Source: a virus. Taken from it: DNA of 64,000 nt. Made by a program: the position numbers and the translations under genes. The stretch spans positions 3,885-67,884 of the IMG/VR virus record IMGVR_UViG_3300042301_001121, one strand, 5' to 3'. A model generated the notes under the pieces. It was not told the origin of the DNA and made no database searches. It worked only from the letters and a program-made list of their open reading frames with translations. Positions 1-64,000 of this stretch are shown one piece after another (the stretch's first letter is position 1; the number at the start of each line of letters is the position of its first letter).

Positions 1-270
1 ATTACTGAGTAAAACATCATAAAGAATATTGTACCCACGTAGAATAGATTGAATATCCAAGATACAAGTATTACAAACCATACGCCTTTTTCTACCATAT
101 TATTTAATTGTATTTAGTTTCATTACATAAAGTAAGTCTTTGTTACCGTAAGCATTGGTAAACTTCTGCATAGCACCTAAGTAAGATGCTGATTTAATGT
201 TAACGCCTGTGCATAGTTCTTCGCCTATCACATAGCAAAAGTGATATGTATTCATATTATTTATTATTTA

Positions 271-591
271 TTAATCAAAATCTAAGTATTTATCTTCGTG
301 GTAATTATCTAATCCTAGATACCCAGAACTTTCATTGACATCCATCTCTATTCTTTCTGATAGAATCTCTTGTACATGTGTGGATGGACAGCTATAAAAG
401 TTACCAGTATCTTTATCGTAGGTGTATATAGCATCGAAGCTAACAGTAATCTTAAACCATTCATCAATACATGACTCAACATACCAGGTGAAGTCTAGGG
501 TTATCATTGAATCCTCTGTTTCTTCTTCGATGAAGCCTGTCTTATCTGCTTGTAGATGTATATCTACTTTCTCCCAATCTATTTCATTCAT
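271..591 (-). CDS. small acidic hypothetical early protein
   Basis: 106-aa D/E-rich ORF in a tightly packed minus-strand cluster. Confidence 0.7.
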   Translation of the reverse strand: MNEIDWEKVDIHLQADKTGFIEEETEDSMITLDFTWYVESCIDEWFKITVSFDAIYTYDKDTGNFYSCPSTHVQEILSERIEMDVNESSGYLGLDNYHEDKYLDFD

Positions 592-743
592 GATGCGTGG
601 TATTCGTTAACGTAATATTCTAAGATGTTAGCTACTCTGTCTAGTAGTTCTTCATCTGATTCTATTGCTATTTCTATCCAATCATTGGTAGTTAATTCAT
701 CTGAAGTATAGCTTTCAATAATTCCAATTAGTTTCTCTCTCAT
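588..743 (-). CDS. small acidic hypothetical protein (51 aa, below ORF-track cutoff)
   Basis: Manual translation MREKLIGIIESYTSDELTTNDWIEIAIESDEELLDRVANILEYYVNEYHAS*; ATGA overlap with the next gene; leader ATTAAATTAAATAACATG shared with 754..984. Confidence 0.65.
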   Translation of the reverse strand: MREKLIGIIESYTSDELTTNDWIEIAIESDEELLDRVANILEYYVNEYHAS

Positions 744-753
744 GTTATTTAAT

Positions 754-984
754 TTAATTGTTTATATGTTCCCATCCTTCTAACTCTTCTAGCTTTACGT
801 TGTTAGGTCGTAACCCATACGGATCAGCATCTAGGTAATAGTCGAATGTATATCCTATATTCTCTAACTCATTTACTAACCTATCTAATTCTAGGTACGT
901 GTTAGGTTTATCTTCATCAAATGTCTCAAGTATTGCTTGTACATCTGATGGTATTAATTCGGGTGTTTCAAATAAATCTTTCAT
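754..984 (-). CDS. small acidic hypothetical protein
   Basis: 76-aa acidic ORF with A-rich leader. Confidence 0.7.
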   Translation of the reverse strand: MKDLFETPELIPSDVQAILETFDEDKPNTYLELDRLVNELENIGYTFDYYLDADPYGLRPNNVKLEELEGWEHINN

Positions 985-1143
985 GTTATTTAATTTAATA
1001 TTCTAATTCTAATAGTTTCATTGCCTCTAATAGGTCAATTACTTCCGTTCTACGGTACTTTGATAAGTTCTTTAATAGATTATCTACCTTGTGTTGTTTT
1101 CCTTGCTCTATGAAGCTAATAATAGCATCAAATAATTTATCAT

Positions 1144-1350
1144 TCATAATCTATATTTTTTAATTTCTGTTAAGTAATAGTCGTACCAATCATTAAATCT
1201 ATCTTGTATCTCTTCTTTGTATGTCTGTACTCCATCTACTGGATCGTCAAACATATCATCTTCATTGTTACAAATATCTCCTGATTCGTACAAAGTTCTT
1301 GAATGAGCTAACTCAGAAGCTAACTCAATTACATTTATTTTAATTTCCAT
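1144..1350 (-). CDS. small acidic hypothetical protein
   Basis: 68-aa acidic ORF. Confidence 0.7.
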   Translation of the reverse strand: MEIKINVIELASELAHSRTLYESGDICNNEDDMFDDPVDGVQTYKEEIQDRFNDWYDYYLTEIKKYRL

Positions 1351-1353
1351 AAT

Positions 1354-1608
1354 TTAATTTTCAATTTGTTCTACTTCATATTCGTTTCCTTCTTCATCGT
1401 AATAGCAATCGTCAATGTCACATTCCTCCCATTCAGTATAGTAACATACGTCATCATCGTATGCATCACCTAGACTATCGTAACCATATTTATCAGCTAA
1501 CTTAATCGCTGATTCTTTATCTGATGCATACATTTCACCGCATCCGAATACATAACCCTCATTCATGCCACGACCTGTGACATCACATTTTCTAGCAAAC
1601 TTTTTCAT
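1354..1608 (-). CDS. small acidic Cys/Tyr-rich hypothetical protein
   Basis: 84-aa ORF with a very acidic C-terminus. Confidence 0.7.
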   Translation of the reverse strand: MKKFARKCDVTGRGMNEGYVFGCGEMYASDKESAIKLADKYGYDSLGDAYDDDVCYYTEWEECDIDDCYYDEEGNEYEVEQIEN

Positions 1609-1719
1609 AATTTTATTTTGTTGATATTGAACATTTTAAATATGCTTACCTAAACTAATACGTTAGATAAGATGTAACCCACAATACATATTACTGTGGG
1701 TGCTACCATGATTATTATA

Positions 1720-2091
1720 TTACTCTTCATCTTCTTCATCTAAGCTATTAAAGAACTCTGTTATCTCATCTTCGTATGACATGAACTCTTCTCTACATTC
1801 CCTGGATGCTAGTAAAGAAGCTAACACCTCACTTGTAATATTACTTGGGGTGTAACCGTACTCCTCTGCTATCTCTAATGATTCTCGTAGTGATGGGTCT
1901 CGTTCCATTAGATACTCCATTGCATTAGTGTAGTATATTATCTCTACCTCGAAGCCTCTGTCATTGTCTATTGCCTCATAGACATCATCGAATGAGTTAA
2001 CTTCTTCTGCATCAACATGATACATTATGTCAATGTGATTCATTTTAATTTCTTCTCTAAAGAATTTCTCAATTTTTTCTGATCGTTTCAT
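1720..2091 (-). CDS. acidic protein, possible Ocr-like DNA mimic
   Basis: 123 aa, strongly D/E-rich, IIYY motif, early-region position; function is inference. Confidence 0.45.
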   Translation of the reverse strand: MKRSEKIEKFFREEIKMNHIDIMYHVDAEEVNSFDDVYEAIDNDRGFEVEIIYYTNAMEYLMERDPSLRESLEIAEEYGYTPSNITSEVLASLLASRECREEFMSYEDEITEFFNSLDEEDEE

Positions 2092-2109
2092 ATTACTTTG
2101 TTTTATTTA

Positions 2110-2730
2110 TTAATACATATCTCCATCTTCTGTAAAGTCGTAGTCATTGTCTCTCAATGCTTCTGCTATCTGTTCATCTGATGTGAAATAGTCATATTCT
2201 TTTTCTAATGTTCTATATAATTCGCTGCATATATATTCGTATTCTTCTATGATGAATGCTTCAAAGTCATCTGCAAATGACATGAGCCATTGATGAAAGG
2301 TCGTGGACCAATGTAAGTCACCATTATCTACCTCCCAATAGATTGAATGACTACAACATTTCTCATGGTAGTAATGACCTCTATGTTTACCACTAGCACT
2401 AACAGATACATTATTTAATATCCATTGTTTACGCATAGGAGATAGAGGTTCTGTACCTATTAACATTGTATCTAAGAACTTATTTAACAGATCATCTTTA
2501 ATACCATCGTATTCAAACATCGCTCCATCTCCTTGACTCCAGAAGCCTGAATAGTATATTCTTGTCGCATCGAATCCCTTACTAGGTATCGTTTCATTAA
2601 TCCAGTCCTCAATTATAAACTCGTGCCAGTCATCATGTACGTTGATGTCTCTATTTTTACTTAGTACTTTATCTTGTACCTCTTTACTAAGTTCATCGAA
2701 CTTGTATAGCTTTAATTCTACTGTTCTCAT
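2110..2730 (-). CDS. acidic hypothetical protein
   Basis: 206-aa ORF, acidic and aromatic-rich. Confidence 0.75.
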   Translation of the reverse strand: MRTVELKLYKFDELSKEVQDKVLSKNRDINVHDDWHEFIIEDWINETIPSKGFDATRIYYSGFWSQGDGAMFEYDGIKDDLLNKFLDTMLIGTEPLSPMRKQWILNNVSVSASGKHRGHYYHEKCCSHSIYWEVDNGDLHWSTTFHQWLMSFADDFEAFIIEEYEYICSELYRTLEKEYDYFTSDEQIAEALRDNDYDFTEDGDMY

Positions 2731-2852
2731 CTTCTTGTTATGTGTTTAGTTGTTGATTTTACCTTACCTCTACCATACGCTTCGCATGTCTTACTTGTTT
2801 TGCATGACGCCAACACTACGATTGACACCATGACTACTACTAACTTTTTCAT
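2727..2852 (-). CDS. small putative lipoprotein (41 aa, below ORF-track cutoff)
   Basis: Manual translation MKKLVVVMVSIVVLASCKTSKTCEAYGRGKVKSTTKHITRR*; signal peptide with LASC lipobox; conserved leader; ATGA overlap. Confidence 0.65.
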   Translation of the reverse strand: MKKLVVVMVSIVVLASCKTSKTCEAYGRGKVKSTTKHITRR

Positions 2853-2863
2853 ATTACTTTGTT

Positions 2864-3694
2864 TTATTTGTTTATTAATTTACCTACTTTGTGTACTGAT
2901 TCCATGTTGATATTATGACAACCTATCTTTAGTGTACCATTGATGGAGTTAACTGTATAGTTACTGATTCTATGACCACGAATATCTATACCATTACATA
3001 TTGCTTTGTATAGTGTTCTCGCTTCGTCTACTGATACTTTGACGTATTGTGATGTCTCTACACATTCACCATCCCTAGATAGTCTAAGATAGTCTGTGTC
3101 GCCTATTCTGAATGAGTTAACTTCGTAGTTATAGAACTTAGTTAACGTTTCCTTGATTTGTTTAGCTTCCTTACGTTTCTTTGCTAGTTCAGCTTTCTTC
3201 TTTGCTGCTGCTAGTTTATCTTTGTACTCTTGTGGTTGATCCTGTATTGCCTTAACTATTTTCTTAATCTCTTTGTACTTGTAGTCCTTAATAATATTCT
3301 TGTTCTTAGTGTAATTGATATACTCATTAAGCGAATCCCACAAAGATAGAATACCATTGATATAATTTTCGGGCTTCCTTGCATTGGCAAACTTATCTTC
3401 GAGGCTTAGTACTTGACTATGAACTAGATTTATGTCGCATGTAGTAGTAAAGAACTGTTTGTATTGTTTTGTACCTGACCTAACATAAGATATATGTTTA
3501 CTGGTTGAACTACTGTATCCTCTGTCATTGATAACGATAGTATTATCATCAATAAACTCAGCTAACAAATAATGATAGCCATAGGAGTATATCTTATCTC
3601 CATGAAAGAATATACTACTTGCCTTACCTTGAGGAGTTTCTCTTTGTGCGAATGCATGTACACAATCTTGTGCGTTACTAAATACTGTTTTCAT
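2864..3694 (-). CDS. hypothetical protein
   Basis: 276-aa ORF with leader AAATAAAACAAAGTAAGATG. Confidence 0.75.
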   Translation of the reverse strand: MKTVFSNAQDCVHAFAQRETPQGKASSIFFHGDKIYSYGYHYLLAEFIDDNTIVINDRGYSSSTSKHISYVRSGTKQYKQFFTTTCDINLVHSQVLSLEDKFANARKPENYINGILSLWDSLNEYINYTKNKNIIKDYKYKEIKKIVKAIQDQPQEYKDKLAAAKKKAELAKKRKEAKQIKETLTKFYNYEVNSFRIGDTDYLRLSRDGECVETSQYVKVSVDEARTLYKAICNGIDIRGHRISNYTVNSINGTLKIGCHNINMESVHKVGKLINK

Positions 3695-3715
3695 CTTACT
3701 TTGTTTTATTTATTA

Positions 3716-3982
3716 TTAAATTAATTCTATTAAAAAGGGGTTGATTGATTCTGATTCACTGAATAGTCTAAGGAACTCGTCTTTATCGCAGAATACTCCT
3801 CCAGTCTCTTCGGCACATTTCATTCCTACTTCAATACAATTTGAATGTATTGGATCTAAATACACATGACCGTATGAACCTAGCCACATGCATATATGGT
3901 CGCAATTTGCATCCATTGCATTATTAATCTGTTCTTCTGTTAGCATATCTAATACGCTACTTAAATTGTCTCTTGTTATCAT
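3716..3982 (-). CDS. hypothetical protein
   Basis: 88-aa ORF in operon. Confidence 0.65.
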   Translation of the reverse strand: MITRDNLSSVLDMLTEEQINNAMDANCDHICMWLGSYGHVYLDPIHSNCIEVGMKCAEETGGVFCDKDEFLRLFSESESINPFLIELI

Positions 3983-3983
3983 C

Positions 3984-4172
3984 TTACTTTTTTTTATATA
4001 AATTATGTTCCATCATTTTAATATCAAATCTCAATACAGATAAGGCATTCAATGTGCCTTTACAAAAGCCTTCTTCTCGTGTGCCTTCAATAGATTTACT
4101 TAGTCTTTCTTCAGCCTCTTTAATATCTCTATTGATATGTTCTATTATCTTTTCCATTAGTTCTTTTTCCAT
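3984..4172 (-). CDS. hypothetical protein
   Basis: 62-aa ORF in operon. Confidence 0.6.
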   Translation of the reverse strand: MEKELMEKIIEHINRDIKEAEERLSKSIEGTREEGFCKGTLNALSVLRFDIKMMEHNLYKKK

Positions 4173-4473
4173 GACTTTATTTTATTACTTGTTTAATTCA
4201 TTATTTGTAAATTCATTTAGTGAAATTACATGAGCGTAAAACTCATTTATATCAATATGATTATTAACTAAATTGTCAATTAATAAATTCATATCTTTAA
4301 CATACATCTCGAAAAGTTCAATTGTGTTCATGTTACTTTACTTTATTACTTTATATTTATTCCTGTTACTTTCCACGCTATTGAATGCGGTATAAACCTT
4401 ATCTATTGCATGGTATTTTGAATGACAATAAACGGAAAATATCCGATTGCCTACCTTAACTTTGTATACTTGT

Positions 4474-4665
4474 TTACTTTCCATTATTCATCTCATTTAT
4501 TATCCAATCAGCAAAATAGAATGCTAATACTAGGATTTCACTAAATAGAATTAGTAACCATATTACTAGATTACCCTCCCATAATTCCCAACTGTTATAA
4601 GTTAGGATAATTGCTAAGCATAGTAAACCTACTACACCTAGAGAAAACAATTGTTGTTTATTCAT
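4474..4665 (-). CDS. small membrane protein
   Basis: Two hydrophobic segments. Confidence 0.6.
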   Translation of the reverse strand: MNKQQLFSLGVVGLLCLAIILTYNSWELWEGNLVIWLLILFSEILVLAFYFADWIINEMNNGK

Positions 4666-4666
4666 T

Positions 4667-4834
4667 TTACTTTGTTATTTTTAATAAATACGTTGACGAT
4701 GCAAATAATATTGATGATATACTAAGCATTATTAATGGTATGTTACCTCCATTCTTTCCTAACGCTAAACTAACAGCAGCCCATAACATTACAATGAGTG
4801 CATAAATTACAATAACCCTAATTAGATTTTTCAT
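4667..4834 (-). CDS. small membrane protein (start probably MKNLIRV at 4834)
   Basis: Two hydrophobic segments; the ORF-track start at 4879 lies in the hairpin region. Confidence 0.55.
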   Translation of the reverse strand: MKNLIRVIVIYALIVMLWAAVSLALGKNGGNIPLIMLSISSILFASSTYLLKITK

Positions 4835-4875
4835 GTGTTGAAATTTAAAATATATAAAACGCTTACCTACAATAC

Positions 4876-5319
4876 GCATGATAGTGAACCATGCTAAAAA
4901 AGATCTATTTGCGGCTGTGTGCTAACTCAATAACACACAGTCTTATAATTGATAGCCACGTTAAACCGCTATCCCTCTGTTAATCCGTAACTAATCTTTA
5001 CCCTTTATTAGTTCGTGTTGACACAACCCACCTGAGTAGTGTAGTATGTGCCGCAGCTTTGGATAGTCCTTATACTTCATCCACTGCCCTAGGTATGACT
5101 TACCCCGTTAATGTTTATAGTCTTATCAATATGTCAATGAATTGCATTTAAAAGGATTTACAATTTAACCTTATCTCAATTAGTTACGAACTAAATTTAT
5201 GAGACTGCACCCGCTTGAATTGTTTGTACGACAGTGACAAGACAAACGTTTATTTGAATACTAGTACATTCGTTTAACGTACCCTTTGCCCTCCTTAATT
5301 AAGTCAATAACAAAGGAGG
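4876..5319 (-). ncRNA. candidate structured leader RNA or ncRNA
   Basis: ORF-free stretch with a series of inverted repeats and a boxA-like TTCATTGACATATTG. Confidence 0.4.
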
Positions 5320-5330
5320 TTATAATTTAA

Positions 5331-5663
5331 TTACTTGATTGAATTTAGTAGTGTATCAATGTTTTTGTTTACAGTGCGGAGAAGAAAGAAAGGTACAAAT
5401 TTACCCGATTTAGTTTTAATTCCATCTAATTCACTAATCAACTTGTAAAGGTCACTGTTTTTGTTTGCATGGTCAATTACTTTGAAGATGTCTAGTAAAC
5501 GTTTATAATCTTCTTCGCTAAATTCTTCTTTAGATTTTTGAGTACTTAAAATTATTTTCTCATTGGATAACAATAATTTAATCGCATAACCTAATTTAAA
5601 ACATTCTTCTTTCAATACGTTATTACTTCCGATAACTACATTTTTAAAATTTACTTTTTTCAT
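5331..5663 (-). CDS. hypothetical protein, first gene of the leftward unit
   Basis: 110-aa ORF downstream of a TATATTTG box. Confidence 0.6.
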   Translation of the reverse strand: MKKVNFKNVVIGSNNVLKEECFKLGYAIKLLLSNEKIILSTQKSKEEFSEEDYKRLLDIFKVIDHANKNSDLYKLISELDGIKTKSGKFVPFFLLRTVNKNIDTLLNSIK

Positions 5664-5811
5664 AACTGTTTAATTTAATTTATTACTTTTTTGTTTTTGT
5701 TTATGAAGTAAAATTACAACTAAGTTTTAACACTACAAAATTTTATTTGTTAAAAAGTGTTAAATTTTATTTCATTATTTTTTTGTTTTTGTATCTCGTT
5801 TGATTACAATA

Positions 5812-5819
5812 CAAATATA
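5812..5819 (-). promoter_or_regulatory. Bacteroidota -7 promoter box TATATTTG
   Basis: Matches TAnnTTTG upstream of the leftward early unit. Confidence 0.55.
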
Positions 5820-6185
5820 CAAAGTTTAATTTAATTATAACTATAATTAACTATTTATTTTTACTAATTAGTGTAATTTATAATCATTCTAAATAAGAGT
5901 ATTATTTCTTTTTATCAATGTTTGTTTGTTGTGTGGATATAGAATTTATTTATGATGTTTGAAAATTATAGAATAACTCTATATAAAATATAAACGCAAC
6001 AGTGTTGCAATAACGAAAAATAAGATAGCAAAGTAATTCAATCCAATATATAAATGAAGAGACAAGGGGCAAAGGTCACGAATGAAACGAGCAACAAGTA
6101 AAGATAGTTAACGAGCTGCAAAGGTGGATGTTTGATTTGCGCTTTTCCTTTTGAGAAGTGGAGGGGTAGGGTATACGTGTATAAG

Positions 6186-6241
6186 ACCTCTGTGTATACG
6201 AATATGTTTTTTCAACCTCTGTAGATACGAATATACTTTTT
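6186..6241. repeat. imperfect tandem repeat, 2 x 27 bp, period 29
   Basis: acctctgtgtatacgaatatgtttttt / acctctgtagatacgaatatacttttt. Confidence 0.75.
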
Positions 6242-6777
6242 ACAAAACAACAACTTATTGGAAATACTATTTTACATTACGATAAGGGATAGGGGGTAAT
6301 AACTGCTAATAATGGGTAATAGGGATGTAATTATATGCTTAGGGATATAGAATGATTAATTCTGGCCGCTTTATATGTGATAAGATATAATGTCCAGTTT
6401 TCTGTGTAATAAACTTGACTTATAAAATTCTCTGGGCCGCATGTATAAAGGTTTTCAGCTTAGACACCTGGTATTAAAAGAGGGGAGGGGTACTAGTACT
6501 AGGGTGGGTACTATTTTATATACAGGCCGATTAGCTGAATGCTGATTGGCAAGTATCATTTGTTATGTTAGGAATATACTATATAAGTAAATTTCTTTAA
6601 AGGCTTGTTATTGCTAGATTGTCTGTACCCACTAAGTCCTAACATTTTGTTGGTAGTTTGATGGAACAAAGTAGGGGTCTATTTAACATAATATCAGGAA
6701 AAAGGAGAAGCGGCTTATCAATCATTGTGCCATAGTTAATTATTCTTAAATAGTTTGGTAATTAAATTTATAGTTCT

Positions 6778-6785
6778 TAGCTTTG
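6778..6785 (+). promoter_or_regulatory. -7 promoter box TAGCTTTG, 4 nt before ATG
   Basis: TAnnTTTG consensus. Confidence 0.6.
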
Positions 6786-6789
6786 GTGT

Positions 6790-7641
6790 ATGAAAACAGT
6801 GAATAGTCTTAGTGGGGGTAAAACTTCAAGTTACATAGCGGTTAATTATCCAGCTGATTATAATATCTTTGCCTTGGTAAGAACTGATGATAAGAAGTGT
6901 ATGTTTCCTGATGCTAAGGTAAGACAGATAGTATCTGATAGGATAGGCAAAGAGTTCATTGGCACGTTAGAGATGGATGAGATTATTTATACTATGTTAG
7001 ATCTTGAGCAATATATTGGCAAGGAGATAATATGGTTAAGCGATAAGACTTTTGAAGAGATTATTAATACTGGAAAAAGAATGGCTAATGGTAAAAATTA
7101 TTTACCTAATCAAATGACAAGATATTGCACTACTGATATGAAGGTTAAGCCTATTGCTCAATGGTGTTATGATAACACTGAGTTACCTGTAGAGATGAGA
7201 ATAGGATTTAGGGCTAATGAATTGAGTAGGGCTAATAAAATGATTGAAAGAGCTATTGATGGTGTAGAAAACTTTAAGTTCAAGGTAGGAGAAAAGAATG
7301 GTAGGAATAAGTGGAAGGAGTTGCCTTATAGAAAGGCTGTATTCCCTTTGATAAACAATCCTACATTTAAAGATACTATTGAAGAGTATTGGAAGGGTAG
7401 GCCTGTTAGATTTGCTTATAAGAATAATTGTGTTGGGTGCTTTCATAGAAGTGAATTGTTTTTAAAGCATATAAGCGAGAAAGCTCCTAATAAATTTGAT
7501 TGGTTTATTAATCAAGAGAAAGAGAATGAGTGTACATTTAAGAGTGGTATAACTTACGAAAGAATAAAGAAACATAGATTACAATTGGATTTGTTTGATG
7601 ATGACTTTGGGGATTGTGATTCTGGTCACTGTGGATTATAA
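6790..7641 (+). CDS. PAPS reductase-like (adenine nucleotide alpha-hydrolase) protein
   Basis: PP-loop SLSGGKTS, RYCT, IGFRANE, NNCVGCF, terminal CDSGHCGL. Confidence 0.75.
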   Translation: MKTVNSLSGGKTSSYIAVNYPADYNIFALVRTDDKKCMFPDAKVRQIVSDRIGKEFIGTLEMDEIIYTMLDLEQYIGKEIIWLSDKTFEEIINTGKRMANGKNYLPNQMTRYCTTDMKVKPIAQWCYDNTELPVEMRIGFRANELSRANKMIERAIDGVENFKFKVGEKNGRNKWKELPYRKAVFPLINNPTFKDTIEEYWKGRPVRFAYKNNCVGCFHRSELFLKHISEKAPNKFDWFINQEKENECTFKSGITYERIKKHRLQLDLFDDDFGDCDSGHCGL

Positions 7642-7658
7642 TAAATAAAATTAGTAGT

Positions 7659-7862
7659 ATGAGTAAGCAAACAGCAGTAGAATGGTTAGGACATGAAATA
7701 AATAAAATATACACAGAACTTCCCGATCAATTATTTTATGATATAGCATTGTTATTACAACAAGCAAAAGAAATGGAGAAGGAGCAAATTAATGATGCAC
7801 ATTATGAGGGTAGTGAAAATTACAGGAGACAATATTACAACGAAACCTTTAAATCACAATAG
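7659..7862 (+). CDS. hypothetical protein, TAVEWL...YYNETFKS type, paralogue of 61364..61567
   Basis: Shared N- and C-terminal motifs; ends inside the 23-bp repeat. Confidence 0.75.
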   Translation: MSKQTAVEWLGHEINKIYTELPDQLFYDIALLLQQAKEMEKEQINDAHYEGSENYRRQYYNETFKSQ

Positions 7863-7866
7863 AATG
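7844..7866 (+). repeat. isolated copy of the 23-bp gene-junction repeat, 1 mismatch
   Basis: AACCTTTAAATCAcAATAGAATG. Confidence 0.85.
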
Positions 7867-8202
7867 ACACCAAGAGAAAAAGCAAAAGAATTGTTTGATA
7901 AAATGTATCAGGTTTTTGTTGATGATGAAGATCAACATTTCGTTGATGTATCTAAAAGAATATCTAAAAAAATGTTATTTATTTTAGTTGATGAATTTCT
8001 TTATAAGCCAACTCCAAAACAAAAAACATATTGGCAACAAGTAAAAAAAGAATTATTAAATTTTAAATCAGGGATATGTTGTCCAAATTGTAATGAATCT
8101 GAAAACATCCATGTCAACTATGATTATTCCAAAGAGAATAAACCTGTAGAATCTTATTTATGTAATGAATGTGGTGCTTTTTTTACAAGTAAATTGAATT
8201 AA
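7864..8202 (+). CDS. hypothetical protein with C-terminal Zn-ribbon (start MTPREKAKEL)
   Basis: ATG supplied by the repeat; CPNC...CNEC. Confidence 0.65.
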   Translation: MTPREKAKELFDKMYQVFVDDEDQHFVDVSKRISKKMLFILVDEFLYKPTPKQKTYWQQVKKELLNFKSGICCPNCNESENIHVNYDYSKENKPVESYLCNECGAFFTSKLN

Positions 8203-8204
8203 AT

Positions 8205-8396
8205 ATGGAAAGGATAATTGATTATAAGGTAATAGCTTCTCTCAGTGATGATATGAAGAAGTTAATAGTAGATGTAGCTATAGAGGCTTATCTTGATGGA
8301 TTAAGTGATGGGGTAAGTGTAGAGTCAGGAGTAGTTAGTGATAACAGTGCTAAGTTCATCAGTGAGATGACTAGTGAGATAGGATTTAAGATATAG
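8205..8396 (+). CDS. hypothetical protein
   Basis: 63-aa ORF in operon. Confidence 0.6.
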   Translation: MERIIDYKVIASLSDDMKKLIVDVAIEAYLDGLSDGVSVESGVVSDNSAKFISEMTSEIGFKI

Positions 8397-8434
8397 TGTT
8401 TACACTAGATAGTTTACTGTAAACAAGAAAGAGT

Positions 8435-8743
8435 ATGAGAGGATTTACTAAGAATGGTGTTAACCTAGATGTATGTGCTTACTGTAAGTGTCCTATTGAT
8501 GAATACAGCAGAACTTTAGATCACCTTTATCCTAAAAGCAGAGGAGGTAAGTTAAGTAATGATAATAAGATGCCTTCCTGTGGAGACTGTAATAAGTTGA
8601 AGGGGAGTATGGATATAGAGGAGTTTAGTAGGGCCTTGAATGGTCTTATCTTCTATGAGCATGTTAAGCATAAAGAAAGTATAGCTTATCTCAAGAAGGT
8701 TAAGTTAAATGTAGAATCAATAATTAATAATAGAAAGAAATGA
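8435..8743 (+). CDS. HNH endonuclease
   Basis: CAYC...TLDHLYPKSRGG...N...SCGDCNKLKG. Confidence 0.9.
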   Translation: MRGFTKNGVNLDVCAYCKCPIDEYSRTLDHLYPKSRGGKLSNDNKMPSCGDCNKLKGSMDIEEFSRALNGLIFYEHVKHKESIAYLKKVKLNVESIINNRKK

Positions 8744-8949
8744 GTGAAGAACAAGAAAGGTATGAGATTACTTTAAAAGGGTTAGTATGGTTAACGCTAC
8801 AGGATGATAATTTAACTAATGAGTTAATGGATTCATTAGAGCTTTATATGCGTAGACATCATTCTAAGGGCGGCCATCCTGCCATAGTATTTAACATGGA
8901 TGACAATAGATTTGATTTTGTAACACTAAGACATTCAGAAGATGAGTAA
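8740..8949 (+). CDS. hypothetical protein
   Basis: 69 aa, overlaps both neighbours. Confidence 0.65.
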   Translation: MSEEQERYEITLKGLVWLTLQDDNLTNELMDSLELYMRRHHSKGGHPAIVFNMDDNRFDFVTLRHSEDE

Positions 8950-9472
8950 TTTACTTTATGATATGATATTAATGGAGGCTGATAAGATTAGCTTCTATAA
9001 ACAAAAAGACCTGGAGCTATTCTACAAGGATAAGTATGGTAACATAGTTCCATTGGCGCACCCTTACGATGATAACGTACAGGAAGTACTTAAACAACTT
9101 CTTAAAAGAAAGCGTATGAGATACTTTCTTACCTTTGCCGAAGGATTAGATTTAATAAATGAGCTTAGCAAGTCAACTAATAGGCTACTTACCTTCTTCG
9201 CTCAGAACATGGGTTATGACAATAAGTTGAAGGAATGGTCTGTTAGAGATTTACATGGAGCTTTAGGTACAGACATGAAGTTCTTAATTAAGTCACTTAG
9301 AACGCTATGTGAGAAAGATATTATTAGATTTGTAGTCGTAAAAAATAAAAGAACATACATGGTTAATCCAGTTTACTTTTACAGGGGGTCTATAAAGAGT
9401 CTATTTATAACAACTCAAAAATATGAGAATGACTTTCCAAAGAGAGACTTCAAACTAAATATAATTAAATGA
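8942..9472 (+). CDS. RepL-like winged-HTH DNA-binding protein
   Basis: HTH-like segment followed by YMVNPVYFYRG. Confidence 0.55.
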   Translation: MSNLLYDMILMEADKISFYKQKDLELFYKDKYGNIVPLAHPYDDNVQEVLKQLLKRKRMRYFLTFAEGLDLINELSKSTNRLLTFFAQNMGYDNKLKEWSVRDLHGALGTDMKFLIKSLRTLCEKDIIRFVVVKNKRTYMVNPVYFYRGSIKSLFITTQKYENDFPKRDFKLNIIK

Positions 9473-11301
9473 ATGTAATTAAACACGCTAAGAATATCCA
9501 CGAGATAAAATTAGACGGACATAAAGCCAGGATAGCTATGCTATCAGATATACATTGGGATAATCCTAAATGTGATTGGGATTTATTAAAGAAACACTTA
9601 GACTATTGCGTATCAGAGAACATCCCTATTATGTTTAATGGGGATTTCTTTTGCCTAATGCAGGGTAAAGGAGATAGAAGAGGTAATAAGAGTGATATAC
9701 GCCCAGAGCATAATAACGCTAAGTACCTAGATAGCATCGTAGAAACAGCTGTTGAGTGGTTTAGTCCGTATGCTCATCTAATGACTGTTGTGGGATATGG
9801 TAATCATGAATGCTACCGACCAGATACAGAAGTTCTCACGTCTAACGGATGGAAAAACATAAAATATATTACTCTAGACGATGCAGTAGCTACATTTAAT
9901 GATAAATCTATTTACTTTGAAAAGCCTAATGCTTTAGTTTCTAAGCACGCTGATAAGCTAGTGCATATAGAAGGGTCATACACAAAACAAGTAGTATCTG
10001 GCAAGCATGCTGTTATGTATAACGATATGAAAAAAGTGAATGCAGAAGATATTACTGAAATGTGTGATGTTGATTTCCCTCATAAAAGGATATTCAATAA
10101 TGAGCTGGCTCTTTCTGATAATTCAATGATAGAGTTAATAACTTGTATAGTTATGGATGCTACTATTGTAGATCACTCTAAATACAATCCTACGCATACT
10201 AAAAAAAGAATACAATTCAAAATAAGTAAGCCAGAGAAGATAGAATATATAAAATCTGTTTTAGAAAGATGTAACATACCTTATACTTTTAAAGAGGCCA
10301 CTAAGAGTAAGTTAAACAAGTTACAACCTTATTACATTAGAATATACGGAGATTACGCTAGGGATTTATATAAAGAATTAGAGGGGGTAAAAGAGCTTCC
10401 TATTTGGTTCTCTAATATACATGAAGAAAATTTCAAATCTTTTTTACATGCTTTAGAAAGAACCGATGGACATAAAGCTAATTCTAATACAATAGAGTGG
10501 AATACTACTAATAAATCTGATGTAAATGTTGTTCAAATGATGTGCGTATTGAACGGATGGAACTGTACATTTAAAGAAAAGATAAATGCATCTGGATTTG
10601 ATAACGCTAAACTTCAATACCATGTTAGAATTTCTGAGGGTATAGTTAAGAACAAAAAAGCAAAAATTCATCACGAAGAATATAGTGGTGAAGTATTTTG
10701 TTTGAATATGCCTTCTGGATGTTTTGTAACTAGAATTGACGGTAAAGTTGCTTTTTCTGGAAATACAGCAATTATTAAGTGGCAGGAGACTGATGTATTA
10801 CAGAGATTTGTTGACTTACTAAACTATAAGAATAATACTAATGTTTATACAGGAGGATATGGTGGATGGCTTGTTGCTAGATCAACACTTCATGGTACGT
10901 CAAGGTCTTGTATAAAGATTAAATATTTCCATGGATCTGGTGGTGGAGGTGTAGTAACCAAAGGCGCATTGAACCTTACCAGGGCATTAGAGATGTATGA
11001 AGGATTCGATGTATTTACTATGGGCCATATACATGAGAACAGCTGTCGTAATGATGTGAGAGATACTATTGACCATAGTTCTAAAATTGGATATAGAAAT
11101 GTATTGAAGGATATTCACCTTATGCTTACTGGAACATATAAGGAAGAGTATCAGGATGGTAGTAAGGGGTGGCATGTGGAGAGAGGTGCGCCACCTAAAC
11201 CTGTAGGAGGTAGAATACTTACCATTGACTATAAGCATATAAAAGTAGATGGAGATAAAAAAGTACTTAAACAAGTTGACAGTCATAAATTTCCGCTATG
11301 A
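9469..11301 (+). CDS. calcineurin-like metallophosphoesterase containing an intein
   Basis: SDIH, NGDFF, GNHE, FHG and MGHIH motifs; interrupted directly after GNHE. Confidence 0.9.
   Translation: MNVIKHAKNIHEIKLDGHKARIAMLSDIHWDNPKCDWDLLKKHLDYCVSENIPIMFNGDFFCLMQGKGDRRGNKSDIRPEHNNAKYLDSIVETAVEWFSPYAHLMTVVGYGNHECYRPDTEVLTSNGWKNIKYITLDDAVATFNDKSIYFEKPNALVSKHADKLVHIEGSYTKQVVSGKHAVMYNDMKKVNAEDITEMCDVDFPHKRIFNNELALSDNSMIELITCIVMDATIVDHSKYNPTHTKKRIQFKISKPEKIEYIKSVLERCNIPYTFKEATKSKLNKLQPYYIRIYGDYARDLYKELEGVKELPIWFSNIHEENFKSFLHALERTDGHKANSNTIEWNTTNKSDVNVVQMMCVLNGWNCTFKEKINASGFDNAKLQYHVRISEGIVKNKKAKIHHEEYSGEVFCLNMPSGCFVTRIDGKVAFSGNTAIIKWQETDVLQRFVDLLNYKNNTNVYTGGYGGWLVARSTLHGTSRSCIKIKYFHGSGGGGVVTKGALNLTRALEMYEGFDVFTMGHIHENSCRNDVRDTIDHSSKIGYRNVLKDIHLMLTGTYKEEYQDGSKGWHVERGAPPKPVGGRILTIDYKHIKVDGDKKVLKQVDSHKFPL
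9811..10764 (+). mobile_element. intein (318 aa) with LAGLIDADG-type homing endonuclease region
   Basis: N-term CYRPDTEVLTSNGWK; C-term VFCLNMPSGCFVTRIDGKVAFSGN followed by Thr; blocks LITCIVMDA and FLHALERTDG. Confidence 0.9.
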
Positions 11302-11474
11302 GAATAAATGCTCAGATAGAAGAGATGTGTGGCGTAGTAGAGATGTTCCTATTCGTGAAGAAGCAGGTTACTGTTAGAATTGTGTTTGACGATAAGGATA
11401 AGGAGGAACATCATATACAACTGTTACACCAGGCGTATGATGTAGCTGTAAACTTTTTCACATTTGGTAGATAA
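11298..11474 (+). CDS. hypothetical protein (58 aa, below cutoff)
   Basis: Manual translation MRINAQIEEMCGVVEMFLFV...FFTFGR*; ATGA overlap. Confidence 0.6.
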   Translation: MRINAQIEEMCGVVEMFLFVKKQVTVRIVFDDKDKEEHHIQLLHQAYDVAVNFFTFGR

Positions 11475-11494
11475 TTTCATTTAAAATATTTTTA

Positions 11495-11502
11495 TATCTT
11501 TG
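11495..11502 (+). promoter_or_regulatory. -7 promoter box TATCTTTG
   Basis: TAnnTTTG in intergenic DNA. Confidence 0.6.
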
Positions 11503-11516
11503 ACAAAAAATTGATT

Positions 11517-11690
11517 ATGAAAGAGAAATATTGGGCATCTAATCCGAAAAAGAATGGAAGCTACGTTGACAAAGGAAGAGTAGAGGGGAGACCTGCTGCT
11601 GCTCCTACGTTGAAAGATGAAGCTCCTACATCAAAGGTAGCTTTCAAATTAATGTACAAGAATACTAAAGATAAAAAATACTGCGACTAA
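11517..11690 (+). CDS. small basic protein (57 aa, below cutoff)
   Basis: Manual translation MKEKYWASNPKKNGSYVDKGRVEG...KKYCD*. Confidence 0.6.
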   Translation: MKEKYWASNPKKNGSYVDKGRVEGRPAAAPTLKDEAPTSKVAFKLMYKNTKDKKYCD

Positions 11691-11705
11691 TTAAAAATAA
11701 ATACA

Positions 11706-12116
11706 ATGGCAAATTTAAAAAAACTTATTGGTAATGCTTTAAGCAAAGCTAATAGCTCTAAGCCATCTAATGATGGACCTGCATCTACTAAAACAAAAAA
11801 ACCTGCCCCTATTCAAGCTGCTGTAGATGAAAGAAATAAAAAACAAGCTTTATGGAATAAAGAATACAAAAGACAAAAATCAGACGCTAATTATGGAAAC
11901 AAAGATTTTGGTAAAAAAGATTTTGTAGGATATAGTTATAATCCAAGTAAATATGAACGTCCTACCGCAAGTGATAGAACTGTTTACAGCCCAGCCTATA
12001 AAGAAGAAAGAGCTAAAGAAATAAAAAGAGTTACATCTCCAGGTGGAATTGAAAAAGAAATAAAAAGCGGTAAACAGACTTTAAAGCAAAAAACAAAGTT
12101 TAACAGAATTAATTAA
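11706..12116 (+). CDS. Lys-rich basic hypothetical protein
   Basis: 136 aa, low complexity. Confidence 0.7.
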   Translation: MANLKKLIGNALSKANSSKPSNDGPASTKTKKPAPIQAAVDERNKKQALWNKEYKRQKSDANYGNKDFGKKDFVGYSYNPSKYERPTASDRTVYSPAYKEERAKEIKRVTSPGGIEKEIKSGKQTLKQKTKFNRIN

Positions 12117-12120
12117 TCTA

Positions 12121-12267
12121 ATGAAAAGAAATGCACTTAAAAAAGCTATGATGTCAGAATACATGGGATCTGAAGCTGAAGAAAAGTACTCTTCTAAAAA
12201 AGACAAAATGAAACACGAGAAAGGTGAGTCTAAGAAAGAAGAAAAAAAAAGAAAAGTTTATGTCTAA
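12121..12267 (+). CDS. small charged protein (48 aa, possibly frameshifted at an A9 run)
   Basis: Manual translation MKRNALKKAMMSEYMGSEAEEKYSSKKDKMKHEKGESKKEEKKRKVYV*. Confidence 0.55.
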   Translation: MKRNALKKAMMSEYMGSEAEEKYSSKKDKMKHEKGESKKEEKKRKVYV

Positions 12268-12285
12268 ATTTAAAAAGAAAAAATC

Positions 12286-12681
12286 ATGAGACAAGTTAAA
12301 TTGCAAAACAAATTAACAAAAGTTACTAGGCCTGCTACTAATGATGAAGCTGCTAGATTTGGTATGAAAAAAAGTCAAGATTATAAAGACCGCCCTAAGA
12401 CAATGGCTACTAAACCTATGTCTCAAGTGCCAGGAAAAGATCTTCCTTCTAAATTAAATGCTGCTGTTGAGAAAGCTAAATCATACGGTAGAAATGTATC
12501 TAGCGTTTCAAAAGAATTTGATGGTAAAGAAGTTCAAGGAAAACGTATTGAATCTAGAGGAGGTAAAAAAGTAAAAGAAGTTTATAGCATGCCTGGAGGA
12601 GGAAAACGTGTAGAGAAAGAGAGATACAATCAAGCTGGGAATATTGTATCAAGAAAAATAAAAGACACAAAAATAAACTAA
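12286..12681 (+). CDS. Lys/Arg-rich basic hypothetical protein
   Basis: 131 aa. Confidence 0.7.
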   Translation: MRQVKLQNKLTKVTRPATNDEAARFGMKKSQDYKDRPKTMATKPMSQVPGKDLPSKLNAAVEKAKSYGRNVSSVSKEFDGKEVQGKRIESRGGKKVKEVYSMPGGGKRVEKERYNQAGNIVSRKIKDTKIN

Positions 12682-12845
12682 TGCTTAACAAAACGTCAGG
12701 CATAGATCCTAAGTTAGTTCAGAAGGCTTACGAGAAGGTTAAGTGGATGAAGAAGAATAAGAAGAAATCTGATACAGGTTACTACACTTCTGATGACATA
12801 GCCGCTAAGCAATCTGAAGCTACTACAAGAGATAAGGGATATTAA
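12681..12845 (+). CDS. small basic protein (54 aa, below cutoff)
   Basis: Manual translation MLNKTSGIDPKLVQKAYEKVKWMKK...DKGY*; TAATG overlap. Confidence 0.55.
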   Translation: MLNKTSGIDPKLVQKAYEKVKWMKKNKKKSDTGYYTSDDIAAKQSEATTRDKGY

Positions 12846-12880
12846 TACGCCCCCTTATGATGAGATAGTCATAAGTCTAA

Positions 12881-12909
12881 GCCCACTAAAGAATGTGGGC
12901 TTTTCTTTT
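12881..12909 (+). terminator. intrinsic terminator
   Basis: GCCCAC-8nt-GTGGGC followed by TTTTCTTTT. Confidence 0.7.
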
Positions 12910-12937
12910 GTCGCAAATATTTACTAAATTTGCGACA
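12909..12937 (+). promoter_or_regulatory. terminase promoter (TAAATTTG, 12925-12932) within a perfect 10-bp inverted repeat
   Basis: TGTCGCAAAT-9nt-ATTTGCGACA; ATG 4 nt after the box. Confidence 0.6.
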
Positions 12938-14991
12938 TGAGTAAAAGAAATAAAGAGGTACTCGAAATTCGCACAGAAGAATGGAAACCTTCACATGCTG
13001 AATTTGATTATCCACAATCATTTGTTAATTGGATAGATTCAATTAATAGCGGATGGCAGAATAAGATTTATCACGAGCCATTTGAAATCTACTGTAGGCA
13101 AGCAGACCTATGGCTTCAAGATTATTCCGACATACTAGATTACGACACAGAAGATGACCAGATAGAGTGGCTTCTACGAGAGATACAACGATGTAAGGAT
13201 AACACCTTATACTTCTGTAATAAGTACGGATATATCAAAGAAGATAGGGCTGAGAATGGTATGCTTTCATATCAAGCCTGGGATGCTCAGAAAGTATTAC
13301 TATTCTTATTCGACTGTGGTTATTCTCTTATGATTGGTAAGGCCCGACAGATTGGTTTTACTACTACCATGTGTCTAGCAGGAATGAAACGTGTAAACTT
13401 CAATAAATCATACTTCATTAAGTTTGTTACTCACTCTAAAGATAAGGGTGTGGAGATATTTAGGGATAAGGTTAAGTGGACATACACTAAACTACCTGAT
13501 GTAATAGCTCAAGAGGTTAAGAACTGGACTGACCAGGTGATGTCATTCGATAAGAAAGGAGACAAGAAAGGTAGAGAAGATGGTGGTGCATCACGTTTCC
13601 AGGTAGATACTCCAGCTGTAGATGCTATCAATGGTGGTTCTCCATCAGCTGTATTCATTGATGAGATTGGTTTATTTGAGATATTTGGTGAGATGATGCG
13701 TGAGGGTAGGCCTGCCTTATTTAAGTATAACCCAGACTCTGGTAAGATGACTATGCAGCAACAGTTCCTAGCATGGGGTACAGGTGGAGAGATGGATAGA
13801 GGGGGTTCTGTATTCGAGTCTGAATTTAAGATGTGTCTAAAACAATGGAAAGAGAAAAACTATGAATATGGTATTATACCTCTATTCTTTAATGCTTACG
13901 CAAGGCGAGGTGTTAATGATGCTCACATTAATAATGAGAGAAAGGCTTATTTGGCACTAGAAGGAACGAAGAAAGGGGAGATTGCTAAGGTTCAGTTCCA
14001 TCAGCATTATCCTATCACTATTGATGACATGTTCTTACGTAAATCACGTACTTTAGTACCTATTCATACCTGTAATCAGCGTTTAAATGAGATTTATGGA
14101 CATGATAAACCACTAGACTATGGTTATTTTGAGCCTATAATGGATATGACACGCCCTACGCCAGATTTGATTACTGAATATAAGATTGTAGGAGCTAAAT
14201 GGGTGTCTACAGGGTCTAGGGAAGATGTATCTACCTCAGCTGTAGTGATTCATCATCCAGAGCCAGGGGAGAAATGGAAGAATAGGTGGTATCAAGGTAC
14301 TGACCCCATCAACTCAGAGACAGGACACTCCATGATGTGTAGTGCTATATGGGATTCGCTTACTAACTCTGTGTCATCTGTGGTATTCCATAGGGATAGA
14401 AAGTTCAAACAGACGTATCTACAGGTGTTATTACAGAGTTTATACTACGATCAGATAGCAAGAGGTGGTGTTAAGGAGCTTGTGGAGAATAACATCGGAG
14501 ATATGCATGTGGATTTCCAGGAAATACATGGATTTAAGAGTAAGTTTACTGCTAACGCACAGTTGCCAGAGTATTTTCAGATGCATGGAGGTAAATGGTT
14601 TGGTATATCGAATAAGGCTAACACAGCACCACGTATTATAGCTAAGTTAGAGGAGCTTTTAGAGGCGTATATGTACAATATTGATATACCATGGTTCTGG
14701 GAGCAGCTAAAGACGTTTGTAGAGAAAGATTTAAAGAGTCAGAATAGTCATAGACAGACAAGGTATCAGGCAGCTGACCCTAGGTATGATTATGATGACA
14801 GCATCTTCGCTATAACATTTGCTTATATCAATAGTATAGCTCACGCTAGGTATGAGCCAGAGAATGTAAAAACTGAAGGTGGAGTAGCTAATGTAGAAAT
14901 ACGTTATATTCAGAATAAAGAGACGAATTATAGAATGAAGAAAGCAAGAGTTGATAAATCAACAGGAAAGGTATTAAAAATATTAGATTAA
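12937..14991 (+). CDS. terL: terminase large subunit
   Basis: Walker A GKARQIGFTT, Walker B VFIDEIG, coupling motif GTGG, nuclease GTDP and YDDSIFA. Confidence 0.9.
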   Translation: MSKRNKEVLEIRTEEWKPSHAEFDYPQSFVNWIDSINSGWQNKIYHEPFEIYCRQADLWLQDYSDILDYDTEDDQIEWLLREIQRCKDNTLYFCNKYGYIKEDRAENGMLSYQAWDAQKVLLFLFDCGYSLMIGKARQIGFTTTMCLAGMKRVNFNKSYFIKFVTHSKDKGVEIFRDKVKWTYTKLPDVIAQEVKNWTDQVMSFDKKGDKKGREDGGASRFQVDTPAVDAINGGSPSAVFIDEIGLFEIFGEMMREGRPALFKYNPDSGKMTMQQQFLAWGTGGEMDRGGSVFESEFKMCLKQWKEKNYEYGIIPLFFNAYARRGVNDAHINNERKAYLALEGTKKGEIAKVQFHQHYPITIDDMFLRKSRTLVPIHTCNQRLNEIYGHDKPLDYGYFEPIMDMTRPTPDLITEYKIVGAKWVSTGSREDVSTSAVVIHHPEPGEKWKNRWYQGTDPINSETGHSMMCSAIWDSLTNSVSSVVFHRDRKFKQTYLQVLLQSLYYDQIARGGVKELVENNIGDMHVDFQEIHGFKSKFTANAQLPEYFQMHGGKWFGISNKANTAPRIIAKLEELLEAYMYNIDIPWFWEQLKTFVEKDLKSQNSHRQTRYQAADPRYDYDDSIFAITFAYINSIAHARYEPENVKTEGGVANVEIRYIQNKETNYRMKKARVDKSTGKVLKILD

Positions 14992-15023
14992 AATTTATAG
15001 TATATTTGTAAAAAAAAAATAAG

Positions 15024-15314
15024 ATGCCGTATATTCAAAAATCTTACATCCGACAGTTTGGCAATAAGCAAAACTTTATGGAGACTAATATTGTAGAGGA
15101 TTTACAATATTTAATAAATGAGTCTAACTCAGGTAATGGTAATCAACAAGTTCTTGGTGCTTCTATATGGGCTAATGGCTTTAGAGTAGTAGGTTGTATC
15201 GGAGATGATATTACTTTACCAAATAACGCTAACTTTGAATTTACAGGTCCTTTGTCAATGTGTGCAGGTTCAACATTGACTATTCCTGTTGGAACAACTT
15301 TAACAATTGTGTAA
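15024..15314 (+). CDS. hypothetical, probably virion/fibre-associated protein
   Basis: Own TATATTTG box at 15001-15008; beta-rich C-terminus. Confidence 0.55.
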   Translation: MPYIQKSYIRQFGNKQNFMETNIVEDLQYLINESNSGNGNQQVLGASIWANGFRVVGCIGDDITLPNNANFEFTGPLSMCAGSTLTIPVGTTLTIV

Positions 15315-15334
15315 TTAATTAAAAATAAAATAAG

Positions 15335-16156
15335 ATGAGTCAATTAGATGTAAATGTAATAGCGCCTTTAGATTATGCAGGCCCTAATCTAGTAGGAGAT
15401 AATGATAATGTTCAAATTATCAATTCAATTGGAGATACTGTATTTAAGTATGAAACCGCAGCTGGACATGTAAAAATAGGATCTGGAATTACTAGTAGTT
15501 CCTCAATTACAGGTAGTGTTTCTATTGGTAATGAATCTATGAGTAGCTGCGGATTTAATACAAATGGTCCTGCTGTAGCTATAGGTCCAGAATCTTTAAA
15601 AAATGGAGTATCATCTGGAAGTAACATAGCCATAGGATGGAGATCATTATTAAATGCAGATGGAGCTACAGGAATAAACAATCAAGCTATCGGTGTTTTT
15701 TCTGGCTCAAACTTGACAACTGGAGGAAACAACATTATTATCGGACATAATGCTCAAGCATCCACACCGACCACATCAAACTCTATAACCTTAGGAAATA
15801 CTTCACATACAGTACTTCGTTGTAATGTAACATCAATTACCTCTCTTTCTGATGCTAGAGACAAAAAAGAAGTTGAAGAACTACCTGTAGGTCTTAATTT
15901 CGTAAAAGGATTAAAGCCAGTTTCTTTTGTTTGGAACGATAGAGACAATGAAGATAAAAGAGATATTAAAGATTTTGGGTTTATCGCTCAAGATTTGAAA
16001 AAGTCTCAAGAGGATGCTGAATTAGCTGAAACATTAAAATTAGTTTACGAAGAGAATCCAGAGAAACTAGAAGCTTCTTATGGTAAATTGATTCCTATAT
16101 TAGTTAAAGCAATTCAAGAGCTTACAGCAAAAGTTGAAGCGTTAGAAGCTGAGTAA
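15335..16156 (+). CDS. tail fibre/spike protein with C-terminal peptidase S74 intramolecular chaperone
   Basis: N/V-x-AIG beta-repeats, then SDARDKK, LKPVSFVW, GFIAQD, LIPILVKAIQEL. Confidence 0.85.
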   Translation: MSQLDVNVIAPLDYAGPNLVGDNDNVQIINSIGDTVFKYETAAGHVKIGSGITSSSSITGSVSIGNESMSSCGFNTNGPAVAIGPESLKNGVSSGSNIAIGWRSLLNADGATGINNQAIGVFSGSNLTTGGNNIIIGHNAQASTPTTSNSITLGNTSHTVLRCNVTSITSLSDARDKKEVEELPVGLNFVKGLKPVSFVWNDRDNEDKRDIKDFGFIAQDLKKSQEDAELAETLKLVYEENPEKLEASYGKLIPILVKAIQELTAKVEALEAE

Positions 16157-16507
16157 CTAAATATCTAATCTTATTTGATTATTCTTAACTAGGGTTTTAT
16201 CGAACCCTAGTTTTTTATTTTCCCAAACTTTACCATACTTGTTATTAGCTACCTCAGTATATTGCTCTAGTATATCCTCAAAATATTTCTTCTCTCTCTT
16301 ATTCATTATTTTATAAGATAAATATTTATACCTAGGAGTATCTTTAAACATTGGATTCTTTGAGTTGTACCAATAGATATGATATTCTGTCTTATGTCTA
16401 TCGTAATCAAATCTAGGCTTAACAAATGACTTTGTTATAAAGTGTGGTGTCTCGTTTTTTATTACTTGACTGAGTTTATTACTCGAATAAGCTGAAGTTG
16501 TACTCAT
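16157..16507 (-). CDS. hypothetical protein
   Basis: 116 aa, converges on the fibre gene. Confidence 0.6.
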   Translation of the reverse strand: MSTTSAYSSNKLSQVIKNETPHFITKSFVKPRFDYDRHKTEYHIYWYNSKNPMFKDTPRYKYLSYKIMNKREKKYFEDILEQYTEVANNKYGKVWENKKLGFDKTLVKNNQIRLDI

Positions 16508-17228
16508 CTACTCTACTATTTAATATTAGAGAAGATTCAGCATCTAAAAACTTAGTTTCTATTATCTCATAAGAATCATTCTCTTCGTTAATCCAGCAAA
16601 GATATGATTTTCCAATTTTTAAATTGGTGTTTTTCTCAATTATTTTTTTGTAGATACTCAATTGTAATGAGTAAGTGTTAAATTCACACTCTTGAAGATG
16701 ATTCAATCCGTTAATCATTTTATACTTACTTGTGGTCTTAATCTCCTTATTTGTTTTGTAATCCCATATCTGAAGTTCATCCTCAATAGTATTATAAAAC
16801 AGTTTGTCAAGCATTCCGCATACACCCCAGGTATCATCTCCTACGACAAGCTCTGCTCTTACTAAAGCTAATATATCCTTGTACTGAGCATGAAACTGCT
16901 GTAACATTTTGTATAGCTTATTTGTTACAATAGAATCTGGTTTATATCCTTTACTTTGAAACATTAGCTCAGCACATTTATGAAGCTCTGTACCTCTCAC
17001 TTGAGATGTTATCCTTTTCTCATCCCATTCAGCTATAACATCATCTTTAGTTCTACCATCACGTTTAGCTACTAGGCTAGACATTATATCCGTTTCAAAC
17101 TTTTTCTTATATCGGCCTATAAGTTCTGTTGTAGATATACATCTTTTAAAGTTAAGGTAATACGAATGGTCCTCTTCATTAAAAACCACGTTGTTGAACT
17201 TGTTAAGCTCAGTTACTAATTGATACAT
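16479..17228 (-). CDS. PD-(D/E)xK exonuclease
   Basis: FNEEDHSY, RGTELH, AEL, CGMLD, IWDYKT, YSLQLSIY. Confidence 0.85.
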   Translation of the reverse strand: MYQLVTELNKFNNVVFNEEDHSYYLNFKRCISTTELIGRYKKKFETDIMSSLVAKRDGRTKDDVIAEWDEKRITSQVRGTELHKCAELMFQSKGYKPDSIVTNKLYKMLQQFHAQYKDILALVRAELVVGDDTWGVCGMLDKLFYNTIEDELQIWDYKTNKEIKTTSKYKMINGLNHLQECEFNTYSLQLSIYKKIIEKNTNLKIGKSYLCWINEENDSYEIIETKFLDAESSLILNSRVDEYNFSLFE

Positions 17229-17239
17229 ATAAAATTTTT

Positions 17240-17313
17240 TGCTCCAAGACAGAGAATCGAACTCTGTGTTCTCCGACTTAAAAGGTCGGGCTTTACCACT
17301 AAGCTACTTGGCC
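17240..17313 (-). tRNA. tRNA-Lys(UUU)-like gene with atypical acceptor stem, possibly pseudo-tRNA
   Basis: D-arm TAGCTTAGTGGTAAAGC; anticodon arm CCGAC-CTTTTAA-GTCGG; T-arm ACAGAG-TTCGATT-CTCTGT; acceptor pairs only CCAAG/CTTGG; no CCA. Confidence 0.7.
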
Positions 17314-17525
17314 ATCAGGACACGCTTAACCTGCTGAGCTGCTAGCATTACACTCTTCAATGTTTCCATCAGCGTTTTTAAACTCAAAAATGCAACTTTT
17401 CTCTTGACCCGTAAGAGTTGCCAACTTCGCCTGACATACGATCCAGGAGCGACTGGTGCGGCCTGCAAGAAACCCTACACGTTATAACCGCTCGCTGAGC
17501 TACGATCCCTTGTACTTCGGGAACA
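17314..17525 (-). ncRNA. candidate structured RNA upstream of the tRNA
   Basis: Non-coding, more GC-rich than its surroundings, nested short inverted repeats; downstream of TAACTTTG box at 17644-17651 (-). Confidence 0.35.
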
Positions 17526-17699
17526 ATATTTAAAATCAAAGAACTCTAGTCAAAAAAAGAGAGCTACTAACCTTCACTCTCTTTTCCAAAAATAATGAAA
17601 AACTCACTTTACGGAAACAGTTAAAAACCGTAATTGAATGAAGCAAAGTTATAAAACAATTTCTAACCAAAAAATATTTTAACACTTTTTTAGATTTAA

Positions 17700-17900
17700 A
17701 ACTTAAAAGAGAAAAAAAAGAAAAACAAAGAAAAAAGTTTAATAAGAAAAAAAGAACCAAAAAAAGAATTAATCAAAAAAGAAAAACGATTATATATATT
17801 CGTATATATATTATATATATACTCTATACATAATCTAAAAAGAAAAAAAAGAGAAAAAAAAATAAACAAAAAATAAAATTAAATCATAATAAATTATAAT
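17700..17900. other. A-tract and (TA)n region, candidate replication origin
   Basis: Long purine-rich A runs flanking tatatatattcgtatatatattatatatatac, between divergent promoters. Confidence 0.4.
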
Positions 17901-17947
17901 TTAATCTTAATCTTTGTTTCCAAAAAATCAACTTTAAAAATTTTTTA

Positions 17948-17955
17948 TATCTTTG
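17948..17955 (+). promoter_or_regulatory. -7 promoter box TATCTTTG
   Basis: TAnnTTTG upstream of the virion module. Confidence 0.6.
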
Positions 17956-18029
17956 TCAGGATTTAACACAGTGTTAAGTTTTATTATTAACTACACAGAT
18001 AGAAATATCGGTGACTAAATTTTTTAAAA

Positions 18030-18848
18030 ATGAATTTTAATTACAAATTACCAAGGGTTCAAGAGCTTGATGGAATATCAGTTTTGAACACCCCTGTAGC
18101 TGCTGCTGACGTAGTGCTAGACAACGGAGTATTAACAATTAAAGATGAGTCTGGAGCTAATGCGATAGTTCTTAAAGCATCTGATTTGTTAGGTTTTCGT
18201 TACAATGCTTACACAGCAGGTACTGCTAACGTAAAGCAGGTGGATTTAAGTGCTGCTACTTTAGTAGCTAATAGTATTTACAGTTTGACTATTTCTGCTC
18301 CTTACGTTCAAAACTTCTTCGGAGGAGGTCAAGAGACTAAAGCGGTTTACATTCCAAGAACTTACACAGTTTCTGTGGATGGAACTCCAACTTTTCAAGA
18401 ATTATTAGATGCTTTCTTAGCTAGAATTAACTCTGATCCTTTAGCTTATTTTTCAGCTGTTGATGCAGGTGCTGGTCAGTTGGTTATTACTGCTGATTCT
18501 GCTTTAGCGGGTCCATTGTTTGTTGAGACTAGCGTACCAGGAATTACTCCTGCTATGATTACTGACTTTACTGCATGGGTTGCTCCAGTTGGAACTACTA
18601 CTGAGATTTTACGTTATATTCCTAATTCTACTATTGTTTCTGGAACTTACAACAGATACATTATCCTACACAGAAGCGTGATTCGTCACAATGCTGTATC
18701 TGGACTAGGTGTAATCAGAAATGCTACTTCTTTAGTTTACTTGAATAGCACAAATGGTGGAACTGGTGCAACAGTTACTAAATTAACTTCTGTATTGGAT
18801 GGTTCTTACACTCCTGTAGCGGATTATTTAGGTTGTCCAGCTGTATAA
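18030..18848 (+). CDS. putative virion structural protein (auxiliary capsid-like)
   Basis: A/T/V/G-rich, capsid-like codon usage, own promoter and terminator. Confidence 0.5.
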   Translation: MNFNYKLPRVQELDGISVLNTPVAAADVVLDNGVLTIKDESGANAIVLKASDLLGFRYNAYTAGTANVKQVDLSAATLVANSIYSLTISAPYVQNFFGGGQETKAVYIPRTYTVSVDGTPTFQELLDAFLARINSDPLAYFSAVDAGAGQLVITADSALAGPLFVETSVPGITPAMITDFTAWVAPVGTTTEILRYIPNSTIVSGTYNRYIILHRSVIRHNAVSGLGVIRNATSLVYLNSTNGGTGATVTKLTSVLDGSYTPVADYLGCPAV

Positions 18849-18870
18849 TTGAAAAATTATTATCTTTGTG

Positions 18871-18900
18871 GGGTAGGGATTAATTTCTCTACCCTTTTTT
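18871..18900 (+). terminator. intrinsic terminator
   Basis: GGGTAGGGA-ttaatt-TCTCTACCC then T6. Confidence 0.7.
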
Positions 18901-18909
18901 ATTAAATGT

Positions 18910-19476
18910 ATGGCACAAAAAGAAGCTGAAATTATACTTTTTGGTTTAGAGTCTGGAGATGATTTAAGAATAGAATATCCAGAACTAGCTCAGATAGATG
19001 AGTTTAAAAACCTTAAAGCAAAAGAAGTAAGACTCTGCTGGTTATTAGGAAACAGAACAAGTCCTTTATACAAGTTGAGCGATAAGAGAGAGAGATTGAA
19101 TAGAGCATTAGAGATTGTTTATGGAAAGAGTTATATCCAACAGAAACAATTAAAGGCTTTAGTAGATGGAGATATACCTGTAGAGATTAAAGAAGCTATA
19201 AAGAAGATGGAAGAGTTTAATCCAGAGTATAGACTTAGAGCAAAGTTGTTAAGTGAGTATATGTTTGAAACTCTTAATGAAATGGTTGTAGTAGGTTCTA
19301 ATGAATTAGCTACAATGGAAGTAGATGAGAAGAAGAAATATACTGACTTACTAGTTAAGATACATGAAGAGCTACCAGATATGGTTAAACGATTAGAGAC
19401 TTCTTATGGAGTTAAGATTAAAGATAGAAAGACGAAGAAAGAGATCCTTGTTAAAATAAATGATGTACTACGATGA
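18910..19476 (+). CDS. hypothetical protein upstream of portal (possible small terminase)
   Basis: 188 aa, helical; position only. Confidence 0.4.
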   Translation: MAQKEAEIILFGLESGDDLRIEYPELAQIDEFKNLKAKEVRLCWLLGNRTSPLYKLSDKRERLNRALEIVYGKSYIQQKQLKALVDGDIPVEIKEAIKKMEEFNPEYRLRAKLLSEYMFETLNEMVVVGSNELATMEVDEKKKYTDLLVKIHEELPDMVKRLETSYGVKIKDRKTKKEILVKINDVLR

Positions 19477-21707
19477 GTTACATGTTCAGCCAAAATAGAG
19501 TAAGACCAAATAAGCTTACCAGAGTAAAAGATAAAACATATCACAGAGACTATGCTAAGTATGTATTATCTTCAATGAGTAATTTCCTTTATAGACAATT
19601 CATAAACAAATGTATTGTTAACTGGTCTTTCTTTAGAGGTCAAGATGGCCAATGGATATTTGACGAGGATGTAGAAGCTTTCTTCTTAGATGAGTCTGGA
19701 GACATCAGAAACAGATTGAAGTGGACCAAGAACGTTATAAAGCCAATGGTACAACAATACATTGGTAACGCTATTCGTTTAGGATTCGATGCTAAAGCTA
19801 CATGTATCTCTGATTTTGTGATAAACAAAAGAGAAGAAGAGATTAAGAAATTACGTGTATTACAGAAGATAGCAGATGATTTTCCATTCTTTAAAGATAT
19901 TATACAAGAGAATGCTCCTATCACAGATGATGCTGTAACGACAGAAGAGCTGTTCTACAACACTTTCGTAGAGGAATATGAACAAGACATCAACAACCTC
20001 ATCGAATACATCGCTACAGAGGTTAATATTGATGAATTAAAAGTACAGATTACTCGTAACCTTGCTATTTGTGGTTTAGGTATCTACAAAGGATATGAGC
20101 AGAATGATAACTACATGGCTAAATCTGTTAATCCATTATTCTTTATGTGGGATATGTCAGCTACTAAGCCAGACTTATCAGATGCTGAACACATGGGAGA
20201 GTGGTATTATTTAGATGCTTCAAGTATATACGAGACATACGAACACTTAACTCAAGAGGAGAGATTACTTATTGAGGAGTATGGTAAGAATAATCGTTCT
20301 AACATCATGCATAAGATTGTTAATGGTATCTATATGCAGCCAGGTGGAAAGATTCCTGTATATGAAGTATATTGGAAAGATGTAGAAAGAAAAGAATATG
20401 GATGGGTAATGGATGATTTTGGTTATCCTCAATACGTAATGATTAACGATCCAGAATCTAACTACACAGATAAAGATTTAATTGAGCCACAAACAGAGAA
20501 GCATAAAGAAGAATTAGGAAAGAAGAAAAAGCATACCATATACGTAGATGTCCTTCGTTACGCTATAATGATTCCTGCTGAGGAGTTAGGTAGTGCTGAT
20601 GGAGATATTCTATTAGAGCATGGTATATTGCCTTATCAAGAAAAGAATTTATATGACCCATCTAATGTTAAAATGCCTTATAAGTGTTACACATGGGTAT
20701 ATGATCGTGGAGAGGTACTTACGCCTCTTGATGATGTTATAGACCCACAAAGATTCTTAAACAGAACATTGTCTGTAGTAGAGTCTCAAATGTCAAACAT
20801 GAGGGGTACAGGTACTGTTATATCTAAATCTGCTGTAGATGACAGAGATGGAGAAGCAGACGTAGTAAGAAATATTAACGCATCTAAGCCAATCTTCGTA
20901 GATACGGATAGAGTAGGTTCAGTACAGAATGCTATTAGCACTTATGGTACAAACATAGGTCAAGGTACACTACAGATGTTCCAGGCTGTTAGCGTTATCC
21001 AACAGTCTATTCAAGATGTTACAGGAGTGAACGAGGCTATGACAGGTACTCAAGGTGGTGGAGATATGTTAGTAGGTGTAGTAGAAGCTCAAATACAAAG
21101 AGGTTCATTAGTACAAGAACCTTTCTATTGGGCCTTAACATCTATCTTAAAGCAAGCATACGAACACATGGCTACAGTAGGTAAAGCTGTTTATTATGAT
21201 AATCCTCGTAAACTTGCTATGATGGTAGGAGATAAGGGCTTACAGAATATAACACTTACAGAAGGTCATTTGTTACAGGACTACAGAATATTTATCAAGC
21301 GTTCTGAATCTGCTGAGGCTGGAGTAAATGCAGGTAATCAATTACTATTTACTTTACTACAAGCTGGTTTAATAGACCAAGTAATCTTCTCTAATCTATT
21401 CAATAGAGCTAGCCCAGACATTATCGCTAGAGAGTTGAGAAATTATAACAGATTAAAAATGCAAGCTCAGAACATGGCTGTTGATGCTCAGCAAAAAGGT
21501 ATTGAGCAAGGCTTACAGCAATCTGCTAATATGCAGGATCAAATGATGCAGCAACAACAAGCAGCTCAACAGCAGCAAGTTGGACAACAACAGATGGCTC
21601 ATCAGCAGGAAATGGAGAAGATAGCATTGAAAGAAGGAGCTAAAAGTGAAAGAGAAGCGGCTAAATTATCTGTAGATTTACAAGAAAAAATGCCACCTCA
21701 AGAGTAG
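19473..21707 (+). CDS. portal protein
   Basis: 744 aa, TGVNEAMTG motif, Q-rich C-terminal coiled coil, position before scaffold and capsid. Confidence 0.8.
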   Translation: MSYMFSQNRVRPNKLTRVKDKTYHRDYAKYVLSSMSNFLYRQFINKCIVNWSFFRGQDGQWIFDEDVEAFFLDESGDIRNRLKWTKNVIKPMVQQYIGNAIRLGFDAKATCISDFVINKREEEIKKLRVLQKIADDFPFFKDIIQENAPITDDAVTTEELFYNTFVEEYEQDINNLIEYIATEVNIDELKVQITRNLAICGLGIYKGYEQNDNYMAKSVNPLFFMWDMSATKPDLSDAEHMGEWYYLDASSIYETYEHLTQEERLLIEEYGKNNRSNIMHKIVNGIYMQPGGKIPVYEVYWKDVERKEYGWVMDDFGYPQYVMINDPESNYTDKDLIEPQTEKHKEELGKKKKHTIYVDVLRYAIMIPAEELGSADGDILLEHGILPYQEKNLYDPSNVKMPYKCYTWVYDRGEVLTPLDDVIDPQRFLNRTLSVVESQMSNMRGTGTVISKSAVDDRDGEADVVRNINASKPIFVDTDRVGSVQNAISTYGTNIGQGTLQMFQAVSVIQQSIQDVTGVNEAMTGTQGGGDMLVGVVEAQIQRGSLVQEPFYWALTSILKQAYEHMATVGKAVYYDNPRKLAMMVGDKGLQNITLTEGHLLQDYRIFIKRSESAEAGVNAGNQLLFTLLQAGLIDQVIFSNLFNRASPDIIARELRNYNRLKMQAQNMAVDAQQKGIEQGLQQSANMQDQMMQQQQAAQQQQVGQQQMAHQQEMEKIALKEGAKSEREAAKLSVDLQEKMPPQE

Positions 21708-21749
21708 TATATTAAAAAATATGTTAAATTTGAAGCAAAATAAATACGT

Positions 21750-22901
21750 ATGATTGACAATTCGGAAGGATTTGTTGATGATGGACAAGCCACAGGGGGT
21801 GAAATCACCCCTGAGATGGAGGATCAGATTCGGCAAATTGAGGCATTAGCGAGCATGGATGACGCTTTTGCAAACTCGCAAGAGTACAAAGACTTGATGG
21901 CTGCTACCAGAGGTACAAACAGTCAGTCAAGCGAGGCAGACGAGGATGATGATGAGGACTACGAGGATGAAGATGATGATAGTGAAGATGAGGATGATGA
22001 CATCTTTGGAATCACTAAGCAGACTAAAGTAGAGAAGGAAGTACAATTAACTTTCGAGCCTACTAGAGATATGCAGAAGTTCATTGAATCTAAGTATGGT
22101 GTAAAGGATGTAGCTAAATTCTTTTCTTCAGCTGATACGTGGAGAAACCAGGCTCAAGAGTCTAGTGAATTGAAGCGTGAACTTGACTTATTGACTGCTG
22201 ACTTACAAGCAATGCCACCAGAAATCAGACAAGCTGTTAGTATGTGGGCGAATGGGGATGATTATACTAGAGCATTTAATCAAACTCAAAGACTGGACTT
22301 CTCAAGCGACTTTACTCGCCAAGACCCTGAGAACCTTGTTCAGCATTATTTAAGCGAACAGTATGATGAATTACTCGAAAAGTTGGAAGATGGGAAGATT
22401 GACGAGGAGGATTTTGATGATCGCATAAAGTTGTTAGCAGGCTCAACTAAACGAATGTTCAATACGGACAAACAAGCGTTAGATGAAGAGCGTGAGCAAT
22501 TCACTCAACGTCAGAAGAACGAGTTTCAGATGATGAAAAAGAGTGCTTTGCTTTCCGTAGAAAATCTAAGTAAGGCTTACCCTAACTTCAGTAAGACCGA
22601 AATCGCAAAGATTAGGAATGTCTTGGTTGAGGGGAAGATTGATAATTTGTTTACAAAGGCAGATGGTTCGTACAATGAAGATGCAGCAGAGTTAGTTGCA
22701 TACGCTGTGTACGGAAAGAAGATGCTGGAGTCGGTTAAGAAAATGGCTGAGCGTAAAGGCGAAAGTAAGGCTAATCAACGAATAGTTGATACTAGTGCTA
22801 AGCAGATTAGAAAGCAGAAAGTTGCAGGTGAGAACCAAGGCTTTAATGCTAAAGAAGTACAGCACTTGTCATCAATGTTCAAAAATGACCCTTACGCTTA
22901 A
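21750..22901 (+). CDS. putative capsid scaffolding protein
   Basis: Poly-D/E tract, helical, between portal and capsid; TAAATTTG box at 21725-21732. Confidence 0.6.
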   Translation: MIDNSEGFVDDGQATGGEITPEMEDQIRQIEALASMDDAFANSQEYKDLMAATRGTNSQSSEADEDDDEDYEDEDDDSEDEDDDIFGITKQTKVEKEVQLTFEPTRDMQKFIESKYGVKDVAKFFSSADTWRNQAQESSELKRELDLLTADLQAMPPEIRQAVSMWANGDDYTRAFNQTQRLDFSSDFTRQDPENLVQHYLSEQYDELLEKLEDGKIDEEDFDDRIKLLAGSTKRMFNTDKQALDEEREQFTQRQKNEFQMMKKSALLSVENLSKAYPNFSKTEIAKIRNVLVEGKIDNLFTKADGSYNEDAAELVAYAVYGKKMLESVKKMAERKGESKANQRIVDTSAKQIRKQKVAGENQGFNAKEVQHLSSMFKNDPYA

Positions 22902-22931
22902 TATTTTGTAAAACCGTTTAATAATTAAATT

Positions 22932-24170
22932 ATGTCTTTGTACAACGAAACAAGCGCAAAGTTCGCAAACCAGAATTACAACTCCGTTGGGTCTGAGTAT
23001 GCTAACTTGTATGGACACGACATCTCATTGTTGGTTCAGAAATTAACAAACAGAGCTATCTTTGATGCAGCTCCACAACAGTTCATGGATTTGAAATTGA
23101 TGAACATGGTTCCTGCTGAGACTGTGAACTCTGATGAATTTTTCTTCCAAGAAATGGGCTACCAACGTGAGCCACTTCAAGTAACAGCTGTATCAGCTAC
23201 AGTATCTTATCCTACTACGCAAACTATCAATGTTGCTTCTGTAGATAACATCTCTACTAACACAATTATCTCTTATCCTAACGGACAAAAAGGTAGTGTT
23301 GTAGCTGTAGATACATCTTTATTAACTATTACAGTTTCTCCTTACAATGGTGATACTTTACCAGCTGTAGCTATTGGTGATGTATTGGCTAACGTATCTA
23401 CTGTAGACCATGATGGTTCTGAGGGATTTGCTCAGTATTTTCGTGCTTCTACAATTGAGCGAGTAAACTACGTTCAGTTGTTTAACAAAGCTATCCGTTA
23501 CTCTGAAGTTGAATTACACAAGTTGAAAAACATGGGTACTACTGCTAACTTCCTAGAGATGGAAAGAAATGCAATGTTTAACCAACACAGAATTGACATC
23601 TCCAATGCACTTTGGGTAGGTCAAAAAGGTGAGGTTGTAACTGCTAATGGTACTCCTGCTAAAACAACTGGTGGTGTTTACACTTCTATGGTTGAGGCTG
23701 GTTCTCCAAATGCTGTTGCTACTGCTGCTACTTTGGTAGATGCTTTTGAAGATATGGTTCTTTCTTCTGAATTTGGTGATTATGGACAAGCTCGTATGGC
23801 TTACATGACTCCACGTATTCACAGATTGTTATCATTAGCTTATAAAGAGCAATTAACTCGTTATGCTCCTAATGATGAGATCGCATTGTTGAACTTGAAA
23901 GAAATCAACCTTGGTTCTTCTCGTATCGTTCTTGTACCTTACAAGAGATTTGAGGATGCTGCTTCTTATCCTGGTTCTTTTGCTAACAAAATTGTTATCC
24001 TTGATATGAAAAATATTAAGAGAGTACAACTTTGGGGTGAGCGTTCTGGAGATACATTGAAGTTAGAGGATGGAGTTCCTAAGCGTTACGGAGATGTGTG
24101 GGTAGATTGTAACATGGGTGTTAAATTTAACAACCCTCTTGCATGTGCTTACCTTGATGTAACACTTTAA
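22932..24170 (+). CDS. major capsid protein
   Basis: 412 aa, position, biased codon usage, followed by a strong terminator. Confidence 0.8.
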   Translation: MSLYNETSAKFANQNYNSVGSEYANLYGHDISLLVQKLTNRAIFDAAPQQFMDLKLMNMVPAETVNSDEFFFQEMGYQREPLQVTAVSATVSYPTTQTINVASVDNISTNTIISYPNGQKGSVVAVDTSLLTITVSPYNGDTLPAVAIGDVLANVSTVDHDGSEGFAQYFRASTIERVNYVQLFNKAIRYSEVELHKLKNMGTTANFLEMERNAMFNQHRIDISNALWVGQKGEVVTANGTPAKTTGGVYTSMVEAGSPNAVATAATLVDAFEDMVLSSEFGDYGQARMAYMTPRIHRLLSLAYKEQLTRYAPNDEIALLNLKEINLGSSRIVLVPYKRFEDAASYPGSFANKIVILDMKNIKRVQLWGERSGDTLKLEDGVPKRYGDVWVDCNMGVKFNNPLACAYLDVTL

Positions 24171-24179
24171 TATATGATT

Positions 24180-24207
24180 AGGGGGAGTAAATCTCCCCCT
24201 TTTTTTT
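24180..24207 (+). terminator. intrinsic terminator after the capsid gene
   Basis: AGGGGGAG-taaat-CTCCCCCT then T run. Confidence 0.85.
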
Positions 24208-24227
24208 CTTATTTTAAAATTATTATT

Positions 24228-25052
24228 ATGCCGATTAAAAAGAAAGAAGAGGTGTCGCCTAAAGTTGAAGAATCAATATTCCAGGCAACATCCAAAGAGG
24301 AGCAAAACGATGCTCCAGTAGAATTTGAAGTAGAGTTGTTTGATGATAACAACGAAGTAAAAGAAGAGAAAGAACCTAGTTTTTCTTTATCTGCTGTTCA
24401 AAAGATGATGAAAGATGCTGAGGAGCGTATGATGAGTATGTTTAATTCTCAGATTTCTAAATTAAAATTGAATAAAGATAAAGAAGAGTTAGATGAAGAT
24501 TTAGAGTACGTTCAGTATTTACAGGATGATTGGTTAGAGAATCCTATAGTATTCTTTGCTTTTTCTTATCAGTTCTCTATTCATGGAGACATGAGAAGAG
24601 GTATTGAAATGATACCACCGCAAGGAGCTATTAGATTCAAGCCTGTAATTAGAACAAAGAGAAAGAGAGGTAAAGAGACACAAGTAATATCTGTATCTTC
24701 TGTAGTGGTTCATTCTAAGGAAGTAGTAGATTACTTACGTAATCATACTCAGTATGGAATACTTTTCTTTGAGAACGTTGAATCAGCAATGAATGTAGAT
24801 GCTACATGGGCGCAGAAAATGGTAGAGGCACAAACTGCTATTTCTCGTTTATCTGATATACAAGTTATATCAAGATCACAGCAAGAAGGAATCCCTGTAT
24901 CTCAGAGTCCTGAGAATATGAGACGACAACTTGTTGAGAAGATGGCTAAGCGTTCTATTGAACAACACGAAAGGATGTTGTACGGAAGTATTCAGAAATC
25001 TCTTGTAGATAAGGGTACAGGAAGAAGTATAATTGAAAAAACTATAGCTTAA
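24228..25052 (+). CDS. hypothetical virion-module protein (start MPIKKK)
   Basis: The ORF-track start at 24174 runs through the terminator. Confidence 0.65.
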   Translation: MPIKKKEEVSPKVEESIFQATSKEEQNDAPVEFEVELFDDNNEVKEEKEPSFSLSAVQKMMKDAEERMMSMFNSQISKLKLNKDKEELDEDLEYVQYLQDDWLENPIVFFAFSYQFSIHGDMRRGIEMIPPQGAIRFKPVIRTKRKRGKETQVISVSSVVVHSKEVVDYLRNHTQYGILFFENVESAMNVDATWAQKMVEAQTAISRLSDIQVISRSQQEGIPVSQSPENMRRQLVEKMAKRSIEQHERMLYGSIQKSLVDKGTGRSIIEKTIA

Positions 25053-25053
25053 A

Positions 25054-25812
25054 ATGTTTACAGCGTTAGAATTAAGAAACCAGTTAAGATTTGCATTAGA
25101 TGCGGAGAACTCAGATCATTATAGAGATGATATGGATATTATCCCTGCTATAAATGCAGCTGTGAAGTGGCTAACTTCGGTGGTTAATTCTGCGTATGGT
25201 CAAGACAAAATAGGCGAGGAATTTTTTAGAGAATTATCAACCTCTGGGGTGTTTCTAACAAGTGACACCTCAAGGGTTTCTCTAGAGATATTTCCTTCTG
25301 AAGTATGGTCAATATTGGCTGTATATCCTAAACCAATTACAAGGAATATAACAGGTGTTCCTGCTCCTGCTACTCCAGATGCTACGAGAAGTTATTTCTT
25401 AAATAATAAGCTACATATATCAGCTGAGACTTCTTGTAAGCGATTAAACTTAGAAGAATGGGCTACCAACTATGGTAATCCATTTGAAGCAGGTTATCAA
25501 GGAGACCAGATATGTGATGACTTAAAGTTATACGCTTATTTGACTCCAATCAATTATCAGCAAACAACTTCTGGATTTAGAACTCAAGAGCTAGAGATTA
25601 GACCTTCAGTAAGTAATAAAGAAGTAACTATATTCTGGGCTAAGAAACCAGACCAAATTGTAACACTAGCAGATCAGATTAATTTTCCTCATAGTGTGTT
25701 CCAATTACTATTCGACAAAGCATTGAACTACATTGCTTACAAACAAGGAGACCAGACTAACTTATATGGAGTTACAGCTCAAGATATTAATCAATTATTA
25801 AACGTGTTGTAA
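25054..25812 (+). CDS. putative head-tail adaptor/ring protein
   Basis: About 250 aa; first of three similar-sized genes after the capsid, as in crAss-like gene order. Confidence 0.55.
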   Translation: MFTALELRNQLRFALDAENSDHYRDDMDIIPAINAAVKWLTSVVNSAYGQDKIGEEFFRELSTSGVFLTSDTSRVSLEIFPSEVWSILAVYPKPITRNITGVPAPATPDATRSYFLNNKLHISAETSCKRLNLEEWATNYGNPFEAGYQGDQICDDLKLYAYLTPINYQQTTSGFRTQELEIRPSVSNKEVTIFWAKKPDQIVTLADQINFPHSVFQLLFDKALNYIAYKQGDQTNLYGVTAQDINQLLNVL

Positions 25813-25813
25813 T

Positions 25814-26545
25814 ATGACTTATAGATATGTAGTTTACGATTTACAGAAGAACTTCAATGCAACATTTGATGATGCTGACTTTACTTTTAATCAAATCCTT
25901 TATTGGGTAATGGTTGTGGCCAATAGGCTAAGAGTACAGCAGACTATGTCAACTAATTCAGATTTGTTTACATCAACATTTGATGACATACCTGTATTAG
26001 TTGATACCAAAGGAAGAAAATACATAGACTTACCAGTACAGATTATGGACTTACCTAATAATGCTGGTGTAGTATATATAACATATAACGAAGAGACTTG
26101 TAACTGTGCAGGTCCTGCTTTCGCTCAAGTATGGTTTCAAGGAGTTAACCTAGGAAGCGTACAACACCTCTATTTAGACGAATACACGAAGCCTAGTGCA
26201 TCCAATCCATATTTCTATAGGGTAGGTCACAAAGTGGATGGATCAGGCGTTAATAGGCTTTATTTACTAGGAGTAGAATGTATTCCTGTAAAGACAGTTG
26301 AGATAGCTGTTAAATCAAGCTTAGACCCTAAGAAGCTATGTGATATAGATGAGGAGATTCCATTACCAGATGAGATGATTCAAGATTTGGTTATGCAAGT
26401 TCTTCAGTTAGGTAGATTTATTATGTTGATGCCTAAAGAGGTAACTAACGAAGGAGAGGATGAAGGAGAGTTAAATTCTCAGATGTATGCTAATAGAGCT
26501 ATCAATCCTCCTCAAGCAGCACCATTACAACAACAGTCAGAATAA
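25814..26545 (+). CDS. putative tail ring protein
   Basis: Size, synteny, DEEIPLP..MI motif. Confidence 0.55.
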   Translation: MTYRYVVYDLQKNFNATFDDADFTFNQILYWVMVVANRLRVQQTMSTNSDLFTSTFDDIPVLVDTKGRKYIDLPVQIMDLPNNAGVVYITYNEETCNCAGPAFAQVWFQGVNLGSVQHLYLDEYTKPSASNPYFYRVGHKVDGSGVNRLYLLGVECIPVKTVEIAVKSSLDPKKLCDIDEEIPLPDEMIQDLVMQVLQLGRFIMLMPKEVTNEGEDEGELNSQMYANRAINPPQAAPLQQQSE

Positions 26546-26555
26546 AATATAAGAT

Positions 26556-27326
26556 ATGAACGCTAACGACTTTGTAGATGTAGATCACTTATTAGCTGAG
26601 ATTACAGCTACTGTAAATGATACTGATTATAAGAAAGGATTTCCTAAGGGGTGGTACATCTCAAGGATTCAAGATGCTTTACAGGAGTTGTCTATTGATA
26701 CATTTTGGTTGACTGCTATCTTTGATTATGAGATTCCAGAGAACTTTCAAATTCCTATTCCAGAGAATACATTTAACCTAAGAGAGATATATGCTTATCA
26801 AGGTAGTTTATGTAGTCCTGTTAAGACTCAAGTAGTTTATTGGAAGAGATTGTTTGATAACAGATATAGTGGAGATGGATATACAGCAAGAGTAAAGGAT
26901 GATGGAAGTAATGGAGCTGATATATTCCAGCCTAATCAGAGAACTTATACAAGAAACTTACAAGGATATTACGGACCAAAGTATTATTATAACATTGAAG
27001 ATGGATTGTTAATGCTTTCTAAAGATTGTCAAGCATTTCCATTTATACGATTGAAGTTTAATATGATGGGTAACTCTATCGGAGATAAGCCTGTTGTTCC
27101 TAGATTTTTTGAACGTGCTGTTGTTGATTACGTAAAGACTAAGTTCTACGATGCTATGAAGTCAAGAGACCCTAGATTGTATAGACCATTATGGGTTGAT
27201 GCTAAAGGAGATTTAGAGGACTTAACCAATGGTTCTTGGAATAAAGCTAAGAAGAGAATCAAGGCTATGGACACTTCGGCTAAGATGAGCATGGAAGAAT
27301 ATATCTCATCAATGTACCACAAGTAA
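26556..27326 (+). CDS. putative tail tubular/ring protein
   Basis: Size, synteny, PVVP..FERAVVDYV motif. Confidence 0.55.
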   Translation: MNANDFVDVDHLLAEITATVNDTDYKKGFPKGWYISRIQDALQELSIDTFWLTAIFDYEIPENFQIPIPENTFNLREIYAYQGSLCSPVKTQVVYWKRLFDNRYSGDGYTARVKDDGSNGADIFQPNQRTYTRNLQGYYGPKYYYNIEDGLLMLSKDCQAFPFIRLKFNMMGNSIGDKPVVPRFFERAVVDYVKTKFYDAMKSRDPRLYRPLWVDAKGDLEDLTNGSWNKAKKRIKAMDTSAKMSMEEYISSMYHK

Positions 27327-27336
27327 ATTACTGGTT

Positions 27337-27606
27337 ATGAGTAAGTTAGATAAATCATCAATGAAGTGTAATTCTCCAAGAAGCACACCTAGTCACCCAA
27401 AGAAGTCTCACGTTGTTAAAGCGTGTTCTGGTGGTACAGAAAAGATTATTAGATTCGGACAGCAAGGAGTAAAAGGTTCTCCTAAGAAAGCTGGAGAGTC
27501 TGAGGCTTATGCTAACAGAAGAAAAAGATTTAAGGCTCGTCATGCTAGTAATATAGCTAAAGGTAAATTAAGTGCGGCTTATTGGGCCGATAAAGTGAAA
27601 TGGTAA
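27337..27606 (+). CDS. small basic phage protein
   Basis: KIIRFGQQG...RRKRFKARH...SAAYWA motif recalled from aquatic phages. Confidence 0.75.
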   Translation: MSKLDKSSMKCNSPRSTPSHPKKSHVVKACSGGTEKIIRFGQQGVKGSPKKAGESEAYANRRKRFKARHASNIAKGKLSAAYWADKVKW

Positions 27607-27607
27607 T

Positions 27608-27778
27608 ATGAGAGAGTATAAAGGATTAGGCGATGTAGTTAAGCGAGTTGCTGAAGCTACACAAATGGATAAAGTTGCTAACTTTGTAGCTAAGAAAGTA
27701 GGTGCTAAAGATTGTGGTTGTAATGCCAGAGCAGACAAACTCAATAAGTTAGTTCCATTTAAAAAGAAACAACGATGA
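27608..27778 (+). CDS. small DCGC-motif protein (56 aa, below cutoff)
   Basis: Manual translation MREYKGLGDVVKRVAEAT...KDCGCNARADKLNKLVPFKKKQR*; ATGA overlap. Confidence 0.7.
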   Translation: MREYKGLGDVVKRVAEATQMDKVANFVAKKVGAKDCGCNARADKLNKLVPFKKKQR

Positions 27779-30700
27779 AGCAACAACATTACCCACATGA
27801 CATAAAAACATATCAGAAAGGAATCCAATCAGATACTAATAAAGAGATATTAGGTCGATTAGAGGATGGAGAGCATGTTGATGCGCTTAATATGCGTAGT
27901 ATGTCTATGGATGGTAATAACCTTGCTAAGAAGAAGATTAAAGGGGAAGAACTTTTATATGATGCTTTAGACAACAGATGTTTTGTAGAAACAGGTCCAT
28001 TACCAGGAGCTGAGACATATCAATGTATGATGACTCAAGAAGTTAATGGTCATATCATTGAGTTATGGGCTTCTACAGATCCATTATTATATCCTCCATT
28101 TATTCGTATAGATGGACAGATTGTATTAATGAGTGATGCACTTCCATTTAATCTTAATTACCCTGTACAATACGATAAGAATGAGAGTTGTGTAGGAGGA
28201 GAGATTTATATCACAGATAACAACGTATCTCCTATGGTACTATCTGTTTTAGATATGATGGATAATTCTGCTATGACAGATACTGGAGAGTGTACTCAAA
28301 AGTATTTTGGAGATTTTGATCCAGCTAACTATTCTATTCCTGTTTCCTCAGAGCTATATAAGCCTGCTTTCGTTAAGCAAGAGAGCGTTTCTGTGGCTAG
28401 TGGATATGATGCTACATTTGGAACTACAGGACTCGTTGTAGGGAGTTATTCTTATTCATACAGATTAGTAACAGTAGAGGGAGAGAGAACTCCTTTTTCA
28501 CCTATTACTGAATTAGTACCTGTAGTAAGAAGAAAGACTTTTCAATTCTCTCCACAATATCCTTATTCTCATACTCATGGAGATTTTGCTAATATAGCTT
28601 CATCTACTGATTATGGTAATCACATTAGAATTAAGTGTGAGAATGCAGATGCTTTTACATTTTTAGAGGTAAGAAGAGATGCTTGGTATTCAGATAGTGC
28701 TTATGGTGTTCCTCCTGTTTCTGCTATTATAGGTAGTGTTGCTATTAGTGTAGGATTGAATGTAATAAATATATTTGATAAGGCTGAGGCTAACTTTCCT
28801 GGTCTTGAGATACTTGATTTAGCTGAACAAACAGATACGTTCTCTTCAATAAGAAGAGCTAAGTCTGTAAGATATTTCAATGAGAGATTATATCTAATGA
28901 ATATTGGGTATAACTCTAAAGACATCAATGGAGAAGTTACATTTGTTGATGAAGCTGGAGATCCTGCTTTTCCAACTATTGAGAAGATAGGTAAGGCTGG
29001 ACATAAGCACCCTTATACTGCTGCTATGTATAAGAGTAATATGAGAGGTGATAAGACAGGCTTTGGAGTTGTTCTATTTGATAGCTTTAATAATCCTTCT
29101 TATGCTACTGAATTACCTGCTCCATTTAATAACTATGAGTTTCCTAATAGGAGAGATGAGGTAAGTTTATTAACTCAAGGAAGTTCTTATAAAGGATTAG
29201 TTAAGGCTGCTACTACAGGTGGAGATGTAGAGTTAACGCATGAGGTATTTGATCATTACGATGCCTCTAGGAAGCTTACTGTTGTAGATAACATCAACAG
29301 GATAGAGCTTAAAGATGATGAGAATTATAACACATTAAATCCAACAAGTCAATCTGATAATCAAAGTAAATTAAATTATTCTCCAAATAAACTTGTTTCT
29401 TTAGATAATTCAGATCCTTCAACTACATATAACCCTAGAGGATTTGGATTAGATTACTATTCCATGGGGATGGCTATCAAGGGATTAGATACATATCCAG
29501 ATTGGGCTGATGGCTTTTCTGTTGTACAGACTGATCCTGCTTATCAAGTGGTAGCTCAAGGTTTAGGGTTTTATAGATTGACTTCAGCTACTCAGATTTT
29601 AGAAAATACAAAGAAGGACTTAAATAAGTTTTGGGCGTATTTTCCAGATTTAGAACATAGATTTCCAGATATAGCAGATGATTTGTTAAATAATCCTACT
29701 GCGTATTCAATACAATTAGTTTCTCCGTTAGGCTACTTTACTGAAGTGTACGCTAGTAAATACGCTAGTGATTTAGAGGATGATATTAGGAGAGGTACTG
29801 ACATGATTACTTATGCTAGAGTATTAAGAGATGGCCCAGACCCTTCTTTTTTTAATCAAGCTTACATAAATCCAGACTATGAAGGATCAGGTCAATCTGG
29901 TATTCCAGATGCTGATGGCAATAGTTATGTGGCATACGGAAGATTTATGAATGATTCAAGTGGTGATTCTCCTGCTTTTCCAGGTAATACTCAAGGTAAT
30001 ACAATATTTCCTTTAGATATTGCCACTACAGAAGTAACAACAGCAGGAGGTGGTCGTCAGACATATTTTCAAATAGCTGTAAACCCCCCTTCTGGAGATA
30101 TTTACAATACATCTGACCCTGGCTCTAATACTGATTCTGATTCAACTGGTCAAAAGGAGTGGAGAGAACCAATGTATGTTATAAATCTATATAGAAATAG
30201 AGATATAAATTCTGGTATTACTACTGAGTATAAATATACAGGTCATTACGTTAAATTCAAATCATTGGTGTTAGAGTCTAATGGCACATCTAATCAATCA
30301 GCAACATTAGTATCAGAGAGATGGGAAGATTGTATTCCTTCTTTAAATGTTCAAGTGTATAATGATTACTCTACATTAAAGAGATTTGTTTATGTAGTAG
30401 GTACAGATGGTTTAGAAAAAAGATGGATGAATGTTACATTTGAAACAGCTCCAGATATTGCTACTATACTTACTGGTCTAGCTGCTGCTGCTCCAGGTCC
30501 TTATAATGACCCTGTATTAACAGGTGGTTTTGACATATTTGGAATATACACAAGTACAGAGACAGTTGTTGATTTATGTCCTCAATTTACATTAAACTTT
30601 ATTGAGAACCCATTATATACAGCATTTACAGTTCCTGCTTCTGGAACTAAAGTATATGTTAAATATGACAATAGAATACCTATTAGAGTATTTGGCGGAG

Positions 30701-32331
30701 ATACATTTATCAATGAGTCTATATGGGCTGTATTAGATAATCAATTTAATAAGAACGCTAATCCTGTTGACGATCAAAATAAATTTTTATGGAGTAACCC
30801 ATTTCCATTTAAACAATATGATTTCAACAACAATTACCCATCTACTGATGGATATAGATATTGGGAAAATTCAGACCCTTGGGATTATGGATATAGAGAA
30901 CATCGATTTTCTACTAGTGTAGGCTCTATAGGTATTGCTAAATGTGAGATGAGACAAGCAATTACTATGTGGACTGCTGAAACTAGATGTAATTTATCAT
31001 TTTTCTTTAACCTGGAGTCACCAGATAAGGCTGTTAATGAACAAGCATTTCCATTAGTTAATTACATTCCTAGACCTTATAGATGGAACTCTAGTGCTGA
31101 TCCTAATGATAGAGCTGCTTGGGAATCAGCCAATAATCTATCTACTAAGTATTTCGATGATTACGGATATGAATGGAACTGGTGGGGATGGGGAGGATTT
31201 AGATTCTTACCTCAGACTAATAAGGACTATTCAAAGAGTCAAACGACTAACATATATACATCTGTTCCTACTGTAGGATTTGAAGAACAAACAGACTTCT
31301 GTACAAGAGTTATATGGTCATTAAAAAGACCTATCAATGCTCAGAATACACCATCTGTTAGAACATTTCCTGCATCTAACTATTTCGACTTAGCTGATGA
31401 TACAGGAGAGATTAAATTTGCATGGAGTGCTTTATCTGGAGATAAGGGTAATAACCTTTACGCATTGACAGATGGAGGGGTGTGTTTATTGATGGTAGAT
31501 AAGAGAGTTATCTATGAGATAAATGCTAATGAGTTAGCTACAGCAGGTTCAAGTATAGGAGGTATCTTAAATCAACTATGGATAGATAAGACTATAGGGA
31601 TGAGTGATCAGACTTGGAGAAGTTGGGCTGAGTATTCAAATACTTTGTTCTTCGTGAATAACAAGGCTGCTTATATGTTTACTGATAATAACTTGACTGA
31701 TATATCAAGAACAGGATTCCATTATTTATTGAGAAGTAAATTTTTAAGTAAAATAGGTAGTGTATATTCATCTGATTTAGTAGGAGGATATAACGTGTTG
31801 AATAACGAATACATAATGAGTGTTAATGACTCTGAGGATTTCTCTACTTTAATTTATGGAGTTCAACAACAGGCTTTACAATGTCAGAGTACTTACCTAT
31901 ATGACAAATACCTTTATAATAACAACTTATTGTTTGGTATGAAGGATGCTAAAACATTCGAGTTAGGAATAGGTAATCAGATTGATGAAACAGATATGGA
32001 TTGTTATGTAACAGGAGTATCTAATGCTGATTTATATTACGACAAGGAGTTTATTAGAATAAGAGTTAATTCAAGTAGTAAGCCAGAGAGAGTGTATTTC
32101 TACAAGTCTTATGATGATTACTTGGTTGACAACTTTACTAACTTTGTTGATACAGTAGCTGTTCCATTATCTATGAAGGATTACTTTGGATATGAGTGTT
32201 ACATACCTAGAAATGCTGTAGCACCTTATTACAGACAGCAAGGAAGGGTAATGTTATTTAAGATTGTAAGTAGTGCTGATGAAGAATTTTTAGTAGCTTC
32301 TACAGGTGTACAATACAAGAAGTTAAAATAA
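27775..32331 (+). CDS. tail stabilisation/muzzle (nozzle) protein
   Basis: 1518 aa, beta-rich, N-terminal DALNMR motif, position after ring genes. Confidence 0.65.
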   Translation: MKQQHYPHDIKTYQKGIQSDTNKEILGRLEDGEHVDALNMRSMSMDGNNLAKKKIKGEELLYDALDNRCFVETGPLPGAETYQCMMTQEVNGHIIELWASTDPLLYPPFIRIDGQIVLMSDALPFNLNYPVQYDKNESCVGGEIYITDNNVSPMVLSVLDMMDNSAMTDTGECTQKYFGDFDPANYSIPVSSELYKPAFVKQESVSVASGYDATFGTTGLVVGSYSYSYRLVTVEGERTPFSPITELVPVVRRKTFQFSPQYPYSHTHGDFANIASSTDYGNHIRIKCENADAFTFLEVRRDAWYSDSAYGVPPVSAIIGSVAISVGLNVINIFDKAEANFPGLEILDLAEQTDTFSSIRRAKSVRYFNERLYLMNIGYNSKDINGEVTFVDEAGDPAFPTIEKIGKAGHKHPYTAAMYKSNMRGDKTGFGVVLFDSFNNPSYATELPAPFNNYEFPNRRDEVSLLTQGSSYKGLVKAATTGGDVELTHEVFDHYDASRKLTVVDNINRIELKDDENYNTLNPTSQSDNQSKLNYSPNKLVSLDNSDPSTTYNPRGFGLDYYSMGMAIKGLDTYPDWADGFSVVQTDPAYQVVAQGLGFYRLTSATQILENTKKDLNKFWAYFPDLEHRFPDIADDLLNNPTAYSIQLVSPLGYFTEVYASKYASDLEDDIRRGTDMITYARVLRDGPDPSFFNQAYINPDYEGSGQSGIPDADGNSYVAYGRFMNDSSGDSPAFPGNTQGNTIFPLDIATTEVTTAGGGRQTYFQIAVNPPSGDIYNTSDPGSNTDSDSTGQKEWREPMYVINLYRNRDINSGITTEYKYTGHYVKFKSLVLESNGTSNQSATLVSERWEDCIPSLNVQVYNDYSTLKRFVYVVGTDGLEKRWMNVTFETAPDIATILTGLAAAAPGPYNDPVLTGGFDIFGIYTSTETVVDLCPQFTLNFIENPLYTAFTVPASGTKVYVKYDNRIPIRVFGGDTFINESIWAVLDNQFNKNANPVDDQNKFLWSNPFPFKQYDFNNNYPSTDGYRYWENSDPWDYGYREHRFSTSVGSIGIAKCEMRQAITMWTAETRCNLSFFFNLESPDKAVNEQAFPLVNYIPRPYRWNSSADPNDRAAWESANNLSTKYFDDYGYEWNWWGWGGFRFLPQTNKDYSKSQTTNIYTSVPTVGFEEQTDFCTRVIWSLKRPINAQNTPSVRTFPASNYFDLADDTGEIKFAWSALSGDKGNNLYALTDGGVCLLMVDKRVIYEINANELATAGSSIGGILNQLWIDKTIGMSDQTWRSWAEYSNTLFFVNNKAAYMFTDNNLTDISRTGFHYLLRSKFLSKIGSVYSSDLVGGYNVLNNEYIMSVNDSEDFSTLIYGVQQQALQCQSTYLYDKYLYNNNLLFGMKDAKTFELGIGNQIDETDMDCYVTGVSNADLYYDKEFIRIRVNSSSKPERVYFYKSYDDYLVDNFTNFVDTVAVPLSMKDYFGYECYIPRNAVAPYYRQQGRVMLFKIVSSADEEFLVASTGVQYKKLK

Positions 32332-32357
32332 TTGTTAAATTTGGAAAAAATTACGTT

Positions 32358-32993
32358 ATGGCATTAGGTGGAATAATCGGAGGAATATTAGGTTCAGCTG
32401 TTGGAGGTCCTTTAGGAGCTTCTATAGGAACTGGTTTAGGACAGGCTGCTCAAGGAGCTTTTCAGAAGAAAAAGGCTAAAGGAATGAGTGTTGCTCCTAT
32501 AAATCCTATGGATCAAGCTATGTTTAATAGATTGAAAAGACAATCTGATGCGGCAGCTACTGGAACAAAATATAATCCTCAAATGGTTGCTGGTCAACAA
32601 ATGGCTAAGTCTATGCAAAGAAATGCTATGAACGCTGGATCTCCTGCTAATATGGGTGTTTATAGTAATCTTTTAAGTCAGACTATGCAGAATATACAAG
32701 AGATGACATCAAGAGATATTGCTCAAACTAATGCTCAATTAGGAGAACAAACAGCTAGAATTTCCGATATATCAAGAGATACAAAACTACTTGAACAAAA
32801 TAAAATGGAAGCTGATGCTGCTGAAAATCAAAAAGCAGGATTCCAAAATTTAGCAGGTGGATTAATGCCTAAAGGAAAATTCAAGTATAATGATGGGCTT
32901 AAAATACAAGAAATTCTTGACCCTACTAAGAAAAAGAAAAAACCAGGAGAGGTTGATTTAGATGTAGAAGGAACTGAAGAAGGAGAAGGTTAA
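32358..32993 (+). CDS. putative ejected/pilot protein
   Basis: Gly-rich hydrophobic N-terminus, Q/A/M-rich helices; TAAATTTG box at 32336-32343. Confidence 0.6.
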   Translation: MALGGIIGGILGSAVGGPLGASIGTGLGQAAQGAFQKKKAKGMSVAPINPMDQAMFNRLKRQSDAAATGTKYNPQMVAGQQMAKSMQRNAMNAGSPANMGVYSNLLSQTMQNIQEMTSRDIAQTNAQLGEQTARISDISRDTKLLEQNKMEADAAENQKAGFQNLAGGLMPKGKFKYNDGLKIQEILDPTKKKKKPGEVDLDVEGTEEGEG

Positions 32994-33013
32994 TCCTAAA
33001 TAAAGATTACAAC

Positions 33014-35320
33014 ATGGCTATAAACGATAAAGAGAATCCAGAAGAAGAAGGTACTCCTAAAAGCAAGAAGGATATACGTAAGGAAAGGAGAGAAATGAAG
33101 TCCATAGACAGACAAAGAAAAGCTATGGGTGGTGAAGCTTTGTATGGGCCAGAGGATTATGAAGCTATTAAAAAGCAATTTAAACCTGCTCCTGGTAAAG
33201 CATTATCTGGTAAAGTTGAAAATATAGGGAAAGGAACTATTGAGTATAATGACCCTAATAAGCCTGTTGTAGATGACACTCCAGATGTTGAGTATATTAA
33301 ATATGATGCTGCTGGTCCTGGTCAAACAGCTAAAGAAACAAGAACGACATTTAAAGCAGGTACGCCAGAAGCTAAAAATGTTTCTAGTGCGGTTCAAGGA
33401 GATGAAGAGGCTGGAAAACAATTAGCTAAAACATTGGCTAATATGCCTAACACAGCTCAAGAAACTCAAGATGTTTTACAAGTAAAAGCGGATAACAATC
33501 CTAAATTAACATCTACTGACCAAGAGAATTTAACAAAAGCAAATATAGTTGTTGGAGATGAGGTTAAAAAGACAGAAGATGCTATTGATAATGAAGAAAC
33601 AGAAACTAAAACAAAATTACAAGAGATAGTTGAAGGACCTCAACAATACAACTGGACAGATACTTATGTTACAGAAGGATTTGAGCCAGAAGCTAAAGAA
33701 GATATAGTATCAAGGGCTGCTAATGCTGCTAAACAAAAAGCTCCTCAGTTAGCTATTGAGAAACTAGGCGTTCAAGATTATTATCCAGAAATAGGTAGAG
33801 ATATAGCTGTAGGTACGTTTACAGGTAGTAGAATAGGCTCTCAAACTATTTACTCTGGTGCTGGAGGTTTATTACCTTTAGGATTATATGATGCTAGAAA
33901 AAGAGCTATAGCTTCTGAGATAAAAAGAAAAGAAGCATTGATGGATCAATTAAAGGAGATACCAGATATTGCTAAACAATATAAGCCTGCTTTTTCTCAA
34001 GATTTTTATAATGGTTTACAACCATATATTGATGCTTATAAAAATAATCCAGATGGATTAGCATCAGATCCAGGGTTTTTGAAATATATATCTAATAAGA
34101 AATCTGTAGGAGAAAACTTTTCTAAGACATCTGCCTACTTAGAAGATTTAGAGAGTAAAATAGTTGACCCTAAGACAGGAAAACCTGCTGCTTGGGTGAC
34201 TGATGATATGCTTAAAATAATCAATAATGTTAAATCTGGTATGACTCCAGGAAACATTGAAGATTATTTCTCTGGTAAAAAGAATATAGCTAAAGTACTT
34301 AATACTGTTAGAGCTTTACCTAACGCTTTAAATCAAGGTGATGAAATAGTTAAGACATTGATTAAGGATGGAGCTATTGAAAGAGCTATTAATTTAAAAA
34401 CAGGAAAAGATTTTAATCCAGAAGAATTAGAGGACTTGAATAACCTTGTTAAACAGATTAATAGTCCTAGTCCTGATTATGAGATGTTCTCTGAATTGAA
34501 GAAAAAATACTTTGATTTTGAATTTGATAAAATAGCAGAAGAATGGGTAGAAACTAACATGTCTGACCAATCCGAAAAGACTAAAGAAGAGGTTAAGAAA
34601 AGTATGGCTAGTTACATGTTTGAGCAAATGCCTAAAGAATCTATAATTAGTACTATTACTAAGCAAGCTAATAAAGCCGCTGAAAGAAGAGGTCAAGATT
34701 TAGATTATCAAAAAGCAATGGCTAGAATAAATGCTGATAAAGAAATGTTCTACGCTGACTTTAATAGACATACTAGTATTACTAGGGCTTTATATGAAGG
34801 AATGGAAAGACTTGGTAGTAATGATGAATCGGTTGAGATATATGATGCTGGAGTGAATGGAAAGAATGGGTTAGAAATGGAATGGCAAGTATATGACAGT
34901 AAGGACAAGGCGTATAAATGGGTTAAAGGAAAAGAGATAAATGCCAATACTGGCAGATATTATAAATCTGACAAGGTTTCTCCTGGAAATGTATATACAG
35001 CAAAATCAATAGTTCATGTTCAGCCTACTAAAAATAATATGCAGAAGAACGGAAGTAATTACAATGTATCTACTTATGGAGTTGCTTATGAATCATTTGT
35101 TGATATGGGTGATGGTTCTAAAGTAGGAGCTACTGAAATAAATGTACCTGTTAGAACTCCTTATGCTACAGCTGTACAAGGAGGTAGACTTAATGATGGT
35201 GTTATTGGAAGTTCTGATAATGCTGTTGGAGCTAAATTCCAAAGAACAGCTGGTAACATTTATGCAGGAGGGGGTAAAGAAAGAGTTGGTAGCTCAAGCT
35301 CTCAATACAGTAGAGAATAG
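33014..35320 (+). CDS. large putative internal virion (ejection) protein
   Basis: 768 aa, position after muzzle. Confidence 0.55.
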   Translation: MAINDKENPEEEGTPKSKKDIRKERREMKSIDRQRKAMGGEALYGPEDYEAIKKQFKPAPGKALSGKVENIGKGTIEYNDPNKPVVDDTPDVEYIKYDAAGPGQTAKETRTTFKAGTPEAKNVSSAVQGDEEAGKQLAKTLANMPNTAQETQDVLQVKADNNPKLTSTDQENLTKANIVVGDEVKKTEDAIDNEETETKTKLQEIVEGPQQYNWTDTYVTEGFEPEAKEDIVSRAANAAKQKAPQLAIEKLGVQDYYPEIGRDIAVGTFTGSRIGSQTIYSGAGGLLPLGLYDARKRAIASEIKRKEALMDQLKEIPDIAKQYKPAFSQDFYNGLQPYIDAYKNNPDGLASDPGFLKYISNKKSVGENFSKTSAYLEDLESKIVDPKTGKPAAWVTDDMLKIINNVKSGMTPGNIEDYFSGKKNIAKVLNTVRALPNALNQGDEIVKTLIKDGAIERAINLKTGKDFNPEELEDLNNLVKQINSPSPDYEMFSELKKKYFDFEFDKIAEEWVETNMSDQSEKTKEEVKKSMASYMFEQMPKESIISTITKQANKAAERRGQDLDYQKAMARINADKEMFYADFNRHTSITRALYEGMERLGSNDESVEIYDAGVNGKNGLEMEWQVYDSKDKAYKWVKGKEINANTGRYYKSDKVSPGNVYTAKSIVHVQPTKNNMQKNGSNYNVSTYGVAYESFVDMGDGSKVGATEINVPVRTPYATAVQGGRLNDGVIGSSDNAVGAKFQRTAGNIYAGGGKERVGSSSSQYSRE

Positions 35321-35360
35321 ATAATAATATTTATCTTTGTTATAACTAGATAATAAACTT

Positions 35361-38300
35361 ATGGCACTAAATAGCGATTTAATGAATACTCAAACAGGAG
35401 GAGAAGGAGAGACTGTACAAATACAAGCTCAAGAAAAACTAACTCCTGAGCAATTTGATGTAAATATTAAAGCGCAAGAGACACCTATTGATAGTGAATC
35501 ACCAATACAGCCACCTGTTCAAAGGGAAGGAATGGTAGAAGTTCAAAACGCTCCTCCTTCAGAATTTGTTGAGGCTCAAGAATCATTTAATGAAGCACCT
35601 GTAGAATTACCAGAAGAAAATCCAGTTGTAAATCCTAGTGAAATAACTGCTGATGAAGATGATGGTTTTTTGCCTTTTGTAGATACTTCTATCAACGAAG
35701 AGGAGCAAGATACTTCTTTACCATTTATAAATACTGATATAGATGGAAATTCTAATGTATTTGATTCTACCCTTCAGAACTTAAATGAAGAACCATTAGA
35801 TGATGGTGTAAATAATATTATTGAATTTCAAAAGAAATTTGGATTAACAGAACAAAAAGAAGAAGATAAGCCAAAATCTACTTTATTTAAAAACAATAGT
35901 TTTTTTAATATAAAAAGTGATTTAGAAGAGAATCTTACTGATGGCGGAAATGCAGATCAAGAAAGTTTAAAAGCATTGGGGATAGATTTTAATCCTAATG
36001 CTGCTAAATCGAATGTTGAACAACCACTTGTTGAAGTTGTATTAACTGAAGAGCAAAAGAAACAATCTTTACTTCAAGAGTACTATGACGCAGAGAATGA
36101 AATGTTATCTGTTAAAGATAGAATTGTTGTAGAAGAGAATAAGCCAAAAGATAAAAAGGATTACGAAGTATTAGATGCTTTAAAAGCAAGAAATAAAGAG
36201 CTAACTAACTTTTTAAAATCACTAGATAAAAAAGAAGATTTAAAAAGCTATAAAAAAGAAACAGAGAAAAAATTAGCTAAAGGTCAAAAAGGATTATGTA
36301 ACGATCCTAATGCATCAAACTATTTATCTCCAGGTGCATGTACTTACGCTCCTACTAGCGCACAAAAAGATGTATATACATATCATCCAGAAAACTGGAG
36401 AGTAATGGATATATTCAATACTAAGTCTGATTATATAGCTAGAAATGTATTTTCAAATAGGATTCAATTTAAAAAAGATTCTCAAGTAGGTTCTAGATAT
36501 GGTGATAAAATACAAAGCGCATCTGATGCTAGTTTAGCTGTTTTAAGATTATTTGCTACTGAAGGAGATATAGAATATTATAAAAGCAAAGGTTTAAGTA
36601 GAGAACAAGCTATGGCTGAACATACTCAAAGAGTTATATCTGAGTATGATTTTACAGCAAGAGAACTTAGAGATATAGATAAGTTACTTAAAAAAACTGT
36701 TGATTGGGCTAGGTCTGAAGGAGGCACTTACAAATCTGGAGAAAATGCTGGTAAATTTAAAGCTGCTTTATTACCTAACTGGGGTGTTTTGGCTGCATCG
36801 GAATATGAAACAAAGGATGGTCAGAAGGTAAAGCTTTTTAAAGGAATACAAGAAGATGAAGAGCAAAAGAAAAAGAACAAAAATGGATATGGTATATCTC
36901 CATGGGATAAAAGCTCTTTTCAATATACAGATACTGAAATAAACTCAAAGAATAATGATCCTTATTTTGTTCCTGCTTCTACTATAAGTTTATGGGAGAA
37001 AAATGGAATGATTACATTTGATGAGCAAGGGAATCAGATAAAAGCTAAAGGTCCAAAGTTCAGAAGAGATGTATTCAAGACTCAAAAGACATTATTAAGA
37101 AGAAAGGATAAAGATGGCAATCCTTACTTACAGAGTACAGATCCTATTTGGGGTGTTGGACTTACTGGTGTAATGGATAAAGCCACAGAAGATGCTTTAA
37201 AAAGATTTAATAATGATTCTAGGGGCGATAAGAAAAATAAAGTTGTAACAGATTTAAAAGGTACTGCTAAAGGTACTGGTGCTGATTACGATATAGAAAG
37301 AGATAATCCATTTTATAAATACGATAAAACAGGTAAAGTTCCTGATATAGCATTCGGTAAAGTAAAGATGAAGGATATTCCTTTTGGAGCATGGAGAACT
37401 AGAAAGGATGCTGAAACCTGGGCCGCTAAAAACATGCCTAGTAACACGAAGAAAATATCTGGATTAGGAGCTGATATAGTAAATAAGTCACAGTCTGATT
37501 TTAAGAAATATATAGATGGATTAGGGATAGGAGTTACTGTACAACTTGAAGGTGGTGTGCTTGATTGGGATAATGTTGTTTTAAAAGCTCCAAAAGGAGT
37601 AGTAGCATCTGATTTAATCCTTGATTTGAATGAGGATGAGGAAAATGATTACAACGATGCAAAACAATTAGAAAGATGGTTAAATTCTGTTCAAGAAAGT
37701 CCTGGAGATAAACTTGTTAGTATGTGGTCTGAGATATACGACCCTGCTAATGCAATGATTCGTAATGGTCAGATAAACTTAGATAGAGGAAATCAATTCT
37801 TTTATTCAGCAAAAGATAAAGATAAAAAAGAAGTATCTCTTGGTGTAACAGATAAAGCACAATTTTCTGATGTGTATAAAAATTTACCTTCTGACAACTT
37901 AATGACTAAAGGTATTAATTACATGATGGGCTGGGCTGAATCTTCTAAAAAAGGCGAAAAAGTAATTGACATTGATAAGTTTGCTAAAACAATAGAAAAG
38001 GAACAGAACAATCTTGGGTTACAGATTTCAGAGCTTGAAAAAAAATCTCAACAATACTCTAGTACAATTCAGCCTTATTTGACAAAATTAGAAGATTTAA
38101 AGAAACAAACAAGAGAAGAGCAAGACAAAATAAACAAACAAGTTGATGAATTAAAAGTAAAATTTGACAATGACTTAATTGATCAAAATGAATTTTCTTC
38201 TAAGATAGCTGAATATTCAAATAAAACAACATTACTTCAACAAAATCTAAATAATGCTATAACTCAAGTTAATAATGCGTATAAAAATAACAAGGGTACG

Positions 38301-40319
38301 TATGATGAAATAACTAAAATACAAGACGAGATAGAAGATAAGAGAGGCCAATTGACTGGTATAGGTTCAGATCTTCAAAACTTATATGGAGTTGCTGTTA
38401 ATGATATAGCAAGTAAAATTGAAAAACAAAATACTATAGCTGGATCTTTAGCTTCTAGTTTTGTAAATGGAACTTTAAAGTCTTACATGGGTACAGCTAA
38501 TTTAATGGCAGACACGCTTGATGCTTTGTTTGAGATTGAAGGCTCTCCAGATTCTGCCGAAAGAAAAAAAGTTCTTTATCAAGATTTTGTAAAAGGATTT
38601 TTAAAAGATTCTGGATTATATAAAGATGCTGAATCTGAAGGTTTTTTAATGCAATCAGTAAGTAGTGTTTTTGAGTCTTTAGCAGGGCTGACCAATCCAG
38701 TAACCATAGTAACAGCAAAAACTCCATTAGAAAAAATAGGAAAGATAATTGGCTTTGCTTCAACTGCTTATGCTGATATAGATTTAGAAGTATCTACTAA
38801 TCCAGAGTTAGCTGATTTAACTGAATTTCAAAAGAAAATAATTACTATACCTTATTCTATTGGAATAGGTGTTCTAGAAGATTTTGGTTATGGAACTTTA
38901 TTAAGAGGTGGAAAATCATCAATAGCAAAAAGAGTTCTTACTAATTTAGTGTCTAATTCAATTAAATCTTTACCTAAAAACGCTTCACTTGAAGCTGTAG
39001 AAAGAGTAATCAAGGGTGAGGTAAGTAACAAGTTCTTTAAGTTGTTTTCAGCAACTGCTAATGCAGCAGCTGGTGGAGCTGAAGAAGAAGCTCTTTCAAC
39101 TATAGGTATGGATATTTTGTATAAAAACTTAATGGATTATACTTTTGAAAAAGATGTTTTTAATCAAAAAAATACCTGGAAGGATTACTTAAGTATGACA
39201 GCTGAAAGTGCGCTTGGAGGAGCTATAGGAAATGGAGCTTTAGGTGGTACTTTAAATTCTGTGGATTTATTTAGAAAAAACAAAATAGAAGAAGTATCTA
39301 CTCAAGATTATGACTTTTTTGTTCTTACAGCGAATGATAGTAAGTTAAAGGAAATATTTGCTAATTCAGTTAAGAATAAATTAGCATTAGGAGATATAAA
39401 AGAAGAGGATGCTAAAAGCTTAATGGAGAACTTTGAAAATCTTGCTGCTATAGATAGTAAAATAAGCGATCAAATAGATGGAAAGGATAGGCCTAAAATG
39501 GCTAGCCTTTTAATTCAAAAGCAGCAATTATTAGAAAAAGCAAAAGGACTTGACGATTCTCAAAAAGGATTACCTAATCCAGAGTTAGAAAAAGTTGAGA
39601 GTCAAATAAAAGAAATAGTATCTAGAGCTGAAAGTAGAATTAACGAAGAAAAGAAAAATGTTGAAGAAAACCAAACAAGGGTATCAAGTGAAGTCGGAGA
39701 AGGGCAAGAACTTATCGAAACCCAACCTGTCGTTGAAGCAGGCCAAGAAGAGGTTAGCCCTGGTGGAATGGTTCAAGAAGAACAAACAGAAGTAACTCCT
39801 AGAGAGCCAGAAAAGATTACATCTGTAATGACTACTGGTGAGACTCAATTAGAATCTGATTTGATAGGTAAGGATGTTAGTACAGGTAAACAACTTAAAA
39901 CTGCTGATATTCAAACTGGAGAAGTTACATCTGAATTTAGAGAGGATAAAAATCCTACTAAAGGTAAAGTGGTAAATGTTGAAGCTGATCCTAGAAATAA
40001 GAATATTGAGCGATTAATATTAGAAGATGGAACTGTATTAAATAGAAATAAGAATACAGGTTCTATAACATTAAATAATAAAGTTAAAGCATCAACTGTA
40101 GAGACAGAAGTTAAAGGTGAAGCTACTGCTAAAAATGAGTTTGATGAGTTATCTGATATAAATAAGATAACATCTCCTACTAAGAAAAATAAGGCGATGA
40201 AAGCGTTTAATGAAAAATATGGGGAGAAAGCTACTCGTATTTCAGAAATAGATAGTAAATTTACAACCATTGTAAATAAACTAGAGAGTCAGAAATTAAT
40301 TACTAAAAAGAATTGTTAA
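35361..40319 (+). CDS. very large putative internal virion (ejection) protein
   Basis: 1652 aa, coiled coils, G/A-rich helices, PG-binding-like segment; TATCTTTG box at 35332-35339. Confidence 0.6.
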   Translation: MALNSDLMNTQTGGEGETVQIQAQEKLTPEQFDVNIKAQETPIDSESPIQPPVQREGMVEVQNAPPSEFVEAQESFNEAPVELPEENPVVNPSEITADEDDGFLPFVDTSINEEEQDTSLPFINTDIDGNSNVFDSTLQNLNEEPLDDGVNNIIEFQKKFGLTEQKEEDKPKSTLFKNNSFFNIKSDLEENLTDGGNADQESLKALGIDFNPNAAKSNVEQPLVEVVLTEEQKKQSLLQEYYDAENEMLSVKDRIVVEENKPKDKKDYEVLDALKARNKELTNFLKSLDKKEDLKSYKKETEKKLAKGQKGLCNDPNASNYLSPGACTYAPTSAQKDVYTYHPENWRVMDIFNTKSDYIARNVFSNRIQFKKDSQVGSRYGDKIQSASDASLAVLRLFATEGDIEYYKSKGLSREQAMAEHTQRVISEYDFTARELRDIDKLLKKTVDWARSEGGTYKSGENAGKFKAALLPNWGVLAASEYETKDGQKVKLFKGIQEDEEQKKKNKNGYGISPWDKSSFQYTDTEINSKNNDPYFVPASTISLWEKNGMITFDEQGNQIKAKGPKFRRDVFKTQKTLLRRKDKDGNPYLQSTDPIWGVGLTGVMDKATEDALKRFNNDSRGDKKNKVVTDLKGTAKGTGADYDIERDNPFYKYDKTGKVPDIAFGKVKMKDIPFGAWRTRKDAETWAAKNMPSNTKKISGLGADIVNKSQSDFKKYIDGLGIGVTVQLEGGVLDWDNVVLKAPKGVVASDLILDLNEDEENDYNDAKQLERWLNSVQESPGDKLVSMWSEIYDPANAMIRNGQINLDRGNQFFYSAKDKDKKEVSLGVTDKAQFSDVYKNLPSDNLMTKGINYMMGWAESSKKGEKVIDIDKFAKTIEKEQNNLGLQISELEKKSQQYSSTIQPYLTKLEDLKKQTREEQDKINKQVDELKVKFDNDLIDQNEFSSKIAEYSNKTTLLQQNLNNAITQVNNAYKNNKGTYDEITKIQDEIEDKRGQLTGIGSDLQNLYGVAVNDIASKIEKQNTIAGSLASSFVNGTLKSYMGTANLMADTLDALFEIEGSPDSAERKKVLYQDFVKGFLKDSGLYKDAESEGFLMQSVSSVFESLAGLTNPVTIVTAKTPLEKIGKIIGFASTAYADIDLEVSTNPELADLTEFQKKIITIPYSIGIGVLEDFGYGTLLRGGKSSIAKRVLTNLVSNSIKSLPKNASLEAVERVIKGEVSNKFFKLFSATANAAAGGAEEEALSTIGMDILYKNLMDYTFEKDVFNQKNTWKDYLSMTAESALGGAIGNGALGGTLNSVDLFRKNKIEEVSTQDYDFFVLTANDSKLKEIFANSVKNKLALGDIKEEDAKSLMENFENLAAIDSKISDQIDGKDRPKMASLLIQKQQLLEKAKGLDDSQKGLPNPELEKVESQIKEIVSRAESRINEEKKNVEENQTRVSSEVGEGQELIETQPVVEAGQEEVSPGGMVQEEQTEVTPREPEKITSVMTTGETQLESDLIGKDVSTGKQLKTADIQTGEVTSEFREDKNPTKGKVVNVEADPRNKNIERLILEDGTVLNRNKNTGSITLNNKVKASTVETEVKGEATAKNEFDELSDINKITSPTKKNKAMKAFNEKYGEKATRISEIDSKFTTIVNKLESQKLITKKNC

Positions 40320-40320
40320 T

Positions 40321-40788
40321 ATGGAAAATCTATTAAGCCCACAGGAAATAGAAATGATTAATGAGTTAGGACAGATGGAGTTGGAAGCTAGCCAACTTTA
40401 TTTGCATTTAGCTAACTCTATGAAGACTATAAACTTTTTTGGTGCTGCATCATTCTTCACTAATGAGTCGAATACAGAAAGAGAGCATTACGCTAAATTA
40501 GAGGACTTTATGAACAACTTAGGAGAGCAACTGGAGGTAAGAGCTATCTCTGCTGTTAAAGCTCCTATAAACGACTTAATGGAAGCTTTTCAAGCGGCTC
40601 TAGAAGCTGAGATGGATTTGTTAGGTGAGTATGAAGATGCATGGGAGAAATCATCTCCTAAGACAAAGGCTTTATTACATCACTTCATTGAGTTACAAAC
40701 GGAGAGTGTTGGTGAGTATGGTGATTTAATTGCTAGACTAAGTAGAACTAGTGAACCTATTTTAATTGACCAAGAATTAGCAAAGTAA
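40321..40788 (+). CDS. ferritin (non-haem, FtnA-like)
   Basis: E.EASQLY, GAASFF..ES..E.EH..KL, LEAE, FIELQTES ferroxidase-like pattern; 155 aa. Confidence 0.8.
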   Translation: MENLLSPQEIEMINELGQMELEASQLYLHLANSMKTINFFGAASFFTNESNTEREHYAKLEDFMNNLGEQLEVRAISAVKAPINDLMEAFQAALEAEMDLLGEYEDAWEKSSPKTKALLHHFIELQTESVGEYGDLIARLSRTSEPILIDQELAK

Positions 40789-40789
40789 T

Positions 40790-43700
40790 ATGGCGGATTG
40801 TGAATACACGATAGCAGGAGATGATAGAGTCTACTCTGAAAGCGAGTTCAAGAAACTTTTAAGTGAAGGTTATCTTGATAAGGTAATGATTGAGAATAAA
40901 ATCAAAATTAGAAATATTAAACCTAATGAAGAGTTAGCTAAAATATTTCAAATGCCATCGACTATTCAAACACAAGCTCCTACAGAAACTAAGGATAATT
41001 ATAAAATAGCTCAAGATGTAACATCTGAGGTAAGTAGAGAAAATCCTGATGCTAGTGTTTTGTTAACTCCGAAAGGAGAAGATTTATCTTTAACTGCTGT
41101 TTATGTAGGTAAAGAAAATAGAGGTAAGGGTATAGGTACTAAAGTTCTTGAGAGCGTTAAAAAGCAAGCTGATAAATTAGGCAAGAAAATAGTATTGGAT
41201 GCTACTACTGAATTAGATGAAGAAACTGATTTAGGTAGATTAGAGAGCTTCTATCAGAATAATGGATTTACTAAAGTAGGAGAAAATAAGTTTGAGTATA
41301 ATCCTACTGAACAAGCCGCTACTACAGAAGATGTCACAAAAACAGAAGAAAAGGTGACAGAGCCTGCTTTTGAAAAAGGCGTTGAAATTGAAAGTACTCC
41401 TGAAGAATGGTTAGATAAATTACCTGTTTTATTAGATAAAGGATTTAGTCAACTTAAGGAAGTTCCTGTGGCTGAGCCAAGGGTAGTTGAATATAGTGAT
41501 AAAGTAGAATACACTTATTTAAAAGAAGACTCTAATGGAAATGAATATAATTTTACTGTATCTATAAATAAGAGGAAAGATGGGTCGTTAGGAAGTAAAG
41601 TCACTACGTCAACAACAATAGATGGCGAAATCGCTGAATTAAGTCCTACTGCTGAAAAACAAGAATCTATTGAAGAATTAAATAAGAGAAAAGAGTCTTT
41701 AAATAAAGAATTTAATTCATTGAATAAACAATACGTTAAAGATAGCAAGCAACTTGATGTCGCCACAAGAGCCAACGAAGATACTACAGTTATTGAAGAA
41801 AGACTTGATAACACTCAGCAAAGAATGAGTGAAATTTCTTCCGAATTAGAAGGAGTTGAAGATAAAATTAAAACAACTGAAACTAAACAACCTACAAGAG
41901 AAGCTGTTGCTGCTAAGAATATGGCTGACATATTACGTAAGGCTAAGATAAAAATGGAAGGAGGAACAGCTATGGCTAGTTTCCTTCCTGGTTTTGAGAA
42001 CGTATGGAATGGTTCTATAGAAACTGTTTCTAAAGCTATTGAATTAGGTGGTATTACTGCTGGTAACTTTAGACAATCTATTGAGGCTGGTATGAAAGCA
42101 TTGAAACAAACTGATGCTTACAAAGCTATTACAGACCCTAAAGAAAGAGCTAAGATTAGTGCTAGATATAAGAAGATATTGACATCAGCATATTCTGAAG
42201 GTTACAATATAGATACTGATAATTTAAGAGAAGCTGAGTTTAATGACTTCAATCAGAAGTTAGAAGAAAGTAAAGGAAAAACTTTATCTAATAAAGAGTT
42301 TAATGCTTTAAAAGCTGAAGCTAAGAAATTTGTAAATGACAATCTCCCTGCTGATAGCTATAAAAAATCAGAGGTTCAATCTTATGTAAGAAATAATTTT
42401 GATAAGGCTAAAACAGTAGAAGATATACAAAAGAACTTAGATAAGGTTAATGGTATAATGACTACTAAAGAAGCTAAGATTGAAACAGCAGAAGCTAAAC
42501 AAGCTGAAAAGGATAGAAAGGCTACTATTAAGGAAATTATTAATATAACTAAGCCTACTAGTCCTAAAATGATTTCTAAAAATAGAAGGACAGGTGTTAA
42601 GAAAGCAAACGTATCTTTAGATGCTCTACGTCAAATAAACGAAATGAGAGACCAAGGATTATTTGATAAAGATAATCTTGAGAGTAAAACAAAAGAGGAA
42701 TTAGATGCTTTAAAGGAACAAATACAAAACATTCAAGCTAAAGGTAGAGCAGAAAAGAAATCGGAAACTAAAGAGAAAAAAGAAGTTAAGAAATCTAGCG
42801 AATCTTTAATACTTGAAACATTAGATAAGCCAAATGCAACTCTTAATTCCGAAGAAGAAATACTTGATTTCATGGAGCGAAGAAATGGAGTTGTGGTTGT
42901 TGATGGTCAAGTAATGAGCAAAAGTGCATTTAAAGAATTTGCTAAAGAGAATGAGGGCAAAGATTATACTGGAACTAAATTCTATATAAATAAAGACACT
43001 GAATTAAAAGAGCAAAAACAAGAGAAAAAAGGAGTTCTTAAAACAGCGAGAAAATATACTATGGCCGCTATAAGAGACTTAGATACTTACATGAAAGATA
43101 TAAGTAAGGGATCTAAAGAACTTAGAGATTGGACTAAAGAAAATATATTAGACCCTACTAAAAAAGCTATATACAATAAAGTAAAAAATACAGCTAAATT
43201 TAAAGGAGAGTACAGAGATGCTGTTAAAAATATCTTTGGAGGATTCAGTTCTGCTATTGATTATTTATCAAAAGACAGCGGTATATCTACTGATGTATCT
43301 GATTTAGAAGGGGTTAAAGCCAAAAAAATAAACAGAGATCAAGCTGTTCATATATATGGATTAATAAATAATCCAGATGCAAAAAAGGCTGAAAAGAATA
43401 TAGAAAGACTTAAATCTAAAAATAATATAGATACAGATAAAGTAAAAGCTTTAGTTGAGGGAGACCCTAAGCTAATGGCTTATTACAATTTCTTGAGAGA
43501 GATGTATGATAAGAAATTTAGAGAGGAGTTTGGATCTACGATAGAAAATTTATATGGTATTCCTCTTGATAAAGGATATTATTGGCCAGAGCCAGCAGGA
43601 GTATCTGAAACACTAGAATTAAACTTAGAGGGATTCAGTAATAAGGAGTTATCTATGATTGCTCCTAACATGAGACAAAGAGACCCTAAATACAATGGTC

Positions 43701-45508
43701 CATTTGAACTAGCTAATTCTTATGATGTTTATAATAGATATGTAGAATCAATGGTTCACGCTAAAGAATTTATACCTGTTATAGAAAATTCTAGAATATT
43801 ATTGTCTGATGTAAATAGACCTAGAGTATTAGATAAATTAAATGATACTAACAAGTATAATGATTTAATTGATTTAATGAAAGTCGTATTTACTGATAAG
43901 AGTCCTTACAAAAGTAGTAGTATGGATTTCTTAGCAAACTATACCGCAGTCAAAACACTATGGTTGAGATTAAAGGCTATACCTCAACAGGCATCAGCAT
44001 TATTAAACTACTATAATGCAGGATGGGTTGATGGAATAAATCCAGCTCAAATAGTAGCATCAGTTGTTCCTAAAAATGCTACTGAACTTGATTTTGCATT
44101 AGACTTCTATAAAGATAATCCTTACTTATGGGAGAGACTTAAAGGGGCTTCTAATCAAGACATGAAAGCAATAGAGACTCAAGTTGACACTATTGTAAGT
44201 GAGTTAGGAAAGAAAGTTATAGATAAGGCTTTATTTGCTGCTTTGTCACCTATTAAAGCTGGAGACTTTGTAGCTACGTCAACTCCATTTGGAGGAGGTG
44301 CTTTTGCTATGGCTCAATTTAAGAAGAGATTTAAAGATAATGGAGGGGATTACCAAGATGCTAAAGATTTTGCTCTTCAGAGATGGTTTGAAGAAACTGA
44401 AAGAACTCAACAGCCAGCTATAGATAAATCTATTGTTTCTACAGCTGCTTACGATCCTATGTATAGATTCTTAGTTCCTTTTGTTAGCGCACAAAACTCA
44501 ATGGGTAAAAAGATAGTTAAATCAGCTAAGGATATTCAAGATTGGAAAAATCTAACAAAACAAGAAAAGAATCAAGCTGTTGCTGATATGTTATATTATA
44601 CAGTGGTAGGAAGTATTCCATTCTCGTTAATGTCAGGCTCTTTACTTACTGCGTTAGATGTGTTTGATGAGGAGGATGAGGAAGCAAGAGGGAACATGTT
44701 TGATAGACTTTCATTTGACTTACTAGCAGATAATGTCATGTCAAATATTCAATCATTATATTTTGTTGGATTTGCTACAAATCTTGTTTTAAATGAGATG
44801 AGGGGAAGAGAATATTTCAATGAAAGACCTCAAGGGGAAACAATAAATAGCTTTGCTAAATTTGTTTCTTCATTTGCTATGGCTTCTAGTGACTGGGATT
44901 TCTTGACAGAAGAAATGAAGAAAGATTATTTTAATAGATTTAAATTAAAAGGAAAAGAATTAGAAGAATTTAACGCATTGCCAGAAGATGAAAAGATTGA
45001 TTATCTACGCAAAAATGCAGTTGAAACTGGAATCATATCAAATGACGAAGAAAGCATTAGAAAATTCAAAGAAGAATACTCTAATAAATGGAGATTTAAC
45101 AGAATGGGTAAAGAAGGAATGGATTCTTTCTTAAAACTCACAGGTATAGACAAGCCTATGAATCTATACAGGGATATAGCTAATTATATTGATGAGAACG
45201 GAACTTTTGAAGAACTTATATATGGGGAAGGAGCTGGAACTACAGAAGAAGCAGAACCTTTCTCTAAGAATGTTCCTAAACAATTTTTTGATGCTATCTC
45301 ATACAAAAGAGGTAATCAATTATTCAAGATGTATTCAGATGTTCTAGGAGAGCCAGAAGAATATTATGACATATATCCTTCTAAACCAGGAGGACCTATA
45401 TCAAATCCTGTATCAGAGCCAGATGTTAATCAATCAGAAAAAGAGGTACAAGGAGTTATGATAAAACGTAAGAGACCTGGATTAAGAGGTATTCAATATG
45501 GAGACTGA
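40790..45508 (+). CDS. large polyvalent-type internal virion protein with N-terminal GNAT domain
   Basis: VYVGKENRGKGIGTKVL...LESFYQNNGF; long helical remainder. Confidence 0.65.
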   Translation: MADCEYTIAGDDRVYSESEFKKLLSEGYLDKVMIENKIKIRNIKPNEELAKIFQMPSTIQTQAPTETKDNYKIAQDVTSEVSRENPDASVLLTPKGEDLSLTAVYVGKENRGKGIGTKVLESVKKQADKLGKKIVLDATTELDEETDLGRLESFYQNNGFTKVGENKFEYNPTEQAATTEDVTKTEEKVTEPAFEKGVEIESTPEEWLDKLPVLLDKGFSQLKEVPVAEPRVVEYSDKVEYTYLKEDSNGNEYNFTVSINKRKDGSLGSKVTTSTTIDGEIAELSPTAEKQESIEELNKRKESLNKEFNSLNKQYVKDSKQLDVATRANEDTTVIEERLDNTQQRMSEISSELEGVEDKIKTTETKQPTREAVAAKNMADILRKAKIKMEGGTAMASFLPGFENVWNGSIETVSKAIELGGITAGNFRQSIEAGMKALKQTDAYKAITDPKERAKISARYKKILTSAYSEGYNIDTDNLREAEFNDFNQKLEESKGKTLSNKEFNALKAEAKKFVNDNLPADSYKKSEVQSYVRNNFDKAKTVEDIQKNLDKVNGIMTTKEAKIETAEAKQAEKDRKATIKEIINITKPTSPKMISKNRRTGVKKANVSLDALRQINEMRDQGLFDKDNLESKTKEELDALKEQIQNIQAKGRAEKKSETKEKKEVKKSSESLILETLDKPNATLNSEEEILDFMERRNGVVVVDGQVMSKSAFKEFAKENEGKDYTGTKFYINKDTELKEQKQEKKGVLKTARKYTMAAIRDLDTYMKDISKGSKELRDWTKENILDPTKKAIYNKVKNTAKFKGEYRDAVKNIFGGFSSAIDYLSKDSGISTDVSDLEGVKAKKINRDQAVHIYGLINNPDAKKAEKNIERLKSKNNIDTDKVKALVEGDPKLMAYYNFLREMYDKKFREEFGSTIENLYGIPLDKGYYWPEPAGVSETLELNLEGFSNKELSMIAPNMRQRDPKYNGPFELANSYDVYNRYVESMVHAKEFIPVIENSRILLSDVNRPRVLDKLNDTNKYNDLIDLMKVVFTDKSPYKSSSMDFLANYTAVKTLWLRLKAIPQQASALLNYYNAGWVDGINPAQIVASVVPKNATELDFALDFYKDNPYLWERLKGASNQDMKAIETQVDTIVSELGKKVIDKALFAALSPIKAGDFVATSTPFGGGAFAMAQFKKRFKDNGGDYQDAKDFALQRWFEETERTQQPAIDKSIVSTAAYDPMYRFLVPFVSAQNSMGKKIVKSAKDIQDWKNLTKQEKNQAVADMLYYTVVGSIPFSLMSGSLLTALDVFDEEDEEARGNMFDRLSFDLLADNVMSNIQSLYFVGFATNLVLNEMRGREYFNERPQGETINSFAKFVSSFAMASSDWDFLTEEMKKDYFNRFKLKGKELEEFNALPEDEKIDYLRKNAVETGIISNDEESIRKFKEEYSNKWRFNRMGKEGMDSFLKLTGIDKPMNLYRDIANYIDENGTFEELIYGEGAGTTEEAEPFSKNVPKQFFDAISYKRGNQLFKMYSDVLGEPEEYYDIYPSKPGGPISNPVSEPDVNQSEKEVQGVMIKRKRPGLRGIQYGD

Positions 45509-45557
45509 TAAAAACGATATATTATAAAAAATGTTAAATTTGTAACAATAAATCAAG

Positions 45558-46331
45558 ATGAGCAATTTTAAAACTTCTTTGTTAGTTGATGGATGTAGTT
45601 CGCTACAGTTGTCATGCGATTGTAAAAAAATTACATTTAAGGACACTTCTAACTATGTTGATAGTGACATGCCAGGGCATTTGTCAACGGACTTCACAAG
45701 TAGAGTAATAACTATTACAAGAGGTGATGGCTCAACATTCCAGCTAATTACAGCTGATATAAGAACGAATAATCCTACTGCCTATCCTATGGCACAACAA
45801 GGTATATCATATAACATTATACCTTCTCATTTAGCTTCTAATAACACTTTCACATACAACTTTACAAATGCAGATGTGGATGGTATTTATTCTGTTGAAT
45901 TATGTACATATCCTAACTGGAGGTCAGACGTATATTACGAAGCGTATTTAAAACCAATAGTTCTAAGGAATGGGAAATATTACAAAGCGACTTTATCATC
46001 TACTAACCTTGATCCAGCAGATCCTATTAACGCTGATTACTGGACTCTTTATACTGATGCTGACACTTGTAATTCTACTCGTTACTGTGCTAGTGAGAGA
46101 GTTGTTGTTTTGTGTATCTCTATTGAAGATTGTTACAGACAAGCTGTCGCAGATGCGTTCTGTGGTATTCAGAAGAATCCTTGTAAGACTATGTGTGATA
46201 ACATGGATTTTATGAAGGCTATGAAGATGAGGGTTGTAATGGATGGATTAGAGTTTGCTGCCTGTGGTAAAGATTGGACTAATGCTCAAGACCACATGGA
46301 TATTTTAAAATCACTTTGTTGTTGTAACTAA
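45558..46331 (+). CDS. Cys-rich putative tail/baseplate protein
   Basis: TAAATTTG box at 45535-45542; ends SLCCCN. Confidence 0.5.
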   Translation: MSNFKTSLLVDGCSSLQLSCDCKKITFKDTSNYVDSDMPGHLSTDFTSRVITITRGDGSTFQLITADIRTNNPTAYPMAQQGISYNIIPSHLASNNTFTYNFTNADVDGIYSVELCTYPNWRSDVYYEAYLKPIVLRNGKYYKATLSSTNLDPADPINADYWTLYTDADTCNSTRYCASERVVVLCISIEDCYRQAVADAFCGIQKNPCKTMCDNMDFMKAMKMRVVMDGLEFAACGKDWTNAQDHMDILKSLCCCN

Positions 46332-47599
46332 TGGGTTGTAATTGTAAAAATACTAGTAATGGTTGCTTAGATGGTAAATGTAACTGCGGAATATTTATAG
46401 ATATTCTTGAGGGTGTTACTCCATTTGCTACTATTTATTCTCCTTACAACTGTGACTGTGATGGTAATTATTCTTTTACGTTTAACGAAGAGTCTAGACC
46501 GAATGTATTCCATAATGACAATAGAGATGTTACTGTAAGATATAACTCTCAATTTAGCAGATGGGAGATGGTGTTTTACGATAATACTTTGGGAGGATAT
46601 GTTCCATTTGCTTTATATTACACGAAAGATTCTACTTGTCCAGATGGTGGAGATGGTTATCTTATTGGTTCTTGTGGATGGGATGATAATAGAAACGTAA
46701 CTTATATAAGGATAGACTCTGTTGTTGTTGCTGTTGCTGTATGGAATGGTCAAAGAACTAATGGATATAAAGTATATGAGTATATACCATCAGTATATCC
46801 TGGTACATATCCAGATATGATTACTATATCGGTTGATATACCTACTTTGCAATGGAGATTAAATATGTCTGGAACGGATGTTGCTTTTAAAGCCGCAGGC
46901 ACAATTCCTCAAACAGCATTTCCAAATCAATCATTTACTCCTATAGCTCCTTTTTCTAGTACTGTATTTTTAGACACATATAATGGTTCGCCTCCATCTC
47001 CAGGAAATCAAAGTCCTTCTGGAACTTTAAATAGAATTAAAATAAGAGCTATAGAATGTGGCTGTTGTGATACGGAGGTTACTATTGATTTAGATGGAGA
47101 AGAATATACAGCTACTGTTCAATATGATGAATATGGAAATGTATTAGTATATGGAGGTGTTAATTATTATACCTTTACAATAGGAGAGAATACTTATTAT
47201 ATATTCTACTTAAATGGTCAATGGGTATTAAAAGGAGCTTTAAGTATTAGTGGCCCTACCTTTGCTAATTTAACATCAACTAATGAATGTCCTTATGGGT
47301 CATATAATTCTGAATTATTTGATTTTGTTTTTGTAAATGGTGTTGAATGTTTTGATTGTTGTGATTACGATACTCCTCAGAATAGAAACTTACTAAAGAA
47401 AAAGAAAGCTATCTTTGTAGATGAAATATCTTCCATAAGAAGTAAAGAGATATTTGGATTTAATTGTGGACCAGAGTGGGATGACTTATTCAAGAAACAC
47501 TTAATCTTTGATGTCTTGTGGTGTTTACCTTATGGAAAGATATGCGATGAAGAGCAACAATGCTTGATAAATAATTTAAATGATAACTGTAATTGTTAA
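46331..47599 (+). CDS. Cys-rich putative tail protein
   Basis: Starts MGCNCKN, ends NCNC; beta-rich. Confidence 0.5.
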   Translation: MGCNCKNTSNGCLDGKCNCGIFIDILEGVTPFATIYSPYNCDCDGNYSFTFNEESRPNVFHNDNRDVTVRYNSQFSRWEMVFYDNTLGGYVPFALYYTKDSTCPDGGDGYLIGSCGWDDNRNVTYIRIDSVVVAVAVWNGQRTNGYKVYEYIPSVYPGTYPDMITISVDIPTLQWRLNMSGTDVAFKAAGTIPQTAFPNQSFTPIAPFSSTVFLDTYNGSPPSPGNQSPSGTLNRIKIRAIECGCCDTEVTIDLDGEEYTATVQYDEYGNVLVYGGVNYYTFTIGENTYYIFYLNGQWVLKGALSISGPTFANLTSTNECPYGSYNSELFDFVFVNGVECFDCCDYDTPQNRNLLKKKKAIFVDEISSIRSKEIFGFNCGPEWDDLFKKHLIFDVLWCLPYGKICDEEQQCLINNLNDNCNC

Positions 47600-47602
47600 G
47601 AT

Positions 47603-48208
47603 ATGAGCTGTAATACTTGTGGAAATTTAGGATCAAATTGTTCATGTTCAGATAACTGCCCTAATAAGGTGTCTGATATAACTTTATTTGACTGCAACAA
47701 CTTTAATGTAATAAATGTACCATGTGATGCTTCTTTGTGTGATGTTCTAGAATTATTAGAAACCTATACTACTAATATGGTAGCTGAGTTATCTACTATG
47801 ACTAGCGTTACTATAGGAGCTGGTAATTGTATAGGATTAGCTGCTGGAACTTATGGTATTCAGCAAGTAATAGATGCTATATTAGTTAAGTTGTGTGAAG
47901 CTCCTTGTGATTTGGAGGTTAGTATTTCTAATGATGACCCTTTTGAATTAACAGCTAATTTAACAGGAGGAACAGCTCCTTATACATATACATGGACTGT
48001 AGCTGACAACTGGAATATGTGGACTTTAACAAATACTACTTCTCAAACTGTTAATATTAATCCTAACGAAGAAGATCCTCCTATATTAGATGGGTGTGGT
48101 CAAAATAACTCTTCAAGAATAGGATTAATAAAAGTTGAGGTTACAGATGATAATGGATGTAAGGCTAAGGATAGCTTCTTATATATAAATATAAATTGTG
48201 GTGGTTAA
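47603..48208 (+). CDS. Cys-rich protein with SprB/Ig-like repeat
   Basis: TGGTAPYTYTW...VEVTDDNGC. Confidence 0.6.
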   Translation: MSCNTCGNLGSNCSCSDNCPNKVSDITLFDCNNFNVINVPCDASLCDVLELLETYTTNMVAELSTMTSVTIGAGNCIGLAAGTYGIQQVIDAILVKLCEAPCDLEVSISNDDPFELTANLTGGTAPYTYTWTVADNWNMWTLTNTTSQTVNINPNEEDPPILDGCGQNNSSRIGLIKVEVTDDNGCKAKDSFLYININCGG

Positions 48209-48219
48209 AATAAATTAAA

Positions 48220-48849
48220 ATGAGTATAAGAGTAAATAATGCGGATAATCAGTTAAACATTGGCATTAATGGTGTATTAGATGTTTATAATTTTGATGTT
48301 ATTAAGTCTGTAAGCAGAGCGCTAGACACTAATGGTAATTATTATATTGCTATAAACTTTATAGCTAATGATAAGAATAATTCTTTGAGAATACCATTAA
48401 AAGATGTAATACTTCCTGTAACATGGACTAATGATTTGACTGGTGCTGATAATGCTATAGCTGATATTAGGCTATGGATGGATGAAGTTATATCAGTAAA
48501 TGCAACTATAACATCTCCATTAGGCCAGCAGATAATGGCTAGTTCAGTATCTACTGTATTAGCTGCTGAACAAGCAAATGTTATGATAAATCCAGCATTT
48601 GAAAGATATACTAATGCTGATTCAGATACTTCTGGTGTTTCGGTACTATCTATTTCTTTTGCTAGTGTTGGAACAGCTAATGCTCGTGTTTCTGTAGATG
48701 GAGGAATGATTTATCAAGACCTTGCTCCAGGTGAAACATTAAATTTAGATGCTGGTGGAGTTATGAACTTTTATAATGGTAATAATTTCTTTTGGGATAC
48801 TACTACTAATGCAGGTTCTTCTTTATTAGTTGCTGTAAATTATTTATAA
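48220..48849 (+). CDS. putative tail-associated protein
   Basis: 209 aa, beta-rich. Confidence 0.5.
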   Translation: MSIRVNNADNQLNIGINGVLDVYNFDVIKSVSRALDTNGNYYIAINFIANDKNNSLRIPLKDVILPVTWTNDLTGADNAIADIRLWMDEVISVNATITSPLGQQIMASSVSTVLAAEQANVMINPAFERYTNADSDTSGVSVLSISFASVGTANARVSVDGGMIYQDLAPGETLNLDAGGVMNFYNGNNFFWDTTTNAGSSLLVAVNYL

Positions 48850-49409
48850 TGTCTACTGAGATAGAGATAAATAGTTACTATTCTAATCCATTAGGCTATA
48901 CTAGGGGATTATTTGCTCAAACAGCAAACAGTACTCCTATTACTAATACTACAACAGAGACATCTCTTATTAACGGAGGTGTAGGTACTTTAACCGTTCC
49001 TGCTAATGCATTTAAAATAGGAGATAGTTTTAGGGTTGTTACAGCTGGTGTGTTAAACGCTGCTAACAATCAGACTATACGAATAAGAGTTAAGGCTGGT
49101 TCTGTTGTATTACTAGATAGTACTGCTATAGGTATTACTAATATTGTTAATGATGTATTCTCTTTAAACATAGATTTTACCATTAGACAACTAGGTGGTC
49201 CTGGTGTAGCTTCTATAGTCTCATTAGGTACATTTCATTACGCCAAGACATCTAATGCCTCCGTTCAAGGATTTGCTTTTAATGTAGTTAACTCTACTAC
49301 ATTTAACACTACTATATCTAATACACTTGATGTAACAGTAGAATGGGGAGCAGCTAACACAGGTAATAGTATCTTTAGTGACATATTTATTTTAAACAAA
49401 ACATACTGA
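48849..49409 (+). CDS. putative tail fibre-associated protein
   Basis: 186 aa, T/N/G-rich. Confidence 0.5.
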   Translation: MSTEIEINSYYSNPLGYTRGLFAQTANSTPITNTTTETSLINGGVGTLTVPANAFKIGDSFRVVTAGVLNAANNQTIRIRVKAGSVVLLDSTAIGITNIVNDVFSLNIDFTIRQLGGPGVASIVSLGTFHYAKTSNASVQGFAFNVVNSTTFNTTISNTLDVTVEWGAANTGNSIFSDIFILNKTY

Positions 49410-49993
49410 TGGCAACAAGAATAGACATAAAACCAGCATCTGATCCTCCTGTTGGAGCTACGTTAATGAAGACAGGTCAAACTGTATCATACAGAACAGG
49501 TGATGATGGAGATCTTGAGGCTGGGCGTGCAACATCATTCACAGTATTAGCAAGTAATAATCCATTTGGTAACACCAATAGATTTACAGATGAATTAGGC
49601 GGTCAAACTTATACTGATAATATTGTAATAGATTGGAGTACTTATAATGGTTCAACTGTGTTGGGATATTATCGCATTGCTACAGTTGCAGCAAGTTGGA
49701 ACGCTGCTATTGATGCGGCTCTGGCTTTGTCTATTGGAACATTTACAAGTGGATGGAGGATGCCAAATAAATTAGAAATGGAAAGTATTTGCAATTATGG
49801 AACTGCTTTTATTTTGAACTACTCCCCATTTAATTTAAATTTTACACTTTGGATTTCAACTACTTATTTAGCATCAACAACATTGGCTTATACATTGGCT
49901 CAATCATGGGTAAATTTAACATCTAAAACAACATCAGGAGCGAGATGGATAGCATGTAGAACTTTCACCGTAACAGGAACAACACTAACTTAA
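49409..49993 (+). CDS. DUF1566-like (C-type-lectin-like) putative receptor-binding protein
   Basis: TGQ..SY..GDDG; W..A...GWRMPN..E..SI. Confidence 0.65.
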   Translation: MATRIDIKPASDPPVGATLMKTGQTVSYRTGDDGDLEAGRATSFTVLASNNPFGNTNRFTDELGGQTYTDNIVIDWSTYNGSTVLGYYRIATVAASWNAAIDAALALSIGTFTSGWRMPNKLEMESICNYGTAFILNYSPFNLNFTLWISTTYLASTTLAYTLAQSWVNLTSKTTSGARWIACRTFTVTGTTLT

Positions 49994-50007
49994 AATAAAA
50001 ATAAAAA

Positions 50008-50247
50008 ATGGCGACTTATAAATTCCCTCAATTCAACGTAGAGATTATCAATCCAACAGTAACTGTGACAACAGTCATTGATAATATCATTGATAAAACA
50101 TGTACAGCAAACGTATTACTGACAACTCCATCTGCAATATTTGGTGTTGACTTTGCAGGATATACCTATGCATCTGACTGGAATGATCAAGATATCATTG
50201 ACTGGGTTAACAACGTAGAGCTACCAAAGTATGAAGTTCAGTTATGA
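50008..50247 (+). CDS. hypothetical, possible fibre chaperone
   Basis: 79 aa directly after the DUF1566-like gene. Confidence 0.5.
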   Translation: MATYKFPQFNVEIINPTVTVTTVIDNIIDKTCTANVLLTTPSAIFGVDFAGYTYASDWNDQDIIDWVNNVELPKYEVQL

Positions 50248-50696
50248 GATACATTTTCATAATATCATTATTCCTAGTAGCTTGTTCTCCGCAAGTTAGA
50301 TTTGACAGATTAATAAAGAGACATCCTTGGTTGCTTACTAAGGACACTCTTTATGTTAAAGATACAATAAGAGATACAATACGAATAACTGTACCAGAAG
50401 TTCATGTTGATACAGTAGTAGAATACGAAACTTTATACGATACAATATTTTTAGAGAAAGACCAATTAAAAGTTAAGGTCTGGATGGATCGTGAAAAAAA
50501 AGTTTATATTCAAGGAAAGTGTGATACAGTATATATTGTAAAGCCTTATGAAAAAATAGTAGAAAGAAAGATTCCTATTCGTTACTATGAAAAAACTCCT
50601 TGGTATAAAGTACTCTTAAATAATCTTATAGGAATTTTGCTATCTTTGCTCGTAGTATATATTACGTATAGAATTATAAGATTTTACTTATTATGA
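50244..50696 (+). CDS. putative unimolecular spanin
   Basis: Lipobox LVAC, beta-rich DT repeats, C-terminal TM helix, next to holin and endolysin. Confidence 0.6.
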   Translation: MRYIFIISLFLVACSPQVRFDRLIKRHPWLLTKDTLYVKDTIRDTIRITVPEVHVDTVVEYETLYDTIFLEKDQLKVKVWMDREKKVYIQGKCDTVYIVKPYEKIVERKIPIRYYEKTPWYKVLLNNLIGILLSLLVVYITYRIIRFYLL

Positions 50697-51121
50697 AAGC
50701 AAAGTTACTTTTAATGATTACATCAATGCTGGCTGTTATATCACCAGTTTTTCCAATGATTTACATAGCAATACTAGCAATCCTTATAGATACAGCATTT
50801 GGTATTTGGAGAAGCGTTAAGAAAGGGGGATGGAAGTCAATTAGAAGTAGAAGATTATCTCATGTTATAAGTAAGTCATTACTTTACTCTGGAGCGATTC
50901 TTTTTACATTCTTAATAGAGAAATATATCGCAGCTGATTTAATCGCTCAGTTCGTAGCTATTGACCTTGTAATGACAAAAGTAATAGCATTCTTCTGCGT
51001 AGTAGTAGAAGTTAAATCAATAAATGAATCTTATGAATCCGTTACAGGAAAGAATATGCTTAAAGCATTAAGAGGATTCATCACAAGAGCTAAAGAAGAA
51101 GCAGATAAATTAAAGCAATGA
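50693..51121 (+). CDS. holin
   Basis: Several TM segments, DT..G.W, EVKSINE; directly upstream of endolysin. Confidence 0.75.
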   Translation: MKAKLLLMITSMLAVISPVFPMIYIAILAILIDTAFGIWRSVKKGGWKSIRSRRLSHVISKSLLYSGAILFTFLIEKYIAADLIAQFVAIDLVMTKVIAFFCVVVEVKSINESYESVTGKNMLKALRGFITRAKEEADKLKQ

Positions 51122-51993
51122 CAACACTTAAATTAGGTAGTAAAGGAGAGTCTGTAAAAACATTACAAGCGTTCCTAAAGATTACAGCTGATGGGATATT
51201 TGGTCCTGGAACTGAGAAGGCTGTTAAAGATTGGCAAAAGTCTCATGGATTAATTCCAGATGGTATTGTAGGTCGTAATACTTGGGCTGCTATGGGTATA
51301 TTAAATACTGATAACGCTGAGAACAACGAGATGACTAATGCTTTGGATATTAAGAAGCATTATATGCCTGCTAATACTTATTTCCCTGGGCCTGTAAAGA
51401 AACAATGGGTATTCTTACATCACACAGCAGGATGGGAGAATCCTTATCAAGTAATTGATATGTGGGCTAGAGATAACAGAGGTAACGTAGCTACTGAATT
51501 TGTACTAGGTGGACAGTCTGTTAAGGATGGTAACATTAAGTTTGATGGGGAGTTGGTTCAAGCTTTTCCAGAAGGAGGATATGGGTGGCATACAGGTACA
51601 GGTAATTCTGTTATGCATAGAAACTCTGTGGCTATTGAGGTATGTAACATGGGTCAGATAGTTAATGGAAAGACTTACGTTAATACTCCAGCTAAGTCAG
51701 ATCAAGTAATCAAGTTAGCTAAACCATTTAGAGGATTCCAATTCTGGCATGATTACTCTGATGCTCAGATTGAGACATTGAAAGGATGGATATTATTTGT
51801 TGCAGAGAAATACAACATTGATATTAGAAAGGGATTGATTCAGCATGTAAGAGCTAAAGGTGCTGATGGATTTGATGTGATTGATGCTAAAGCTGAGACA
51901 ACGCCAGGATTATATTCTCATACGAATGTATTAAGAGGAAAGGTAGATATGTACCCTCATCCTTATTTAATTGATATGTTATTATCTTTGTAG
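51118..51993 (+). CDS. endolysin: peptidoglycan-binding domain plus N-acetylmuramoyl-L-alanine amidase
   Basis: LKLGSKGESV..LQ...DGIFGPGT..AV..WQ; LHHTAG, SVAIEVC, YSH, KVD. Confidence 0.9.
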   Translation: MTTLKLGSKGESVKTLQAFLKITADGIFGPGTEKAVKDWQKSHGLIPDGIVGRNTWAAMGILNTDNAENNEMTNALDIKKHYMPANTYFPGPVKKQWVFLHHTAGWENPYQVIDMWARDNRGNVATEFVLGGQSVKDGNIKFDGELVQAFPEGGYGWHTGTGNSVMHRNSVAIEVCNMGQIVNGKTYVNTPAKSDQVIKLAKPFRGFQFWHDYSDAQIETLKGWILFVAEKYNIDIRKGLIQHVRAKGADGFDVIDAKAETTPGLYSHTNVLRGKVDMYPHPYLIDMLLSL

Positions 51994-51994
51994 T

Positions 51995-52279
51995 ATGAGA
52001 AATAAGCTAGCAGGTACGAAAAGAGGAAAGAGTAGAACAGCTAGGTTCTATCAGAATAATTCAGAGGCTCGTAAGAAAAGAGATGAGTACAATAAGGAAT
52101 ATCACAGTACTCCTGCTAGAAAGAAATATAGAGCTGTATTACAAGCTATCAATAGAGAAAAAGGAACTCATGGTAATGGGGATGGTATGGATGAAGCCCA
52201 TGTATCTAAGAACAAGACCGTAAAACAAGCACAGTCTAAAAATAGAGGAGATAAAAAGCGTAAATTCTTTAAAAGATAA
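51995..52279 (+). CDS. small basic protein with degenerate HNH-like tail (start MRNKLAG)
   Basis: GDGMDEAH...NRG; ATG 4 nt after TATCTTTG (51983-51990). Confidence 0.55.
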   Translation: MRNKLAGTKRGKSRTARFYQNNSEARKKRDEYNKEYHSTPARKKYRAVLQAINREKGTHGNGDGMDEAHVSKNKTVKQAQSKNRGDKKRKFFKR

Positions 52280-52294
52280 TCGGATTTTTATCGA

Positions 52295-52525
52295 TTAATA
52301 TGTTACTTCTAGAGCAAGTTTAACAGAAGGAAAAGTCTCTGCTATCTTTTTAAGAAGGAGAAGCCCATGAGGACCTCTCCCTTCTTCAACTTGTATAACG
52401 ACCTTTGGTTTAACACCTATCTTCTCAGCAAATGGATCTACATGCATCCTAAGATGTTGTATTCTTATCATTTGAACAATCTCACCTATATCTTCTGGTG
52501 TTGCATCTACTTGGTACGTTTCCAT
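52295..52525 (-). CDS. XRE-like HTH protein
   Basis: IR...FAEKIGV...VIQVEEGR. Confidence 0.6.
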   Translation of the reverse strand: METYQVDATPEDIGEIVQMIRIQHLRMHVDPFAEKIGVKPKVVIQVEEGRGPHGLLLLKKIAETFPSVKLALEVTY

Positions 52526-52534
52526 ATTTTAAAT

Positions 52535-52963
52535 TTAGAATGGTAAATCATTTGAATCATCTTCCATAGAAGCGATTACTTGTTTAGCTGTTTTAGGTTC
52601 AGCCTTAGCTTTAGGGGCAAACGATTCAGACTGATCTTCCTTATTGTTTCTATTTATCACTCGAATAGTATTGAAGGAAATTTCTTTAGATTCTTTCTTC
52701 TCACCATCTTTCTCCCAAGTTCTTGTAACTATAGATCCCTCAAGATAAACCATGTCACCTTTATTGATTCTATCAGCACGTTCTACGACAGCAGGAATAC
52801 CACAAGAGCATCTATGCCACTCTGTTTTATTTACCCACTCTTCTCCTTTCTTGTAGCTCTCTGATGTAGCTACTGAGATATTTACGATTTTACCTCCATT
52901 GTCAAATGACTTAATGTCAACTGACCCAACATTTCCTAATAGGATTACTTTGTTTACACTCAT
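52535..52963 (-). CDS. ssb: single-stranded DNA-binding protein
   Basis: MSVNKVILLGNVG, TEWHR, KGDMVYLEG, acidic DLPF tail. Confidence 0.95.
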   Translation of the reverse strand: MSVNKVILLGNVGSVDIKSFDNGGKIVNISVATSESYKKGEEWVNKTEWHRCSCGIPAVVERADRINKGDMVYLEGSIVTRTWEKDGEKKESKEISFNTIRVINRNNKEDQSESFAPKAKAEPKTAKQVIASMEDDSNDLPF

Positions 52964-53340
52964 TTTTCTTCTTTTAAATTGTTTAATAATTGTAGTATAG
53001 CTCTTTGTGAGTGAAGCCATATTACATCTGTCTTTGGGTTATCTTTAAGCTGATAACGTAGCATCTTATATTTAATCTTAGATACATCTGTAGCAAATCC
53101 TTTTATATCAATGTAGTAGTCTATATCGTTATGCTTGACTACAAAATCCACAGTTAACGTGATAGGTCTTATTGCTTTCTTGTTGTATCTGAAACCATCT
53201 ATAAGTATTATTTTCTTTTGAAATTCAAACTCAAAATTTAATTTAGTAAGTAGATCATAGCAAACTAATTCAAGTTTAGAGTCAAACTTAACTCCATTTA
53301 CTTCTAGTTTTTTATTTCCGTACTTAGTTCTTTTTATCAT
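52960..53340 (-). CDS. DUF1064-like PD-(D/E)xK endonuclease
   Basis: KYGNKK...FDSKLE...VDF...DIKG. Confidence 0.75.
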   Translation of the reverse strand: MIKRTKYGNKKLEVNGVKFDSKLELVCYDLLTKLNFEFEFQKKIILIDGFRYNKKAIRPITLTVDFVVKHNDIDYYIDIKGFATDVSKIKYKMLRYQLKDNPKTDVIWLHSQRAILQLLNNLKEEK

Positions 53341-53948
53341 ACGACATATTCTTCATCGTACACTTTAACGATTATGCTTCCATTTGCTTTAATAGGAAAC
53401 TTAACCTCAACCTTCTTTTTAAGGTTTCTTTCAATCTTATCATTAAGCCAGAATAAGAATCTATCGAATATGTTTAGCTTATTTTTTATCTTAGCTACTA
53501 TACGATCTTCATTCTCTTGTTTAGCTATTGATGCTAACTCCTGTAGTATATCATTCTCTTTGTATAGTGAGAAGTCTCTTTCTATTATAGGGCGCAGATT
53601 AGGCGTTGAATAAGTCTCTGGCTTCATTACTTTACCATCAGCTCTAAACACAGCCTTACCATCTGGCCCTACCTTTGACATATTGGAACGATGAACTTCA
53701 TCAAATAGCATAACAGCTCTGTCTGCTAATCCATTCTCATGTAGTGTTCCATAGGTAATATAAAGAATATCAATTAGTGCATCAGACACCTCAATAATGT
53801 TTTTAGCATCTCTAAGTTCTCCTACTTCTTCTTCAAGTAGTAATTGTCTTAAAGCTCTTCTTTTTTTAGATAACATCTTAGGAGATGTAGGGCAAGTAAT
53901 TCCAAAAGCGTTCTGAAATTCAAGCACTTGCAATAATTGTTTTTCCAT
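53337..53948 (-). CDS. MazG-like/PRA-PH nucleotide pyrophosphohydrolase
   Basis: LLEEEVGEL, DALIDILY, EVHRSNMSK, DGKVMKP. Confidence 0.85.
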   Translation of the reverse strand: MEKQLLQVLEFQNAFGITCPTSPKMLSKKRRALRQLLLEEEVGELRDAKNIIEVSDALIDILYITYGTLHENGLADRAVMLFDEVHRSNMSKVGPDGKAVFRADGKVMKPETYSTPNLRPIIERDFSLYKENDILQELASIAKQENEDRIVAKIKNKLNIFDRFLFWLNDKIERNLKKKVEVKFPIKANGSIIVKVYDEEYVV

Positions 53949-53976
53949 GTTCTTTATATTTAGATTGACAAATGTA

Positions 53977-54261
53977 CTAAAAAGTATATTTATAACAAAT
54001 TTTAGATAAAAATTTAGTTTTTTTTATTTCTACAATACTAAAATTGTATTTACTAAAATCACCTTTATGTATCTTTTCATCGAATGTTTTTTGATATAGT
54101 CTATGTTTTTCTCTCTCTGGTATGTCTTTATCTACTGCTAGCACAGGTATATCTTCGTAGGTTACATATCTAATCTCACTAGGCTTGTACTTAGACTTGG
54201 ATGGAAATACTACACGTATAACGATAGTCATACAGTATATGTCTGGATTAATCAAACTCAT
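53977..54261 (-). CDS. hypothetical protein
   Basis: 94-aa ORF. Confidence 0.55.
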   Translation of the reverse strand: MSLINPDIYCMTIVIRVVFPSKSKYKPSEIRYVTYEDIPVLAVDKDIPEREKHRLYQKTFDEKIHKGDFSKYNFSIVEIKKTKFLSKICYKYTF

Positions 54262-54369
54262 AATTTACACAATGACTGTAATCACGTTTAAAATTATTTA
54301 AATATTTTCTTCTCATCTTTACAATCCATCTACTTAAAGGTTGCTTACTGAAGTTTATTCTTCTCCTTC

Positions 54370-54603
54370 TCATGTGTCACTATTTGTTAATTTATCTTTC
54401 AGTAAGTTTTTTACTTTACTCCAGTATATTATTTCATCTTTAGTATTGTGACTCTCTAGAGTTAGATTAGCGGCAAATATAGCCATGTCTAATGCTATAG
54501 ACATAATAATCTTTTTAGAATCTATGTTGTAATGGATTATTTTTACCCATGTATAATACTCATCAAGTATCATCTCAGCCATTTCTTCTGGTTCTTTATT
54601 CAT
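54370..54603 (-). CDS. hypothetical protein, possibly a remote paralogue of the 7864 N-domain
   Basis: P.E.A....D.Y ... YW..VK pattern. Confidence 0.55.
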   Translation of the reverse strand: MNKEPEEMAEMILDEYYTWVKIIHYNIDSKKIIMSIALDMAIFAANLTLESHNTKDEIIYWSKVKNLLKDKLTNSDT

Positions 54604-55066
54604 CTTTCTTAATTATTTTATCACAAATAAACATTAAATCAATTGTTTTTACGAGCGTAAATATATCTAATCTTTGCTTTCGCTGTGTAAGTTTATAAAA
54701 ATCAGGTATTTCTGACCATTCTTTAGCGGCACATTTTTCTTTTATAAAATGCTGTAGCCTTAATTTATCTACCATGATCCAGTAATCTTCTGTCTCAAAG
54801 GCAAAGTAATGAGCTTCTCCGTATAGCCAACCAGGATTACCTAAAACATTTTTCAACTCTACGTAGTGGATATTTTCATTTGTACTACTATCTCCACGAT
54901 GTTTTTTCTTCATAGCCTTAACATCAATCTGCATAGTAATAGATACATCCCAATGCTCATGCATGTCTTGTTCTTTAGTTGAGAAGTCTATCTTACCCAT
55001 GGTTTCTATTGCCTTAGCAAACTTTCTTTCTACTCCTTTAAATAGCTCTACATTCTTTTCGTACAT
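54596..55066 (-). CDS. putative PD-(D/E)xK-fold nuclease
   Basis: EHWD...IDVK...VELKNV.G..GWLYG. Confidence 0.55.
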   Translation of the reverse strand: MYEKNVELFKGVERKFAKAIETMGKIDFSTKEQDMHEHWDVSITMQIDVKAMKKKHRGDSSTNENIHYVELKNVLGNPGWLYGEAHYFAFETEDYWIMVDKLRLQHFIKEKCAAKEWSEIPDFYKLTQRKQRLDIFTLVKTIDLMFICDKIIKKDE

Positions 55067-55068
55067 AA

Positions 55069-56451
55069 TTAAAAATCAAAATCGTTAGTATTATCAAATC
55101 TTTCTATGGAGGTTTGTACTGTGTTATCATCGTAATCACCAGTATCTCCTATGTTTTGCCACGCTGGTATCTCAGAGTCAAACTCTAGCTCTATATCAGC
55201 TAACTCACCATCTCTATGCTTAGCTATGTAAACAAATCCCTGCTTAGCTATTGGACTAGTATCTCTCTCGTTTCCTGGTAGGTAATAAGAAGGTCTGAAT
55301 AGGAAAGAAACTATATCAGCATCTTGCTCTATATCTCCAGACTCTCTAAGGTCACTTAGTATTGGTCTCTTATCAGTTCTTAGCTCTACTGCTCTAGATA
55401 ACTGTGCAAGGGCTACAATAGGTATTTTAAGCTCATTTGCCATGTCTTTTAGCTTTCTTGATACATCACCTACCTCATTAGTTCTATTCTGCGCTCCTGG
55501 GCTTGTAATCTTCTGAATGTAATCAACTACGACATAGTCCAATCCCTCAGCGTATTTCATTTTGTGAACCATGGTTATTACATCTGTGATAGTGAATGAT
55601 CCTCCTACGATACGAACACCAGATGCGGAGATTCTTCTCTTGGATCTTTCAAACCTACCACGTTCATTAGGCATAAGCCGACCTTTCTTAATCGAATAAC
55701 CTTGAACACCAGAGTCAACAGCTATAAGTCGTTTCATCACTTGTACCTCATCCATCTCACACGATATGAATAAGCCTTTCTTGTTGTTACGTATGGATGC
55801 TGCTTTCATAATACTAAGTCCGAACTGTGTCTTACCAGCACCAGGTCTAGCTGCTACGATGATTAGGTTAGTAGGTTGCATACCAGATGTTATCTCATCG
55901 AACTTATGGAATCCTGTACGAATACCAGATACACCATTGCTATCGGCAGCTATCTTCATCTTCTCCTCAAGTTCATTGAGTAGTGTCTCGTTGTCGTAGC
56001 TTTTCTTGTTTAGTAATGATTTGTATTTGTTATTTACTAAATGGTCTTGTAATAGATTTATTACCACGTTAGGGTCGTAATCATCTCTGTTAGACATGAG
56101 TGATAGCTTACCAGCTAGTTCAACATGCTCACTTCGTATTGCTTCTGCTACTAGGCTGTCAATACAGCTCTCGTACTCTTTAAGGGCGGCAGGTATAGAT
56201 ATAATTTTACTAATCTCTAGTATAGCTTCCTTGTTGTAGATAGACTTACTCTTCTTTATCGAATCATTTATCGTTGTGATGTTTATAGGCTCGTGGTTAA
56301 GATATAGGTCAGTTATGGCTTCAAATATTAGTTTTGTCGTTGGATCAATAAACATAGAAGCATCAACCTTATCCATGATGTCGTGAACGCCACCTGGGTT
56401 ACTGAGTACTTCCTTAATGATTAATTGCTCTGACCTTGTTCTTAAATTCAT
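55069..56451 (-). CDS. dnaB: replicative DNA helicase, DnaB family
   Basis: AARPGAGKT, SCEM, VDYIQ, LAQLSR, DLRESGDIEQDAD, IAKHRDG. Confidence 0.95.
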   Translation of the reverse strand: MNLRTRSEQLIIKEVLSNPGGVHDIMDKVDASMFIDPTTKLIFEAITDLYLNHEPINITTINDSIKKSKSIYNKEAILEISKIISIPAALKEYESCIDSLVAEAIRSEHVELAGKLSLMSNRDDYDPNVVINLLQDHLVNNKYKSLLNKKSYDNETLLNELEEKMKIAADSNGVSGIRTGFHKFDEITSGMQPTNLIIVAARPGAGKTQFGLSIMKAASIRNNKKGLFISCEMDEVQVMKRLIAVDSGVQGYSIKKGRLMPNERGRFERSKRRISASGVRIVGGSFTITDVITMVHKMKYAEGLDYVVVDYIQKITSPGAQNRTNEVGDVSRKLKDMANELKIPIVALAQLSRAVELRTDKRPILSDLRESGDIEQDADIVSFLFRPSYYLPGNERDTSPIAKQGFVYIAKHRDGELADIELEFDSEIPAWQNIGDTGDYDDNTVQTSIERFDNTNDFDF

Positions 56452-56452
56452 A

Positions 56453-56767
56453 TTAGCTTTCTATAAAGTCTTTAACACATCCTATTTCTTCTTCGTAGAT
56501 TCTAGATTTCTTTCTACGTGTATATTGGTACACAACTGTCGAATGGTCTAGATTTAGTAATGCTCCAAGTTTAATTGTGGTATTATATTTTATAAACTTA
56601 TCTTTATTTTCATTCCACCACAATACTAAGTATTGAACCCTATCTTTCTGGCCCATCTTCCTAGTCTTTTTATCTAGGCTATAACTACTGATTGCTAGTT
56701 CAAGTAGTCTATCATAGTTTATATCTCTCTCTGTTGTATTTTTCTTTATCCAATCGTTCCAACTCAT
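56453..56767 (-). CDS. hypothetical, DnaA-C-like HTH motif
   Basis: LG..LNLDHSTVV. Confidence 0.45.
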   Translation of the reverse strand: MSWNDWIKKNTTERDINYDRLLELAISSYSLDKKTRKMGQKDRVQYLVLWWNENKDKFIKYNTTIKLGALLNLDHSTVVYQYTRRKKSRIYEEEIGCVKDFIES

Positions 56768-56833
56768 CTTGAAAAGTTTAGAGGGCAGAATGACCAGCCA
56801 CTATTAGTAGCTAGTCAAATCCCTGATTAATAA

Positions 56834-57136
56834 TTAAGCTATTGTTTTTCTTACTGACTTAGGAGAACATCCTAAGTAGACGTTAAAGTTAAATTGTTTT
56901 TCGTGTAAGAATTTGTTTCTAGATCCTTTAAGAAGTTTAGATCTATGCTTGTCTATTATCTCTTCCATCTTATCGTAATCTATCTCGTAGTCCATGAATT
57001 TAATATCTTTGCGGCCATCCTTATCTAGTGGAGCTTCTTCTACTAACTTATTAAAGTCAGCAGATGGAGTTGAGTTAGCGTACAATTCAACCAGACAATC
57101 CCATATTGCCTGTGTTATCTTATCCATTTTCTTCAT
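56834..57136 (-). CDS. hypothetical protein (start probably MKKMDK)
   Basis: ORF ending LGCSPK; TAATG coupling with the upstream gene. Confidence 0.55.
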   Translation of the reverse strand: MKKMDKITQAIWDCLVELYANSTPSADFNKLVEEAPLDKDGRKDIKFMDYEIDYDKMEEIIDKHRSKLLKGSRNKFLHEKQFNFNVYLGCSPKSVRKTIA

Positions 57137-57330
57137 TAGTCTAAGTTTAAGTTTATTACAAACCCAAGAAGGAATGATGTTAAGATACAATAGAGAAGGA
57201 TAAATCTTCTTAGTAAGTGATTAGGATTATCTTTATTTTCTGACTCATCAAATACTGAGTACATGATAAATATTATCACAAATCCTAATATGATACTAAT
57301 CATTTTCCCGAACATCATTGTCTCCTTCAT
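57136..57330 (-). CDS. small membrane protein
   Basis: Two TM segments. Confidence 0.55.
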   Translation of the reverse strand: MKETMMFGKMISIILGFVIIFIMYSVFDESENKDNPNHLLRRFILLYCILTSFLLGFVINLNLD

Positions 57331-57841
57331 TTTCTAGGTAAGCTATAGATTCGCCAAAGGTATCTAAAAAATCTATAAGTTCATTAACATTCTTGCCATT
57401 TTTATCCACTATATTGATTATACTACTATACTGTTTCTCAATCCAATATACGACAGGCTCTGTCATTATCTTAACAATTATAGGAGCTAATCTTTTCTTA
57501 CCTTCATCCATTGATTCGATGTCGTTAAGGCAGCTTTTAAGCTTTACATAGAATCTAATTAGTGGTTCTTTATGTTCTTTATCTAGCTGGACTTTAAGCA
57601 ACGACTCCTCGAATGATGTGTATAGGTCTCCAAGTATTTGTGGATTCTCAGTTGACATTCCATCCATCATTGATTTGGTATGAGATTCCATAACCTCTAA
57701 CCATTTGATTGATTCTCTTTTAAAGTTAAACTTGAAATACTTTTTCTCATACATGATGGTGTCAAGGTCATTGAATGCTGATGATATTTTAAGTACGCAG
57801 CGTATCATCTTAACTGTGTCTAGCATTGAAGGTGTTTCCAT
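57296..57841 (-). CDS. hypothetical protein
   Basis: 181 aa. Confidence 0.65.
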   Translation of the reverse strand: METPSMLDTVKMIRCVLKISSAFNDLDTIMYEKKYFKFNFKRESIKWLEVMESHTKSMMDGMSTENPQILGDLYTSFEESLLKVQLDKEHKEPLIRFYVKLKSCLNDIESMDEGKKRLAPIIVKIMTEPVVYWIEKQYSSIINIVDKNGKNVNELIDFLDTFGESIAYLENEGDNDVREND

Positions 57842-58287
57842 TATTCTTTTGGTATTGTTACTTGTAATGTTATACTTCCTTCTCTTGAGATACTCGCAGG
57901 AATGATTTTCTTGCCTTCTGAGTCACTTAAACCACCATACTTATATGATTCTATCATCATCGCTTCAATCTTCTTTCTATCGGCCTCTAATTGCTTAATC
58001 GTGAAATTAAGTTCTACCCACTCTGGATTGTATGAGAAGTCATAGGTAGGAGCTACTGCTTTTGTACTCATCCAGCACCCATTAATCTTTACCTTGTTCT
58101 CGTCAGAAGATGTTAGTATGTCAAGGGCAGATTGTTTAGCTTCTGCCATTATCTCCTTGGATATTTCTTCTAGCTCCTTACCTTTCATATAAGCATCTAT
58201 CGGATCTGTATTCTCTTGTATAAATGCTAGGGCTGATTGTTTAATCGTGTCTTTTGTTATAAAGACTTCTTCAAATATTTTAGTCAT
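57841..58287 (-). CDS. hypothetical recombination-module protein
   Basis: 148 aa, directly downstream of the SSAP gene. Confidence 0.6.
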   Translation of the reverse strand: MTKIFEEVFITKDTIKQSALAFIQENTDPIDAYMKGKELEEISKEIMAEAKQSALDILTSSDENKVKINGCWMSTKAVAPTYDFSYNPEWVELNFTIKQLEADRKKIEAMMIESYKYGGLSDSEGKKIIPASISREGSITLQVTIPKE

Positions 58288-58289
58288 AA

Positions 58290-59210
58290 TTAATTCTTTA
58301 AAGTTAATGCATGGTTATTACAGTGATTCTTAAATGCTTCAAGGTTATCTGGGTCTGCTGACTTTAACTGTTCTAGTATAATCATCGCCCATTGTTTAAG
58401 CTCAGCTTTAGTAGTGTGTTTCTTTATATCAACAAGTGCTTGTTCATAAAGAGATAGAGATAAAGACTCATTAAGTTCTTTGTCAATAGCTTCTCTCATC
58501 ATATCTGCTGTCATCTTAGCTGTAGGTTTCTTACCTATTACAGTGATATACTCTTGAGTTACTGCTTCTAATTCTACCTCAGCATCTGTCTTTTTCTTTA
58601 GTACTCCTTGAGGATTAGCATCAGGATCTATAACGGATTGTGCTGTTTGTTGCACTTTTGGCTGTGTTTCTTCCTTGATGTACTCACCCCATTGGAATCG
58701 TAGCTTACCATTAGTATCTTTACATGCTAGGTAATTAACCTTACCATCAGTAAACTGAGAGTGCCATTTCCAATCTCTAAGTTTTAATCCCCACTTTTGT
58801 CTACCCTTACCTGATACTAATTCATATTCAGTATCTAACACTAGAGGAATAGATATGATTGGATAGTCATAAAGCTCACGACCTATACCCCAATTGAAGC
58901 ACGCACGTTTGAATGAGTCAGATGATTCACCTTTGGTAGCTTCTGTCATAGATTCCGTACCTACATCAGACTTCCATACCCATTCACCATTCTCTTCATT
59001 ATAGATACCAACGTGGCAGAATAGTTTACCATCAATAAGCTCATGTTTACGTTGCCAGTTAAGTGGGCCGACTGCTTGATCTAATCTCTGCATATCTACA
59101 CGAGCTGACTTATACGCTAGGATTGTAGCGTAGCCTTTAGCATTAATTGATTGTACTCTGAAGTCAATGTCCTCAATGGTCAAAGGTCTTGATAATTCTT
59201 TTAGATTCAT
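58290..59210 (-). CDS. Rad52/Sak-like single-strand annealing recombinase
   Basis: LAYKSAR...RLD..VG..NWQ...WVWKSDVG...KGESSDSFKRA...WGIGRELY. Confidence 0.85.
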   Translation of the reverse strand: MNLKELSRPLTIEDIDFRVQSINAKGYATILAYKSARVDMQRLDQAVGPLNWQRKHELIDGKLFCHVGIYNEENGEWVWKSDVGTESMTEATKGESSDSFKRACFNWGIGRELYDYPIISIPLVLDTEYELVSGKGRQKWGLKLRDWKWHSQFTDGKVNYLACKDTNGKLRFQWGEYIKEETQPKVQQTAQSVIDPDANPQGVLKKKTDAEVELEAVTQEYITVIGKKPTAKMTADMMREAIDKELNESLSLSLYEQALVDIKKHTTKAELKQWAMIILEQLKSADPDNLEAFKNHCNNHALTLKN

Positions 59211-59220
59211 ACTTTATTTT

Positions 59221-59508
59221 TTATTTAGTTAATACAAATGATAAGTTCCAATTAGGAATAGATGAGTCAATGAATGCTCGTAGTATCTCTTCCTTTACTT
59301 TAGCTGATGGATAATGTTTGAATACTGACTTAGCAAGTTTTAACGCTTCTCTATCTTCTTGAGACTTTTTAAACACATCCTTGTTAAGTTCTAATCTTCT
59401 TTTGTTTACTTCTGATTGAACAATAGATTTGTTCTGAGACATTGATCCATCCGTACTTGTTTTTGGTACAAGCTTTACCATTACTCTTTGTGCGAAATGT
59501 ATTTTCAT
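59221..59508 (-). CDS. hypothetical protein (ATG supplied by repeat)
   Basis: 95 aa. Confidence 0.65.
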   Translation of the reverse strand: MKIHFAQRVMVKLVPKTSTDGSMSQNKSIVQSEVNKRRLELNKDVFKKSQEDREALKLAKSVFKHYPSAKVKEEILRAFIDSSIPNWNLSFVLTK

Positions 59509-59519
59509 TCTATTCTGAT

Positions 59520-59867
59520 TTAAAGGTTAATTATTTTATCTACTGAAAGTAAATCACATATATCTTCAATATGATTTTCTAAATCCATACCCACTTGTTC
59601 ATAATCACAAAATCTATGATAACAATCTGCATTTTCCCAATGTTGAAAACATTCTTTTTCTTCTCCATTGTCAATAAATAAACCGCATCCTGTACATTTA
59701 TTACATACACTTTCTTCAGGAAATTCATCATCAGTTAAATGTCTATTTTGCCATCCTTGAGAATAAACATTGTATATTTTTTCCAAAACAGATTTTGTTT
59801 TCTCTATAAATTCTTTTTGATTCATTTTGCGTGGTTCTTGCGGTTCAATTTTAAATAAATCTTCCAT
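59520..59867 (-). CDS. Cys-containing hypothetical cassette gene
   Basis: Start and stop both inside repeats; CNKCTGCG. Confidence 0.7.
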   Translation of the reverse strand: MEDLFKIEPQEPRKMNQKEFIEKTKSVLEKIYNVYSQGWQNRHLTDDEFPEESVCNKCTGCGLFIDNGEEKECFQHWENADCYHRFCDYEQVGMDLENHIEDICDLLSVDKIINL

Positions 59868-59885
59868 TCTATTCTGATTTAAAGG

Positions 59886-60107
59886 TTAAATACTTCGTAA
59901 TTCAATAGGGTGCAATTCGTGTTTAAATGGCTTCAATCTACGTTTAGCTACTTCAATCTGTTTTCTGTAATAATATGGACTTTGACCACGCCTTAAAAGG
60001 TATCCAATCATTGCTTGTGATTGGTAAATGTGATACAAAAGTTTATCGATTTCACTTGGGTTTTTACCAAGTTTAAAGTTTACTCTTAATTCTCTTTCTG
60101 TTTTCAT
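59886..60107 (-). CDS. hypothetical basic protein
   Basis: Stop overlaps the start of the repeat. Confidence 0.65.
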   Translation of the reverse strand: MKTERELRVNFKLGKNPSEIDKLLYHIYQSQAMIGYLLRRGQSPYYYRKQIEVAKRRLKPFKHELHPIELRSI

Positions 60108-60343
60108 TCTATTTGTTTATTTGATGTTTTAATTCGTTCCGAATTATAGTGTAATAATTTATTTACTTCATTACTTAAAAAAACCATAATTTCCATTACT
60201 TGATTGGCGTCTAGCCAAATTGATTCATTATTTACTTCAATTTCAAGTTCACTATCATCATCAAATGATGTTAAACATATCTTTGCTTCTCTTTTGTTTA
60301 ATTTTAATTCACTCATATTCTTATTTTTAAAATAAATCATCAC
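60104..60343 (-). CDS. hypothetical protein
   Basis: 79-aa ORF; true start may be the internal MSEL. Confidence 0.55.
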   Translation of the reverse strand: MMIYFKNKNMSELKLNKREAKICLTSFDDDSELEIEVNNESIWLDANQVMEIMVFLSNEVNKLLHYNSERIKTSNKQIE

Positions 60344-60638
60344 TTGATACTTCTACCTTTTGTTTTTCTCTCCTTGATACTCCTATACTTGATTGATTAC
60401 GTAGTGAGTATCTTGATATTATAATATTAATATCTAGGTTTAAGAACTCAGCTAGGAATACGAATACATAAGCATCATTAGGATATGCTCCTCTCACTAG
60501 GTTATACACATTCATGTATGAGTGCCAGTTACTTCCTGGCACATCTTGTTTAATCAATTCATCTTGTACATGCTGAACACGATAGCGTTGCTCATCTAAT
60601 AGATCTTTGATTCCGATAAACTTGTTTGATAAACTCAT
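60327..60638 (-). CDS. putative HTH-like protein
   Basis: 103 aa, YNLVRG.YP...LAEFLN. Confidence 0.45.
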   Translation of the reverse strand: MSLSNKFIGIKDLLDEQRYRVQHVQDELIKQDVPGSNWHSYMNVYNLVRGAYPNDAYVFVFLAEFLNLDINIIISRYSLRNQSSIGVSRREKQKVEVSSDDLF

Positions 60639-60689
60639 TGACTCTGCTAAATTAAAAGTTATTAATCACAAATCCAAACTTATTAACAT

Positions 60690-60995
60690 TTATTTACTAA
60701 ATGTTTGTTTGAATTTTTCTTCTGTACATACTATAGTTCCATCATTAACTACCACATTATCTTTAAATAATATTTCAACCTTTGTGTTATATCTATCTTT
60801 CATCTCTATTATTATTTCATCATCATTATTTTCTACGCTCATGATGGAGGATAAGGTAGGTACATCATCTACTAGTTCAATGTAGTAAGGGAAGTCATAT
60901 ACTGCCTTGAGTAATATTTTAAACTTCTCCATGTCGTCAATTTTAAAGATGGCTTGAAGTCTACCATCTGCTCTAAATACCATTGCTGTTTTCAT
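60690..60995 (-). CDS. hypothetical protein (ATG supplied by repeat)
   Basis: 101 aa. Confidence 0.65.
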   Translation of the reverse strand: MKTAMVFRADGRLQAIFKIDDMEKFKILLKAVYDFPYYIELVDDVPTLSSIMSVENNDDEIIIEMKDRYNTKVEILFKDNVVVNDGTIVCTEEKFKQTFSK

Positions 60996-61006
60996 TCTAT
61001 TCTGAT

Positions 61007-61186
61007 TTAAAGGTCAAACCAATACATTCCAAAAAATATCCTCATACATTGTCTATGAAACCATTTTGGTTTGTAAGATAAATTCATTTGTGTATAATAA
61101 GTTGAAGCAGTTCCAAATCTATAACCACCAACAGGAAGTGGAGGTCTTTCTGCAATTATAAATGTCGCTGTTGTTGTGTGTTCCAT
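61007..61186 (-). CDS. hypothetical cassette gene (59 aa, below cutoff)
   Basis: Manual translation MEHTTTATFIIAERPPLPVGGYRFGTASTYYTQMNLSYKPKWFHRQCMRIFFGMYWFDL*; fills the repeat-to-repeat interval exactly. Confidence 0.75.
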   Translation of the reverse strand: MEHTTTATFIIAERPPLPVGGYRFGTASTYYTQMNLSYKPKWFHRQCMRIFFGMYWFDL

Positions 61187-61188
61187 TT

Positions 61189-61362
61189 CTATTCTGATTT
61201 AAAGGTTTGTTTTTTAGTTTTGGCTAAATAGTAAAGCTCTGCGTATTCTTGCATTGCTATCAACGCTTGTGACCTATCAATGATACCATCATAATCAGTA
61301 TACTTGTTTAGTATTTCTTCTTTTGAACCAAGTAATATTATTTCTTTTTGTTCCTCATCCAT
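61189..61362 (-). CDS. hypothetical cassette gene (start MDEEQK, ends TFKSE)
   Basis: Bounded by repeats; the ORF-track start at 61449 overlaps the previous gene. Confidence 0.7.
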   Translation of the reverse strand: MDEEQKEIILLGSKEEILNKYTDYDGIIDRSQALIAMQEYAELYYLAKTKKQTFKSE

Positions 61363-61363
61363 T

Positions 61364-61567
61364 CTATTCTGATTTAAAGGTTTCGTTGTAGTATTGTTCT
61401 GGTTGATAACATTGAGAACCATAATCATTGCTCCCTTGATTATAAGCATCCATTATCTGCTCTTCAAACATTTTTTCAGCTTGTTCAATAATTTTTAATT
61501 TTACTTCATAATTTGCTAATTCATATTTATTTAGCTTTTTAACCAACCATTCTACTGCTGTTTTCAT
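61364..61567 (-). CDS. hypothetical cassette gene, TAVEWL...YYNETFKSE type
   Basis: Bounded by repeats; paralogue of 7659..7862. Confidence 0.75.
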   Translation of the reverse strand: MKTAVEWLVKKLNKYELANYEVKLKIIEQAEKMFEEQIMDAYNQGSNDYGSQCYQPEQYYNETFKSE

Positions 61568-61568
61568 T

Positions 61569-61928
61569 CTATTCTGATTTAAAGGTTAATTCTTCTCCTG
61601 TCAGTGCAAAGTATAAGTTTTGTAGTTGGTGAACATATTTAATAGATTCCTCTAAAATAGCCCAAGAATTAAAATAAACTCTACCTTTTTTATGACGCTC
61701 TAATTCATTTGATACTTGTATTGTTAATTTTTCTTTGTCAAATTGGCTACTTACTTTTGACTTCTCAAACCCAAATTTTATCAACCATTCTTCTGTTAGT
61801 GGAATTGGATTATAGTTTGGTTTTTCCATTGCTACTATCAACAATCTTATTTCATGATAAGAAATAGTGCCAATTTCTCCATTTGGTAAATAAAATTTAT
61901 TACCTATTCTCAATTCACTTGCTTTCAT
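61569..61928 (-). CDS. hypothetical cassette gene (ELRIGN...PIPLTEEWL...VHQLQNLYFALTG)
   Basis: Bounded by repeats; ends TFKSE. Confidence 0.75.
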   Translation of the reverse strand: MKASELRIGNKFYLPNGEIGTISYHEIRLLIVAMEKPNYNPIPLTEEWLIKFGFEKSKVSSQFDKEKLTIQVSNELERHKKGRVYFNSWAILEESIKYVHQLQNLYFALTGEELTFKSE

Positions 61929-61949
61929 TCTATTCTGATTTAAAGGTTA

Positions 61950-62597
61950 TTACTTCTTTTTAAATTGTTCAAACCATTTGTCAAAGTTTTTTGTAAATTC
62001 CCTTGGATTACCCGTAGCTGGAACTTGCCATCTAACTTCTTCAGCTATTTTTCTAACTTCTTCCTCACTATACATTCTTTCAGCTTGCCATTTAGCACCT
62101 GCTATCCAATTATCTGTTTTGCATAAATTAGGGTCTGCAAGATTAGCAGCAGCTTCTTCAAGTGTTTCTTGTTTAGGTTCTTCTTGTGGAATGATGATTT
62201 TGTAGCATTGTGATTTATTTAGTTCACTCCACCTAAACTTTTTATAATTAAAGTTAACCACAACACTCTCACAACTTGGATTCTTAATAAACCATTCTAA
62301 AAATTCATCATCAATAGCTTGTACACCATCTGTAATTAGGTCTTGGTCTGTTGTTAGGATGATTTTTTTATAGTATGAATCTAAACCCTTAATACCATCA
62401 TACTGTACTATATTTTTTGTAGAAAGATTTAAACCAAAATCTCCTTCTTCAATAAATTCATCAGAAGTGATGTAGATGTGTTGGTTCTTACATAGTCCTT
62501 GAGATTTAGGCATCAATCCATTAGGATATAACATTAATTTACCTGTTATATGTAATCTACTTGGTTTTTCTGTTGGTAATAAATGTAAATTTTTCAT
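61950..62597 (-). CDS. hypothetical protein
   Basis: 215 aa, KIILTTD and EPKQETLEEAA motifs; stop 1 nt before the repeat. Confidence 0.75.
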   Translation of the reverse strand: MKNLHLLPTEKPSRLHITGKLMLYPNGLMPKSQGLCKNQHIYITSDEFIEEGDFGLNLSTKNIVQYDGIKGLDSYYKKIILTTDQDLITDGVQAIDDEFLEWFIKNPSCESVVVNFNYKKFRWSELNKSQCYKIIIPQEEPKQETLEEAAANLADPNLCKTDNWIAGAKWQAERMYSEEEVRKIAEEVRWQVPATGNPREFTKNFDKWFEQFKKK

Positions 62598-62606
62598 ATT
62601 ACTTTT

Positions 62607-63008
62607 TTAAAAATTAATTTTCCAAGATCCTAGTAATTCAGGATGAAAATGAGCTACAAATAACCATACAAGAATAGTCATAGATATTATACCATCTATC
62701 TTCTTAAATAGTATCAAACTTTCCCAGTGCTTATTTTTCTTAAAATATTTGGCCACAGGAGCTTGTAAAAGAGACAATACAAAAATAGCTAAGTATGCAT
62801 ACCATAGCCCACTAATTGCCATTCCTAAGATTAACCATACAAGATAGATTGTTGAAAAACAACCAGTTACCAATCTTATTGATTCTTTATCATCTTTATC
62901 CTTTGGTAATATATACAGAGCTGTTATAAATGCTCTTGTTTTAACAAACACCCACATTTCATACATAAAGGCTGCACCTATCATAAGTGCTAATAACACA
63001 TCTTTCAT
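62607..63008 (-). CDS. membrane protein
   Basis: About four hydrophobic segments. Confidence 0.65.
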   Translation of the reverse strand: MKDVLLALMIGAAFMYEMWVFVKTRAFITALYILPKDKDDKESIRLVTGCFSTIYLVWLILGMAISGLWYAYLAIFVLSLLQAPVAKYFKKNKHWESLILFKKIDGIISMTILVWLFVAHFHPELLGSWKINF

Positions 63009-63020
63009 AATTAATAGCTT

Positions 63021-63548
63021 TTAATTATTAAATTTATATTTTATAGTTCTTTTGATTAGATCCACACAGTAATCTACATCATGTAATGTAAGTTTTCCTG
63101 TATTAGATTCTACTTCACTACAGTGATGAATAGTAAGATAAATACATTTTTCCAATTCTTTAAACATATCCTCTTGATCCTTGTAAGCTTCATCTAACTT
63201 AGTTTCTAAGTCTGCAATAACCTCATCCTTAACTTTAAGCCCTGCCTGTGCTTTTTCTAAGTTAAGTTCCAAATCACTTTTCATCATTACAAAATCATCA
63301 TTCTTAACCTTCTTAGGCCTTCCTGAATTTTTTACTTTATTGTTAACTGCCATTTTTACTTGTTTTTTTTGTTCTAAATAATCAATAATAAAACCAATAG
63401 CAACTAGTATATTCATACCACAAGATGCTATTATTTCATGAATGTCCTCATATATAGTGGACATCAAATGTACATGACCAACCATCCAAAATGGTACAGA
63501 TAAGTTTTGGCTTATCCATACCACTAGGTACTTAATAAAGTGAAGCAT
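63021..63548 (-). CDS. hypothetical protein, possibly two genes fused at an A8 run
   Basis: Hydrophobic N-part plus soluble coiled-coil part starting MAVNNK. Confidence 0.5.
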   Translation of the reverse strand: MLHFIKYLVVWISQNLSVPFWMVGHVHLMSTIYEDIHEIIASCGMNILVAIGFIIDYLEQKKQVKMAVNNKVKNSGRPKKVKNDDFVMMKSDLELNLEKAQAGLKVKDEVIADLETKLDEAYKDQEDMFKELEKCIYLTIHHCSEVESNTGKLTLHDVDYCVDLIKRTIKYKFNN

Positions 63549-63793
63549 TAAGGTATACAATAAGTATCACCAAGTCCTAAGCTATTGTACAGCTCCTCAC
63601 TAACACTTACCCATCTAGACTCACGAATACAAGGATCATAAAATAGTATAGTATAGGAAGTTCCTATGACATTACCAGATGAGCTAAGCATATGATCAAT
63701 ATCTTTATCCTTTACATCAGCACATTTGCACTCTTTTTTTTTACAGCTTAAAAGGACTAAACTTAACAGTAAGACACTAATTATCTTTTTCAT
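63548..63793 (-). CDS. putative lipoprotein
   Basis: MKKIISVLLLSLVLLSC lipobox. Confidence 0.7.
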   Translation of the reverse strand: MKKIISVLLLSLVLLSCKKKECKCADVKDKDIDHMLSSSGNVIGTSYTILFYDPCIRESRWVSVSEELYNSLGLGDTYCIP

Positions 63794-64000
63794 GTTTGCT
63801 TGTTTTAATTATTTTAGCATAAAGTCATAAGCAGCTTTGCTACCACTCATGTTAAACTTATAAGTTTCTGTTGTACAATAACTCTCATTTATCCTAATTT
63901 TTACTGCAGATGCTGCTTTAAAATCTGCAAGCATCTCAGGTCTCAATTCCAATGACCAGGTTAGGAAAACTATGTTATTTTTCTCAGACTTATCACAAAC

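What the first reader, a model, noticed from the sequence alone, without database searches (positions are those of the whole stretch)
59506..61948. Repeat-delimited gene-cassette array: a 23-bp junction element that supplies stop and start codons
Seen: AACCTTTAAATCAGAATAGAATG (minus strand) occurs 7 times: 5 perfect, 1 with a mismatch, 1 with a 1-nt insertion. Every copy lies exactly between two genes, and its last 3 nt are the ATG of the next gene. Five of the six intervals (176-361 bp) hold exactly one unrelated ORF with no other intergenic DNA. Upstream genes end in different ways: through the repeat as ...TFKSE-TAG (3 genes), at the internal TAA as ...N/D-L* (2 genes), or at its 5' edge (2 genes). 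The third frame is open and in phase with the ATG. Because identity persists across different frames, protein-level selection cannot explain it. Inference: the element is a combined recombination site and translation-coupling module that lets single-gene cassettes be gained, lost or reordered in an expressible form. This resembles an integron array, but with no attC hairpins and no integrase in the window.
Basis: partly seen in the sequence, partly recalled or inferred. Interest (0 to 1): 0.88.

Follow-up and report, generated by a model that had tools for sequence, protein, structure and literature searches.

The report
Shared stop-start joint swapping phage genes
A 23-letter sequence that ends one small gene and starts the next is repeated through the early region of this lake phage and recurs letter for letter in many other phages, and it marks the exact points where whole small genes have been gained, lost and swapped.

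Summary
The 23-mer occurs 7 times on the minus strand at 59506-61948: 5 exact, 1 with a mismatch, 1 with a 1-nt insertion. An eighth copy lies at 7844-7866 and two more in the record outside the window. The window is a tailed phage of lake Bacteroidota.

The 21-nt core is exact in at least 120 IMG/VR stretches. It lies after 65 upstream and before 93 downstream protein families, in all three upstream frames.

Homology between contigs at 95% identity or more breaks at the element in 91 of 120 cases, against 51 of 241 at neighbouring gene starts. Two junction-precise single-cassette indels, of 279 and 175 nt, were aligned.

No integrase, hairpin, promoter, terminator or Rfam family was found.

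Best reading: a portable stop/start adaptor, probably derived from the 3' end of one abundant small gene family. It serves as a short homology patch for cassette exchange by ordinary recombination. A role in translation is plausible but not shown.

It is a new variant of a known kind, closest to T4 PeSLs and mycobacteriophage SAS. This scan has noted the same and similar joints before on other DNA. Three paper searches found no description.

The parts
61926..61948 (-). Junction element copy 1 (exact). The upstream gene 61950..62597 ends with TAA TAA at the 5' edge. The element's ATG starts gene 61569..61928.
   Evidence: The same junction stands in L024 and L051 and in a Logan contig of run X22 covering 61570-61978 with 0 differences.
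61565..61587 (-). Copy 2 (exact). The upstream protein ends ...LYFALTGEEL-TFKSE*. The ATG starts gene 61364..61567 (TAVEWL family).
   Evidence: Five relatives share the upstream flank at 91-100% but have unrelated downstream DNA. The Cellulophaga phage phi19:1 homologue ends GEELTTK* with no element.
61360..61382 (-). Copy 3 (exact). The upstream protein ends ...EQYYNE-TFKSE*. The ATG starts the 57-aa cassette gene 61189..61362.
   Evidence: L070 lacks this 175-nt cassette precisely.
61184..61207 (-). Copy 4, 24 nt with one extra A before TG. The upstream protein ends ...KQ-TFKSE*. The ATG starts gene 61007..61186.
   Evidence: Identity with L123 is 100% up to this copy and unrelated after it.
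60993..61015 (-). Copy 5 (G at position 1). The upstream protein ends ...WFDL* at the internal TAA. The ATG starts gene 60690..60995.
59865..59887 (-). Copy 6 (exact). The upstream gene 59886..60107 ends with a TAA that overlaps the first two A of the element. The ATG starts gene 59520..59867.
   Evidence: L097 shares only the downstream flank, at 96%.
59506..59528 (-). Copy 7 (exact). The upstream protein ends ...IINL* at the internal TAA. The ATG starts gene 59221..59508.
   Evidence: Collinear homology with the close relative G006 resumes at 59514, inside this copy. The G006 orthologue has no element.
60105..60113 (-). Remnant that keeps the last 9 nt of the element (AATAGAATG), in front of gene 59886..60107.
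   Evidence: read. Whether it is a decayed copy or chance was not tested.
7844..7866 (+). Distant copy with 1 mismatch, at the 3' end of a second TAVEWL-family gene (7659..7862, ends ETFKSQ*). It supplies the ATG of the next gene.
59221..62597 (-). Row of small cassette genes of unknown function joined by the element: 215, 119, 67, 57, 59, 101, 103, about 70, 73, 115 and 95 aa.
   Evidence: ORFs. Of the 10 scanned, none has a Pfam family above its cut-off, and only 61569..61928 matches a PHROG (phrog_10066, unknown function). The ~70-aa ORF between 60104 and 60319 was not scanned.
58290..59210 (-). Erf-like single-strand annealing protein, one gene downstream of the last copy. It is a candidate catalyst of short-homology exchange in this phage.
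   Evidence: phrog_1097, E 1.2e-26. A homologue is present in only 1 of 123 element-bearing loci, so this is not a general partner.

Best explanation
The 23-nt element is a portable gene joint. Read from the upstream gene it gives a stop in two frames: TAA at positions 7-9 and TAG at positions 17-19. A gene arriving in the third frame needs only a TAA that overlaps the first two A. Read towards the downstream gene it gives an ATG behind an unstructured leader, A-rich in part, of the kind Bacteroidota ribosomes use.

Because many co-occurring lake phages carry the same letters, including phages that share no detectable portal, any two copies form a 23-nt homology patch. Crossovers in that patch move, insert, delete or replace whole small genes, and every product stays correctly terminated and started. 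The exchange is most likely ordinary homology-directed recombination: a phage annealing protein such as the neighbouring Erf-like one, or host RecA. It is not a site-specific recombinase.

The element probably began as the 3' end of the very abundant TAVEWL...YYNETFKSE small gene family together with the next gene's start. Exchange then carried it onto unrelated genes, leaving TFKSE tails on them. Its exactness may be kept partly by the exchange itself: copies that recombine are re-made from the shared sequence, and mutated copies drop out of the exchange.

Shown: the anatomy, the spread, the frames, the breakpoints and the indels. Inferred: the enzyme, the origin and what selection acts on.
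For: 1. Real and non-random: 8 copies in the window against 0.01 expected; 9 in the record against 0 for the reversed control.

2. Widespread and exact. In 1.07 Mb of those loci the 23-mer has 170 exact copies, then 23, 27 and 12 copies at 1, 2 and 3 mismatches; the reversed control gave 0. Positions 5-18 are almost invariant, and the commonest variant turns TAG-A-ATG into TAA-G-ATG, so stop and start are kept.

3. Frame-independent. Of 180 exact copies, 128 are read as TFKSE*, 36 as ..NL*, and 16 sit behind a stop at the 5' edge.

4. Serves unrelated genes. 198 element-preceded ORFs fall into 93 families. 175 upstream genes fall into 65 families.

5. Mosaic breakpoint. HSPs of at least 95% identity and 150 nt end at element junctions in 91 of 120 cases. 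At other small-gene starts within 2.5 kb on the same strand the figure is 51 of 241. By junction the counts are 53 of 65 against 35 of 174 (first version). Two occurrences of the same upstream family share a downstream family in 74 of 2547 pairs with the element and 1836 of 4701 without it.

6. Precise cassette indels with near-identical flanks: 279 nt between L118 and L061; 175 nt between L123/window and L070.

7. Six of the 7 window junctions have a relative with one flank 91-100% identical and the other unrelated.

8. Close relative G006 (portal 93% aa identity) is collinear over 47,560 of 67,884 nt. It has different and reordered cassettes at the array.

9. One strand per genome, co-directional with the genes, in all 10 other records checked.

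10. Crosses lineages. Four records rated 97-100% complete that carry the element have no detectable homologue of the window's portal, while G006 matched as a positive control.

11. Start context. The window's other 56 genes have 59-68% A at -13 to -10 and 62% A at -3, and only 2 of 56 have an SD-like 4-mer. The element has A at -13, -12, -11 and -3. A at -3 is a positive determinant in Flavobacterium johnsoniae (PMC6847099, abstract read).

12. Origin. The TAVEWL family has 104 members in 123 loci, and 81 end ETFKSE. Divergent members end TFKQQDK, TFNK or TFEK, so ETFK looks native to the family.

13. Scar on an unrelated protein. The window protein ends GEEL-TFKSE*, while its Cellulophaga phage homologue ends GEELTTK*.

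14. Logan contigs of independent lake runs end, with overlaps of about 30 nt, at four of the copies. The record's own first 127 nt repeat exactly at C1:65687-65813 and the two paths diverge inside the element. Both fit co-existing variants that branch at the joint.
Against: - No experiment or read-level joint shows exchange happening. Among the 15 of 103 joints that one search printed, none runs from one copy to another, and only contigs, not raw reads, were available.

- 23 nt is short for efficient homologous recombination. That statement is recalled knowledge and was not tested here.

- The Erf-like protein is found in only 1 of 123 element-bearing loci, so no common catalyst is identified. 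The loci are short, about 9 kb on average.

- The loci were collected by exact match to the element. The excess of exact copies and the choice of neighbourhoods are therefore biased. HSP pairs are not independent, so the Fisher p-values overstate significance.

- Some breaks are not copy-to-copy. The element at C1:334-356 truncates a gene that is full length and element-free in G006. That needs an illegitimate event.

- Ten of the 13 unaligned segments between G000 and G006 hold no element, so it is only one of several routes to mosaicism.

- Near-invariance of the core in 170 copies is more than a homology patch strictly needs. It would also fit a sequence-specific binding factor.
Confidence: 0.66

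Rival explanations
1. The element is first of all an expression signal. It would be a start-associated sequence on the mRNA, or on the DNA, recognised by a host or phage factor such as a translational activator or repressor, a re-initiation signal or a processing site. Exchange at it would then be a by-product of shared letters.
For: The element sits at a fixed distance from the ATG in every copy. It is present on one strand only per genome. Core positions 5-18 are nearly invariant, including third codon positions of the TFKSE frame. It is unstructured, with z-scores from -0.25 to +1.67, and it has A at -13 to -11 and at -3, like the phage's other starts. In 128 of 180 copies the stop lies 1 nt before the ATG (TAG-A-ATG). 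Mycobacteriophage SAS are read this way (PMC3203893, passages read).
Against: The orthologue of gene 59221..59508 in the close relative has an ordinary A-rich leader and no element. Of 48 multi-member families, 34 have members both with and without it. Bacterial genomes do not use it: the 21-mer is exact in only 3 MAG contigs among 185,579 species genomes. No co-occurring factor was identified. No usable RNA data were available. This reading alone does not predict the threefold to fourfold excess of breakpoints. It is not exclusive of the best explanation.
Confidence: 0.2
2. The element is the target of a dedicated enzyme that makes exchange site-specific. This would be an unrecognised recombinase, or a nicking or homing endonuclease such as one of the HNH genes in the record. 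The array would then be an integron-like system with a new kind of site.
For: Identity across lineages is very sharp. Cassette indels are precise. HNH-type genes were read by eye at about 8437-8700 and at C1:1600-1854; no family search was run on them.
Against: The own genome, rated 99% complete, has no tyrosine (PF00589) or serine (PF00239) recombinase, while the controls matched in 14 and 12 of 14 genomes. No hairpin or inverted repeat is present. The window's HNH-like protein has no homologue in 0 of 123 loci, and no replication or recombination protein of the window recurs in more than 2 of 123 loci. The junction at C1:334-356 needs no partner site.
Confidence: 0.06
3. The element is a passive relic. 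It would simply be the shared 3' end of a recently expanded multi-copy gene family, exact because the copies are young, with no role in exchange or expression.
For: Of 175 upstream genes, 70 belong to the TAVEWL family, and 81 of its 104 members end ETFKSE. Many flanks are 95-100% identical between contigs, so much of this DNA is young.
Against: Of 175 junctions, 105 have upstream genes from 64 other families. In 52 of 180 copies the element is read in another frame or lies behind the stop. Synonymous variation is common in the YYNE codons right up to the element and nearly absent inside it. The breakpoint excess holds against neighbouring junctions.
Confidence: 0.06
4. The variable junctions are artefacts of metagenome assembly, meaning chimeric joins at a repeat.
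For: The record's first 127 nt repeat exactly at C1:65687-65813. That suggests the contig runs once round a circle and then out along a variant branch. Long-range linkage of 61941-64000 to the rest of the record is therefore uncertain.
Against: The repeat is 23 nt, shorter than the word lengths that final assemblies usually use (recalled). The same junctions recur in independent contigs from many samples. Logan contigs of other runs span several window junctions with 0 differences: 59507-60444, 60985-61387 and 61570-61978.
Confidence: 0.02

Closest known systems
PeSLs (promoter-early stem-loops) of T4-type phages (Arbiol et al. 2010, PMC2839356; abstract and outline read. Comeau et al. 2014, PMC4122927; search listing only)
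   Same: Short conserved cassettes lie between small non-essential ORFan genes. Recombination between copies causes the insertions, deletions and replacements that separate close relatives. This is the closest match in how it works.
   Different: A PeSL is a sigma-70-like promoter plus a terminator hairpin in real intergenic DNA. This element has no promoter-like site, no terminator and no hairpin. It is only 23 nt long, overlaps the coding sequence of the upstream gene and contains the next gene's ATG. It also occurs in four records rated 97-100% complete that lack a detectable homologue of the window's portal. Mini-circles could not be tested.
Start-associated sequences (SAS) of cluster K mycobacteriophages (Pope et al. 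2011, PMC3203893; passages read)
   Same: Both are short asymmetric repeats in one orientation, immediately upstream of mostly ATG starts. Both lie in the non-structural half of the genome, before genes of different families. In both, some family members have the repeat and some lack it, and the upstream stop sometimes lies inside it.
   Different: SAS is 13 bp, contains the SD core AGGAG, lies 3-7 bp before the start, and is confined to one phage cluster. No role in gene exchange is stated in the passages I read. This element has no SD, includes the ATG itself, and is a demonstrated mosaic breakpoint.
Integron cassette arrays (IntI, attI, attC). Definition recalled, not read here.
   Same: A row of single promoterless genes, each bounded by a repeated site, with variable content between relatives.
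   Different: There is no tyrosine recombinase, no attC-type imperfect hairpin, and no sign of a fixed insertion point. The site is 23 nt of coding sequence plus a start.
Linker or boundary sequences proposed for lambdoid phage module exchange (Susskind and Botstein 1978; Clark et al. 2001 on HK620). Recalled; neither paper was seen here.
   Same: The idea is the same: short conserved sequences at gene boundaries guide homologous exchange of modules.
   Different: As I recall, those sequences are loosely conserved and lie within one phage group. This one is exact, frame-independent and shared by many lineages.
Halovirus HF2 intergenic repeats (PMC8707807; search listing and start of abstract only)
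   Same: Short repeats (29 and 58 bp) recur between genes of a virus genome.
   Different: According to the abstract those repeats carry promoters. No promoter-like site coincides with a copy here.

Membership tests
Integron | IntI-type tyrosine recombinase next to the array | tested here: not met
   PF00589 gave 0 matches in the own record, which is rated 99% complete. The control matched in 14 of 14 genomes. PF00239 also gave 0 matches.
Integron | attC site: imperfect inverted repeat that folds as a single-strand hairpin at the 3' end of each cassette | tested here: not met
   Seven copies with 20-nt flanks were folded as DNA. Minimum free energy was 0 to -2.2 kcal/mol and z-scores ran from -0.25 to +1.67.
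Integron | Promoterless single-gene cassettes whose content varies between relatives | tested here: met
PeSL (T4-type phages) | Strong early promoter inside the repeat | tested here: not met
   No sigma-70-like site coincides with a copy: 23 sites found against 20.2 expected. No Bacteroidota-type TTTG/TAnnTTTG match lies on the array's coding strand; that consensus is recalled.
PeSL (T4-type phages) | Stem-loop terminator inside the repeat | tested here: not met
PeSL (T4-type phages) | Copies flank small ORFan genes, and recombination between copies explains indels and replacements between close relatives | tested here: met
PeSL (T4-type phages) | Excised mini-circles formed between neighbouring copies | not testable with these tools
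   Only Logan contigs were available, not raw reads. No copy-to-copy joint was among the 15 of 103 joints printed.
Start-associated sequence (cluster K mycobacteriophages) | Asymmetric short repeat, in one orientation, directly upstream of start codons in the non-structural region | tested here: met
Start-associated sequence (cluster K mycobacteriophages) | Contains the Shine-Dalgarno core and can pair with the 16S rRNA tail | tested here: not met
   The element contains no GGAG, GAGG or AGGA. Only 2 of the window's 56 other genes have an SD-like 4-mer.
Start-associated sequence (cluster K mycobacteriophages) | Sequence homology to the 13-bp SAS consensus | tested here: not met
   The SAS consensus printed in the paper shares no stretch with the 23-mer, by inspection.

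The most novel reading that the evidence does not exclude
The joint is a community-wide exchange standard that is itself selected. It would be one fixed 23-nt plug, kept letter-perfect across phage lineages with no detectable shared portal in lake Bacteroidota, because a dedicated factor reads it. That factor could be an annealing protein or nuclease with a preference for the core, or a phage-specific translation re-initiation factor. If so, these arrays would be a recombinase-free counterpart of integrons for phage accessory genes, and similar joints with other sequences in marine, T4-like and crAss-like phages (earlier notes of this scan, not tested here) would be parallel inventions of the same device.
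Probability: 0.15. Interest if true: 0.85.

Novelty: new variant of a known kind. Interest (0 to 1): 0.62.

Why it matters
How phage genomes become mosaics with breakpoints at gene boundaries is an old question. One view holds that exchange is guided by short conserved linker sequences. The other holds that joins are random and selection then keeps the ones at gene boundaries.

This element is a clean natural case for the linker view:
- It is a defined 23-nt sequence that makes every recombinant gene properly stopped and started, whatever the reading frame.
- It is shared by unrelated phages of one habitat.
- It shows measured breakpoint enrichment and single-gene indels.

It also gives a handle for finding the fast-moving accessory genes of uncultured Bacteroidota phages, which are likely host-takeover and anti-defence genes. 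It offers a testable design for a natural gene-swapping connector. And it warns that TFKSE-type tails on small phage proteins are junction scars rather than functional motifs.

Tried and rejected
- Named phages. A 4-kb blastn query against 50,697 GenBank phage records matched only about 78 nt of one gene in Cellulophaga phages. A 34-nt query around the element gave only chance-level hits, E 1 to 4. tblastn of the TAVEWL protein found nothing. No cultured phage carries the element in that collection.

- Pfam and PHROGs on ten array proteins gave no function. The ESM Atlas returned only viral hypothetical clusters.

- Rfam found nothing at E up to 1.

- Promoter and terminator scans found nothing at the copies.

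- Reads. Only Logan contigs were served. The one RNA run (X24) covered small pieces (58903-59218, 60373-60752 and short bits), which say nothing about transcript ends at the element. No copy-to-copy deletion joint was among the 15 of 103 joints printed. A contig of X14 joins 59508 to 60327 with 16 other letters between, which is a relative whose gene 59221..59508 follows gene 60327..60638 directly without the element.

- Linking the array to the Erf-like protein as a general partner was rejected, because a homologue is present in only 1 of 123 loci.

- I asked whether element variants at positions 19-20 travel with the downstream gene. By eye, the same downstream genes occur with both variants. 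This was not quantified.

- Paper searches for the core sequence, for conserved sequences at phage gene boundaries, and for Flavobacterium phage intergenic motifs found no description of this element. Supplementary files were not opened.

- The metagenome-contig scan, structure prediction, complex prediction and the large protein searches were not used.

Full report
**What is there.** On the minus strand of 59506-61948 the sequence AACCTTTAAATCAGAATAGAATG occurs seven times. Five copies are exact, one has G at position 1 (60993-61015), and one has an extra A before the final TG (61184-61207). The window holds 8 matches at up to 3 mismatches, against 0.01 expected from shuffles (sequence read).

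Each copy ends in the ATG of the next ORF. Start-to-start distances are 361, 205, 175, 192, 1128 and 359 nt. Five of the six intervals hold exactly one small ORF.

- through the element as ...TFKSE-TAG (three genes);
- at the internal TAA as ...NL* or ...DL* (two genes);
- at a TAA on its 5' edge (two genes).

There are further copies. An eighth lies on the plus strand at 7844-7866, behind a paralogue of gene 61364..61567. The window is G000:C1:3885-67884 of a 67,884-nt virus record rated 99% complete. That record holds one more copy at C1:334-356 and a two-change variant near C1:130.

**Context.** The window is a tailed phage. It encodes a DnaB-like helicase (55069-56451), a terminase-like protein (12937-14991), a portal (19473-21707), and an Erf-like annealing protein (58290-59210) one gene downstream of the last copy.

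The array genes are small and have no known function. None has a Pfam family above its cut-off, and only 61569..61928 matches a PHROG, itself of unknown function.

The habitat is lake water: 22 DNA runs labelled lake water metagenome hold half or more of the sampled words. The likely hosts are Bacteroidota. The only three bacterial-genome contigs with the exact 21-mer are MAGs labelled Chitinophagaceae, Saccharicrinis and Bacteroidota.

The phage's other genes have the SD-less start context typical of that phylum. A makes up 59-68% of positions -13 to -10 and 62% of position -3, and only 2 of 56 genes have an SD-like 4-mer. A at -3 is reported as a positive determinant in Flavobacterium johnsoniae (PMC6847099, abstract).

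**Spread.** Contigs range from 4 to 124 kb and often carry 2-4 copies.

In the 123 fetched loci (1,066,704 nt) the 23-mer has 170 exact copies, then 23, 27, 12, 12 and 15 copies at one to five mismatches. The reversed sequence has none at up to five mismatches. Positions 5-18 (TTTAAATCAGAATA) are almost invariant. Changes cluster at positions 2-4 and 19-20. The commonest variant (21 copies) changes TAG-A-ATG to TAA-G-ATG, so both the stop and the start are kept.

These loci were collected by exact match, so the excess of exact copies is biased upward.

In 10 other records searched whole, all copies of a record lie on one strand: 3/0, 3/0, 0/1, 0/8, 0/4, 4/0, 2/0, 2/0, 0/1 and 4/0.

Only one of those ten, G006, has a detectable homologue of the window's portal, at 93% identity. 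Four records rated 97-100% complete (35 to 124 kb) have none. The element therefore crosses phage lineages.

No GenBank phage in the 50,697-record collection carries it.

**Frames and partners.** Of 180 exact copies, 128 are read as TFKSE*, 36 as ..NL* through the internal TAA, and 16 sit behind a TAA that overlaps the first two A.

The 198 ORFs of at least 35 aa that start at an element ATG fall into 93 protein families. Of the 48 families with two or more members, 34 also have members without the element. The 175 called upstream genes fall into 65 families.

One family dominates upstream, with 70 of the 175. These are small proteins that begin MKTAVEWL and end ...EQYYNETFKSE. They have 104 members in the 123 loci, and 81 end ETFKSE. 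Divergent members end TFKQQDK, TFNK or TFEK, so ETFK seems native to this family.

This suggests that the 5' two-thirds of the element began as the 3' end of this gene family.

Other proteins carry the tail as a scar. The window's 119-aa protein ends ...LYFALTGEEL-TFKSE*, while its homologue in Cellulophaga phage phi19:1 ends ...GEELTTK* with no element.

**Exchange at the element.** I compared all loci with each other by blastn. I then asked, for each gene start, whether high-identity alignments run through it or stop at it. Only HSPs of at least 95% identity and 150 nt were used.

| Junction type | HSPs that stop there | Junctions with at least one break |
|---|---|---|
| Element junctions | 91 of 120 | 53 of 65 |
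| Other small-gene starts within 2.5 kb, same strand | 51 of 241 | 35 of 174 |

A first version with cruder gene calls gave 123 of 157 against 95 of 600. The pairs are not independent, so the p-values printed overstate the case, but the effect is large.

Neighbour identity tells the same story. Two occurrences of the same upstream family have the same downstream family in 74 of 2547 pairs across an element and 1836 of 4701 pairs without one. Leaving out the TAVEWL family the figures are 12 of 132 and 1835 of 4596.

Six of the window's own seven junctions have at least one relative whose one flank is 91-100% identical over up to 90 nt while the other flank is unrelated. Two junctions have a relative alike on both sides. 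One junction had no informative partner.

Two alignments show precise single-cassette indels:
- L118 has a 279-nt gene-plus-element that L061 lacks, between flanks with two mismatches each in about 200 nt.
- L123 and the window have a 175-nt gene-plus-element that L070 lacks, between identical flanks. The window then departs from L123 exactly at the next copy.

**The close relative.** G006 aligns collinearly with 47,560 of the record's 67,884 nt at 67-97% identity, 80-93% for most blocks.

Collinear homology coming up from the replication genes stops at window 59514, inside the last copy. Upstream of that point the two genomes hold different cassettes in a different order.

For example, the MKQKF cassette lies upstream of a small regulator-like gene in G006 and downstream of its homologue in the window's record.

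Two details matter.
- The G006 orthologue of gene 59221..59508 (87% identical) has a plain A-rich leader and no element, so the element is optional for that gene.
- A gene that is full length in G006 is cut short in the window's record, after about 33 codons, by an element copy and ends ...NSIQ-LTFKSE*. G006 has no copy at that place. This join was therefore not copy-to-copy, and it shows how the element can cap a gene in any frame after an illegitimate event.

Ten of the 13 unaligned segments between the two genomes hold no element, so the element is one route to mosaicism among several.

**Population evidence.** Logan contigs of three lake DNA runs end, with overlaps of about 30 nt, at four of the copies (59503-59531, 59865-59894, 60985-61013 and about 61387). 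Other contigs span several junctions without a difference.

The record's first 127 nt are identical to C1:65687-65813, and the two paths part inside the element, one nucleotide upstream of the ATG. I read this as a circle of about 65.7 kb plus a branch from a co-existing variant. That is an inference, and it makes the long-range linkage of 61941-64000 to the rest of the record uncertain.

No copy-to-copy deletion was among the 15 of 103 joints printed, and raw reads were not available. Excision and circles therefore remain untested.

**What it is not.**
- No tyrosine or serine recombinase is present in the record.
- The element has no hairpin: minimum free energy 0 to -2.2 kcal/mol, z-scores -0.25 to +1.67.
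- It matches no Rfam family.
- No promoter-like or terminator-like site coincides with a copy.
- The Erf-like protein has a homologue in only 1 of the 123 loci. It is a candidate catalyst in this phage only.

**Reading.** The best-supported explanation is a portable stop/start adaptor that doubles as a 23-nt homology patch. Crossovers in it exchange whole small genes between co-infecting phages, and every product stays expressible.

The anatomy, the spread, the breakpoints and the indels are shown. The enzyme, the origin from the TAVEWL family and the reason for the near-invariant core are inferred.

The main rival is a start-associated expression signal read by some factor. It is not excluded and may hold at the same time. 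The fixed distance to the ATG, the single orientation and the invariant core fit it. The optional presence on orthologues and the absence from host genomes do not favour a general requirement.

**Comparison and novelty.** In how it works the element is closest to the PeSLs of T4-type phages (PMC2839356, abstract). It lacks their promoter and their terminator.

In position it resembles the SAS of cluster K mycobacteriophages (PMC3203893, passages). It lacks their SD core and their restriction to one cluster.

It is not an integron.

Searches for the core sequence, for conserved sequences at phage gene boundaries, and for Flavobacterium phage motifs found no description of it.

This scan has noted the same TFKSE joint, and similar joints with other sequences, on other genomes before. 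I did not test those notes. They neither raise nor lower my scores.

I rate it a new variant of a known kind, with interest 0.62.

Noticed in passing
G000:C1:1-127 and C1:65687-65813 (window 61803-61929): The record's first 127 nt repeat exactly inside the array, and the two copies diverge inside the element. The contig is probably a circle of about 65.7 kb plus a 2-kb branch from a co-existing variant. If so, window 61941-64000 may not be linked to the rest in one genome.
   Followed up: partly
window 60327-60689 and G000:C1:~480-830 (L008): Two diverged copies of a 103-aa gene (MSLSNKFIGIKDLL / MPLKTKNKFIGIKDLL, 67% DNA identity to the G006 copy). Each sits behind the only real intergenic spacers of the region. 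The C1 copy's spacer contains a TAaaTTTG box like the Bacteroidota -7 motif (recalled). These may be an early regulator and its promoter, which would divide the array into transcription units.
   Followed up: partly
window 61364-61567, 7659-7862, and 104 ORFs in loci L010-L132: A very abundant family of proteins of about 65-75 aa, with constant ends (MKTAVEWL..., ...EQYYNETFKSE) and variable middles. It has no Pfam, PHROG or named-phage match. It is the commonest gene next to the element and its likely source.
   Followed up: partly
L009 (Cellulophaga phage phi19:1) 1140-3170: This cultured phage has its own repeated start-associated motif, AACTAAAACAATTACAA(A/G)ATG, with shorter forms such as CTAAACAACATG, in front of several small early genes.
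   Followed up: no
window 8437-8700 and G000:C1:1600-1854: Two HNH-type endonuclease-like ORFs (Cys/His motifs read by eye) lie near the small-gene regions. No family search was run on them.
   Followed up: no
window 6790-7641: A PAPS-reductase-like gene (phrog_424, E 9e-20) lies directly upstream of the plus-strand TAVEWL paralogue and the eighth element copy.
   Followed up: no
window 60373-60752: Contigs of the one RNA-labelled run (X24) cover the spacer and the regulator-like gene at 96-100% identity. This may be expression or carried-over DNA.
   Followed up: no
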